Below, one piece after another: positions 1-64,000 of a stretch of 64,000 bases of DNA. Within the stretch, counting starts at the first letter, position 1. Every line of letters starts with the position of its first letter. Location: positions 682,001 to 746,000 of the forward strand of contig CDLV01000005.1 in the NCBI GenBank assembly GCA_001244265.2, in the 5' to 3' direction. The position numbers were made by a program, and so were the translations under genes. The notes under the pieces are model-generated. The model did no database searches, had not been told where the DNA came from, and saw nothing but the letters and a program-made list of their open reading frames with translations. Origin of the DNA: Microbotryum violaceum. Taxonomy: Eukaryota.

Positions 1-2308
1 CCAACCGCGAGACGCTGCGCCTGGGCGGCCTGATCGACTGTTGCGGTGATGATAATGACTTGAACGGACGGAGCTGGCGAAACGCCTGCGGATCCCGAAA
101 GCGAATGTAGCAGCTGCAAGGCCGGGATGACGTAGCATTGGATGCGCTCTTGAATTGCCGGGGCCTGCGCCACGATGTCTTGACTGCGAAGCACACAGGG
201 AATCGCTTTGGCCTGAATTTTGGTCGGCGGTCCGAGGCTGGAGCACGAAAAGACCGGGGGCGATCAGCAATCCAGCGCACAATGTTCTGTTCCTTTCTCA
301 ACAGCGAGGCTTACCCATACTTGGCAATCGCTCGGAACAACTCGTTCCCAACGCCGAGAGCATCCCATTTGCTCCCCAGGCTACCGGGCGGTGGAGCATT
401 TCCATTCGAACTGCCGAGCATAGGACTCTGCCCACCAATCACGGGCGAGTCCCATTCACCAAAGTCACTTCCAGGTGCCGTGTTGGGTCGGCTGGGTGAT
501 CTCGATCCAACAAAGGACTTGCTCAAGGACGAGGTGCGGTTCAACCCTGATTGTGGAGCACCGTTGGCGCCTAGGGGTCTCATGAGCGGTGATCGCCCGA
601 CGCCAGTGGAAGTGTTCGACAACGATACACCGAGGCCCGTCGGTCCTGCCTGATGTCCACCTCGATTGATGACCGGGGATCCGATTCCACCGGGACCGAG
701 CATCGGGGAGCCTTGAGGAGCAGCAGCCGAGTTCATGAGGTGTGCAACCGACGAAGCCAAGGCGCTGACCTGCTGTGACAGAGCGGCGATTTGCTCGTCC
801 TTGTCCGCCATTCCATCCTGTTCGGAAGAGCCGAACTTCCCCGACGAAGAGAGAGCAGGCGATGAAGCCGCTGGCGCAAAGTTTCCACCAAGGCCTTCGA
901 GAATCGAGCCCGACGCCGAACGAACGAGACCGGGTCGTGAGCCCGGCGCGGGCTGTAGAGGAGGGGAGGGTGATCGCACGGTCAAGAGTGGCGATTCAAA
1001 CAGGTCTTTGGTTCTCGAAAGCCCAAGATGTTGACCTGGACCCCCAGCTCGAGGGAGCGAGTTCATGTAGAGGCCCGAGTTGCCGCCACTGCCGGCCGAG
1101 TTGGCCAGCTGTTGCACGAAGGTTCGAAGGGAGTTGATCTCGTCTCGCATAGATCGCATCTCGCCGTGAACGAACGAGGCCAAATCGTAGACGGTGGCCT
1201 CGAGCGAGTGTACGCGCGCCTCGACGGTCTGTTGTTGCTCGTCCCCACCGCCACCGAACAGGGGTCTGCGACGCACGCCCGGTGAAGGGCTTCGCACGGG
1301 TGTTGGGGCTCGAGGCGTCGCATCAACTGCACCCGGCGCGATGAGCGACGTACTCGACGTTGAAGGCGAGCTGCCCAGCACGATGGACGGGTTGGAAAAG
1401 TCGAGGTCAAAGCTCAGTTTGTCATGAGCCGGCGAGGCCAGCGGGGACGAGTTGGAGCGTTCGGACGCCGAACGGTTACGATCATCGGTTCTCGAAGGTA
1501 GCACACCGAGTATGAACGACGAAGGTCGGCTCTTGGGTGCACTTCCAACCGCTCCTGAACTCGAACCTGGCCGCAACGAAAGTGACGCGTCGCCGTCAGA
1601 AGGTGAAGGCGTGAGTGCCCGACTGCCTGAACCGAGACCTTGCAGGGGCGAAGTTGCGCCTGAGGAGCGGTTGATGTCGAAAACGCCTGCGAGACCGTTG
1701 ATGGCGTCTACCATCCTCTTTTCGGGGGTGGCGATGGTGGCACTGACGAGTCGACGACGATCACCGATCGCTCCGACGCTCGATGAAAGTGCACCCGAAT
1801 GGTTGGGTCCTGACCCAGCGGCGGTCGAACGGCCCGAACCAATTGGTGTCGGTCTTGATAGACCCGACGAGGAAGGAGCGGCGTCCCACATTGGTCCGGT
1901 GGCCGAGGAAGCGCTGAAGGCGGACGACGTGGGGGTGACGGACGGGTCGCGCTGCGGTGAGGAAGTGCGTGGCAGCGAATCGATGGAAGGGCCCAAGGAG
2001 TCTATAAGCGAGTGATTGTAGTCCATCGCGGGGTAGTAGGGACGTACGCCTTGGTCAAAGTGGCCGCTGCCGTTCGTATTCGCGCCGTGGTGGAATTGGT
2101 TTACGGGAGAGGAGCTAAGCGAGTCGAGGCGCGACGAGGAAGAGGGCGAGGACGACGCCGAAGACGACGCCAGCAGGGACAAGTCGCCAAAGAGCCCATT
2201 GCTGCTGCCGTTGCGGTTGTGAGTGGAGGAGCCCAGAGCGTGGTCGAAGCTGGTCGACGATGCGGCGGTGCGAGTCGAAGGGACAAAGCTCGCAGCGGTG
2301 GGTAGCAT
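1..2308 (-). CDS. eIF4A-like DEAD-box helicase-fold protein with ~650-aa low-complexity N-terminus and degenerate Walker A; 3' end runs off the window
   Basis: ATG at 2308 (MLPTAASF). Intron 314-238 (GTAAG...GCTGAT...CAG). The spliced product reads KWDALGVGNELFRAIAKYG-LGPPTKIQAKAIPCVLRSQDIVAQAPAIQERIQCYVIPALQ...VQVIIITATVDQAAQ, i.e. Q-motif, motif I and motif Ia positions of eIF4A/Fal1-type helicases. Confidence 0.75.
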
Positions 2309-2315
2309 GCCTGCC

Positions 2316-2346
2316 GGTGGTGGTGGTGGTGGTGGTGGTGGTGGAG
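2316..2346. repeat. (GGT)n microsatellite just upstream of the ATG at 2308
   Basis: About 9-10 consecutive GGT units read directly. Confidence 0.9.
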
Positions 2347-3011
2347 AGGACCGCTCCTTAGCGAGTGAGGTGCATCGACGGTGGGGGAGGAATGTAGCGC
2401 CGGGGTTTAGGGATGCGGGAAGAGGCTTGGCTGCTGGCAGAGAAACGGCAAACGGCAAACGTGAAACGTGAAACGTGAAACGTGCACCCCGGAAAGGACA
2501 AAGGTGGACGAGGGCGCAAACGCAAAAGAGCGCAGGCAAACAGGAGAGGAGAGAGCAATGGCACGAGAGGAGGCCCGTCAACTCAGCGCGGTGTGTGACA
2601 GTGTGGTTCTGCGTGGTTCGGCCCCAGTCAGGCAACTAGTGCAGCCGACGCGACCGAACCCGATGAGGATGGACGTACGAGGTGATGGGCGCGGATGCCC
2701 TTTTGATACAAGCCCAGGTAGAGTGTACACGGGACCAGGACCACAAGAGGCGATCGAGCTGGGAGCAGGTTCGCGCCAGACGTCACGCGTACGGCGCGAC
2801 AGAATGGAACGGGCACGGGCCATTATCAATCGGCGAATGGCGAATTACACCCTGTTCTAATACCGGCGCTGGCGCTGGCGCATTAGTAGTACCCCCGAAA
2901 GGCGCGCAGGGAACAGTGTTTCCTAAGAATCCGGATGAGCACCAGCCTCATCGCTCCTTCGCACATCTTGTGGATCCCGCCCCAAACACCTTCGTAGCCC
3001 TTACTCCCACC

Positions 3012-3830
3012 ATGGCCTCGCTCTCGAATCGGATACGCACAGCACTAACGACACGACCGAGTCATGCATCAACATCCCAACTCGTGATCCCCGTGCATCC
3101 GTCACAACAGCGACTTTTCTCCTCGAGTCGACCCTGCCTGTCCTCAACCCCTCTCAGTTATCCCTTTGCATCAGCTGTTCAAGTCTTACCGCCATCACCA
3201 CCCCCAACGCACCCCAAGACATCCCTCTTGCGCACGTTGAACCTACACCTCACGTCGCAACACCCCTTGGCGACCGAATACACCGCGCTCTTCTCCCGGC
3301 GCCATCCAACCCGGGTCAAGTCCGGCTCCGTCCTGACCGTCATCTCCTACACCGCCTTACCCACCACCGCGAACCCGCAGCCCTCAACAACGACCTTCAG
3401 TGGTGTCCTGATGGCGATGAGGCGACGACACGCCGGGAGGGATACGTCGATCCGTCTGCGCAACTTGGTCGGTCGTACCGGCGTCGAACAGAGCTTCAAG
3501 GTGTTTTCCCCCATGGTCAAAGAAATCAGGATCGTACAACGCGCGACCAACAGTGTCGCCGCGACGGGATCGGGCAAGAAGAGCGGCGATAGGAGGAAGC
3601 CTGTGCTGAAGGCGAGCAGGAGGGCTAAGATGTACTTTGTCAGGGAACAACCCGATCGGTGCGTCTTACCCACGAGTTCAGCGCTGGCCAAGTATGCTAT
3701 GGTAGAGCTGACACTTTGGCAACTTTCTGCCACTGTTTTTTGTTTTGTTTTCAACAGACTGGTCGGGGTTAGTGGTATCGTCAAGCAGGCGAGGGAGCGG
3801 GAGGCGGCTTTGGAGAAGAGGAAGAGGTAG
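3012..3830 (+). CDS. MRPL19: Mitochondrial ribosomal protein bL19 (Img1-like)
   Basis: Arg/Ser-rich presequence (RLFSSSRP), then VKSGSVLTV...FSGVLMAMRRR...TSIRLRNLVGRTGVEQSFKVFSPMVKEI...RRAKMYFVRE, the L19 pattern. Intron ~3659-3757. Confidence 0.85.
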   Translation: MASLSNRIRTALTTRPSHASTSQLVIPVHPSQQRLFSSSRPCLSSTPLSYPFASAVQVLPPSPPPTHPKTSLLRTLNLHLTSQHPLATEYTALFSRRHPTRVKSGSVLTVISYTALPTTANPQPSTTTFSGVLMAMRRRHAGRDTSIRLRNLVGRTGVEQSFKVFSPMVKEIRIVQRATNSVAATGSGKKSGDRRKPVLKASRRAKMYFVREQPDRCVLPTSSALAKYAMVELTLWQLSATVFCFVFNRLVGVSGIVKQAREREAALEKRKR

Positions 3831-4442
3831 TTGCGGCTGCCGCATCGATTGTAACGAGATCATGTTCCTCTGTACACCTCTCTTTGGTTCTATGAGAAAT
3901 CAACCTATCGGAAAGGATCTTGAACAAGTGCGCACAAGATGCCGATCCCGCATGACTCGGGGGTTACAGGGGAAAATCCAGATCTTTATTAGGAGCACCT
4001 GAAACGGCGAAGGCTGTGTCGATCTGGTAGAAGTGTGATGTTGTTTGATGGCCCTAGCCCCTGCGTCGAATACGGCCCGTGCTCGTGTCAGATGATCCGA
4101 GGGTGCGTGCGCAATGGATAAAATGCGCTCACTGTATTTGATCGGTATAACGGGCGTTCTTACATGGAAATCTCGACCCGTGGAAGTTCCGCGTTTCTGT
4201 TGACATAGCTCATGCGAGGAAAGGAACCGCCGTCACGGTCGACTTCTGCGACCCCGCGTGGTGGACAGTAAGTATCACGTGCCCCGTTTGATCGACGCTC
4301 GACGCGTCGGCTCTCGAGCCACCTCGCGCGCCACGCCTCTCTCGTGCCGTCCGCCTCCTCGCTCCCGACCGGTTCGAACCGCCTACGCCGGTGATAAGCC
4401 ACCGCAACTCTCTTCCGCCCCCCGATTGGTGGTGGTACCCCC

Positions 4443-7400
4443 AAGTACAAACTGGACGGGCTGTGGAAGAAGACCAAGAAGGCCGCGGCGCGTGGATCGA
4501 CGGCGACGACCGCGACCGCGAGCACGACCAGCAGCAGCGGCGCCAGCCTTGACCCCTTGTCGTCGTCGGCGTCGTTGTCGTCCCAGTCGTCGGCGTCGTG
4601 GTCATCGTCGATCCATTCGCCTTCGCTGTCGATCCAAACCGTAGATCTGGTCGCTCATCAACAGTACTATGCCAAGCAGTCTTCGCTCGACTCGCCCCGC
4701 TCTGCGACGACACACTTCGATAGCTTGCCAACCTCATCACCACACTCGAACCGAAACCACGACAACGACGATCAGGACACGTGCATACACCCCTCTCAGT
4801 ACCCGTTCAATCGAGCAACCAGCAACATCTCCTCGTCGGGCAAACAAGATCGTGATCGCTTGACTGCGGCCCTCAACAATCTAGGCACCGTCTCGAGCAG
4901 TAGTGAATCGACGTCGACGCTCATGGCAAGGCAGACCTCGTCCAGCTCGTCGTCGACGTCGACCGCGGCCTCGTCCTCAGGGGGGCCATATTACTCGTCG
5001 CGACCAACGGCGTTATCCCTTCCTGTCAACCTCATATCCCAGGTCGTACCCGCTACTTCATTCTCCCGGAATTCCAAGGGCGCGGCCAAGTCCACGTCAC
5101 AGTCTTACTCGCCGCCCAGGGATGGCTACGACGACCAGTCGATCCGATCCATCGGAGTCGTCGGCAAGCAAAGGGTCGACTCGCTACCCGCGTCCGACCC
5201 CGCGTCCGATCCCGCGTCCTCGTCCGACTATGATCGCCACTCATCCGTAGCCGAAGACTCGCATGGGTCTTCCTTCGAGAGGGAACGCGAAACTCAACAT
5301 TCGTCAACCAAAGCTTCATTGTCGTCCTCAGGTGCCAACAAACTTGCTGGCGCGTCGCGCTTCTCGACAACATCTTCGAACACGGGCTATCGAGGTCAAG
5401 CAATTCGGCCAACGGCTTCGATGGTGTCGACCTTTTCCAATTCGACGGGAAGTCACTCATCCTACGCTCCTTCGTTGGCTTCGACCAGTCGATCAGGTGT
5501 CAAGGGCGAACATGCCGTTTCGGTCGCTTCCTCCCTGGCGGCTTTGCCTTCGCCGACGAACAAACCCCCCCGGAGGGCATCGGCCTTTTCGACGCTCTCT
5601 CGAGGCTCCGTATCGCTGAACCAAGGCTATACCGGCCCGTCACCTTACTCATCCGAGTTCGAACTCCAGCGACCTTCGTCCCCTTCCGAAATCGACGAAC
5701 TCTTTGAAGGACTCTTACCCCGCGTCGCGACGACCTCGAAAGCGCAAGCCGATCTTAGGGCTCTCGATGTAGACAAAAAGTGGATCATGCTCAAAAGTGA
5801 CGCGTATAGGAATTGGAAGAATGCGAGGGAAAAGATCACGAAAAGACAAGTCGACGCGAGGAGTCTGTCGAGCACGGCCTCGTCAAATGGGAATCCCATT
5901 TCGGGGACCTTGACGGACGTTTCAGGTGGGGGGGCGGCGGCGGCGAATGGGGGAGCGCAGAATGGCGGCACGAGAACTGTCAAGGCTTGGGGGAAGAACG
6001 AAAGCCCTGAGGCATACATTGCCAAGTTCATGGACGGCTCGATTGAGCAGAGTCAGGTGGCGAGTTTGAGTGTTTGTTTGCGGACCTATGAACTGAGGTG
6101 CGCCACTTCCTGTTGGGCCGAATGTCGAGTGCATGTGCTAACTCAAGCACACTATTGGTCTCTGCAGCTGGTTGCAACAGTTCATTGCTCTAAAAGGCCA
6201 AGCCGTACTTGGTAACGCGTTACACATGCTCAATCGACCGGATCCGACGCGCAAGCCCAACCCAGCAATGGAAGCCGAGCTCATCAAATGCCTACGAACG
6301 CTCTTCAACCATACCGACGGCGCCCGCGACGCGATCGACAACAACTCCTCCATCTCACCCATCACCGCTTCCTTGGCCTCCGAAATCCCGACTCGGAAAG
6401 CGGTTATTGAGCTCTTGACCTTTTTCATCATTCGTGATCGGAATCGGGGTTGGAACCTCGTTTTGAAGGGCCTGAACGACTTTTCGACATCGAGGAGATT
6501 ACCGGGCCGGTTTGACGCGTGGTTCTACTTTTGGGAAGCTGCGATCGATGGACGAGGTCGATTCGGAAGTTCGGTCGGGGCGAGTGAAGCTGTTTTGAGT
6601 TTGAGAAGTGGTGGGGCAAAGGAGATGCAGAAAGGTTTGGCGGCCAATGGATATAGGGAGTTGAATAGTGCGGGTCTGGATATCAAGGATTCGGGGCTGA
6701 GTGAATTTGCGGTCAGTTGCCTATCGGGTTATGCAGATTTGGCAATGGAGAGGTACTGACTTGGCTCGACTGGAATCGTGCAGATCTCGAATATGCTGCT
6801 TATGAAGGAGTTGTTGCACGACCGCGACCTAAAAGTTCGGCTGCACCTCCGCGCCGAGATGGAAACCTCGGGCCTTAAACGGATCCTCGACAAGCACCGC
6901 GTCTTGGACCATGCAAACCTTCACCGCCTCATCATCAACCACTACGAGGACGCGCACAACGATGAGCTCGAACTCGCCGATTTGATGAAGGAGGAAGTGC
7001 GCATGAACTTTTCGGACCCCAGGGGATGCTTCGACGCGATCATGGAGAATACCGAAGAACGGGCGTTGGACTTCTGGCATTCAACGCTCAAGCATGTTTT
7101 GCTCATCCCCTCTGAACCAGAGCTGCGCCTGCGGTACTTTCAGCTCATCGATCGACTCGTCGCCAGCGTCGTCACGGACCAGAAGGGGTTGGACGGTGAT
7201 TTCTCGGCCCTGTTGGGCTCGAGCGTCGCTTCGATGGTGGCCCATTTTGGCAGTCAGGAGAAGCTCACGGATGCACTCGACGATCTGGCGGACGCTCAAG
7301 CTACGATCGAGAAGATGAAGCGCGATCGCGAGGAGCTGCAATCGGAGATTGACCAAGGTGCCCAAGGCGCAGTCGGGGAACTCAAGACCCGCATCGCGAC

Positions 7401-10400
7401 GCTCGAACGTGCTCTGGCTACTTCCCGAGCGGCGACGGATTCGACCAAGACCGAAGGCGCGATCAAGGAACGTGATTACCAGGGGCAGATTGCTGGATTG
7501 CGCTTGGACAACCGGGTCATGTTTGAACGATTGCAAAGGGCGGGCTTGATTGAGAATCTTGCGGATGAGCTCAAGGACAGGATGGAGAAGCAGATACAGA
7601 GGAGTAAGACGGTGCAGATCCTCGAAGGGAGTAAAGGGGATAGTTCACCGGAGAGTCAGAAGAGACCGATCAGCCGGCCGGGACCGACCGTGCTTGGCTC
7701 GACGATGGCTAGGAGGCGGCATGAGACGATTTCCGCGGCACCTGTGAGTTATATTTCGTTATTGGTCGAGGATGCTGTGCTGTAGCTGAATGCCGTGGAG
7801 TCTCTTGACCCTGCTCAGATCGTCGAGGATTGGTCCCGGACTTTCAGCACCTTCCCGTCCATGTCTCCACTTGTGGTCGGAGCCTCACCTGCCTCACGGC
7901 CGAACCCGGCGCTCCCATTGAACATTCCCGAGACGGATTCGACACCACAAGCGTCGGGCCGGTCACTCGTCTCACCCGCACTGACGCCCGAGAGCACCCC
8001 GACCAAGAAACTCGCTTCAGTACTGCGAGCCTTGCCCATCTCACGCGATGCCCACTTGCCAGCACCGACACTCGCCGAGCAATTGCGGCAGGTCCACCAC
8101 CAGATGTCCCCGTCTCGAGGCGGTGACCTGACCGATTCGGAGTATTCCGACTCGGTACCGGGGACACGCTCGGCCACACCGAGATCAAGCATGGCTTTAT
8201 CCGAGTCCGACAATGAGGTTGTCAAGTCGCCAACCCGAGCAAGCCGGGTCGAAGGTGTTGCTCTACTTACCACATTTGATCCAGATGCCACGATCAGGGT
8301 CGAAGAACTCGAGGACGAGGAAGAGGAGGAAGGAGAAATGGAAGTGCTCGCTCGCCAATCTTTGGCATCGCCTTCGAAGCGTGCCGGCATTCCGTCCATC
8401 TCCTCTTCGACGAGCAAGGGCTACGATTTCCTCCCAGCGCTCGCGTTCGATAGTGATACAGGATCGGCGGAGGACCACGACTCGTTCCGCTTTGCTTTCG
8501 AAACGGCACCTTCGACCCCGCTCATCCCCGCGACGAGCTCACCCATTCCAGGTCAAAGTCTGCGCACGCCACCGACGCGAATCGCTGCTGGAATTTTCGC
8601 GTCCGAATCCCCACTACTCGAGTCGCCCACGCCAGCAGCCCCAAGAACTCTCAAGGAACCGACGAGTACGCCTACCGTCGTTCTTTCAGATTTGTTCCAG
8701 CCTGTACCACCTTCCGCTCCGCAAGCAAAGTCTTCGCCATCGAAGTCTGCTTCGACTTCGCCCCACCCTCCAACCCCCCCTCCTCCGCCTCCACCACCTC
8801 CGCCACCTCCGCCACCACCACCGCCCCCTCCACCACCACCACCGTCTTCCGCAGTCGCCGGTGGAACAGGCACTATACCACCACCGCCGCCGCCGCCTCC
8901 AGCACCTCCAGCACCGCCAGCCCCAAAAGTTCGCTTCGGCGTCAAGACCGGCGCGCCCGCGACACTGAGCGAGGTCCTCGCCGCCAAATCGGGCCTCAAA
9001 AAAGGAGGATCCGACACCGGCTCGAGTCCACGGTCTGTCGCCGCAGGTTTGCCGCCCGCTCCTACTCCGCCCGCTCCTCCACCACCTCCAGGTACACCTC
9101 GCGCTTCTCCAGCAGCTGGCGCATCCCGTGCACCCATGGCACCCGGTGCTGCCGCAACCACTCGAGTCGGGGGCCTTCCCGGCGTCGATCCACCGCAACG
9201 CAAGCTCAAGACGTTCCAATGGGACAAGGTACCCGCGAACTCGATCACCTCGACGGTATGGGACAAGATGAACCTTGATGTTGTGTCCCTTGCTGCCAAG
9301 CTCAAGTCTGAGGGTATCTTCCATGAGATCGAGGACGATTTCCGGGCCAAGCAGATGGTTCGGGATGTGACGAAGCGCGAGAAGAGGGATTTAATGACGG
9401 TGCTGCAGCCTCAACAGAGGCAACGAATCTGTACGTGCCCTCACCGTTTTGTCTACCTCAGACTACGACGGAGCTGATGATGTCGACTCTTTTCGTTCTG
9501 CAGACATCTCCTTGCTCAAGCCAGCTGCTCCAGGGGAAGATCCCTGGCCGTCAATCAAGACTGCTGCGCTCCGTATCCTTCGCTACGATGACGATCTCAA
9601 AGAAGGGATGTTGAGCGAGTTTCAGGCCCTGTTCCCCAACGCAGAGCAAGAAGCTTCACTCATCCCACACAAGACGACGCCACCACTCGAGCTCGACATG
9701 CTCGACCCGGCCGATCGCTTCCTCATCGAATGCCTCAAGATGCATCGTATCAAGGGCAGGGTCAAGGCGATGATTTATCGCGAGCAGTTCCTGGAAACGA
9801 TAGCCAAGCATGAGGAAGAGGCGTTGCGCGTGTATGAAGCGGCCAAGATGCTCTTGAACGCTCCTCGTTTCTTTGATTTACTAGAGGTCAGACTCGCCCT
9901 ATCTCACTATGACTGACTTCGTCTTACCGGGTCACTCACGCTTCATTCTTTGTCCCGCAGCTCATCCGCATCCTCGGTAACCATCTTAACGGCGGGGGCC
10001 ACAAGGGTGGAGCGCACGGCTTCCGCATCTCGTCCATCAACAAGCTCGTTGACACGAAAGGACAATCGACGGAGCGAACGCTTCTGCATCAGGTCGCAAA
10101 GACAGTCGCGCGCGTTGTCCCGTCGACCGAGGCCTTCCTGGAGGAACTGGCCAAGCCTGCCGACGCTTACAAGAGTGAGTCAAGTTCTGATCTGATCTGA
10201 CCTTCACCTTCGATCAGAACACTGCACTAAGGCACCTCCTCCTCTCAGCCGATCTGTCAAGTGTCCGCACCGCCCTCGCCAAGTTCCACCAAGACCAAGC
10301 TGCGCTCGTCGAGCTTCTCAAAGACTTTGAGGATGTCTCCGACCTCGACAAGGACGACGGATTCCCGAAGAAAATGTTCCGCTTCTCTCGCGATGCCGGC

Positions 10401-11399
10401 GAGCGTATTCTTGCTTTGACCGATCTGGTCACCCTGGCTCAGAACACGTATCAAGAAGCGCTCAAGTTCTACAACGAGGATACCAAGACGATTACTTCGA
10501 CCGAGGAATTCTTTGGTATCTTTAAGACGTTCGTGTTGTCCTACAAGGTGCGTCGAAGAATCATCCGAACGTTCTCGCTCGGGCTTGGGCTGATCTTGTC
10601 TCGAGGGTTTATGTTGCAGCGTGCGCGAGAAGACAATCGACTCTCTGCGGAGCGTGCGGCCAAGGCGGCGGAAGCCAGGGTAAGTGATGGCGGCAACCAT
10701 CGGATCGTGACATGTACTGATTTACGGGTAACCCCGATTACAGGCCCGAAAAGAGGCTGCCGCCGCCGCTGCAGCAGCAGCAGCTGCCGAAGGTGACACG
10801 CTCGTGGACGACATCATGCGCAGTCTCCGAGAGAGGTCGCTTGCCGACTCGCCTCGAACCGTCCGCCGCGATCGTCGTCGCAACGGATCGTCAGTCTTCA
10901 AGTCGCCGCGCGTCTCTCAAGGCGATGACGACGAAGCGGATGAGCTGGCACCACCGCCTGCCAATCCTGCTACCAAAACGGAGGATTTAGCGGGCGCTGC
11001 TCGGTCACTGTTGGCTTCTTTGACGGGGGATGGGGTGAGTTTGCATCGAGGCCCGCGTATTAATGCGTTCCAGCGAACTGACTCGTCTAGCTTTTTCGTC
11101 TTTAGTTCGTCACACCACCTACCTCATCATACAACACGCCCCGGCAACGGACACGGGCTCGCGAAGGCCGCCGTAACATCCAACGTACAAGCTCCGGTGA
11201 CGGTGACGAAGGAGGTGGGAATCCCTCCTCCCCCCTCTCGCAGGATTTGGGCCTCCCTCCCGTAGGTGACGTCAGGTCCTCCGCACCATCAGACCTCCCT
11301 ACGATCCGAACGATCGAAGCCGATGATGCTGATGCAAGCCTAGGTCCGAGGAAGAAGCCTACCATGGAAGATGTCGTCGAGGAAGAAGAGAACGAGTGA
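4443..11399 (+). CDS. Diaphanous-related formin (GBD/FH3, polyproline FH1, FH2); multi-exon, true start unresolved
   Basis: GBD/FH3-like KKWIMLK and ELIKCLRTLFNH. Long poly-Pro FH1 at ~8760-9090. FH2 motifs RKLKTFQWDKV, GNHLNGGGHKGGAHGFRISSINKLVDTK and EEFFGIFKTF. DAD-like VDDIMRSLR. Stop TGA at 11397-11399. The frame is open upstream to ~4400 without an ATG, so a further 5' exon is needed. Confidence 0.9.
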
Positions 11400-11796
11400 T
11401 ATCATCAACATACTTTAATTGGTTCCCGACCTCAATCGGTCAATCCTTTCATCAGCTCATATTGCATAGTTTCCATGTTCTTACTGCTTTGTCTCATCTT
11501 CTTGGTGTAGTTGTTGTTAATCTGGTAGTGCCTTGCGTTTGGTGTAATGATCCGCACTTCTCGTTCTTTCAACGTGCTCTATCGAATTGCGCCGGCGATT
11601 GCCCAGCGAACAACCGGCATCCTTCTCCGGCTCCGTCGTATTAAAGACTATGTCTCGGTGAGCTCAGCAACAACGCAATGCTTTCAACGAGGTGGTGTAC
11701 TCATTGAAGATTCCTGCAAGATACTATGCCTGCTAAACCTCGTGCGAAACATCAACGCCCGATATGCAACGAGTCGCACCTTGCAGAAACTACCAC

Positions 11797-13146
11797 TCAG
11801 CGCTTCGACATCATCAGCAGACCCATCAATGCACCATGAACCACCTCAGGAGAAATTTGAAGCTTGCTATTCAAATGTGCGGGAATAGGCGTCCGCGTGT
11901 AGTCCTCGTTCTCAAGATTACTCTCGTACCCCGACTCAGACGCATTCGGACCTCGCCGTGATGCTCGCCGTTCAGGAGTCGCCTGAAGACTTCGTCGGTT
12001 TGAAGGTGACAACGCCGTATTTCTGTTGTTGGACCGTTTTTTGAATCTTCCTTGAGATCTCTTGAACGCCCTATCGCCTTCCCCGATCGTGTGCCCTTCA
12101 GGGATGACTTCGAGCGGTCGTTTTGGCCCAACCGCCAAAGTGCTCTCACCCTTCTTTTTTCTCCTCCTCCTTTCTTTGACGGCATCCAGCTCCTCGACGT
12201 TCCATCCCCAGCTCTGGAACAGCTCGTGTCCACCTGACGCACTTCTGGGAGGCCCGACCCAGGAATCGAGTGGGAATGAGTGAGATCCGAGACCTAATAC
12301 GACGGCCCAATGACGGTAGGCTTCGGTTGCTGCGAGGGTTTTAGGCGGGGTAGGACCTTCGTCTAGATCTGAACCTTCGCATTCGTCTTCTTTTTCGTCA
12401 TCTTCATCATCGATAGACGAAGCTGGTGGACACGGTGGACGCCGTGCAGCGAGGTTGGGGTTCGGTATGGTAAAGGCCGTGCCGGTTGGATCCCGAAGCG
12501 AGGGCCTCGCTTCAGCAAGAGGTGAGGAAATGATCCCTTGATCGTAGGAGGCGTCACTTGCATTGTACGGGGACGATGTGTCGCATACAACGGAAAGACT
12601 CGCTCTCCTCCCTTGTCCGTGTCCGAGATCATCTCCCGGCGCCGTCGACGTTGAGGCCTTGGAGCGCTTAGAAATGGACCCCTTGACGATACCGGCTCGA
12701 CTCCCCGTCTTCGGTTCTTGACCCTTGAGAGCTGGACGCGACTTTGATTCCGAATGCACCTTGTTGATTCTCCCCACTTTAGCCTCCATCCGAACATGTC
12801 CTTGCCAATACGTCCAATGACGATCGGTCCTAAAGTGGATCAAGGCCTTCGTGCGCGTCATCGGTGAGCGTCGCGGACATTGCGCTCGACAAGTGTATTG
12901 TGGGGTGCGATTCGGGTGGGCGGGGAGTTCAGTGCCGTCTGGCAGTGAGGTGGGGGTGAAGAGGTAGGAGCAAGGGGAGGTAAGTGAAACTGGCTTGGGA
13001 GGTGCAAGCCGTCCGGCCCGGGTGGTGGTTCGGCACCGGTCCAAGAAGTGTGAGGGTCGGAGAACCGGGGACTGACGCAATGCGATGAGTTGATCATCCT
13101 CCAACCGTCTCGGATCGATCATACACAGTTCAAGGTCCCGCAACAT
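11797..13146 (-). CDS. Hypothetical protein, possible C2H2 (matrin/U1-like) finger; boundaries uncertain
   Basis: Long open frame (508 codons in the track, first ATG at 13146) with acidic (DDEDDEKEDE) and basic (KERRRRKKK) tracts and CRAQC-x13-H-x5-H. Confidence 0.4.
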   Translation of the reverse strand: MLRDLELCMIDPRRLEDDQLIALRQSPVLRPSHFLDRCRTTTRAGRLAPPKPVSLTSPCSYLFTPTSLPDGTELPAHPNRTPQYTCRAQCPRRSPMTRTKALIHFRTDRHWTYWQGHVRMEAKVGRINKVHSESKSRPALKGQEPKTGSRAGIVKGSISKRSKASTSTAPGDDLGHGQGRRASLSVVCDTSSPYNASDASYDQGIISSPLAEARPSLRDPTGTAFTIPNPNLAARRPPCPPASSIDDEDDEKEDECEGSDLDEGPTPPKTLAATEAYRHWAVVLGLGSHSFPLDSWVGPPRSASGGHELFQSWGWNVEELDAVKERRRRKKKGESTLAVGPKRPLEVIPEGHTIGEGDRAFKRSQGRFKKRSNNRNTALSPSNRRSLQATPERRASRRGPNASESGYESNLENEDYTRTPIPAHLNSKLQISPEVVHGALMGLLMMSKR

Positions 13147-13897
13147 GTTGTCAGCCTCCAACCGTAGAGCTGTCCGAATGAATGTGACGTGAGTCGGAAG
13201 ATGACGGAAGAAAGCTGAGACCCGAAGGCGAGGCGCGCTAGTTGCGACCAATGGCTCTTTCGGCGAGAAGCTCTCGATCAGACGCGTCCAACGGGCGGGT
13301 CCGTGCACGACTCCTATTCCCACACTTTATCTTGCTTTCACCTAGCGGGAGACCTCAGATTCATCCGGAAAGGTAACTGACACTTTCTGAAGCAAAAGTC
13401 CGTGATGTAGGACTTGTGGCTGCGAGCATGTACCTCGAGGCATTTGCAATTCGACTGCGCACTGAAGGCGGAGCAGGTGGGACGGGCGTGATGTCAAAAG
13501 TTATTGCCGAGTCCGGCAAGTACGGCATCGATTAGCAGTGGGAAGATGCGAGGTGACCCGCATCAACAGTCTCGCGTCGTACTTAGGTTGAAGAATTAAA
13601 GAGCAAAACGGAAATGCCAGCATACGATATACGAGAACCCTCTGATCCGACCGCTTCAAAACCTGTGTCCATGCGCCGCTCCTGCTCCGGCTCGCTCGGG
13701 CCACTTGGGCAGCTGCGCATGAGCTTCGCAACGGGTGCGATCGAGCACGGCGCTGAAGCTCTGTCTCCGCGCCACAGCCGAGCTTGACCTCGCCTCCCCC
13801 CTCCCCCCCACACACGATTCGAACCTCTTCGCTCCGCCCGATCGAACAACGTTACGAAAGGAATAGGTCTACCCAACCCGTCAAGTCATCCTCTACC

Positions 13898-14781
13898 ATG
13901 GGCAACTCGGGGGCCAAGAAGGTGCGCAAGTTCGGTGCGGTGAAGCGTATGATCGCGCCGACGGACATGCGCCTCAAGGCCAACCAAGAGAAGGCCGTCA
14001 AGGACCAGGAGAAGAAGAAGGAGAAGGAGGTCAACCATGTGTGAGTGGTAGCTCGTGCTTCGAGTCGTCGAGATCCACCTGGGTCGTCGTTCTCGCTCGA
14101 CCTAAGCAAGGAGTCCAAGCTGACGGCTGGGCTCTACCACCGTGTGACCATCATCTACAGCGCACCTTTACCCACTTCATTATTCTTGTCGCACAACGAG
14201 GCCCTCGTCCCACCCTACCGAGTCTTGGTCGATACCAATTTCATCAACCTGTCGTTGGAGAACCGCATCGACCTCGTCAAGGCGATGATGGACACCCTCT
14301 ACGCCAAAGCAATTCCTTGCATCTCGGATTGCGTACTTGCAGAGTTGGAGAAATTGGGACAGCAATACCGCTTAGCATTACGGTCAGTTCCATGAGCTAC
14401 CCTAGGACTCGTAAAGAAGCGATGACAGCGCTGACGATCGGCAAAACCTTGCTCCTAATACACGGTCCTGCCCCTCGCAGAGTCGCCCGAGACCCTCGCT
14501 TCGAACGGTTACCCTGCTCGCACAAGGGGACCTATGCCGACGACTGCATTGTGAACCGAGTCACTTCGCACCGTTGCTACATCGTCGCGACGTGCGATCG
14601 AGCTTTGCGCAGGCGGATACGCAAGATCCCTGGTGTTCCGGTGCGTTTGGCCTCGCTCCAGGATTTAATTTCATCGTATTTAAATCTGACCTCGAATATT
14701 GATATCTTGACAGTTGATGTACATTGCCAAGAAGCGATACGCGATCGAAAGGCTGCCCGATCAGGCGCTCGGTTGAACTGA
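13898..14781 (+). CDS. FCF1: rRNA-processing PIN-domain endonuclease Fcf1/Utp24
   Basis: [76 protein letters not shown]; three introns. Confidence 0.95.
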
Positions 14782-15437
14782 GTTTGGGACTTGTCATGCT
14801 TCGGAGTTGTCGGCTTCATTCTATTGCATTTCTCTTCACGTCTTGTGGTCCAGCATCACTTTGTATTCCCACCTTGCTCGCACGGATTTGTCTAGTCAAT
14901 TGACTTCTGCAGTTTGCTCAAAAGACCAACTTCGCCCGATCCCCGAGTCATCGCATTTGAAATATGTTGCAGGCTTGCTAATCTTGATGGATTCAAAATC
15001 ATCTACCATCAGGCAACTATTGAACAGAGCTAAATGAGCGACCGCATCTTGCTCCCAGACCCCCGGCTCGGTTGTATCTAGCCGGGATGATCGACACGCG
15101 CTTCTTCACGCTGCTCCCTGCTGCTCCTCGCTCTCGGGCACCGGCGACGAAGGGACGGCGACCTCACGCGACTTCCCCTTTTGGCGCTGTTTCGCTGACT
15201 GCTTTCTCACCTCATCATCTTGCTACGACCGGGGTCGACTTTCCCAAAGTAGGACCGACTGCTTTACACACAAACACTTTTATCGACCAGGAAATCAGGA
15301 TACTCGGTTGACGACGCGCACAGCCACCTTGCCCCTTGTGCAACTCGACATCATCCCTCAAATCTCCGACCGCCGGTCTCGCTCGGCTTAGCCTGACCCC
15401 CGCTCGTCCACCAGCAGCCGGGTAGCATCTCCTCAAC

Positions 15438-17132
15438 ATGGCAACGATGCAACGATCCGATTCATTGGCCGTACAGGAAGGTAGCAGGTCGGTGCTCGCG
15501 CTCGTGCTGTCGCTGTCGCCGCTGTACCTCTTGCTCCAGTCGCGTGGTCAGTCCCTGAGCAACTCCACATCGCCTCGGTCTCCGCTTTCCGAACCAACGT
15601 AGCTGACCTTTGGCATGTCTCACGACCTACAGGTAGACTCGGACTTGACAACCTCCACCTCGGCCTGATCCAGGTTGTCATGCTACTCCTGCTCAAGACC
15701 GTACTCAACTTTATCCCCTTGGGCTCTTCGCTCGCCAATTCATTCAGCTCCGAAGCCAAGACCGATTCCCGAGAAGTGCCACAAGTACAAAATGGGCAAG
15801 ACACCAAACTCAAGACCCAGAAAAAACGTCGAACCAAAAAAGTCTCCTCAAAAGCTGCCGCCGCAGCTCCCGTTGATACGGGATTGTACCGAACCGCCTG
15901 GCTCGATCAAATTGTGACCAACTTTATCGCCTCGACCGAACCTCGCTACCTCAAACTTCTACCCGATCCAGGAACACCCCCAACGTTTCCCGCTATGCCG
16001 CTGGAGCAATGGGACTCGATGTACAAGGACGACGCGTTGCAGGTCTCGTGCCACCCCAAGATGAAATCCTTGTTCGCGATCCAGGCCAAGTTCCCCGACG
16101 TGCCTCTGCGCAAGCTATATGAAACTTTGATCGACGTGCAGAAGCGCAAGGAATGGGATGGGATGTGTGCCGATGTCGGCGAGATTGAGACGGTCGAACT
16201 AGGAGGTAGGAGGGGTAGTTGCTCATGGATTGCCATGAAGGGAATGGCTATGATCAAAGCCAAGGTGCGCAATGGCTCTTCTCGTGCGTAACTAGTTTAT
16301 ATAGCTCACGAAATTTGTCTTCGTATTCATATTACAGGACTTGTGCGTCGTGTCCGTCGTCAACCGGCTCCCTGCAGAAGCCGACGGCAAAGTGCGCATC
16401 ACGTGCTCGACGACGTCCTTTGATCACCCCAAGTGCCCGCCCAAACCCGAGTACAACCGCATGAAGCTTGGCGTTTCTGGTTTCTTGATCGAAAACTTTG
16501 GAGAGGGCGGAAGTCAGATCACCCAACTGACCGATCTTTCGGGTCTTGGATGTGAGTCTCATTCCCTTTGTGGTGCCCGTAGGCGAAGGACTTTCGGAGT
16601 CTCACCTCTCGCTCTTGTACGATGCACAGCTTGGATTCCCTCCGCCGTTCTTCGCACCGTCACCCAAACCATGCTCCCCAAATCTCTGCAACGCATGGGC
16701 CGGACCGCAGCCGAATTTGACCTGTCCAAGTCTCGCTTCGCTCTCGAAGGCGACGAATGGTTACCCCCTCTCCTTGGTTCCGCCGACGATAGCAAACCCG
16801 ACCCTGGATCAGCACCTGCTGGAGCTAGCACAGAGGCTGATGACGATGTTGATGAAGACGATGACGAATTCACCGACGACGAAGACGATGAATTATCCCC
16901 GGTCGCGACTCGTGAAATCTCAACTCTCGTCGACCAACTCAAGACATTAACGAATCGACTCTCTGCGCTCGAAGGGGGTGCCGGTGCGGATGGAAAAGGA
17001 TCGAAATGGGGTGGTTTGTTGGGCGTTTCGACGATGCATAACGGGAGTGGGAGGTTGACTGTTGCGGGTGGAGCGGCGGGAGCGGCGATCGCCTTGGCGG
17101 CTTTGTCGTTTTGGAATCGGCGGAGGAGATAG
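15438..17132 (+). CDS. START/SRPBCC-domain lipid-binding protein with C-terminal membrane anchor
   Basis: LYETLIDVQKRKEWDGMC, TSFDHPKCPP, RMKLGVSGFLIE, SQITQLTDL..GWIP-type START motifs. C-terminal hydrophobic helix followed by WNRRRR. Three introns. Confidence 0.8.
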
Positions 17133-17926
17133 AGAGGAGGAGGAGTTGCTCATGGCAGAACTGTACACTCATATACTGTTCCTTTTCTTGAGATTGATTG
17201 ATCGATGCAAGGTAATCTGGTATGTCGTAGCCGAGATCGAGCGCGACAATAGCCTTTAGAGAAAACCTTTTTTACATGATCATGTTTGCGGTCCTTTGGA
17301 GATGGCTACAGAGATTTATGGCTAGATGCCATTGCGTTACCTGAAGTGTGGTGTTTGCTGGCTCTTTGATCTGGGCTTGGGTCGCCGTGCCATGTCCCAT
17401 GTCGAACACCGTGATGTCATCGGTTCCTCGATCGGCCTGTCGGTGACCCATCGCCGCGGCACCTCGCACACAAGCCATTTATTTGGTGAGTAGCAGTGAA
17501 CTCGGCACGAGAGCTGGATACATCGACGAGCTCCTAAGAAATGCGGTGATCAACCTCGATTTATCGTCGATTGCCGAGTTCGACGGCGGGCCCTCGGCGC
17601 CCGCCGCCATGGTATTACTTTCGAGGCGGTGTTGGCGCGCGGGCCCGATCGGCGACGACTCGACACGAGGCTTGCTGACGCGCTGACAGGTCGACAGGTG
17701 CTGACGCCTGCTCACGCGACTTGGCAAATTGAGCGCCTCTTTACCGATTCCAGGTCCCTCGGCTGGTCCCATTTCATCTCGAGTTGCCATCACCTCGACC
17801 CACTTCCGTTGCTTCACGAACCTGACCTAATCTCTCACTCGAGACTCCCTCCCACCTCGTCTCTCCCTGTAGCCTTTAGCCCCGCCTAGAAGGTCCCCCC
17901 CTGCCGCGAGAATCATCATCAGAACC

Positions 17927-19533
17927 ATGACCTGGCCTTCGTCGTCGTCGTCGGAACCGATCCTATTGGACATCAAAGGGCCTTACGCGATCATCACCCT
18001 CAACCAACCGGCCAAAAAGAACGCGCTCGACCTCGTACTCTACAAACGTCTTAGTACCCTCATCCAGGTTAGTCGGTCAAACTGTTCATGCCTGTTCATC
18101 CCTTGTAACGAAACGACCAGTCAGCGAGGACTCCGGATTCTCGGCAATCGCGGCAACCGGCGGCCCGCAGCGCGCCGCGGGGGCGAGGGGGCGACGTGGA
18201 CGATGGCCGAGCTGAGACGTCTCGGCTTTGGCAACAGCAAGCAAGCTGCAGCGCCCGAGGCTGATCAGCGCTGGCATTCACGTTGTGTTCATCTTTTAGA
18301 GCGTCGATGCGAATCCATCGGTTTACATCACCGTCTTGACCGGTCGTGGTGACTTTTTCTCCGCTGGAGCTGATGGTAAGTCGACTCGTCGCGCCTCCCC
18401 GGGTCCGAATCGAGCGCGGCTGCCCGCTTCCGGTCTTGGGTGGGGCTCAGTCCCACAAATTCCCGAAACTGGTTGCTCATCGTGCCTTCTTGTCTGCACA
18501 GTCAAGCAAGCCCGAGCCCAAATCGGTGAAGAGGACGTACGAGGCTCGACCCTCCGTCGCTTGACCGAGTCCAATCTCGATCTCGCTAGGGCTTTGTACC
18601 GCCATAGCAAGATTCTCGTAGCGGCGCTCAATGGCCCTGCAATCGGCTTGAGTGCGGCGTTGTTGGGGCACTTCGATTTCGTTTACGCTGTAAGTACTTC
18701 GTACGATGATTGTGACGTGGGTCTGAGAGCGTTAGCGCATCTTCTGCTGTTCCTCCACTCGCTTTGTGGACGGTCAGGGGGCGGTGCGCAATGCTGCAGA
18801 GCCGAGCGCACCCCAGATGTTCTGGACGACCACGAGTTCTCGTTTTGTTTGGCCCTCGTTCCGAGCATAACCTAATCACCTCATTCTTTCCCTCTTGACC
18901 AGGTCGAGAACGCCTACATTTTGACTCCATTTTCGGCGCTCTCAATTGTCGCCGAAGGCGGATCGTCACTGTCGTTCCCCAGGCGTATGGGCATCGTCAA
19001 AGCCAAGTGAGTGATGTTGGAGAAGGGAATTAGCCTACCACTGTGACTCAGAAGACTGATGAGCGCGACTCTTCATAAAGTGAGGCTCTCATTCTCGGCA
19101 AGAAGCTCGGCGCTTCGGAGCTTCAACAGGTGGGTTTCATGCGATAGCGGAATTGGAGTACGAACAGTTCCTGTACTAACAACGCGACTATGCAAATTCC
19201 AGAATGGCTTCTTCAACAAGGTATGTTTCACAGGCAGATCGGTCGTCCTCGGGGGCAAGAGCTGACTTTCACCCTCAAAACCTTACTCAGATTTTCCCTC
19301 AATCCTCCGACGCCGCGTTCCTGCAATCGCTCATGACGTACCTCAAGGAAAAGTTCGCGACCTTGGACCTCGACGCCTGCCTCAAGACGAAGCAATTGAT
19401 CAAGCAGACCTTGCCCGATCCGGACCCGAGCAACATCCGGGAACTCTTCGCTGCGGCCGAGCAGTTCGCCTCTGGTCGCCCCCAACAAAAATTCGCCGAT
19501 ATCGCGGCGAAGAAGATGCGTCATAAGCTTTAG
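17927..19533 (+). CDS. Peroxisomal delta3,delta2-enoyl-CoA isomerase (crotonase fold)
   Basis: AIITLNQPAKKNAL; LTGRGDFFSAGAD; KILVAALNGPAIGLSAALLGHFDFVYA; TPFSALSIVAEGG. C-terminus RHKL is PTS1-like. Many short exons. Confidence 0.9.
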
Positions 19534-19826
19534 GGCGACGATCCTACTCCACTACGCGGACCGCTTCACTAGCTTGAGCGCTCGGACTACTTGTGACTAG
19601 CTGGTGAATGCGATAGACACTCTCCTCTTTCTCTCTTGGTTTTCGAACCTATCTTCACTTTCTCCGTTGTGCCGTATCGTATTGGGTCATTCCCTCGCCG
19701 GCCTCTCTGGATCTCATAAAACACACACAACCTAGCTCATGTAATCGAAATACATGCATGGTTGTCCTCTGACTACAGGCTCTGATCATCAAGCTGTATC
19801 CACTTCCATGCCCTCGACAGCCTCTC

Positions 19827-21763
19827 CTATTCGTGGCTTGTCAATCGCCGCTTCACCTCGGCCTCTTCCATTTCGGCTTGGACTTCGGCTTGGACGTCGG
19901 ATTGGACTTCGGGTTCCACCTCCAGACTTTCCTTTTTGCCCTCCTCTGTCTTGGGCACCGCCGCCGCCGCCGAAGTTGTCGGTTTTGACTTCTTGACCGG
20001 CCCCGCCTCCTCCTGCCTCTGCTGCTGGTGACCGGCCTCCTCGATCCTCGCCGCGAGTTGTTGTTGAAACTGCCTAACCTGCTCCATCTCATCCTGATCG
20101 TCCAACCAAGCCTGCTCCCTCAGCCACTCGGGATAGCGATCGCACAAAGGACGCCATTTCTTCGTCCCTTCCTCCATGCCACACGCACTTTGAGGCGGTT
20201 TGGAACTCTTCCTCAAGACATCATCAAGATCCTCCGGAGGCGGGTACTCAAACTCCGGACCAGGGTTGATCTCAACGATCGCTCCACCGAAAACGGAAGC
20301 GAAAGGGAAGTACCCCAATGTCCCATCATCATGGTTGTTCATCCTCGGATCACTCTTGCGATTCGTAGGGACCCTCAACCCATCGTGCGTCGGTAGCGGT
20401 ACATAATCGAACAAATCCTCGAACGCAACGCCTTGACATTCCCCGTCGACCCAAAACGCCAATTTCGCACCTGGAAGAACCGGCACCTCTCGTAAAGGAG
20501 GTTCATCCGATTCGTTCGGTAGTGGCGCTCGTTTACCCGGAGCCACTTTTTTCCGTTCTTCTTCGAGAGGTCCTTGTTGTTTGAGATGGGCTGGGTCGGC
20601 GGCGAGTTGGCTCATTTCTTTCGAGGCGGCATATTCGAGCAGTTCAAAGTAGAGGGACCCTTTGTAGCGGATGGGGACGCGTTTGCGCACGATATGGGAG
20701 GGGTGGGACCGGTCTGTTTCGGGTGGGGCGGGTTGAGGGGGTAGGGAGAGGTATACACCGATTGTCGAGCCGGAGGAGAAGGGTTTGCCGTAGGGTGCTG
20801 GTCGGGCTAGGGTGATGGCCTCTCCTCCTTTGTCACGGTAAGCGTACGAGTGGCTGTTTCAGAGACGAAATTTCAGCTCTGGTTTCGTCGAGGAAACTAG
20901 CTCAGTCTCACTCACCCATCAAACCCAACAGGAGCATTGAGAGGAGCTTCTCGTCTCCCCACGCCTAGTCGGACCCAACTACCCTCCTTTGCGCCGGCAG
21001 CATCAACCTCCTTGGGTCCCCCACCTCGATGAACCTTGAACTCCCAATACCAACTCCCCTCCCTCAAGCTTACATTGGCCCTTGCTGCCCTCCACCCCTT
21101 CTCAGCCGTCACGGTCATCGCATCCTCCGTGATCATGACAAAAGTCGATCGATCCTCCCACGACCACCTTGCCCGCCGTGGTGCACTTTCAATGACCCTT
21201 TGGACGGGGGTCGGGAGGTGGGAATGTGGTGAAGGTCCGCAGGGTACGTATCTGTAGCCTCGTTGGTTGATGGGATGAGCGCGAGTTTGGAAGAATTCAA
21301 AGGCAGAGGTTGGTAGCGGGACCGAGGTGAGGGGTGGGACGAGTTGAGGTGCGGCGGCGCAGATCATGGGATCGCGAGGGAGTCTTCCTCGAGCTGGGAC
21401 GGCATTGTAGTTCATCTGATGGCCTGTGCTTGAGGTGGACACCGTTGTTGAGGAGGTATTGGCGGTGGCTACGGTGGTGATGGCCGTCGAGATGGACGCG
21501 ACGGGGGAGAGTTTTCGCTTGCCATTCCCAAGTCGAGCCGCGACGGCACGTTCCTACGAGGGCAATTTCAGCCAGGTCAGCTGCAGTTACACGTCAAAGG
21601 AGGTTACAAGGTCAAAGATGCCCACCTCTGAAGCTTCACGCGTCTGTGGAGTCGAGCGAGGTGACCCATCCAGCTGAACAGATGTGGAGGTCGATTCGGC
21701 GACAAGCTCCTCCGAGTCAGAAAGGGCGCCTTTGTCCGTGGGTGGAGAGGCCAGAGAAGACAT
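19827..21763 (-). CDS. ASH2: COMPASS/Set1 complex subunit Ash2/Bre2 (SPRY domain)
   Basis: HPINQRGYRYVPC; WEDRS; GWRAARANVSLREGSWYWE; WVRLGVGRREAPLNAPVGFDG; RVPIRYKGSLYFE; QGVAFEDL; DDGTLGYFPFASVFGG; INPGPEF. Confidence 0.9.
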
Positions 21764-22320
21764 CTTGGCTGCCACGATCGATGCAAGCTGAAACAGGGTG
21801 CTTCGAGGTGTGCGTGTCGCGTGGTGTAGACGCAGGCCGAACTGCTTTTGCTTCTCGATCTGACGCGCCGAGGAACGGCAGCGATCAACTGGCCCTGAAC
21901 GCGCACGGACCTCTTTGGAACGACAGCGTTCGGCCCGGCCGGCGTCGTTGCCGTTCGTCGCCACAAGAAGCACGCGATACTCACGCGATCCCACGCGGGC
22001 ACATAATGGCTACTTCGGGGTTGAACCTTGCCTGTCCGCCTCTTCCTCTTTCACCACTCGTACACCTTGGTGCGTCAATCCAGCTCCTGCACTGCATATT
22101 GAACTGTGCATACCCCTCCACACCTAAGTTGCTGACACCACTTCTTGTACAGGCAGATCCCGGAACAGGTCCCGGCTCGCTGCATTGTGCGATAAGCAAC
22201 CCGCGTGACCTCATCATATAATAAGCGATCGACGACCGACCAGCTCGCCTCCCGACTCATCAACTCATTAACCTCAATCCCCGGCCACCACTCCTACCCG
22301 CCTTCCCATATTAGCCCATC

Positions 22321-24054
22321 ATGCTCGTCCCCCTCACTCAAGCTTGTGCCCTCCTGGCGTTATCCTCGGTCGCCCTCTCGGCGCCGGTACAACAGATCCC
22401 TTTCTCGGACACTTCGATCGCTCAGCCCAAACTCTCCTTGGCCTCGCTGAACATCGAGCCTTCGCTCCGATCTCGCTTGGACCAACACATCGCTTCCTTG
22501 CCCGAGAAACGACTCGTACAACTCGCCGACGATGCTCAACCCATCGAGGTGACGGAGGGGGAAAAGTCGATCCTCGTTATGAAGGGGATTCGCTTCGTCG
22601 ATGTCACGGAGGAGGACCCGGCTTTGGTCGCCGCTGCTCAGGTCGCCATCGCCGGTCAGGGTGCGTCGAAACATACACCCTTTCCTGCCGCTGTTCATTT
22701 CCAGACAGTTCCTGATCTTTGCTCATCTAATCAAACAGATGCCTTCCCGACCAAATTGAGCTACAGCGTCAAGCAGGCGCAGCCCCTCTTCGACACCATC
22801 TCCCTCGAGAGGATGAAGACCTTCTTGACCCGCTTCTCCGGATTTCACACGCGCTACTACCGCTCCTCAACGGGGAAGCAGTCCCAGGAGTTCTTGTTGA
22901 ACCACGTCAAGGAGGTGAGATCGGCATCGAATTGTTTCGATTGAAGAAACCTGAACGGTGACGCATCAGAATTTGACTCGAAAACCAGATTATCAAATCG
23001 AACCCCAAGATTGCCGACTCGATCTCGGTCAAGGAGTTTCCGCATTCGTGGGGACAAAACTCCATCATTCTTCGCTTTGAACCCTCGTCCAAGGCCTCGG
23101 CTCTGCGCAAAAAGCAGGGCAAGGAACAGGTTGTCATCCTCGGCGCTCATCAGGATTCGACCAACATGTTCCCCTTCTTGGCCGCTCCCGTGAGTTGAAA
23201 GAGATGTACTCGTAGAAGTGCTCGTGCGATAACTACTGACAAACGGCGTATTCTGAACGCTCTCAGGGTGCTGATGACGATGGTTCGGGAACGACTACCC
23301 TCGTCGAGGCTCTCACTGTACTCGTTAACGCCTCGTTCATCCCTAGCGATCACCCCGTCGAGTTCCACTGGTGAGTTTCGAAGCTAAACGACCTGCTCCA
23401 AAGAGCGTGATGCTCATCGCGGCTTTATTTCACTCTCCAGGTACTCGGCCGAGGAAGGCGGGCTGTTGGGCTCGCAAGCTGTTGCGCAGAGCTATGCCAG
23501 GGACGGAAAGAAGGTCCGATCCATGCTCCAGATGGACAGTGAGTTAGCTGGACCTAGCGCCCATCCCTCGTGCGACTAGCTGATGGCCTAGACGACGACT
23601 CCTCACAGTGACGGCCTTCGTCAAACCCGGCACGACCCCGACCTACGGCATCATCCGTGACTTTGTCTCGCCCGAATTCACCGACCTCGTCGCCTTGCTC
23701 ATCGACGAGTACGGAGATATCTCCCGCACCGACACCCAATGCGGGTACGCCTGCTCGGACCATGCTTCGTGGTCCAAGGTCGGTGCACCCTCGGCTTTCG
23801 CGATCGAGTCGAGCTTCCCCGACTCGAATAAGAAGATTCACTCGAGTGGCGATACGATCCAGAATGAGGGCTTTAGCTTTGAGCGTCAGTCCGGGCGTGA
23901 AGCAGCGGATGTATCAAGAACGATCGGTCTACTGACCTTTTGATTGTTGCCCCTTCCTCCTCCTTCCTTCCTTCTGGCAGACATGCGAAGCTTCGTCAGG
24001 CTCAGTGTCGGTATGACGCTTGAGATGGGTGGAGCCGAAAAGCTTTTCAGCTAG
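22321..24054 (+). CDS. Secreted M28-family leucine aminopeptidase
   Basis: Signal peptide. [59 protein letters not shown] (zinc-ligand motifs of M28). Confidence 0.92.
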
Positions 24055-24542
24055 TTTCCTTGTACTCGTATCGCTAGAGACACTTTAGCCTGCAATTCCC
24101 GACCACTTTTCCCATAGCTTTCAATTTGTACTACCTATGCACACACTGTCTGATAATCCCATGCGCATCAGGCGGCATAGAGAGCAATATTCGTGGTGGT
24201 TGGACAATTGAAGGGAGGGTGGGTTGTTCAATGCCTCGCTTGTCAGTTGGCTTGAAAGTAGAGAACATAGCCAAGATTTCTGAGCGACTGTACGTCAACT
24301 CGGACCGTTGATCGGTCCCCGGTCGCCCCGCTTGACCCTCGCCACGACCTCACAGTTTTCACCATAGTCAGCGTCATCGTTCGTCTTCACTCGCACGAGC
24401 ACTCGCCTCTTGGTACGTCCCTCAGTGAGCCCGGCTGCGAACACGGACTTTGTCCATCCGTAATAAACGGATAGACGGAAAGAGGGCTTTTTTTGCGTAG
24501 ATTGACAGCGAAAGCTTACAGGCGCTTCGATGAAAGCAATCT

Positions 24543-26267
24543 CTACAATTTGGGAACCCCCCAAAGTCCTTTCGAGCCATAGACTTTCCTCAACTGTTGT
24601 CCTATGGCCATAGCCGTCTCGGTCGGTTTCTCCTGCACGATCAAATGACCCGAACCCGGGATCGTGAATTGAGTCGCGAGTGGGATGAGGCCCAAGAGGT
24701 TTTCGCGGTCCGGAGAAGGAGGGACGACGGAACCCTTTTCGGCGAAGATGAAATGGACGGGGAGGGTCGATGGGAGGAGCGCAAGGCGACCGGCGGCTCT
24801 TCGGGCGGCACCGGCGGTTAGGTCGCCAAAAACGAGCTGTAATAGTAATTCCAGTTTGGAGCGTATCAGCGCGCCGAAGTCCTCGAAGTAAAGTAGGTCA
24901 AAAGGCTTGTCGGACTCACCGCTTCGTCCTTGGCTCGGCATTTCAGAGCCACATGTTTCTTGCCATCCTTGTCAACAACGTGTTTGGTCGCCAATTCGAC
25001 ATACAAATCCAGACTTCTGGAATCCCATCCCCGGAAGAAAGCCTTCTTCAAGAAACCTTCTTTAGCATCCTGCTTGGAAACCCACGTCTCCTTCCTCACG
25101 CAAGCACCTTTGGTCAGGGCCGACATGATTCGGTCCGTACCAGGAGGTGGGAGGACGGGATCGCAGAGGATGATGGAGGAGAAGAGACTCGGTTGTGCGG
25201 TTGCGGCGAAGGCCATACCACCTCCTCCGAGAGAATGGCCGATGCCGACGATCAGTCGATTTCGAAAGATTCGTTGGGTCGGGTAGGATGCACCGGGCGA
25301 TACGGCGAGATTGTCGAGGGCCAAGAGGGTCGTGTTGTGAGGGGTGGAGATATAGGGGAGACTGATGGAGGAGGTCGAAAAAGGCGATAGAGGGTCGGGG
25401 AGGTACGAGATGAGGAAGTTGGCGATGTCTCGGCCATGGTCGGACCAGTCGACTGAAAGAGGGAAGAGTTCTCATTTTGAGCTGCGCTCCGCGAGTTATG
25501 CACAAGGGCCCAGAGTATGATGCTGAACGTACAGGTAGTACCCAATACGGCTTCGTTCAGAACTGCCGAGTCGCCTTGGTTGACGGCGTCCAAGCACCAA
25601 ATTTCGCCAATGGGCATCAGGGTCGAGTCCCACGAGTCGAGCAAATCGGAAATGACGGGTTCCCAGGTTTCTATTCACCCACATAAAGAGGTTGAAGACC
25701 GTGTTAACCCGGCGATTCCAATCGATGATCCAGGTTTCAAGTCGACTCACCCTTGTGGAAGCCATTGGCATGGGCAAAGACCAAGGTCAAGAGTGGGGCC
25801 TCCTTGGACGGTGCCGCGGCTCGATTGACGTAACGACTCGCCGCCAGGAACAACTGTTCCTGTTCCCGTAATTGTTGCTGATCCGTAATTGAAACCTTGC
25901 CTCCTCTCAAGCCATGTAACTGGTTCACGGCCAGATCATGGAACGCTCGATTCGCATCGATCCGTCCCGTTGTCGCTGGCGCCCCACTTGGTTGCGATGC
26001 CGAGCCTTTGGAACTTGAAGTGCTTGTCGTGCCATTCTTGAGCGATCGTGGGAACGCGGCAGGCACGACAAAAGTATCGACCTTCCAATCGGAGTGCTTG
26101 GAGGCACCGAAAGGCGATCGAGTAGACGAGCCGAGAGCAAGGTCGGGCAACGTGCCTCGGGTGGACGACTTGGGAGGAAGCAACGGCACGAGCGCACCTG
26201 GCGCCGCGAGGTTGCGTGCTTGCAACTCGAGCTCTACCAATTGTTCGTTGGTGTATGTTGTTGCCAT
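24543..26267 (-). CDS. Alpha/beta-hydrolase (Lpx1-like), putative peroxisomal
   Basis: LVFAHANGFHKETWEP; EIWCLDAVNQGDSA; nucleophile GHSLGG; GSGHLIVQEKP; C-terminus PKL. Confidence 0.88.
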
Positions 26268-26683
26268 CGTATTGGATCGGGGGAGGCTGAAAAGCGGGGC
26301 AAGGTCGTCAAGTCCCAGCTGCGCGCGACTTACAGAGTTTACGAGGCTTCCGGCAAAACTTTGGCCTTCTTTGGCGCACTCTTTTGGTCGGGGGGCTAAA
26401 CTGCCAAACCGGTACGGGAGCCTGCTCTGAGGGTGGCCAATGGAGCTCAAGGACAAGCCACGGGAAGAAACCCCCACATGATGATCCACTCAGTATTCTC
26501 AAAAAATCATAGGTGACATGCTGAAGGTGACCGCTAGCGTTGAATGTTAAGACCGTGAGATCATGACGCGACCGTCGAAAGTCACGTGATCAGAAAGACA
26601 GGGGGTGTCGAGTCAGTGTAAAGCCGGGAGCGGCGCGCCTGGCCAACGGCAGCCGGCAGGCGCATGAGCCCAGCGCAGCACAC

Positions 26684-26772
26684 ATGCGCGGGCGCGGGCG
26701 TCCAAGCTATTACTGGTAGGCCAAAATTCGCTCGCCCTCGCGCGGGCTGTAAGGGCGCGGGCTAGGGCGTGT
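26684..26772. promoter_or_regulatory. GC-rich putative (bidirectional) promoter between the hydrolase and RPL42
   Basis: Repeated GCGCGGG motifs and GGGCTAGGGC immediately before a pyrimidine-rich stretch and a 5' splice site at 26815. Confidence 0.35.
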
Positions 26773-27663
26773 GAGTTCGTTGTCGTCTGTCTTGTCATCT
26801 AAGCACCCGTTCAGGTCAGTCTAACCTCTACCCAAACTCCGACTGTGGATTTTTGATACCTTGAGTACGACCGATCGACCGACCGATCTACAACACATCG
26901 ACCCATCGACGATTGAGGACGCGCTGTGCGGTTCGTGCAGCTCAGGGTCATCGTCGTCGGCTGGCGCGAAAAAAAGCGACGTGCGCCTGTTGCAGTCTCG
27001 ACATCGCCTTGGACATGGTGAACATGGGGGGATCGTTGGAGGAGAATAGGACGGGAGGGAAGGCTGGTGTGTTGGCGGTTGTAGAGGGTGGATGGGGGTG
27101 GATATGGAGGGTTGACCGTGGTCGAGGGCTGGCTGGTCGTGGTCTGGCTGGGCGCACAGGGAGGACGCATCAGCCGGGCGACGACCACAGCAACGACAGC
27201 GATATCGAGCCAGCGGCGACACACTCACCCACCCCGGCTCATTCGACCCCGTTCAACACTTCGACCCTCTTGACCGAATGTCGCGTTCAACTCAAAAGGG
27301 TTGATGGGGTGGCATGTTGCCGTGTCGCACCGTCGGTAGCTGGCGGGTTCGCTCTGGACCATTCGCACCACGACGGACTTTGGCTGGCCCATCGCATCGC
27401 ATCGCAATCCCTCGCCTCCTCGCCTTGCCACCCCTGTGCTCCGATTCATCCATAAATGTATTCACTCCCTCTCTATTGGCCTTTCACTGACATTCTCCCT
27501 ACTGTTGCTGAACTCTCAGATCACCGAAGGTACATATTGACTCGCTGTCCCACCCTCGACTCTGGAGTACTACAGGCGCACGCCGCAGAGCACTCCCGGC
27601 AGATCAACCGACCGACCCCGCGCCGATTGGTACTGATCCTCCGTCGTCCTCTCGTGTGCCTAG

Positions 27664-28054
27664 ATGGTTAACGTTCCCAAGACACGCCGAACATACTGCA
27701 AGGGCAAGCAATGCCGCAAGCACACGCCCCACAAGGTCACCCAGTACAAGACCGGCAAGGCCTCGCTCTTCGCCCAGGGAAAGCGTCGTTACGACCGAAA
27801 GCAGTCGGGTCAGTCTGGGATGAACGAGCGACGATGGGAAAGAAACATGAATCTGATCCAAACTTTGCTGCCCAACAGGATACGGTGGACAGACCAAGCC
27901 GGTGTTCCACAAGAAGGCCAAGACGACCAAGAAGGTCGTGCTGCGATTGGAGTGCACCGTGTGCAAGTACAAGATGCAGATGGCGTTGAAGCGATGCAAG
28001 CACTTCGAGCTTGGTGGTGACAAGAAGACCAAGGGTGCCGCCCTCGTCTTCTAG
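27664..28054 (+). CDS. RPL42: 60S ribosomal protein eL42 (L44/L36a)
   Basis: [74 protein letters not shown]...[11 protein letters not shown]. Coding intron 27809-27878; 5'UTR intron 27530-27663. Confidence 0.98.
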
Positions 28055-28525
28055 ACGGCTCGATTCGTCCTCGGCGTGTTAGATTCGTTTCTGGGGAGGG
28101 GAGTGGTTGTGTTGTGTGGGCTGGGGAAGACGCTCGAAGATATGAGGCAATCGCTTTTCGTTCTACTAGTCGTATACTAAAACAAAAATGACCGAGATTG
28201 CGAGTTTGCCACAAAAGAAGCTTCCGATCGAGAGCCAAATTGAGTCTTGAGAGGGGAGCCTCTGGACGAGAGCAGCAGCGACCACAGAGAGCACAGGATG
28301 GGACTTGACAGATAACCTCTTGCCAGCAATAAGCTGGATCCGGTTTGAGGAACGCTGTTCGGTATCATTCATTTCGATCAAGCTGGCCGTCGCACCGGCG
28401 AATCAGCTCGACGCCTGTAGACGCTGAAGAGTTGCTGGCTTGTCGCGGGTGTCTTCGCAGACTGGCGCCCCGAACTTGATCCCTGTCCGGGATTGGTTTC
28501 GCACCTCCTTTCGCGCACTCAGCGC

Positions 28526-30832
28526 ATGCTCGCGAGATCTTTACATCGCTCTTTACCCTTCTTGGCTCGACCGCAACAGATCTCGTACACCAAAAGATAC
28601 TTCATGTCCACCCCCGTGGCAGCTACTGCTCCCAAGCGAGCCTTGTCGCCCAACTCGCCCGTTCGATCGACAACCTCGATCATGGAGTCATCGTCGACGT
28701 CGACGTCCGCTTTGAGCAATGTCGAGTCCGTTCAAGCGAATAAGAAAATCAAGATGGACGAGGCGAGCACGCAGAATGGACCTTCTGCTTCTAAAGCGAC
28801 AACAGTAGCGCAGCAACCTTCCCAAACACCAGCCCCGGGAGGAGGAGGAGAAGCAGGGGCACGAAAATCGAACAAGAACAAACAGGGAAAGAAGAAGACC
28901 AAAGCCGTAAAACCCGGAGGGGCCGAAGAAGTCGGTGCGTTCGACGTTGTCGAATTCTTGGGACCGGAAAGGGTTGAGGCCTTAGAGGAAGAGGCGGAGA
29001 GATCGAGGGTGAGGGATTGGAGTCGTAACGAGGCGGAGAAGGAATGGGGGTTTGGAGCGCAGGGGAAGTCGGTGCAGGTGAGGGTGGTGGGGTTGAATGC
29101 ACATGGTCAGTGCGGGCAGTCACAAGTGCCTGAGCTGGATTCCTGTTGCGGTGCTGATCGATCACGCTGCTGTCGGCATATAGGTGACGGTCTCGCCAAG
29201 TTGATCCCGTCGGGGTCAACCGAACCGACTCGCTTGGTGACAATTCCCTTTGCGATCCCTGGCGAACTCGTCAACATCAAAGTCACGCGCCACGAACCTG
29301 ATCTGTTGCTATCCCACTCTGATTTGATTGATATCATCGAACCGAGCGAGAAGAGAGACGCCGAGGTCGTCGAGTTGCCCGGGAAGGGCGAGCCGACTTT
29401 GGCGTTGCAGCAGGCGAGGAAGAAGTTTGGCAATCGCGTGCAGTGCCAGTATTTCGGGACGTGTTCGGGATGTCAGGTAAGCAATTCAACTACGTATAGT
29501 TTTCGACTGGGATTGATCCTGAGGACTTTCCTGGTCTTCCTCTGCCAGTACCAACCTTTGGCGTATTCGGACCAACTCGAAATCAAGCGCACCGTCCTAC
29601 GCAAAGCCTTTGCCAACTTTTCCAAACTCCCCCCCCGTTCGATCCCGCCCATCGGACCAACTTTACGTTCCCCACTCGAATACCAATACCGGACCAAGTT
29701 AACACCACACTTTCAAACGCCTCCTACGGGGCCGAAGAAGAAACAATTCAAGCGGAAGGATAAGGTGGGAGGAGGTGAGGAAGAGGAGGAAGTGCCCACA
29801 AAGAAGTGGGAGTTGACGATCGGGTTCGAGCAAAAAGGGAGGAAGAGGGTGATTGATATTGAGGAGTGTGTGATTGGCACCAAGGTCATTAATGAGGCGT
29901 ACCAGGTGCAGAGGGCGGAGGTGAAGAAGTAAGTCCACCTGGTCAGTGTCCCTCCCTTGTGGACGAGTGGAATTGAGGCGCCCTCTCTCTCGAACTGCCC
30001 TATAGGAATATCGCCAAGTACAAGCGAGGCTCGACTCTCTTACTCCGTGATTCGCTCCCCCCTCGAGTCGCAGGTGTCACCAAAGCCTCAACCCCACCGG
30101 ACGTCGAAGAGAAGCACGTCTGCATCTCCGACCACCACGCGACCGTGCGTGAAAAGGTCGGCACGAACGAATTCGAACAAGTCGCGGGTTCCTTCTTCCA
30201 AAACAACTCGTCCATACTCCCCTCCCTCATCGACTGCATCGCCGAGACCGTTCGAGCGGCGAATCCAAAGACGACGCATTTGATAGATGCGTATTGCGGT
30301 TCGGGGTTGTTTGCGATTTCGTTAGCGGATCAGTTCGAGAGGATTGAGGGGGTGGAGATTGATAAGCAGAGTGTCAAGTGGGCGAGGATGAACGCCGAGT
30401 GGAACAAAGGACCGGGGAGAGGGGAGGTTAGGTTCAGGGATGGGAAAGCGGAGGATATTTTCGGGGTGAGTTTGCAACGTACCTCTTTGCGACGGTCTGA
30501 AAATAACTGATGTATCTTGTCGAATCCTCCACTAGACGATCGACTTCCCAGCCGACTCAACTACGATCCTCATCGACCCCCCTCGCAAAGGTTGCGACGA
30601 GCTGTTCCTCTCCCAACTGCTCGCTTTCAACCCCTCAACGATCATCTACGTATCCTGCAACGTACATACCCAAGCACGAGACATCGGGTGGATCGTATCT
30701 CAGTCAAACGAAAAGGTCGAGAAGGAGGGGAAGGGCAAGAAGGGTTTTTGGATCGAAAGTCTGAGGGCAGCGGATTTGTTCGCGAATACGCATCATGCGG
30801 AGGGACTGGCTATTCTGAGGAGGGAGGTGTGA
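28526..30832 (+). CDS. TRM2: tRNA (uracil-54-C5)-methyltransferase
   Basis: VQCQYFGTCSGCQ; YQYRTKLTPHF; GSFFQNN; LIDAYCGSGLF; IDPPRKGC; IIYVSCNVHTQARD; DLFANTHHAEG. Confidence 0.92.
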
Positions 30833-30836
30833 GGCT

Positions 30837-30922
30837 TTCTTGATCAGAAATTCATTGTTCTTGATTAGAAATTCATTGTTCTTGATTAGAAATTCATTGT
30901 TCTTGATTAGAAATTCATTGTT
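30837..30922. repeat. 21-bp minisatellite x4 (TTCTTGATTAGAAATTCATTG)
   Basis: Four tandem copies with one mismatch in copy 1, directly after the TRM2 stop. Confidence 0.95.
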
Positions 30923-31345
30923 GCGTTATTTTGAGAGACGCGGCATAGTCGAGCGGCGTCCTCGTACGACGTTCGCAAATTAATTCAATCGGGCTGAGCC
31001 TGGCTGAGATGGTCCGTGCGAGAGTGGGCTTTCGCGCGCGCCGATGGCATCCAACTCGATCGACGGCGAAGAGTCACAGCGTCATACGCAGCCCATGTCC
31101 GGCCCCAATCCTCGGCATCTCACGTGGACGTGTCATTATACATACCCTTCCCGACACTCCGAAGTCACAGTGTCCACCCAGCACCAGCCACACCTCGCCT
31201 TGCCTCCTACTCGTACCCTGTCGCGTCCAAAGAACTTCGTCGCGTCGTCGTCCACACTCGTCGCGACGCGCGCTCGGGGTGCAGTCACTCGGAGCTGGTG
31301 AACACGATCGTGGCGTGAGCCGCCGGGATCGGGACAGCTAGGATC

Positions 31346-33695
31346 ATGTCCAACTCCGACGACGATTTGGACAACTTCTTCCTTTTACCAAGACGGACGC
31401 CCGAACCTCCTTCACCTACTCAGCCGAGTCAACACATTTCCCCTTCCCCTTCCCCTTCGCCTTCACCTCATCGGACTCGGACCCGGAGAGCGAGGGAACA
31501 GTCGGACGAACAAGATGAGGACCAAACGCCGCGTTCTATAGCCTCTTCCTCGGATGTAGAGATCATCGCTTCCGCTTCGAGACGCGTACAGGGAAGAAAT
31601 ACCATCGTCGCCGGCTCGTCCCGAGACGATTGGTCGAGGACCAAGACCAAACGAAGCAGCCTCCACACCGCGTCACGTCCACGACCCGCACTTGAAGCGA
31701 GATCGTCACGACTTGGATTGAGTGATTCTAGATCTGGAGGAACGACTAAAGCTGCGGAAGGAGCTTCGGACGACGATGACGAAGACGAAGAGTTGCCACC
31801 CCCGATCGCCAACGTCCCGAGGTTGGGTGACTTGTTCAATTCTGAAGGCGGAGCCGCACTACGAGCGATGGCGAAGGCCAATGGATGGAGGGGGGCGGCC
31901 CCATCACCGCCGAAACGAACGGTTTTGACACCTCGGAACGGTGTGGCTGCAAGCAAGGGCAAGGGGAAAGGCAAGGAGAAGGAACACCCGACGAGCGAGT
32001 CAGATTCGACCACGACTGTCACCCGGGGAGGAGGACTAGCTCCACCGCCCCAACGTCGCATTCGGATCTTGATGATCAGCTCGACAAGGCGAGGTATGCA
32101 GCGACTCGTCAGCCTAGAAGTGAGGTGTCAAAAGGGAAAGCCAAGGAACAATCAATTAAACGGCCACGGCGAGTCTCACCTACCCCGACGCCCGAACCGC
32201 CTGTCGAGTTCGACGAGACCGCCCGAGCGCCGGCACCCGAACCATTCTGGGGTACAGAAGCAATTGTGATGACGTCCGCGACGGCCAAGGAAGCGAATCG
32301 ACACCAACATGGAGCAGCTACGGAGGCGCTACGCAGAATGTCCGAGCTCGGAGCACCCAGGATCGATCAGACTTCGCATCTGGAAGATGAGATCGTCGAC
32401 GATGAGGACGAGGATAGGGGCGAGGGAGGAGCACAGGGGATACCGTTCCAGACGGCGGACAAGTACGAGACGGTCGCGGCAAAGGCCAAAAGAGAGAAGG
32501 CAGAGTCAATGGGCGAGTCTTTTCGGCTTGTTGAGGGATCTATCGTGGGTCAGCTACTCATTCGCAGCCTTTCCTTGCCTGCGCAGCCAAGCTCCGTGCG
32601 GTCCGGCAACGCAAGGCCGAAGCAGCCGCAGCGGCATCAACAAAATCAGGTCGCACTTCGTCGAACACACCTCGTCCGAAACAAATTACCGTCGACAACC
32701 TGTTGGTGTCCATGTCGACCGCTAAAGAACGGTGTCTGATGTGCAATGCCGAGGTGAGCCCCCGACGGTGTTTCTTCATGCACCTTCCTTGGGCTGGTTC
32801 TGACAAAGTGTTGACGCTTGCAAATGAATTGCAGGTACTCAAGAGTGAATTACAAGCCCATACGAACCAATGCCTCGACGCCGGCTTCTCCCAAGACGAC
32901 TTCTCCCAAGCGCATGTGCCCCACGCCCGTACCAGGCCTCCGCGCCGCCACGGCCTGCACTCGACATCGTCGACGATGATCCTGTGCATGACAGTCAGGA
33001 AATACGCGCTAGATTGGCGGCGGAACTCTTCTCGCCTTCACCACCGCATCGAGCGACTGCATCGCGAGCACAAGATAAAGGGAAAGGTCGTGCAGTGGAG
33101 CTACCCTCGGTCGTTGCGGCCCCTCGGACTGCCTCGCGTCATCAACAACTAGAGCTCCAGTTGGACAATGATGAAGACGAAGAAGAGTACTGGTCCTCCG
33201 ACACCCTCGCCCTAGCCGAAACAGACCTATTTGACGAACCACGAACCTCGACGCGTGCCCGTCGAAACGAAGTGATCGAGATCGAAGACGACGACGATGT
33301 CGTACGCGCTCGAGGTAGCGGGGGATCAATACCGAACATCGACCCGGTCCACCTCAGGATGGGTCTTCACCTCCTCGTGGGTCGTTGTACGTCTCGACCA
33401 TGAGCGCGGTCATTCGAGGTGCTTGTAAGTTGTGCTTCGTCCACGTGATCGAGACAAGAGTCTAGTCCTAGACCGCTGACGATGGGGATGGCATCTCACA
33501 GATGAAAGGATGTATTCGAACAAAGCCAAGGGAGAGGGAGAGGGAGGAGGGAGGATCGATCCTTTGGGGTCACAGAAGATGACGACTGTCTCGGCACCGA
33601 CGGGGAGGAGGGGGGGTGGGGGAGGGTTCAGGAGGGGGAGAGGGGGATGGAAGAAGAGGGGTGGGGCGACGGCGGCGAGGAGGCCGAGGAAGTGA
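31346..33695 (+). CDS. Uncharacterised disordered protein with UBZ4-type zinc finger and C-terminal RGG tail
   Basis: Removing intron 32754-32834 gives CLMCNAEVLKSELQAHTNQC (C-x2-C-x11-H-x3-C). The last exon is GRRGGGGGFRRGRGGWKKRGG...RRPRK*. A frame change is needed near 32000-32040. Confidence 0.65.
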
Positions 33696-33868
33696 GGAGG
33701 CCTCTATCGGTTCCGCTCAGGAGACCCCTATTTTGATATAATGTGATACCACGCAAGCAGGCCTCGTTTCGCATCCATTCGCTGTAATTCATCTCCCGGC
33801 CGGCGATTCATGCGCATGGCTTTTATGATGAAAAAAAAAAAAAAGCCAAGCTCGGCTTCGATATCTTG

Positions 33869-35153
33869 TCAATAATACAACACAGTATGTAATAGCTGAT
33901 GGGGATGTTTAGCCATGTGCTTCTCGATGATCGAATTCATCTCTTCGTCCAGGTCTTTAGCCGCCTCAATCTGCAGAAACGGGAAAGAGCCGAACGAGAC
34001 GGTCAGCGACGGTGCTTCGAAGATGATTTGAGGGCATGGACGATGTAACTCACACTCGAGCATAGATCGAGCATCGTCTTCCCTGCAATGTGTGCTTCTT
34101 CATGGTTGTCTTTGATCTCGATATTGATGATATGCACCGGGCGGTTCATCTCGCCTCCCCTAGTCAGGAGATCTGAATGGAGGCGGCAATCCCTTTCAGT
34201 CAGCTTTCCTGTTCTGGTGTCAGTGAGGTAGGCCAGACTAACCATCACAAACGGCATCATAACACCTCTCCTCACAGGTGATGACGACGTCGGCGACTTT
34301 TTGTGATTCTTGCCACCTCTCCGGCGCGGTCTTGATCCTTCGATTGCGGTCGAGCATGTTTAGGAGGCCGTTGGCGGTGTAGCTGCATGAAAGGTATGGG
34401 TCATGAGATCAGTCCAGGGAAAGCATCAGGAAAGAGTCGAGTGAGGTGGAGGCAGCTCACAGTCGCTCGTCTTGGGCTTTGAGGTCTTGGTACATGTGCT
34501 CGTAAGGGGTGCCAAAGGTGTAAATGTTGGGTCGGTCGATCGCTGGTCCGGGCAAGCGCACGGCCGAGCCTGTACCGGCGGAGATGACGTTGAAGTTGGC
34601 TTTTCTGCAGAGGGGCATTACGGAACTTGGGGCTCAGTATGCGAAGGTTGTTTTTTTGAGAATCGGAGACTCAAGGTACGAACGAGAGCACGTTATGCCC
34701 CTCCATGGACCTGTTCTGATTGCTCGCGCACACGACGCAGAACGTCAACCGATGGCCATTCTTGGTGTCCTTGGTCGAAGGAGGAAACGGATCGCCCAAG
34801 CTGGACGTGGTGGGTGGTTCGAAGGGTTTCTCCCTCAGTGGTGGTGGTGGTGGAGGAGGGGTTGTCGAGCGGGAGGCATTCGCTGTTGCTGCTGCTAGTG
34901 GTGCAGGTGGTGCAGGTGGTGCGGGTGGTGCGGAAGGGAGCAAAGAAGGGGGTGGTGTTGTAGCCAAGTGTTGAGGTGGTGCTTCAGGTGGTGCTTCAGG
35001 TGGTGCTTCAGGTGGTGCTTCAGGTGGTGCTTCAGGCTGGGTGTACGGCCCTAGTGGTGCGGGAGGAGTTGCCGCTCCTGCTTGAGGAGTATTTCGGCCG
35101 AGAGTACGATGACGGAGTCGCGGATCGGCCCTTCGTGGGTCGGAGGAGGACAT
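33869..35153 (-). CDS. SSU72: RNA polymerase II CTD phosphatase Ssu72
   Basis: [19 protein letters not shown] catalytic motif; [45 protein letters not shown]. Confidence 0.95.
34975..35034. repeat. 12-bp coding tandem repeat x5 encoding (EAPP)5 in the Ssu72 N-terminus
   Basis: GGTGGTGCTTCA repeated five times exactly. Confidence 0.95.
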
Positions 35154-35443
35154 GTTCTATTCGCTCAACGGTGGGAGTCGGGCGCTCGTTTCCACACCTG
35201 AGAGCGATGGGAAGCAAGAGCAAGAGCAACGAACGACCGTCGAAGCGCGCTCCGGCGGCGACCTCCAGCAGCCACGAGCGAAACGGCAGCAAACGGCTTT
35301 TAAGTGAGAACAAAAGAGAGAAGCTACGTTGCGAAAAACGAGAGATGAGCACCCCGATTAAACATAGATTACCAAAAAGAAAGATGAGAGCTTCGTCTTC
35401 AAACACATCGGCACACACACGGATATACACGCCAACACCCAGC

Positions 35444-38400
35444 CTACGACGACGTGACAGGCTCTTCGATCACCGCAGCGGGCCCAGTTGTCGATGTGCC
35501 AGCCGAATCGGTACCTCCAATACCAAGCACACTCCGGCCTATCCGCACGTACACAGCTCGCACGCACTCGCGAACGGTCGGATCCATATCCCTCACCAAC
35601 GTGTTGGTCACGAGCGGGTACAGTCGTGCCAATTGCGCTTTGAACGCCTCGTCTTCGAGCGAACAGAACCCTTGGAGAATTTCGGCGCAGACGGGGGTCC
35701 ACGCCGCGATGTTGCGAGCTTGCGAGTCCGGGTTCAGGGAGACGTAGTTGGCGAGGACGTCGAGACCCAATCTGTGATTAAAAGTTCAGAGTCAGTCTCG
35801 GTATTGGTTGCGATCTGATTCACCCGATTCAACAACTCACGGAGCAAACACCTCGACAACCTCAGCCCGTTTGCCGACATGTGCGGCCGTCGACGAGTCG
35901 TTGTACATCCGCAACAACACATTGACCAACGTAGCCGCACTCGTCGACTCTTGCCTCAACAAATTTGGCAAATCGCGCATGAAGCCAACCTTCCATAATG
36001 CCATCCGCAACGGCTTGTCCGCGTTGAACTTCCTTGCGAATCGGTACGAATCGTCGAGCGCCGACATGAGTTTGAGCAATTCAGCCGGCGGGATCGTAGT
36101 GTACACTCGTTCATGTTGTAAGAGCTCGTGCGTCGTCTCGATGAGCAGTAATTGCAATACGCACTTGACGATGATCTGTCGGAAGATGCGACGACGATCC
36201 GTGACCGGTGCGCGAACGTGTGGCACATCCTCGGTCGGAGGGGACAGGGGTGTAGGAGCGACGAAACCGTTCGTGGCAGCCGCCACAGAATCCGTCCATT
36301 CGGCAGGTGTGTCCGTCGACTCAGGCAAGAGAAGATTCTCGTCAAAGAGCTGGAACGCAGTTGTTGTCTTGAAGAGCTGAACAAAGGTCGAGACGATGCG
36401 CTCCCACCGCGCGGGCGAGAGCTTTTCGACGTTGTTCTCGAGCAACTGTTGGAGGCAAGACGTGCCTATCCGTGCGAGTGTGTCGTTTTCTGTAGTAAGC
36501 AAAAGTGCGGTGGGGGTGAGCTCGCGTGCACTCCTCGTCACCACCTCTGGAGCTCAAAACCAGCGTACCTTGGCAAATGCACTCGCACAGCAAATCCAAC
36601 AACCGATCCAGCATCCGTGCCAGCGCATCAAAGTAGAACGAGAAGAGATCGACGAGGTTGCGCAACGCCTGAATCATAGTCGTCGACAACCACACGCTCA
36701 TGTCCTCGTGCGTACTGAAGCGCGAAACATCCGATCGCGAGCGCAGGACCGCGAAAATGGGGAAGAGCACCTCCTTGCAGATCGTATCCCAAAACTCGGG
36801 TGGGAACTTTGAGCCGTGCGTTTTGAGAGTCTCGAACAAATAATCCAGGGCGCTGTGGGGTGGGAAGGGCGCACGATGTTAAGACAGCTTCATCGTCTTC
36901 GGTTCAAACATTAAACACTCACCGTTTTCGGACCTCAAGGTCCTCAGCGTTCATGATAACGTCATAGAACCCAAACAGGATCGGGAACCAGAACCTGAGC
37001 ATCGGATCATCATTCGGTGACGCCTCGAACTTGACGACCGCATTCTCACTCAAGGGGCATTGCGGGCACTCGAGCATCATCGAGATCAACGCCTTGACCA
37101 ATTCGATCGCCTGCAAGCTCACGCGCTGGTATTTGCTGATCTTGCAGAAATCAGTCACGCACACCGTCAAATCCGCGAACGAGCCGTACTCGACGATACG
37201 AGCAAAGTGCTCGCGGTTGACGCGTTGCACGATGTCGAACGCCTGCACCGCGATACGTTCGTTCAAAACCTTGGCAGCGGCGGCGAAGACGCCAAACATC
37301 GTCCGCCAACCCGATCGCAGGTTCTGCACGCGCGCTTGGATCATCTGGTGCAGGCATTGCAGGACCATATCGCGCGCATCGGGGTTGCTGTTGTGCACCA
37401 TGGCGTACTCGAACGGCTTAAGGAAGTCCTTTTGGAAGCGGAAGTTGGCGAGTTCCTCCTTTTCGAGGAAACGCATCGCGAGCTGGCGCAGCGAGTCGAG
37501 CGCGAGGAAGCTGACTTTGGCGTTGGTGTGACATGTGACCTGAGACGGGAAAGCAGTGGGGTCAGAGAGCATCCATAACGGAAGCGAGACAAGCCTCGTG
37601 CATCGTGACTGACCTGGTTGAAGTGCTCGCCGAGAATAAGCCAAATCTGCGACCACTCGAGTCGAATACGGTTCATGTTGTAGTACGAAATCTCAACCAG
37701 CTTCTGCAAGCAGAACACGCGCGGTTGCTCGGCCAAGCCAGAGGCTTGAATCTCCTCCCACGAGACTTCGCTCAGCGCTCGTACGAAATCGACGATCGCG
37801 GTACCGGATAAGTTCGGTGTCGAGGAAAAGATCATATCCGCCGTGATGGTAATGTGCTGAGAGCGTGTCTCGAGGGCGACTTGCTCCGTGGGACGTGAAT
37901 TGCGTGCCCTCGATGTGAGCGTCGATCTTCTGCTCGCTGTCGATCTGAAGGACAAAAGAATAAGATAAGTAGCTGAACGCAGGAGTCTATCACGAGCTGC
38001 AGTACTCACGGTTTCCGTCCCAGCTCGGGAACAGCTTGCGAGTCAACACCCTGCGCAATCAACTGGAACCTCTCCAACTGACTAACGCACGTGACGACCT
38101 CACGCCACGATCCCTTGAGGTAATTGCCATCGACCATCGCGACGTCCAACAAAGTCTTGATCGCTTCGACATTCTTGGCCTTCATCTCCCCCAAGTCATT
38201 GAGGAAGGTGAATTTGGCCAAGGTCGTAACAAAGGCATTGCGCTCCAACTCGAGGTCGAACAAGCAGACGATCTTGATCGCTTGCTTGAACCCTTGTAGA
38301 CTCAGCGTGATCAGATCCATGTCGTCCGTCGTTTGTAAAGGCGCTGAGATCCCAGCCAAGAAAGGCATCCACACGACCTCGAACATGGGTTTGACGTGTT

Positions 38401-41400
38401 CAAAGTGAGAAGCCGAGTAGAATTGAGCCGACGCGGCGGGTGCTCCCCTTCGTTGACCTCGTACGAGCGTGCGGAACAAGGCCTCGGTCTTGTTGACCAT
38501 CCCTTCGGACTGCCAGACGTATTGCTCGCGTTGCAAGTCTCGTCCGACCGTAGCCAGCGCGTTCGCGATCCCACTTGCACCTCCCTGAGGCCCAGCGGCT
38601 TCGACCTCGTCCTTCATGCGAATCTCGTTGCGATTGATCTCGTCGTAGATACCGACGAGCAAGGCCTCATCCAAATCGTTGCCGTCGTCGATACCGCGGT
38701 TATTGCGGATGAACTCGACTTTGGACATAGGTTTCTTGACCTGAGGGTTGTGCGCGTCCGTGTTGAGCAAGATGACCGAGAAAGCGAGGATGTAAGCCGT
38801 ATCGGCATTCGCAAAGACACCAGGGTTGCCCGCCGTGTACCTCTCGGCGAACTTGAGCATGTACCGATCGATCTTTTGCGCTTCGCCGGGAAGTCGGAAC
38901 GATTGTAGAAACGCGCGCAAGGCATCGACGAAAGCCGTGTTGGTGAAATCCATGAGGTCGACGAAGGCGTGCATCGTCGCAATGTTCTCCGCATCCCCTT
39001 CGCCCAAATACTCGCCAATCTGCGCCTTGTCGAGCCCATCGGCGTGGAGCAAGAAGCGGGCCACATCCTTGGGCTCGTTCGAGCGAATGAAGCCAGTTTC
39101 GATCAAGAAAGATACACCCCGTTTCGGCTTGAAATTGAACTTTTTGATACCTTCCAACAGGGTCGTCTTGCGCTGCTTGGCATTCTCGAACCGACTTGGA
39201 TCGTCGGCGGGCACGACGTCGGGTGTCTGAGCTCGTGACCGAGAGAGATCGACAGATGCAGGAGCAGCGCCGAGCGAACGACGCGGGGTGTCGGAGTAGT
39301 CGGTATCTGCCTCTTCCGAGCGCGGTGTCGGCGGGAGGTTGGCATTCATCGACCCATTGAATTCGGACCCGGTCATCGTCGTCGTCGTCGCGCCCCCTCG
39401 GGCGGCCCACGAAACGAGCGATCGCAGGACCGTGACGAGCGCCTCGAGTGCCTGCCGCTTGAGGTGCATCTCCGGGGTAAGATGGGATAGAGCAGGGTCG
39501 GTCATGCGGGAATCGTCCGACAGCGTCGGGCCCGGGGTCGGGAAAGGGGACGTTGAGGCTGCCGAGGGTTGTGCTGCAGCCTTGCCGTCCGTCGAAGCAG
39601 GGAACTGCGTCGTCCCCAGCTTTGACACGATGTTGATCAGTCTCTCATAGATATTTTCCAGTGATGAGCGATCGCAGTCATAGTTGAGGTAGATATCGAC
39701 CAAGGCCTGCGGGTCTTGCGAGACCCGACCAAAGACGGCGAGCAGGATCGATTTTTGTTTGATCGTCGAGTTGCGCATCTCGAGGATGGGCAAGAAGATC
39801 TCGTTCAATAGCACCTCGATCTCCTTCTTGAGCTTGGTTCGCAACCCCTGGAGCACGCGCCAAAAGATCTCGCAACTTAGCTCAAATACCTGGATGACGG
39901 GGGAGACCGCATTTCGTGAGAGCGCGAGACAGAGGTACTGTTTGATCGCCTGAATGAAGGGAGTACGGTCGCGCGAGGTCGAGGAGATGATGGAAACGTA
40001 GGGGTCGACAAAGGCTGGGAGATAGTTGTTGACGATGTTCAAGACGAGATGAAGCGAGAGGAGCTTGGACCTCATGGCATGGGATTTCAAATCGCGCTCG
40101 CTGCATTATTTTATAGGAGTGTCGATTGTCAGCGTCGTTGCGTTTAGTCGAGGGGTACAGCCAAGGACACGTACCTATCGCTTCCCAACGGCTTCATCGA
40201 GAGCTTGCAGAGGGCTCGGAACACCAAGAAGGCATCCTTGATGTAGAGGTCGTTCCGATTGACGGTCACGTCACCCCCAGCCATAATCGGTGTTCCTTCG
40301 AACGAACGCTGTCTGTCTGTCGTCGCACTGCAGCCGCGAAAGCGCATTGCATCAGCTAGCCGACTCACATCCCCCGAGATGCGCGCGAGCCACTCACGTG
40401 TTGACATTCTCATGTGCAGGTGCCGATGTGGAAGCTTCAGTCGCGGCATCTTCCTTCTGCTCCTCCGAGGTCTCCCCTTCTGCAACGGCCTCTTTAACCG
40501 CGACTTGCGGAGCCTCGAGGGATTCCGACTCTTTCTCGGTATGATTTTGCTCTGCAACGTCAGCCTTCTCTTTGGTAGCTTCACCTTCCTCCTCGACACT
40601 GGCCAAATCGGCCTTGCTGCCGGCAAGACTTCCGTTACGACTCGAATACCCGCTTTTGCCGTTGACCGAGTCAGCGGCTGTGGCAGGTGTGACGTCTCCC
40701 GGGATCAAAGACTGCGGTCCGAGCTTGATGCGACCGAATACGCCTCCGACGATTTGCCCGAGGGTAGCTTGAGCCACGGTTTGGACGGTCCCCGGTCTTC
40801 CGAGAAGGAAGACGTTGTAAACCGTCCTGACGGCTTTGAGCAAGGATGATTGATGAACTTCGAGCGAGGTCGACAGGATGAGGGACAAGAGGGAAGACAA
40901 GAGACGAAGAAGGAGTGTGTCGTGTGGGGTCGTCGCGCCCGCTCCACCGGCCGAGGTCGAATTCGAGGTCGCACCGGCGGGAGAGGGGGAGAAGCAGTCG
41001 CACACGGTCGAGGTGACCAAGTCGGCGAGAGGGATCTGGTCGATGGGCACATTGGCGGAACCCACTGATTCGCCCTCGTCGTTCGTAGCCGAGGCGGCGT
41101 CGTTGACAGCATAGTGCGACGGCGGACGCTGGTCGACGAAAAAGTCATACGAGATGAGTTTGCCGATGCAGTCAAGGGCGGTGACCATCAAGGGCAACGA
41201 CTTGGACTCGCAAGCCAGCCGTAAAGGTTCAAAGACGAGATGAGGATCGACGGTTCCATCCGAGCCTGAGCCTGCGGAGGTGGACCCCTGGGGGTGTCTG
41301 AGCGCTTCCAACGCGACGTCGACCGCATCCTTGAGCGGCTTTGATTTCTTGGCCTCTTTTGAAGCTCCGATCGTTTCGAGGGCTGAGATGACCAGGATGC

Positions 41401-42352
41401 CCGAGACGAGCGAGTGGGATCCTGGCGCCGAGATGGTCGTCGTGGACGCGATCGAGGACCTGTGCGGCTGCGATTCTGCAGAGTCGATTCTAGGGCTCGA
41501 AGTGGAAGACACGACGCGAGACGAAGAAGAGCCGTGCACGGGGACAGATGGGGACGCGACTCGTTCGGGTGTCGGGTTCGCTTTGGTCGGCACGGCCGGG
41601 GGAGGTGTCTGGGACCTTGCCGGCTGGGGGTCGACCTCGGCCACGGCGGCGGCAGCGTCGGCCAAGACGGAAGCAGGTAGTGCGACCGGGGTGGATGTCG
41701 ACAGTTGTACATCCTCGAACTCTGACGGGGTGATCGGGGGCTCGGATAAGGACCGCTCGGATGCTACCTGGTTGCCGTTCGTCGACGTGGCGCTGGCTCG
41801 TGTCGAGGCCGATTGCTCGGAGGGGTGCTCGACACGTGGTCCATCGGGGGTCCCATCTATGCCATTCACCGATTCGAACTGGTTGATCTCAGTTCTAGAT
41901 GGTGGTGATGGTGTTGCGTCGGCGCCGTGGATCTCGGAGCGCGGCTGAACCTGCTCCTCAGCGGTGGCTGTGGTAGTGGAGGTGCCCGTCGCGGCACCAA
42001 GTCGGCTCGTCGTCGCATCCGAGGCGAGTCGATCGAGTGCTTGCACCTCGTCCTCCGGCGGTCCTTCGGGCGTGACCAGCCTCTCCTCGTCGACCATGGG
42101 TCTTTCAAGCGAATGGATGTCGATCTTGGGTCGCGACGATACGGGTGCCGCGACCAGCAGGGCCGGTGTCTCCAACTCGGGCTCTAGCACCGGTTCAAGC
42201 TTCGGCTCGTCGGCCGGCTGCGGCACGGGCTTTGTCTCGGGAGCAGCAGTCGTGTCCTGAGCCGAGGTAGACTGGGCAGGATCCGACGTACTGCTGGGCA
42301 TGACACTGCCACTCGCACTGGAAGTGGCCGGTGCCGAGTCGTCGTCCGCCAT
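35444..42352 (-). CDS. SEC7: Large Arf guanine-nucleotide exchange factor (Sec7/BIG family)
   Basis: DCB (ALDCIGKLISY); HUS (YIKDAFLVFRALCKLSMK, YLNYDCD); Sec7 domain (FNFKPKRG, FRLPGEAQKIDRYM, LNTDAHNPQVK); HDS (LQKLVEISYYNMNRIRLEW, LARIGTSCLQQL). ATG at 42352. Confidence 0.96.
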
Positions 42353-42608
42353 CTGGCTCGTCTCGGATGCGGCTGGGTGCGGTGAGTGAGCGGACACGCA
42401 TGGCGCGCGTATTCACGGCGCGCGTGTGGTCCAAGCCCCAAGCGGTCCGTGCGAGTTGCGAGCCCGCCCACTTTAAAACGACTGGGAACCGTTCGCAGCA
42501 GTTCGCAGCCAGCGCGCCCACCGCCATTTTCCTGCGGCCCGGGTCAGCGCTTACACCCACTGCTGCTTCACTCCCCGCACTCACTCTCTCCCATTTGTAC
42601 CTCGCATC

Positions 42609-44571
42609 ATGGCGACTCATGTGAGTATCAGTCTTCCGTCACACAAAGATGGCTCTCGATCGTCGCCCGTCCTGCCCCCGCTAACGCGTTTCTTTCGCAT
42701 CCCCGCTCCCCTGAATGCGGCTGCCCCTACCCGTACCCTACCCCTGCCTCGATCGCACCGCCCTTACCTCTCCTCCTTCCCAACAGGTGCTGTTCGAGTC
42801 AGCCACAGGGCTCGCGCTCTTCTCGTCCTCGTTCGTCGAAGAGGTCGGCAAATCCGCCAAGAATGTGCAGGCCTCGATCGACGAGCTGAGCAAGTTTGGC
42901 AAGATGGTCAAACTCGTCTCGTTCGTGCCGTTCCAGGACGCCGCACATGCGTTGGAGGTCGCGAATGATGTTTCAGAAGGTGCGTTCTTCTGCTGCGTTC
43001 GGTTGCAGAGAACGCCTTGCTGCTGTCTCACGGGGGCCAAATGGCAGGGTCATCTCACCTCCGCTTCCGACTGGCGAGGACTATGCCCTTTCGGACATCC
43101 TACGCTACGTCACATACTGACCCGAAACTCCTCGCGTTTTCTATCAGGTGTCGTCCATGAATTTCTGCAGGGCCTGCTCGAGCTCAATCTCGGTAAAAAG
43201 TCCGGCGTCGTTTTGGGCGTCGAGGAACGCGGCCTCGCTTCGTCCATCAAATCCATCCTCGGCATCGACTGCGACACCTCGGACCGATCGCTCGAACTGA
43301 TCCGTGGTGTCCGTCTCCACTCTGAAAAACTCCTCGCCGGCCTCGAACATGGCGATATGAGTCGTTCGCAACTCGGTCTCGGGCACGCCTACTCGCGCGC
43401 CAAGGTAAAGTTCAACGTCAACCGATCCGACAACATGATCATCCAGGCCATCGCTTTGCTCGACCAACTCGACAAGGACGTCAACTTGTTCGCGATGCGT
43501 GTGCGCGAATGGTACGGGTGGCACTTCCCTGAATTGGTCAAGATCGTCCCCGACAACTACCAGTACGCCAAGGTCATCAGCTTCATCGGCGACAAGACCA
43601 CTCTCTCGGACGACTCCATCGAAGGCTTGACCGAACTCTTGGAGAACAACGACATCCTTGCTCGTAACGTCGTCGATGCCGCCCGTGCGTCCATGGGTAC
43701 CGACATCTCCCCGATTGACCACCTCAACATCAAGAACTTTGCCTCTCGCGTCATCCACCTCTTCGAATACCGCAAATCGCTCCAAGCCTACCTCTCCGAA
43801 AAGATGGGCGTCGTCGCTCCCAACTTGGCCAGCCTGATCGGTGACACCGTAGGAGCTCGCTTGATCTCGCACGCCGGTTCGTTGACCAACTTGTCCAAAT
43901 ACCCCGCCTCGACGGTGCAAATTCTCGGTGCCGAAAAGGCTTTGTTCCGCGCGCTCAAGACCAAAGGCAACACACCCAAATACGGTCTCATCTATCACTC
44001 GACCTTCATCGGTCGTGCGGGAACCAAGAACAAGGGTCGCATCTCGCGTTTCCTCGCCAACAAGTGTTCGATCGCTTCCCGAATCGATTGCTTCTCCGAT
44101 GCACCTTCGACCAAGTTCGGCGAGGTCTTGAGGGGTCAGGTCGAGGAACGTTTGGCTTTTTACGAGTCGGGCGTGAACCCTACCAAGAATGCGGACGCGA
44201 TGAGGAAGGCTTTGGACCTCGTCAAGGCTGAGAATGCGGGCAAGGACGTCGAGGAAGTCGCTTTGCCCGGGATGGAGGTCGATGAAGATGAGGCCGAGAA
44301 ACCGAAAAAGAAGAAGGCCAAGAAGCGCAAGGCTGCTGGAGACGATGAAGAGGAACCGAGCAAGAAGGTCAAGGCTGGGGAGGTGATTGAGGATGATGGA
44401 GAGGCGGCAAAGAAGGAGGCGAAGCGGTTGAAGAAGCTTGCCAAGGCTGCGCAAAAGGCCGCGGAGGAGCTTGAGGCCGTTGCGGAGGACAAGTCAGAGA
44501 AGAAGGACAAGTCGGAGAAGAAGGAAAAGTCGGAGAAGAAGGAGAAGAAGGAGAAGAAGGCCAAGGCATAA
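42609..44571 (+). CDS. NOP56: Box C/D snoRNP protein Nop56
   Basis: MATH|VLFESATG; LGLGHAYSRAKVKFNVNRSDNMIIQAI; YPASTVQILGAEKALFRALKTKGNTPKYG; KKE/KKD tail. Introns 42621-42786 and 42980-43147. Confidence 0.95.
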
Positions 44572-44878
44572 GAGACTCACTTGTTGTCCTTTTCGTCTCT
44601 TTTCCCTTCCGCTGCATTTTTTTCTGTCTTTCTAATCCCCCCTTTTGTTCAGCTTCTTCGCTTTCTTCTTTATGTGTTGCTGCCTGTAATATTAGGACTC
44701 GTCGCTTAATACCTCCGAAGATGCCTTTATGATTTTTACTCGAGCTGAGCGATGGCGCCGCGTCATGTCTGGCAAATAGGAGCCTCTGGCGCCGTCGTCA
44801 AATACTAGGATCTCAGATTCGTAATGCAAGCAAACGATAACGCTCGGTGTAAGTAAGAGGTATATACGGATGAATGTA

Positions 44879-47800
44879 TCAAAATGAACCAGATCCGATC
44901 ACATATGAATATGTCAAAAGACGATCGAGCGACATAAGATCAGGCATCGAATTTGAAAGGTGGGCTGAGCCAACTCTCCCAACTAGACTCAAGCTTCGGA
45001 TCGGCCGTCGTTCGTACGGCACTGTGGAGCAAGCCATTTTCAGTTGGCGACCCACAAAGTATGATAATATCAAGATCGAGATGACTGACCGCAACAAAAA
45101 CCGATACGGCGTCCCAACCACAACCGAGGCATTGACCCCCTTCTTAGCCGTCTCGTAGGATCCCTTGAAATCAACATGCACAGCCGTGAAACGACTAGAG
45201 GTGAAGCCATCGACGGCGTAATTCCTCGCTTGGTTGATAAGACCTTGGATGTGGCCTAGGGTCGACACGGAGGCGTACGTTTGCGCTGCGCGGGGCATGA
45301 GGATGGAGGGGCTCAAATCGACGAGATCGTTCGAATCGAAGTTCTCGAGAATGGGGACGTCGTCCTCTTCGGAGCGGCGTTTCAATCCTGCGTTGTTTCC
45401 GGGCGAGATTGTGGGCTTGAACGTTGTGTTGGCGAAGACGAGATCCACGTTATAAGCACGGGTCGCCTCTGTACACCGGGTTCAAGGCCAAGAGAAGTTG
45501 GTTAGTAAATATCTTCGTCACGAATGACAGATGTGAAGACCACTCACGAGACAAGCGAAAGGTCAATTGAACGCCCGAGCTCGTGTTGTAACTCTTGACC
45601 GCCGTAGCGCTCGTTTGGATCGAGGCACTAGTCCTTTTCACGTCCGAAACGAAAGGGAACCTCAGACCATCCTTGTACACCTGCGCATACGTTGACGTCT
45701 GATCAAGGATGCGCATGTCTCTCATGTTGTTGGCCATACCAAAGTAAGGGACGCGGAACGTTTGCTTGTGCTGGTCGTCGGCTTGGATCTCGATGAAGCC
45801 GCTGTAGAGAGGGAAGAGGGCAACTTGACCGGATGAGATTTGAGGGCGTGTGAAGTTGATTTGGAAAGTAGAGGTCTTGCCGGTTTGCACCGTGATGCGA
45901 CCGGGGCGGAACGAGGCTGACGCAGAGCGGGACAACACAGGAGGTTTGAGCGAGGGGTTGTACGCCCCCGACTTGTCATACGTCGCTCGAGTCTGAGCTC
46001 CCAGGTCAGAATAACGGTACGTGACGGCCTTGGAATTCTTGTTCGTGATTTTGATAATCTGCGTCCCGGCGAAATGTTCCGTGTCGTTGAGGTACAACTG
46101 GTTCGGCGAGACGAACGACTTGGCGCCGTACGCCCGATCGACTTGGATCAGTCCTGCACCTTGAAGCATCGTCGTCTCTAAAGGGCTCGTTGTGAGACGT
46201 TTGACGGGCAGTTGTTTAGCCGTCGACGAGAAGAGTTGGCGCAGCTCGATCGGCCCAAAATTCTCGGATTTGCGAGCGGCAAGAATCAATGCAGCCGAGC
46301 CCGCTGCGAAAGGAGCGGCCATATCGGTGCCGCCCAAGACGGCGTACCCTCCCAAGGAAAGCGGGATCGTACTGATGATATTGTTTCCCGGGGCAGCGAA
46401 ACTGGGTTGGCCGAACAAGTCGTTCGTCGGCCCAAAGGTGCTGAAGTAACTGATCTGGCCTCCGGTTTCGGTATCGAGAATGTTGAAATTGGGTTTGCTG
46501 TTCGCGGGGAACGCGACTTTGGGCCCCTGTTTCTTCTGCGCATTGTAGTATTTGAGCAGCTTGATGCCATCCTCTCGACGCATGTTCACCGTCGGAACCG
46601 AGCCTTGGACGTAGGCCCTGGCAAGAGGCTCGTCGCCGAGGCGTTGGTTGTAGAGCACGACGAATCGGGCACCCTTGGCCTGGGCATTATCAATCTGTTG
46701 ACCGGAGTAGCAATCACTTCGCTGGATGACAACCAGTCGGTTGCGGAGATTCGGTGTGGACAAAGGCAAAGGGTCACAGGCATCATTGCCGGTATCGGCC
46801 TTGTCCGAAGTAAAGTAGACCGAGAGCGTCTCTTTCGTATCTAGAGGCGTCGCCGAGAGGTAGGGAAGGGGCGGATAGCCTCCCGAATTGAAAATCATGT
46901 CGTAACCCGGTAAAGCGATGGATTGCACCGACGCGACCGCGACCCCGGAGCGGATGGCTGCAGGCGCTGAGGCGAAGAACATGCCTTCAGCTTGATGAGC
47001 TCCAATCGAGAAGACTGTGTGAATCCCCTGCTTATTGAGGCTCTCTACGACCGCTTGAATGTGCGTGGCGTCGAGCCAGCTGGCGAGGTTCGCGATGCTC
47101 ATGCTGATCACGTCGGCTTTGTCCTTGGCGGCTCGGAGTAAGGCGTCGATGAGGATGTCGTCGGTCGTCTCGGCCGAGCAACTGAAGACGCGGTACATGC
47201 CGAGAGTGGCCTTGGGGACAACACCTGAGAATCCGTACTTGTTCGCGTTGGCACCAATGACACCGGTGACTGCGAAAACGAAAGCCTCAAAGAATTTGAG
47301 TAGGACGCTCATCAGGTGCGACCATGGCTCGGTGATGAAGACTGACTGTGAGTACCATGAATGGAGCAGCTCGTGTACGGATCCGAGCCGCTCTTGGGTG
47401 TGTTGCTCTTATCATTGTAGTACGCATACCCGAAAGCGATCTTGCAACCTTTTCCAAAGCACCCACCCAGCACGGGGTGCTTGTAATCCACACCGGTGTC
47501 AATAATGGCGACCCTCATGCCGGCACCGAGGAATCCCTTGGCATGCATCTTGTCAACGCCCGTCATACGGTGAGGCGGAAACTGATCGTTCTTGTATTCG
47601 TTATCGCTACGGGGCAAGAGGTCCCGTCGCGAGATCACTGACGCATTGGTAGAGTCGGAGTTCGAGGCGGAAAAGGAGGTACCGATCGTCTGGACGTCCT
47701 TGTCGGGGTGGGGGATGCTCCGGACAGGCCAAACGTCCTGGCGGATCGTGAACATTACGAACAGAGATCAGCGACATTGAGCAAAGGAGTTCCATTCGTA

Positions 47801-48289
47801 GCCTCTGTCGGCTCACCGTCACACCAGGGATGGCCATCAGATCCGCCTCCGTCGTCCCGAACGGAACAGAGATACTGGCCCCGTTGAAGATCCCGGGAGA
47901 AAGGAACGTGCGCTGCGTCGTCACATCGATGCCATGGGCGCTGATCCGGTCAATGACGCTCGATACGGCCTGTAATTTGCAAAAACACGTCGTCATGTGA
48001 CAAGAATGGTGGTCAGCTCGCGATTTGACTCCTCTTCACCAAAATGGGTATACGCCGGGTTCCGACGAGATGCGCCGAGGTCTGCGCGCTGAGGGTGGTT
48101 GGCGCAGACTAAGACTGGTACCATGGGAAAACTGACCGCATCTGCCCCTTTGTTGAGGGGATTGCTCGAGTCACCAACAGAGATGATGAAACGGCCTGGA
48201 AGGGCTGTTCTTGTTTCTGCGGCCCCAGAGGTCGATACAATGGCCGACGCGAGCGAGAGAACAGCTGCGAGCAAGTTGAGCGAAATCAT
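44879..48289 (-). CDS. Secreted S8 subtilisin-like protein (PA and Fn3-like domains), probably catalytically inactive
   Basis: Signal peptide MISLNLLAAVLSLASA; VAIIDTGVDYKHP; HGTHVTG; SYFSTFGP; APGNNIIST; QGAGLIQV; LNDT. It has GTDMAAP in place of GTSMA. Confidence 0.88.
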
Positions 48290-48991
48290 CGCGTCCGACT
48301 ACACGGCGTTGGGTCGCAAACACAGCCGAGATAGTGGATGCAGTGGATTGAAAGAAGCGAGTTCGTCAACGAGAATCTGCTGCACTCGAAACCACTCAGA
48401 TTGGGATCGTCCGTCTGAAGAGGGAGTCTGGGAGAACAAGCGTGACGGGACGGGTGTGGTCGAGCCTCCAGCGGAGCAATTTCGAATTACGTGGATCTAG
48501 ATTATTTGAACAAAGCCAAACACCTTGCTTCGACGCTAAGAAAGCGGAAATGCCCTTGGAAAAGTCCACGACAAAGAGCCTTCTCCCCGGAGCCGTATGG
48601 ACGTCGGGCTTTCCAAAGTCAGAGTGATCAATAGGCTCCTTCCGCGAAGGCCTCGGATTTGGCGCGCGTCGACATTCCAACATTCCGCAAAACTTCGACG
48701 CGCCGGCGCCGACGGAGCACGGGCCTCTGTGTCATGAACACGTCATCGTCATCGCTGCCAGCTGGGTCCAATTCTATGTGAAAAACAAAGTTTGAACGAG
48801 ACGAATGGTGTTTGTTGAGGTAGCACGTACAACCAGGTTATCCGTCGGACAAGTCAAAAGGCGAACTGCTCGATCGATCCATTGCTCCTGGAAGCGACTG
48901 GCTTGCGCTCGTCCTCGCTCGTCCCGGGCAGCATCGCACGTCACCGGCTGTCACCGGCACCGAGACCGAGACCGAGACCGTCAGCGTCGCG

Positions 48992-51900
48992 ATGGCGGTC
49001 ACAGCCCGCCCTCGTCGATCCACAGCTCGCACCATCTCATACGTTAACCTTTTCGCAATTGCATCAACTTCAGGTTCGTCATCATCGTCGTCTGGAGATT
49101 CAGACAGCGACGAAGAGGGCGAGGGGTCAAATGGGGGTCACGACGCGTCGGATCGCAAGCCGAGTGCGAGCACCAGCAAGGGCAAGAGCTCTACCAAAAA
49201 GGCAGGCAAGAGCGAGGCCAAGTCCAAAGGGAAAGGGAAAGGGAAAGGGAAAGGGAAAGGGAAAGGGAAAGGACGTGCGGCTTCGTCGGACGAAGACAGT
49301 GGATCGGTGTTTGGGAGCTCGGACGCAGCGGAGGAGGCCGCTGACGATGACGACGAGGTCGATGAACTGCTCGAAGCATCCGACGACGACGATGCAGGCT
49401 CTGAACCTGAAAGATCGGATGCTGGGTCGAGCGACCGCGATGCCAATGCAGGACCGGCAGTCAAGATGCATCGCAAGGTGCTGAAACCGACGGCCGCAAG
49501 GGGGAGATCATCGGGCAAACACACCAAATCCCGAACCGACCACGTCCACTCAAGACGAGCTCAGCCACCGAGGCAGAAGCGAAAGACATTGTTGGACCCG
49601 AATTGGAGCAGTATCGGTGCGAGTTACGAACCACCGTATCGAGCACTTGACGAAGGCACCGACAGTTCGCCTTGGACGATTCGTGATGAAGGAGAAACGG
49701 CCGAGACGATCGATGATGAGGCACAGTCCAAGTTCATGGAGGCGTGGGCGATGCACCCTTTCGGCCTTCACAAATCATTGCTCCGTGATAATGCATGGGA
49801 GAAGGGCAAGTGGACCGCAACGGGCATATCGCCCAAGTGGGGCGGCTGGTATGACTCTAAACCCTCCACTTCGGTTCTTTCCGCGGAGTAAGCCCTGAAC
49901 ACGTCTACGGCCGGAGGGTGGCATGCTCACCAATCGTCCGCATTGACTTCCCACAGAGAGTGCACTGTATACCTTCCTACTCTCGTCTACCCCTCCCGAC
50001 CAACAAAAGTCTACCTCGGCGAAGAGCTTGCTGCCGAGGTCGACCACCATAACGAAGCAAGTTCAGCTGCGATGCCGGTCGATGAGAATGAAGGGGAGGC
50101 TGGAGATGATCATGAGCTAGAAGAATGGGTCAAGATCTGGGTTGGACCTTTGTTTGACAAGAATGAGCAGCAGCTTGTCTATTTGAAGCGCTTCGAAACG
50201 CATCGGCTGGGTACGTCGGGCTGCGACTAGGACGTGGACGCGCCAAGAAAGGTGTGACACCGCTGACGGATCTCATTGATCGATATCCAACGACAGATGA
50301 ATACCTTCCAAACAAACCTGGCCACATATTGAACGCTGGAGGCCCAGTCTCGGGCCTCGCTTGGTGTCCACGCCCCGACCCCGCCCCATCCACAGGTTGG
50401 TCGGTTGAGCGAAACAGGGTATGATGCAGCCAACTCATCAATAGGTCTTCCAACAGAATACCTTGCCGTCTCGTGCTTCTGCTCGGCCGAAGCGACACTG
50501 AAGATGACCAAAGTGCCCGGTCCGACGATGATTCAAATCTGGTCTCTTGACACGTCCGATCCCAGCGATATTTCGCTGGTGACCTCATCGTCGGCCGAGG
50601 CTCAAATGAATTTTGAGATGGCACTTTGCGTCGATCAAGGGGATGCATGGGAACTCAAGTGGTGCCCTCGGGGAGGCGATCGAACGAAACTGATGGATCA
50701 CGATGAGACCGAAGAGAGCCTGGGTTTGCTCGGCGGTGTTTTCGAAGACGGAAGTTTGGCTGTGTTCACTGTGCCCAATCCAGTCGAGGCAAGAAAGCAA
50801 CACAAGATGATGAAGACACTCTACTGTGAGTCCTAAACCCATTGACCCATCCATAACGCTCGTACTGACCGTGTATTCCTTGTACGCAGTGGCAGCCAAG
50901 CCAACACTGAGGATGGAACTGCCCGATACGAAGTGCACTTGCTTTGACTGGGCAAGCTACGAGACTATTGTCGCCGGGTGCAACAATGGCTGGGTTGCCG
51001 TGTGGTCCGTCGGTGATGCGCTGCGATCCGGTGGCAAAATTCAAAGTGAGTGCGAGCCAAGTTGAGCAAGTTGAGCGTTGACGATGTGAGTGTCCAGCTA
51101 ATGATCTTCCTCGCTGTCACAGCGGCGCGGCCGACTCATTACTTCAACGTCCACTTTGCCATTATCCGATCAATTGCCGTCATACGAGTGCCCCCACTTT
51201 CCACCGCACTCGATGGTACGTTGGATCTTGACGGCGAGCCGACGATCATCGCCACGACAGGGTACGATGGAAGCGTCTTTAAGACCGATCTACGCGATCT
51301 GTCCTCGGTCTCTTTAATGCATCACGAGCGAGGTGAGTCGGTGTCGGTGGGATGTTGAAGTATCTTGCCTCAACCGAGAAAAGAACTGATTTCGTTGGGC
51401 GACCACAGGCACGGGAATCGCGCTCGCTTACTGTTCGCAATCAGGTTTGTTGCTCAGCGATGATCCTGAAGCCCGCGTGCGTGGTTCGGTGCTCAAACCC
51501 AACAAGTCGGCAGCACGGGTGTGGCTCTCGGCCCATACTGGCCCAATCTGGGTGAGGATAAACCACCCGCTCGTTTGCCTGGATCAGGCATTGGCAATCC
51601 AGCCTGGCTAACTACTCTTCTGCTGGTCGTTTATATCAGTCAATCGCCTCCTCTCCACATCACCCTTTCGCAGCCTCAGCTAGTGCCGATGGTTGTTTAA
51701 TCATTGCCAACACGATCCGACCCAACCGTGATCGAATCGTCAGAGTCAGTTCAGTCTCAACTGGCCCTCTCATCTATAAACCCTCAAAGGACTAGCCACC
51801 TGAAGCCTCCATCTTCCTCTCTTCCACTTCCGACACGACAGGGCAACTACTCCCAAAAAGTCTACCGCCTTGACTTCCACCGTAGATTGGGCGAGTATCG

Positions 51901-52120
51901 CATGATCGACAACATGTTACCCGAAGCTCGACCGACGGCCGATTCAAATGGGAAGATTATGTTCCGAGGATCGATGTCAACGGCGTCATGGTCGCCTGAA
52001 GTAGGGATTGCTAGGGTCGCTTGGCATCCAGCTCTGGATCGGTGTGCTTTGTTGGCGAGTGGGACGATGTGTGGGTTAGTTAGAGTCGATTGGTGCGAAG
52101 GTGGGAAAGGGGTGGCTTGA
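48992..52120 (+). CDS. TFC6: Transcription factor TFIIIC WD40 subunit (Tfc6/tau91, GTF3C2-like)
   Basis: Acidic/basic N-terminus; GHILNAGGPVSGLAWCP; AWELKWCP; LGLLGGVFEDGSL; HPFAASASADG; LLASGTMCGLVRVDW. Confidence 0.75.
49229..49271. repeat. (GGGAAA)n hexamer microsatellite encoding (GK)n
   Basis: About 7 tandem copies. Confidence 0.9.
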
Positions 52121-52467
52121 CCAATGGAGACTTTGTGGCCCGCAAGGCTCATCATGTCATACCAATGATCTCGGGTTACTTGCTGAAATAATGCATGTGC
52201 AGGAACGTTCGTGACTTGACGAGCAAAGCCTGAACAGGGACATAAAAAGAGTGATCACATCGTTATTGGTGAGAAGGCGGGGTGGGGCTGCTGCAGCGAG
52301 CTATGCGACGAGGGATGGTGGGCGGAGACAGAGAGAGCGCGAGACGCGTCAAAGGTAACGGGCTCAAGAACTCGTGACAAAGTACTAAACAGAAAGAAAG
52401 AGGAAGAGGAACGCATGTACATAGAAATGGGGTCTTGACCGAATAAGCTTGAGACGGGGCACGTTGC

Positions 52468-53955
52468 TTAAACTGCTGGCATGAGTTCATCTTGACCCGC
52501 GGCGACTCGATCGACCCTCCCTTGCAACAGGGCCTGCACGGCCTTGCGCCTCATTCTCGTCGCAAAGTTGCCATTGAGATCACTCGGGGGTCCACGTGGT
52601 TGTCGACTTGCCGAAGCCGTCCCAGGAACGGCAGCGGGACGATTCGATCGGTATCCCCCCGAGAAAGGTGACGATGGCACTTGCGGCGATGAGCCGTTGA
52701 AGGAGGGCGACGAGGGTGTGTACGAAACGGGCGAAGGGGGAACGAAAGCCGCGGCAAAGGGGGAAAGACTCGGGGCGACGCTCACGACTTGGACCGAAGC
52801 GTCTTGTAATTCGACGGTCGAGGTAGGTGTCGAGGTGACGCGTTGACGACGACCCTTGAGAACCGACTCGAGTTTGCTGAGATGGGATGCTCGGGGTGGC
52901 GACGCGCCCGCCCCGCCTGAGCCGGGTCGGTCGAGGACGAGCTCAAAAACCTCGGGGTCGGACAACGTATTCAGTCCCTCCGCCGGAAGAGTGGGTACCT
53001 GTTCGAGTCGAGCTTTGATGGAGGGGCGTTGTTTGAAAGGCATCTCGGCCGTAGTCGGGCTCCCAGCGCGACTGCTCCCACCTTCCGAGCCCGAGGTATC
53101 GGGGAAAGGTTCTCCCGGTCGACTGAGGATAAACGCAGGTGGGTCGATAGGCATCGGTGGGGTCCGAATCAGAGAAGAAGCCGTTGACGAGGAGTTCATC
53201 GAAGACGATCGGCCATGTCGTTCCCACGTCGAGCTCGAATCGGTCGAGGGCGAGATCGAGGGGTCGGCATCGGTCGTCGATGAAGGTGGTGCCGCGACCC
53301 GAGAGGTTTGCTCCGATGAGACTGCTGCTTCAAGGTTGACGCTTTGCCGCTTGCGTCGAGCGAGCGCCGAGGCGACGAGAGGGTTGCTCATTGCGTTGAT
53401 CTCGTCGATCGCCGAAGGACCGGTGGTGTCGGACCTGGCGGACGGGGCCCGTTCAAGTGCAACGGCTTCTTTCGGGCTGACGATGCCAAAGCCGTTGAGC
53501 TGAGTCGTCCTCGGACGCGTCGCCTGAAACGTCTGAACCTGCGTGGCGCCAGAACCAAAGCTGTTGGGGTGTTGGGCGAGCTGACCAAGGGTCATGGCTT
53601 GGAACGCGGCTTCAGCCTCGTGACGCTGCGCGGCGAGGGCTTGCTGGTTCAGGAGCAAGAGCTGGCTTTGGTGCTGCAGTTGGGCTTGCAACTGGGCGAG
53701 GTACTGCGACTCGGGGGTATAGGCGATGGAGACATGTTGCTGTGGTGAACGCGGTGGCATCATGTTCATTTGGTTGTGGAAGACGTGGACATCCGACATG
53801 CGTGGTGAACGGGCCGAAGAGGGGTCACCACTGGCTGCAGAGAAGGTCCCTGCGGGTGCTGAGCCAGGGGCCGACCGATGTCGAACGCGCTGCTGCTGCT
53901 GTTGCTGACGTAGCTGTAGTTGCTGCATTTGCTGCTGCATTTGGTACACGTCCAT
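52468..53955 (-). CDS. Hypothetical Q/S/P-rich disordered protein
   Basis: 495-aa single-exon ORF preceded by a 5'UTR intron (54032-53966, GTGAGT...TGCAG). C-terminal RQPRGPP...NFATRMRRKA. Confidence 0.75.
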   Translation of the reverse strand: MDVYQMQQQMQQLQLRQQQQQQRVRHRSAPGSAPAGTFSAASGDPSSARSPRMSDVHVFHNQMNMMPPRSPQQHVSIAYTPESQYLAQLQAQLQHQSQLLLLNQQALAAQRHEAEAAFQAMTLGQLAQHPNSFGSGATQVQTFQATRPRTTQLNGFGIVSPKEAVALERAPSARSDTTGPSAIDEINAMSNPLVASALARRKRQSVNLEAAVSSEQTSRVAAPPSSTTDADPSISPSTDSSSTWERHGRSSSMNSSSTASSLIRTPPMPIDPPAFILSRPGEPFPDTSGSEGGSSRAGSPTTAEMPFKQRPSIKARLEQVPTLPAEGLNTLSDPEVFELVLDRPGSGGAGASPPRASHLSKLESVLKGRRQRVTSTPTSTVELQDASVQVVSVAPSLSPFAAAFVPPSPVSYTPSSPSFNGSSPQVPSSPFSGGYRSNRPAAVPGTASASRQPRGPPSDLNGNFATRMRRKAVQALLQGRVDRVAAGQDELMPAV

Positions 53956-55287
53956 GACGGTTTACTGCAGGCAAGGGAATAAGAGACATGAGCTCTACGT
54001 CGTGCTCCGCCATCTGGGACGTGGTGACTCACATTGCCTATAGACCGGTAATCGATGTCGCAGATATCGCAGAGTAGGACAAAAGCGGCACGAACGACGA
54101 CAGCGACGTTGGAAAGGATATGTTGATGCTGCGAGCCTATGATATGCAGTAACTCGTCGACCAGCGAACGAGCCCGGCGAGCGTGCAGCCAGTCGAGCTA
54201 ACTGAGCTGGAGCTTGAAGGCGGGCGCAGTGGACGACGAACGGGCGGGGGGACGGCGAAAGCAACGGCGGCGACGACAGGTCAACGCTAAGGCCAAGGGA
54301 CGAGCGGCGGCGCGGCGCGAGGCAACGGCGAAGAGGCGATCGGGGCACGTCCAGCGGCCTTTCATGTACGACACTATGTTAGGATGGGCTACTCCGTCCG
54401 CGATACGGCGCAGACCTGTACCTGAAACCTGCTCAGCCGACAAGAAGGGAGTGGCGACACAGGAGAGTCGCAGACAGAGAGGAGCGCCAGCGCCAGCTGC
54501 AAAGCGTATGCGCCTAAAAAGGCGTGTCGCGCACTGTCGCGCAAGTGCCGTCGCGTCGTTGTGATTCGCTGGCCATCGCGCGCGCGCGACCTCAATCAAG
54601 CGTGTCTCACCAGCATGTGGCACGGGTCCCCGTCTCTCAAGTCAGGGGTCATGTAAGATAAGCACCTTTCTATGCCAGGATACATGGGCCGTTCTTGACG
54701 GCTAGCTTAGATAGTTCGTAGTTAGAATTCGAGATGTCTAGCTCAGAGGCTGATCATAGCGCTCTTCTATACATGTGACGCATCCTGTAAGGTATGCGCC
54801 TCTGATGTGCATAAATTACAATCTGTCGTTCTTGACCACTAGACTAGAAGCAAGTCGTAACTGGAACTCGGCAGTTCTAGCTACTCAGAGGCTACTTATA
54901 GGGCTGTTCTGTAAGGCATCCCCTTACACGTCCCCCGGCGGCGGCCCTTCACTCTACTAGTACACCGCCGGCGCTTTCGCGACTCGGAGACAAGCCCAGG
55001 ATGATGCCACAGCGAAGCCAAGGTGTAACTTCTTCTTTCTATTGATAGACTAGGTTCGGCGGCGCGCTCCGCGCGCCACCTCACAGACATCGATGTTGAT
55101 GCGGTAGAGGCAGGGTTCGGCGAAGAACTGTGTGGGACCGGACCGGAACGCTCTCGCTCGAGCCGTCATCGTTGCTGGCCTTCAGACCTCCGAAACGTCG
55201 TGCAACTATCAGTATTCTTGCTGTTTCCCCCCAGAAGTCAGCATTCCATCAAGCAAGCGTCGACGATTTGTGCAGGCGATGACTTGG

Positions 55288-56246
55288 GAATAATGGGAAG
55301 GGATCTTGAGAAAACTTGTCCCTTGATGTTATAGTCCAACCGGTCAGTCAGTCATGCTGCCCTGCGCTTTGCTTTTGAAAGGTTGGCACACACCTGCCAA
55401 CACGACGGTTACTCCATCGAACTGAGCCGGGCCCCGATTCTCAACCGCACGAAGTCAAGCACCACCTCAACTTCTCCCCAGAAGTCAGAATTCCATGAAG
55501 CAAGCGTCGACGATTTATGCTGGCGATGACTTGGAATAACAGGAAGGCATTGCTTCGGATCCCCTGTGATGTTACAGTCCAACCGGTCAGTTAATCATGC
55601 TGTCCTGCGCTTTGCTTTTGAAAGATTGGCACATACTTGCCAACGGGATGGTCACCCCACCGAACTGAGCCGTGGAATAACGGGAAGGCATTGCTTCGGA
55701 ACCCCTGTGATGTTGCAGTCCAACCGATCATTAGTCATGCTGCCCTGCGCTTTGCTTTTGAAAGATTGGCACACACCTGCAAACACGACGGGCACTCCAC
55801 ACTCCACCGAACCGCGCCGTTGAGGATGACGGGAAGGCATTGTTTCGGATTCCCTGGGATTTTACAGTCCACCCGGTCAGTTAGTCATGCTACCCTGCGC
55901 TTTGCTTTTGAAAGATGGGCACATACCTGCCAACGGGATGGTCACCCCACCGAATCGAGCCGTGGAATAACGGGAAGGCATTGCTTCGGAACCCCTGTGA
56001 TGTTACCGGTCAGTTAGTCATGCTGCCCTGCGTTTTGCTTTTGAAAGATTGGCACACACCTGCCAACACGCCGGTCACGCCACCAAACCGAGCCGTTGAG
56101 GATGACGGGAAGGCATTGCTTCGGATCCCCTGTGATGTTACAGTCCAACCGGTCAGTTAGTCATGCTACCCTGCGTTTTGCTTTTGAAAGATTGGCACAT
56201 ACCTGTCAACACGACGGTCACTCCACCAAACCGAGCCGTTGAGGAT
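55288..56246 (-). repeat. Tandem array of six ~135-150-bp units, each an exon plus a spliceosomal-type intron on the minus strand
   Basis: Units share CTGCG(C/T)TTTGCTTTTGAAAG, and five of six begin with GGAAGGCATTG. The reverse complement gives GT(A/G)TGT...GACTAAC-like branch...CAG introns. Confidence 0.9.
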
Positions 56247-57530
56247 CTGCCACGGGACGATGAGCCGGAATTCACGGACCTGTTTTTCTGGCGTGATTCG
56301 TTACAACTATCAGTATTCTCGCTGTTGTCCATCTGTAGCAATGGCAGTGAAGACTCACATTTAGTGTCCCATGAACCCGGATTCTCAACCGTACGAAGTC
56401 AACCCTTCCGCTGTTTCACTGACGTTCAATGTCTGTTTTTCGTATCAGTTTGTCCGTCATATCTAAGACTGCACAGCCATGTCAAGGAATAACTCACGCA
56501 TGCAGTGTCACCAGCCGCCTGTGAAGAAACAACTCGAGGGTTGACATTCAAAGAGGACGTTTGAAGGAATTGCTGCTTGGAAGTTTTCCATTAGCTTCTG
56601 AACAATCCCACTCCAAGAGCACACTTCATGAAGTTACTTACTCGGATTCGTAGCTATGTTGCATGCGGCGGGCATTTCTTGATCCCGTAATCGTTGCAGA
56701 GCCTCCACAACGACCGCTTCGGATGTCGCAAGCTCGAGGTGGCGATGGGATGAGATGCGATGGGCAAGGTGTGAAGAGCAGTAGGGAGAAAGACGGAGGA
56801 GCCTGCGTCTCAGCTTAAACCGGGCTCATAGAATGTCGCGGAACGCCGTGGAGTGAAGCCCCGTGACACGCTGGCGGGCCCCTAACGGCGGAATTGGCGC
56901 ACTGGCCGACGCTACCCGAGGTCTGGAACCGCTTCAAGTGGACGAACGAATGTCAGGCTTGGAGGTAAAGAACTGCGGGCCCGTTGCACTTGCCGTGCGA
57001 CACTGAGGCTGCCTGCTGCCGGTGCAGGTTGAATTGACGAACCAGTTTGCGCGACGTCGTGTTGATCCGTTTCGCGCTGTTGCTTCTCGCGAAGGCGTTG
57101 TTGCCGCTGAGCTTCGGCGATTGTTCGAGGTTGCTGGCGGCGACGTCTGTGCGATTAGAGCGGGAGTCGGGAGGAGTCGGATTGCGCGGAGGAGGAGCAA
57201 CGCGAGCAGCTGCCGACGTCTCTGATGCCCTGCTGCTCTCCGTGAAGATTGTTGTACAGGAGACGGGATGTGAAAGCTTGCAGATGACTCTTCGGCAGTA
57301 GCAGAACTGGATGGTTGAAGGGACTACACTACGACGTGGCAAGCACGCAAAACAGGTCGTCTGGGAAGCAGTCATGTGCCAGGCCGCATTCACTCCAGGC
57401 CGCAAGGATGGGAAATGGAACCTCGGCGAAGGTAGTCGATGCTGAAACAGCGCTAGCTAACTGGGACGCGCTGGACCGAGAGCTGCCTATGACGTCACGC
57501 CACGTGGCTTGTCTCGTTCTAGACTGTTCT

Positions 57531-57655
57531 TTGTCTCGACGACGTTTTTTATTCTTTAAATTCTTTAAGTTTTAAGGATTGTCTCGACGACTTTTTTTAT
57601 TCTTTAAGTTTTAAAAATTCTTTAAGTTTTAAGGATTCTTCAAGTTTTAAGGATT
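57531..57655. repeat. AT-rich compound repeat (TTGTCTCGACGAC x2; TTCTTTAAGTTTTAA x4)
   Basis: Read directly; strongly AT-rich compared with its surroundings. Confidence 0.85.
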
Positions 57656-58007
57656 TCATTATAGCGTAATTGTTAGGGGCCGCTCAAGTACGACAGATTG
57701 TAATTATGCAAACCAGGCGCATACCTTAACTTACACTGCGGTCAGGCCAGTCGGGGGTCTCACCGACAGCTCCGTATGCACAAGCAAGACAGTACATCTC
57801 CCTTTATTTCTCTATGATCATTACACACGAGTCACATACCATTGCACCGCCGCAAAGAGACTTAGTCTAGCCACACTCAGCTCTCTTGGACCACAGCTGA
57901 GCACGATGATCTGTGCTGACTCAGCTAAAGATGAGGCTGGCGCACACGATCGACAGTGACATACAGTGATAAAGAGACTGTATAACAGGGCAAGTAAATT
58001 TTGACGA

Positions 58008-59583
58008 CTACGATCTCCTACTCTTGCCCAACCTCTTTGCACCGCCCTTGCTAGCCCCACCTCGACCCCCACCACGTCCACCACGTCCTCCACCTCGGCC
58101 TCCTCGCCCACCCCTCGGCCCCCTCTCGCCTCCATCACCATCGGCCTTGAAGTTGTTCTCCTTGGGTCGTCGCGAGCTGGTCGGGTTCCCGAACTTGTTA
58201 TCGCGGCCTCGTCGCGAGATCTTGCCTCCTCGGCCACCACGCCCACCTCGTTCGGACTCTACGACCTTGCGCTTTTTGGATGGGCCGGCGATGGCGTCCT
58301 CGAGGGCGATGTCGAAATCTTCGGTCGAAGCGAAGCCTTCCCCACCCTTGCGCCCTGTAGAGTCAAACGGAACAGGGTCAATGAAAGCTTTGCGGATTTC
58401 GAAAACCGAGAGCAAAACAGCTGACTCTTCTTGAGGCTGTCCAATCGTTTGCCGACCTCCTTCTTCTCCTTCTCCCTCTCCTTGAGCCTCTCGACTTGAA
58501 CCTTCTTGCCAAACTTCTTGGCATCGCGTAACTTGCGCGCATCCTCGGACGCCTTCATGCCCGCTTGTTCGTCGAGCAGCTTTTGACGCAGGTTCGCCAT
58601 GTGTGCGTCTGTCTTGATCATCTCGGCAAAGTAGTCCGCGGGGCGAAAAAAGGGAAGAGAGGCTTTATTGAAGCGCTTCTCGGCTTCCTGGGCGGCCCAA
58701 AGAGCTTGCTTGTAGCTGCGATTTGAATGGGAGAATGGGAGAATGGGACAAGGATGAGCGAACGGATGTAATCCGCGAGTGATAGACTCGTCGAACCAAG
58801 ACTCACAAGGCCAGTTCCCGTTCGAGATCGTTGTCAGCGTCGATCTCGGCAGATGACTTCGGGTTCGCAAGGGCCAAGGTGTCAAAGAAGGTCGTCGGCA
58901 GCTTAATGCTGGCCAGAATACGCTCGAGTGCGGCCTGAGAAGAAGCGAGCAGATACGGGTGAGCCAACGAAAGCACGGATCGGTCAGGGATAGGAGAGCA
59001 GGCTTGCATCGTTCCTGAGTGTTTCGCGCTCGACAGGGACGAGATCGGCATCATCGCCGACCTCTTCGTCATCGAGGTCTTCGTAGAGCCTTTCCTCGCC
59101 CTCGTCACTGTCTTCCTCGTCCTCTTCGTCGTCGTCGTCCTCGTCTTCGTCATCTTCCTCCCCCTCGATGGATTCGTCTCCCTCTTCCTCCTCATCGTCC
59201 TCGTCTCTTTCGACATCTAAACCCAGTTCAGCCGGGTCGACATCACCCAAAAGTTCCATCATCTTGTTCCATCCTTCTTCGGTGATATCATCCTCTTCCT
59301 GCTCGCTGTCATCTTCATTATCCTCGTCGTCGCTCTCGTCCTCGTCATCCTCCGAATCGAAAGCCAGAGCTGCATCCTCCTCGTCCTCGTCCTCGGTATC
59401 CTCATCCCCCTTATCACTTTCACTGTCCTCCTCATCACTTATGATCGGCTTCGGAGCCTTTGGGACCGGGCCCTTTTTCGAGGTGGTCGATTGGGACTTG
59501 TCCCCGTTCACTTTCGCGGCGGCGAGGGCGCGTCGTTGCAATCCCTGCGCGAGCATTTTCTTTTGCGTCGACTTGGACGACAT
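58008..59583 (-). CDS. EBP2: rRNA-processing protein Ebp2
   Basis: Acidic N-terminus; DNDLERELAFYKQAL; FFRPADYFAEMIKTDAHM; RDAKKFGKKVQVE; RDNKFG; KRLGKSRR. Confidence 0.95.
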
Positions 59584-59927
59584 GATGGGGTGAAGATGCT
59601 TTGCTCTGGAAATCGCTTGAGTCAAGGAAGTCGGTGAGCGCTGGCTGGGGTGGGGTGTGTGGGAGAGAGCTGCTACTGCACGACCCGCGCGGAGCTCAGT
59701 TACGGCCGATTCGAGCTTCGCAGCCTTCGATCAATTTGGGCGAGCCAAGGCTTGCGGCTGTGCTTGCGCCAACTTGCGCCAACTTGCGCTGGCCGTGCGA
59801 AGCAAGCGCAGAGCAGTGCAGCGCGCAGCCGCGAGTCTTCGACCGACACGATCGCCGGCGAAGATTGGCTCTGCCTCTGGTACTCATTCAGCACGTTTGC
59901 CTCCTCTTTCCACACACATTCCTCACC

Positions 59928-60759
59928 ATGGTTAGTCTACAGCCCTTCCACCAGTTCCGGACCAATGTACACGTTCAGGGGTAGTCCCAACTGACCCTCG
60001 CCACTCCCGCTTCACTGCTCGCTGCCTCATCCAACCTTGCTGCCAATCCGAATCTTACCACCATCCTACAGGCCAAATCACTCAAGTCTAAATCCAAACG
60101 AGCGTTCCGAGCCATCAAGCGAACGGACCCCAAGTACGATCTCGCAATTACTCTGTACCCAACACTTCCCGCGAGATCCATAACCTGACCTCTACTGGCT
60201 CGTCCCCCCACTCAGCTCCGTCTTCAAACAAGCCGACGACCTGCGCCTGCAGAGGCTCTCGGCCAAACTCAAAGCTTCGGCTCTGAAACCTCGGGAAAGG
60301 ACTGACAAGGAGGAATGGGAGAGGAAACAGGATGGGTATGAAACTGAGGAGGACGGCGAGGGCGAGCAAGCTACATCGAAGGATGCCAAGACTGAGGATA
60401 AGGCTGTTGGTCAGTTCGGGAATCCTTCCGGGGGAGGACATACCCAGCAGCCCTAATTGGTCTCAATTCTGACTTATCAGACGAGATGGCCGTCGATGGT
60501 GAGCAAGCCGAGACAAGCGAGCCCGCTACCAAGCAAAAGATTTCGACTTCGGGTCCGAGGATGACCCGCCGAGAGGTGTTTAGGACCGAGAAGAACTTTA
60601 TGGTAAATACAGGTAGTCTCTGTCTATCCTGTGACCTGACCCGTTATCTGATCTTGTGCCCTCGTCAACCTTTAGGTTCGACCGACACCCAAGACCGTGT
60701 TCCCGGCCCGAGGGGAGAAGAAGCGAACGGGGCTCGGTCGATCTCGTAGCAAGCGATGA
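59928..60759 (+). CDS. Small basic nucleolar protein, DUF2423/YBL028C (LLPH-like)
   Basis: ATG|intron|AKSLKSKSKRAFRAIKRTDP; DDLRLQRLSAKL; KISTSGPR; four introns; stop TGA at 60757-60759. Confidence 0.75.
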
Positions 60760-61468
60760 TCTCGCCTCTCGCCTCGCGTTCAATCACTAGTCTCGCCGTG
60801 AATGACACCTTGTTACGTTGTATACTGTCCTGTGTGTGTAATTGTGGTTTCCCCCTTCGCCCTCTTCATTGGCGTCTCGGCTCATCGGGACCACCGGATG
60901 ACGGCTAGTAGCAGTCGGACAACACTGGTTAATCATCAACTGAACCTCGACCGTGATACAGTTCGAGCCGCAAAGAGCAGCTTCTTGGTGATCATCTCGT
61001 AATGGAGGCAAGCTTCGGGTGCGACCCTTTTGCTAAGGTAAGGTCGAGCACAAGCGATTGCATCCCGACCTTGTCTACCGTCCAAACGTCTAATACGTAT
61101 CCCGTGACCTTGCCCGTACTTCAACTTGAAATGACATATGGGCGCAAAGTAAGTGCATTCCCAATCTCAATGACAGTAATAAAGAGTATGCTTCGTTCTC
61201 GAGGGAGCATACCAAAAAGTGTTGCGCTGCTCCAGAATTTAACTCGCAGTCTCGGACTATCTCGTCTCGATCAAGCTGTTTCAGGTCGGCGGCGGCTGGC
61301 GGCGCGTCGGGCCGGATTTCACGCGTTCCAGGTCTTGCTAGGCCTTACTCGCCCCACTTGCCTCGAGACTCCTCGCGTTAGCGAAGCGGCCAGAGCGACC
61401 TCCGTGTCCTTCACTTACAAAGGGCCTTTTGAGCCGTTCCCGTATCTTCTGAACATCAATTGACGACC

Positions 61469-62965
61469 ATGTCTCCCGGATCGACACCGTCTGCGAGCAG
61501 TACAAGTCGAGGCCCTCCGCGCCGACCCCCCAAGCTACCCTCGTCAGCCTTCGCACCCGCTCCCGTCGTGGCACGTCGAGCGTACCCTCAACGAATCCTC
61601 GACACCCACGTCCATCTCTGGACCACGGAGCAACTCGATCAAGGGAACATCAGCTGGCCGCCTACGTGTTCGAACGCATTGAATGATGGTGCGCATTCGT
61701 TGGAAGACGAGTATGCCCCGGCGGTGCTGAAAGGGGTCAAGATGGTTGAGCGACACGTCGAGGCCGTCGGATGCGTATATGTCCAAGCCGAGTACAAGCA
61801 TGACGATGCTGAGAAGGATGGATCGGGTGGTGGGTGGGACAGCAGTTGCGCCGAGGTGAAACAGTTGAGTTGCAAGCGAGGTCTCTTGTGTGGGGTCCGA
61901 GCGTGCGTCGCTGACCCGGGGTGTCTTACAGTGTCTGTGAATCATCAGCCAAGAGTGATGTCAAGGTGCTCGCTCTGTGCCCATGGGTGAACATTGGAAA
62001 CCGACAATTCTTCTGCTGTGATCCGAGCCTACCTGATCCGAAAACCTTGACTATAGGCACCCGTACATCTTGGCGCATCGGTCGTCGAGTCATACCTCCC
62101 CAAAATCACTTTGGCAGCATCATCAAATTCGATCCCCATCGCCTCGTTCCGCTACCTTCTCCAGGACTCACCGAAAGGCACTTACCTGACCCCTGACTTC
62201 ATCTCGGGTCTTCACCACCTCGGCTCGAAAGGGTACGCCTTTGACCATACGGTCGATTCGAGACGGGGCAAGTGGATGTTACAAGATTCGGTCGAGATGA
62301 TTTCGACGTTGAGATCCCAAGGTGGGACGACCAAGATCATCTTGGACCATTGTGGCAAACCCGATTTGGGGAGCTGGCCCCGGTCGTCGAATTCGTCTGG
62401 AGCTGATAATGTGGCGTCCAAGACCTCGCATGGTGACTGGTTGGAGTCGATCTATCAGTTGGCTTTATTCCCCGATGTCTATGTCAAGTTCTCGGGTCTG
62501 TTGGACCTCTGTCCGGCGGAGACCGTCGATCTCGCCGCGCGCGAATTCGAGCAGACACAACGTGATGCATCTTCGAGGCAGAGTGTAAAGGGAGGGGAGG
62601 ACGCGATGGACGAGCTCACGGCGAGGATCAAGAAAGTCGTAGAACCCATCTTGGAAGCTTTCGGTATCGAAAGGGTTATGATTGGGTCCGGTTAGTCATG
62701 TGTCACCGAGGTCGGAGGATCACCCTTTGAAGAAACTGACTCGACAGTCCTGGATCCAGACTGGCCCATGTTCCGAGCGTGTACGATCCCGACTCGGGAG
62801 AAAGACGCTCATGAAGGCAGGGACGTTGTTCAGGAAGCGTCGGCATGGGCTTTGGGGATGAAGTTGTGCCTCGACGTCTTGCTCGAATTGGGGTTGGATG
62901 GGCCGGCATTGGATCGAATTTTCGAGGGGACCGCAAGGGAGGTCTATGGGATCAGCAGTGCATGA
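61469..62965 (+). CDS. Amidohydrolase_2-family metal hydrolase (L-rhamnono/L-fucono-lactonase-like)
   Basis: ILDTHVHLW; CVYVQAE; FRYLLQD; IILDHCGKP; VYVKFSG; FGIERVMIGSDWP; RIFEGTAREVY. Confidence 0.85.
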
Positions 62966-63239
62966 ACGAGATGGAAGCGATCTGAATTGCTCCATAGGTA
63001 GTGTTTTACTTGGTGTACATATGCATCGTTCCACATTCCATTCAGGGAGAGCTAAAGTGTCGAAGAACAAGCTGCCCCAACTTGCCGAAAACTCGAGGAT
63101 AGACGAGCGGGGGCGCGTCGTGCAACTGGAGGCAACTGGTGAGGTGTCTCTCGCTCTACACCCCTGCTCTCACGCGCGCTCTCGCTCTCACTCGCGTCAT
63201 CCATTCACGCTCGCACGGCAACCTGTACATTGCGCAACA

Positions 63240-64000
63240 ATGACGTCTCTTGCTGATGAGCTGATGAACGACCTCGATACTGACTCTGGAGGAGAAGATG
63301 ACCAGTTGGACGCCGTCCTCGGCTCAAACGGCCACGCTGGACCGTCGACGTCGACGTCGAAACTGAACGGAACTACGAACGAAGCATCCAACGGTGCAGC
63401 AAACGATGACGATGGCCAAGAGGATGAAGCAGGGGATGTCTTGATGGACTCGACTGCGGTGGGAGACATGATGGTCCCCGAGGGTGGGGTACGACCGACC
63501 CTCGAGCTCAACCCAGACGACGTCAATGCGATGCAGTTGGGCGAGGTCGGAGAGCTAGCAAAGGTCGCCAAGCTGGCAAATGGCAAGACCATGAAGGATG
63601 TACTCAGTGTGCGTAGTTTCTCAGCTAATTGTTTGCTGCACTGGGTGGCTGAAGCTGACTTGTGCGGCGAATGCGCTCGGTGGGGGTGGATCTCGTTCGA
63701 TCAACTGCGATCGTTCCACGCAGAAAATCGCATACTACCGAGAACATCCCGATCCGGACCTGGCTAGCGATGGCGACAGTCAAGAGTACCGCCTCATCGT
63801 GCAGGCCAACAACCTCAACGTCGAGGTTGACAACGAGATGCTCATCGTCCACAAGGTCCGTGCGCCGTTGACTCGGGACGAGGCCCTGAACGTCGCACGC
63901 GCTGATACACCCTGACGATACATTCATCTGTAGTTCATCAAAGACCACTACCTCCCGCGCTTCCCTGAACTCGACACGCTTGTCTCGGCCCCCCTGCCCT
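63240..64000 (+). CDS. PRP31: U4/U6 snRNP protein Prp31 (5' part; truncated by the window end)
   Basis: MTSLADELMNDL; EYRLIVQANNLNVEVDNEMLIVHK|FIKDHYLPRFPELDTLV. Confidence 0.9.

Follow-up and report, generated by a model that had tools for sequence, protein, structure and literature searches.

A canonical Helitron, as set out in the excerpted text of PMC4289320, begins with 5'-TC, ends with 3'-CTRR, carries a subterminal hairpin, inserts at an A/T target and makes no target-site duplication, and the HelSearch rule given there asks for at least 6 stem pairs, a loop of 2–4 and a spacer of 5–8. The same excerpts report RepHel genes with introns, seen by RNA-seq, in Pleurotus ostreatus. One of the elements of that fungus, HELPO1.3, is similar to the element described here in its basidiomycete host, its subterminal hairpin and its CT[A/T]G 3' end, and both are transcribed, shortened derivatives that would depend on RepHel-encoding relatives (PMC4289320, excerpts). 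The present element differs from HELPO1.3, as far as these excerpts describe it, in that its interior is its own helicase in rearranged form, with one intron present six-fold, rather than a captured gene, and in that its 5' end is a candidate only. Helitron-borne sequence is also transcribed in maize and spliced into non-canonical, mostly non-functional RNAs; according to the excerpted part of PMC4528327 the maize exons are captured host gene fragments, whereas here they are the element's own helicase exons, together with tandem copies of one intron. Helraiser, the reconstructed bat Helitron transposase (PDB 7lcc), aligns through residues 1059–1206 with the helicase block of the present family, including GG..vl..gd..QCL..v. 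The copy analysed here, in contrast, retains only fragments of that block, which are interrupted, frame-shifted and unaccompanied by a Rep domain.

In the classical form of intron gain by tandem duplication, a duplicated exonic AGGT makes a new intron from former exon, whereas in the present array an existing intron has been copied together with its flanks, as in any ordinary internal exon–intron duplication. What the array shares with the tandem genomic duplications reported for a potato RdRp gene (PMC4974935) and for Drosophila (PMC2891723), in the excerpts of those papers, is that the number of introns in the transcript is raised. Fungal introner-like elements likewise yield many near-identical short introns, but in the excerpted text of PMC4457414 these are dispersed as introns alone among unrelated genes, whereas the copies of the present array are local, in register and accompanied by their exon flanks.

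The window, by which we mean the whole 64-kb stretch (64,000 nucleotides) of Microbotryum violaceum DNA that was analysed, contains at 55050 to about 57408 what is very probably a decayed, non-autonomous copy of a multi-copy Helitron, with an interior derived from the RepHel helicase and one intron multiplied by tandem duplication. Splice joints were taken from public contigs of coded runs (X1, X2, X18 and X19) aligned to the locus, 15 of 68 joints being listed. The features are as follows.

55050..57408, minus strand: whole element, probable degenerate non-autonomous Helitron copy of ~2.36 kb; 3' end firm, 5' end candidate
55050..55080, minus strand: Helitron-type 3' terminus; hairpin, spacer and CTAG, next base T
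55322..56272, minus strand: tandem array of six units of 133–149 nt, each pairing a piece of helicase exon with an intron
55225..55672, minus strand: second-order duplication of 243 nt, 1.8 copies, overlapping the array end; from repeat searches
55247..55300, minus strand: helicase remnant LPIIPKSSPAQIVDACLM; tblastn with P0126, P0127, P0128 and P0131
55412..55561, minus strand: remnant of the helicase within the 170-nt exon (DPKQCLPVI..., followed out of frame by ...DFWGEVEVVLDFVRLRI); exon peptide P0122
56573..56641, minus strand: upstream intron 1, 69 nt, predicted; GT..AG, CTAAT branch point, no joint among the 15 listed
56433..56497, minus strand: upstream intron 2, 65 nt; matched exactly by a joint in 4 contigs of X1, CT..AC ends
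56288..56358, minus strand: upstream intron 3, 71 nt, predicted from the sequence; no joint among the 15 listed
56130..56202, minus strand: repeated intron copy 1, 73 nt; matched exactly by a joint in 8 contigs of X1 and 2 of X19
55995..56059, minus strand: repeated intron copy 2, 65 nt, having lost 8 nt between branch point and acceptor; from the sequence, no joint among the 15 listed
55854..55926, minus strand: repeated intron copy 3, 73 nt; from the sequence, no joint among the 15 listed
55705..55776, minus strand: repeated intron copy 4, 72 nt; matched exactly by a joint in 1 contig each of X1 and X19
55564..55636, minus strand: repeated intron copy 5, 73 nt; matched to within 1 nt by a joint in 2 contigs of X1 and 1 of X19
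55322..55393, minus strand: repeated intron copy 6, 72 nt, AAG acceptor; matched to within 1 nt by a joint in 1 contig of X1

Tandem Repeats Finder places a period of 143 nt on 55536–56246 (5.0 copies, 83% matches) and a higher-order period of 290 nt above it (2.5 copies, 88% matches), and a repeat search recovers a 99-nt core in six copies. The array is organised as a 290-nt dimer, in which GTATGT and GTGTGT donors alternate, as do two types of exon. All nine introns proposed by the sequence-only reading have GT..AG ends on the minus strand and the lengths it gave (69, 65, 71, 73, 65, 73, 72, 73 and 72 nt). The exons between them measure 75, 74, 85, 70, 68, 77, 68 and 170 nt, including the run of 70, 68, 77 and 68 nt that had been claimed, and the three upstream introns are, as stated there, unrelated to the six near-identical introns of 65–73 nt in the array. 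The repeat periods and the comparison of units bear out its proposal that introns were multiplied by tandem duplication of exon+intron units. Its remark that the indels spare the splice signals agrees with the positions of all three, namely the 8-nt deletion of copy 2, a 1-nt deletion beside a branch point and a 7-nt duplication that lies in an exon, the one upstream of intron copy 4 (55793–55807, Tandem Repeats Finder).

The same reading took all nine to be spliceosomal introns. Among the 15 listed joints, three exactly remove 56497–56433, 56202–56130 and 55776–55705, with CT..AC ends on the plus strand, and two fit 55636–55564 and 55393–55322 within 1 nt; the offset at copy 5 fits a copy with an exon ending in G, not A. 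None of the 15 covers 56641–56573, 56358–56288, 56059–55995 or 55926–55854, so that the claim is matched by an exact joint for 3 of the 9 introns and by a joint within 1 nt for another 2, with no listed joint for the other 4. Every listed joint (15/15) is confined to X1 and/or X19, with 0 in X2 or X18. The kinds of the runs are guesses ('?', 'RNA?' or 'DNA?') and no run is on record as RNA; X1 and X19 would be RNA-like, judging solely by their joints. The joint-bearing runs come from organisms A and C and the joint-free runs from organisms B and D, which means that the DNA control comes from other organisms. Because the units and the copies of the family are near-identical, the joints are not assignable to this locus as opposed to other copies. 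The joints support the repeated introns as real spliceosomal introns. Donor 56202 is also found joined to acceptor 55322 (2 contigs in X1, 1 in X19), which is compatible with exon skipping without proving it.

In this copy the spliced product is non-coding, as had been suspected. Its codon log-likelihood is -0.11 to -0.15 over all three frames, compared with +0.09 to +0.46 in frame for the 7 Pfam-supported genes of the window, its GC3 is 0.51–0.59 compared with 0.63–0.74 in the same 7 genes, and the ATG-led frame runs into 3 stops within 200 codons, 2 of them internal and the third terminal. The internal stops and the negative log-likelihood led us to reject an intact protein-coding gene. The 140-codon open reading frame at 57375–56956 was likewise rejected as a conserved gene (its sole database relative, the predicted M. 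silenes-dioicae protein P0001, mixes several frames, and its codon signal is +0.04), and a secreted repeat protein was considered and rejected. At the RNA level, an Rfam search of 53000–59000 at E <= 10 gave 7 weak matches, all far below their gathering scores and none overlapping 55000–57050 or the array, and none of the six introns and four exons folds more stably than its shuffles (z +0.32 to +2.22; introns +0.32 to +1.72). The suggested array of small intronic RNAs is left unsupported by these results. We also rejected a snoRNA host gene or mirtron array, given no Rfam match at 55000–57050 and introns that fold no better than shuffles.

A broader proposal is that the array has been kept or expanded for an RNA function, by feeding or evading splicing-coupled RNAi, by acting as a spliceosome decoy or by serving as a source of small RNA. 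It would sit well with the RNA-like contigs, which are spliced and span nearly the whole element, with the mean pairwise identity among array copies of 0.88 for introns against 0.71 for the flanking exon pieces, and with the core RNAi machinery reported for M. lychnidis-dioicae in the excerpted text of PMC4469406. However, the difference between exons and introns is not significant among fully homologous units (27/77 variable columns in the exon versus 19/73 in the intron, p = 0.29). The earlier reading had also suggested asking whether splice-site columns are more conserved than others, and they are not: 5/16 splice-signal columns vary, compared with 18/57 other intron columns (Fisher p = 1.0), hence there is no sign of selection on the signals. 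In addition, the array has neither structure beyond shuffles nor an Rfam family, its direct repeats give no double strand, and the copies of a young transposon family are near-identical without any need of selection, all of which makes an RNA function unlikely. We consider it quite improbable, too, that the family carries an expanding cassette of competent introns, with the many-intron transcript used by or against RNAi surveillance, or with the cassette seeding introns or exons into host genes.

Positions 55050 to about 57408, in the intergenic region between a gene at 52.5–54 kb and Ebp2, make up a single copy of a dispersed, multi-copy mobile family. Contigs of 90–99% identity cover the whole 2.3 kb by the hundreds to thousands in all four runs, and for 54900–57400 the counts are 535 contigs of the DNA run X2 and 4617 of X1, with 90–100% identity over 2.5 kb. 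Summed X2 depth is 2000–10000 in most bins versus 65–157 for single contigs, although summed contig depth is a poor measure of copy number. Related predicted proteins occur on at least 6 contigs in M. silenes-dioicae, with one in M. saponariae, and the transposon-derived related Microbotryum proteins show 86–98% identity. These proteins are what points to Microbotryum, or a near relative within the class Microbotryomycetes, as the host; among the matches listed for Nop56 no protein was near-identical, the best named ones coming from other Microbotryomycetes at 69–74% identity. In M. lychnidis-dioicae, Helitrons make up ~10% of the transposon space with 373 copies, in a genome of 55.4% GC (excerpts of PMC4469406); the GC content of the present window is 0.52–0.61. 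The family may already be present in the transposon consensus libraries supplementing PMC4469406 and PMC10502011.

At its 3' end the element stops sharply. Six X2 contigs and 5 X18 contigs have loose ends that run off into unrelated flanks from 55049 (agreement 0.53–0.67), which is the base immediately after CTAG at 55053–55050 on the minus strand; this base is a T and is probably common to the diverging DNA contigs, whose alignment starts there. Just inside lies a hairpin with stem arms at 55080–55071 and 55067–55058, of which 55077–55071 and 55067–55061 form 7 perfect GC pairs (10 pairs if one G-T pair is counted), with a GGA loop at 55070–55068 and a spacer of 7 nt. Its DNA fold is -13.7 kcal/mol (z -2.40; 2/200 shuffles as stable). 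We scanned both strands of the 64-kb window for at least 7 perfect stem pairs, a loop of 2–4, a spacer of 5–8 and CTRR followed by T, criteria taken from the excerpts of PMC4289320, and the terminus at 55050 was the sole site found, compared with a mean of 0.23 sites in shuffles. The C-termini of P0123 and P0128 match 55181–55053 with 93–98% identity and stop at the TAG of the CTAG. The candidate 5' end is the TC at 57408–57407, preceded by A at 57409, so the element would lie between an A and the T at 55049; homology to P0001 extends to 57405 (tblastn). One X1 contig joins 57371 back to 55090, which fits neither end of the element.

The exons of the array come from a helicase of Helitron type. 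Searched with the exon peptide P0122, 30 candidates yielded 9 predicted Microbotryum proteins at E <= 0.01; PF05970 (PIF1) passes its curated cut-off in 7 of them, scores more weakly in the other 2 and reaches E 2.8e-80 among the relatives. P0122 alone matches PF05970 weakly (E 0.036, 14.1 bits, profile 148–183), and the link of the window's exon peptide to PIF1 runs through its relatives. For P0128 the sole solved-structure match is the Helitron transposase Helraiser (7lcc_A, E 2.2e-14), where ...GGltvvlavnpkQCLpvv... aligns on ...GGkvllLggdfrQCLsiv.... The remnant LPIIPKSSPAQIVDACLM continues the conserved helicase block downstream of the intron, and in P0128 this stretch falls within both the PF05970 match (profile 24–184 of 223, E 7e-45) and the Helraiser alignment. 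Pfam gave nothing for the two open reading frames inside the element among the 149 of the window, and Rep (HUH) or Helitron_like_N found no match in those 149 or in 10 related proteins, as is expected of a non-autonomous copy and of fragmentary gene models.

Splicing reassembles this block. The two halves of the motif are placed on the array by tblastn, SSTARFGGVT..L at 5 positions and DPKQCLPVI at 5 positions, and a contiguous FGG..VLAG/xPKQCLPVI (the slash marks the intron) is restored at 4 of the 6 repeated introns. Removal of copies 1 and 5 gives SSTARFGGVTVVLTG/DPKQCLPVI and YSTAQFGGVTIPLAR/DPKQCLPVI, and predicted splicing of copies 2 and 3 gives SSTARFGGVTGVLAG/VPKQCLPVI and YSTARFGGVTIPLAG/NPKQCLPVI; of the remaining two, one restores the downstream half only and one is shifted. 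Unspliced read-through does not rebuild the FGG..VLAG/xPKQCLPVI block. That splicing restores a conserved block indicates that the intron is ancestral to the helicase gene. Each 70-nt exon is a duplication chimera: sequence lying downstream of the intron (DPKQCLPVI) supplies its first ~28 nt, and upstream sequence (SSTARFGGVTVVLAG) its last ~42 nt. These two parts are in different frames, which explains why the open frame passes through one copy after another in changing phase.

A spliced lncRNA from a single host locus, or a host gene in decay, with introns multiplying by tandem duplication, would also present a real array, sites that look spliced and a non-coding product, and no second copy of the element was found within the 64-kb window. 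It is nevertheless very unlikely, since contigs of such identity cover the whole element by the hundreds to thousands in four runs, its sharp boundary bears a Helitron-type end and its exons come from a Helitron-type helicase. Of the earlier proposal of a spliced lncRNA or decaying gene, the decaying gene survives, as a PIF1-like helicase gene of a Helitron, and the host lncRNA or host gene does not. The sequence-only reading had also weighed an internal transposon repeat with splice-like words arising by chance: the repeat does belong to a transposon, but the splice words are not chance, as they are inherited signals of a genuine helicase-gene intron. An introner-like element, in which the 73-nt intron is itself mobile and was inserted repeatedly, could account for six near-identical short introns with consensus signals, but it is extremely unlikely given that the same duplicated exon pieces flank every copy in head-to-tail register, that the 42-nt intron core (<=3 mismatches) has 6/6 of its matches in the gene-dense 64-kb window inside the array (0 in 100 shuffles), that splicing restores the helicase block, and that no paper in the collection searched names both 'Microbotryum' and 'introner'.

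For the Helitron copy we propose the following history. The interior is what remains, in scrambled order, of the RepHel gene of the element itself, from its PIF1-like helicase part, and the ancestral helicase gene would have had a phase-1 intron within the conserved block ...FGG.TVVLAG/DPKQCLPVI.... A 143-bp segment consisting of ~42 nt of upstream exon, the 73-nt intron and ~28 nt of downstream exon was tandemly duplicated, probably by slippage or unequal exchange. The unit may first have diverged into two types and then been re-duplicated as a 290-nt dimer, which would give the six intron copies. Each copy can still be spliced because it inherited a complete donor, branch point and acceptor, and each duplication adds 70 exonic nt and thereby shifts the frame, making the product non-coding. 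Mobilisation would have occurred in trans through a RepHel-encoding member of the family, and the transcript probably has no function of its own.

An apparent oddity is thereby removed, in that what looked like a non-coding gene packing nine introns into 1.3 kb becomes the wreck of a transposon helicase gene, and the locus an ordinary mobile element in decay whose interior holds a neat tandem duplication. The locus has no bearing on any long-standing open question. It does offer a clean, datable case of a single intron-spanning tandem duplication that multiplies working introns, and it shows why such a duplication yields exons that are read in alternating frames. It is also a warning for the annotation of Microbotryum-type genomes, in which a multi-exon model, even one that is spliced and supported by RNA, can be the debris of a Helitron; mosaics of this kind make up several of the gene models deposited for related species.

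Some smaller observations concern contig depth and the array margins. Depth in mostly-intron bins is lower in X1 and X19 and not in X2 and X18; contig depth cannot rank gene parts and was not used. Metagenome contigs gave 0 matches to the intron core in an exact-pattern scan. The X2 depth bin at 55824–55907, in the unit of copy 3, reaches only 117, a weak hint that the variant in this unit may be private to one copy of the element. The branch-point region of upstream intron 3 is duplicated at 55203–55225, and at 55163 and 55179 the loose ends of X19 contigs show a variant form of the exon 3' end that precedes this intron, which fits splicing from the donor of upstream intron 3 to an acceptor near 55180.

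The array (tandem exon+intron units on the minus strand of 55322-56272) belongs, very probably, to a decayed Helitron of non-autonomous type, in which the remains of the helicase gene underwent tandem duplications across one intron. The sequence-only reading had described six near-identical introns and three upstream ones on the minus strand of 55322-56641, and this description is correct, given that all nine intervals have GT..AG ends, Tandem Repeats Finder reports a period of 143 nt (5.0 copies, 83% matches, 55536-56246), and a 42-nt intron core (≤3 mismatches) matches six times in the window, always within the array, as against no match in 100 shuffles. The intervals measure 65–73 nt, the size of short fungal introns, with branch points of CTAAC, CTAAT or CTGAC type. 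A higher-order period of 290 nt (2.5 copies, 88%) is also found, GTATGT and GTGTGT donors alternate along the array, and so do two types of exon. The further claim that splice signals had been specially spared finds no statistical support: among the repeated introns, variable columns make up 5/16 of the splice signal versus 18/57 of other intron positions (Fisher p = 1.0), and in the four fully homologous units 27/77 of exon versus 19/73 of intron columns vary, which is not significant (p = 0.29). Where a signal is hit, it remains workable: donor +3 is A or G, CTAAC becomes CTAAT, TTAAC or CTGAC, and CAG becomes AAG. Internal rearrangement of the element is repeated, as seen from a 243-nt repeat and two further internal repeats (D5 and D6), and the mosaic gene models of relatives display it likewise.

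Pieces of the repeated region:
55225-55672: further partial duplication, 243-nt repeat
within the element region: further partial duplications, repeats D5 and D6
55300-55247: continuation of the helicase block, LPIIPKSSPAQIVDACLM (tblastn)
~55480-55436: ..DFWGEVEVVLDFVRLRI (tblastn), the last piece recurring in the exon that precedes intron 56358-56288

No coding signature is seen in the spliced RNA, yet the exons resemble a helicase. P0122, an uninterrupted stretch of 50 residues translated from the 170-nt exon, matches nine of 30 candidate predicted proteins at E ≤ 0.01, all from Microbotryum (eight M. silenes-dioicae, one M. saponariae). PF05970 (PIF1-like helicase) is above its curated cut-off in seven of the nine and weak in the other two; P0122 alone gives a weak match (E 0.036). 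Against solved structures, the relative P0128 has a sole match, the Helraiser Helitron transposase (7lcc_A, E 2.2e-14, residues 1059-1206), which aligns ...GGltvvlavnpkQCLpvv... with ...GGkvllLggdfrQCLsiv..., a GG..QCL block commonly termed helicase motif III. When the nine proteins are searched against the window by tblastn, SSTARFGGVT..L and DPKQCLPVI each appear five times along the array. In the gene model of another relative, P0124 (M. silenes-dioicae), array-like units in a run precede a stretch that matches 56807-56655, upstream of exon 1 in the window copy, so internal repeats on a larger scale are present in other family copies.

Once the repeated intron, which is phase-1 and lies within a glycine codon, is removed, ...FGGVT.VLAG runs in frame into xPKQCLPVI at four of the six copies; in copy 4 the upstream half is ruined by a 7-nt duplication and in copy 6 the downstream exon is shifted. 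Since splicing restores the helicase block whereas unspliced read-through does not yield it, the repeated intron was present in the helicase gene from the outset. What was duplicated reached from ~42 nt upstream to ~28 nt downstream of it, spanning the intron and its flanks, in line with the proposed tandem duplication of exon+intron units. Each internal 70-nt exon is a junction chimera, and the frame alternates because its two halves belong to different frames, which explains the earlier puzzle of some 140 open codons reading successive copies in different phases. Because 70 nt cannot be divided by three, no working helicase could carry the duplication, which must therefore have arisen in, or produced, a dead copy.

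A canonical Helitron has a 5'-TC and a 3'-CTRR end, an A/T target and no target-site duplication, with a hairpin of 16–20 nt ~12 nt upstream of the 3' end, as outlined in PMC4289320, also our source for the HelSearch rule. A scan of both strands of the window required a stem of 7 or more perfect pairs, a loop of 2–4, a spacer of 5–8 and CTRR with T directly after it; a single 3' end in the 64 kb qualified, at 55080-55049 (shuffle mean 0.23).

Features of the 3' end:
55080-55071 and 55067-55058, minus strand: arms of a GC hairpin with loop GGA, part of the sequence that runs up to the 55049 boundary
55053-55050, minus strand: CTAG after the hairpin and a short spacer, with T next

At the other end, homology to a related predicted protein extends to 57405 (tblastn) and A|TC lies at 57409|57408; with this candidate 5' end at 57408 the element would be 2359 bp long. 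P0123 and P0128 align by their C-termini to 55181-55053 (93–98% identity), both proteins stopping at the TAG within the final CTAG, so helicase-bearing copies in a related species have this 3' terminus in common with the element. The window holds no RepHel (Rep nuclease plus PIF1-like helicase) ORF, and any mobility would presumably need RepHel in trans. Immediately beyond the candidate 5' end, on its upstream side in minus-strand sense, is an AT-rich stretch (57551-57655 and 57520-57600) in which an 18-nt unit is repeated in tandem (3.2 copies, 92% matches) and the motif GTCGTCGAGACAA appears twice; its candidate origins are the element, the insertion site or the 3' part of Ebp2. A weak Rfam match to mir-1260b in the element's 5' part (57061-57176, plus strand; E 0.12) was rejected as chance, its 25.4 bits being far under the gathering score of 81.

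The locus is one of many copies of a repeat family. Contigs from four coded public sequencing runs align at 90–100% identity over 2.5 kb (X1 4617, X2 535, X18 225, X19 81), and in the DNA-like X2 the summed depth is 2000–10000 in most bins versus 65–157 for single contigs; because summed contig depth measures copy number poorly, we conclude only that copies are many. At 55049, contigs of X2 (6) and X18 (5) diverge into mutually unlike, AT-rich sequence (agreement 0.53–0.67), which marks a repeat boundary. No second element copy was found within the 64-kb window. In bin 55824-55907 the summed X2 depth is 117, about one copy by this weak measure, against thousands in neighbouring bins, and X18 and X19 are near 0; array unit 3, which bears the 7-nt duplication, may thus be confined to this copy or to a small subfamily, in which case the array was still changing after the family spread. 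One X1 contig joins 57371 to 55090, a backward step of 2282 with 14 extra letters at the join, connecting the element's 5' part to a point 40 nt before the 3' end without splice-site ends; it may stem from a family copy that is rearranged or in tandem, or from a circular form.

Contigs of the four runs, none on record as RNA, were aligned to 54900-57400 and gave 68 joints, of which the 15 listed underlie the figures here.

Joints at predicted introns:
56497-56433, minus strand: exact, X1 4 contigs
56202-56130, minus strand: exact, X1 8 and X19 2 contigs
55776-55705, minus strand: exact, X1 1 and X19 1 contig
55636-55564, minus strand: within one base, the offset expected if a copy's exon ends in G, not A
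55393-55322, minus strand: within one base

The nine predicted introns are thus borne out in part, three exactly and two within one base, with four lacking a joint among the 15. The exact joints end CT..AC on the plus strand, that is, GT..AG on the minus strand, and one joint connects donor 56202 with acceptor 55322. X2 and X18 have none of the 15; joint-bearing and joint-free runs are different coded organisms, and the joints are not attributable to this copy versus relatives. Within these limits of organism mix and copy assignment, the sites behave as real introns in minus-strand transcripts. The copies would still be transcribed and spliced because every unit inherited complete signals. The branch-point region of intron 56358-56288 has a duplicate at 55203-55225, and in X19 the loose contig ends at 55163 and 55179 bear a variant of the exon end preceding that intron, which together suggest a long splice (~1.18 kb) over the whole array.

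That the array's RNA has a function, for example as an siRNA source or decoy, is improbable and has no positive support. The sequence-only reading of a 'spliced lncRNA or decaying gene' holds for its second half, a decayed, non-coding helicase gene; a host lncRNA is more doubtful still, given the multi-copy state, the exon flanks common to copies and the helicase origin of the exons. The same three points, and an intron core confined within the window to the array, make introner-like spread the least credible; Microbotryum and introner were not found together in the literature searched. The closest known cases to the decayed Helitron favoured here are non-autonomous Helitrons of fungi that are transcribed, together with intron-bearing RepHel genes (PMC4289320), spliced maize Helitron transcripts (PMC4528327) and intron gain via tandem duplication (PMC4974935, PMC2891723), and the array is a tidy, textbook-type illustration rather than a surprise.

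The window is densely packed with genes, housekeeping ones among them (formin, Fcf1, Sec7/BIG, Nop56, subtilase, Ebp2). M. lychnidis-dioicae is described as unusually Helitron-rich (373 copies, 10% of transposon space; PMC4469406), and an expansion of Helitrons has been reported for regions that do not recombine (PMC10502011). The window's transposon-derived peptides share 86–98% identity with predicted Microbotryum proteins, whereas Nop56, a single long ORF (42715-44568, plus strand) with NOP5NT and Nop domains, has no near-identical match among the 120 proteins listed, where closer relatives may be missing; its best named matches are Microbotryomycetes yeasts (69–74% identity). The window's GC of 0.52–0.61 fits the 55.4% given for the M. 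lychnidis-dioicae genome (PMC4469406).
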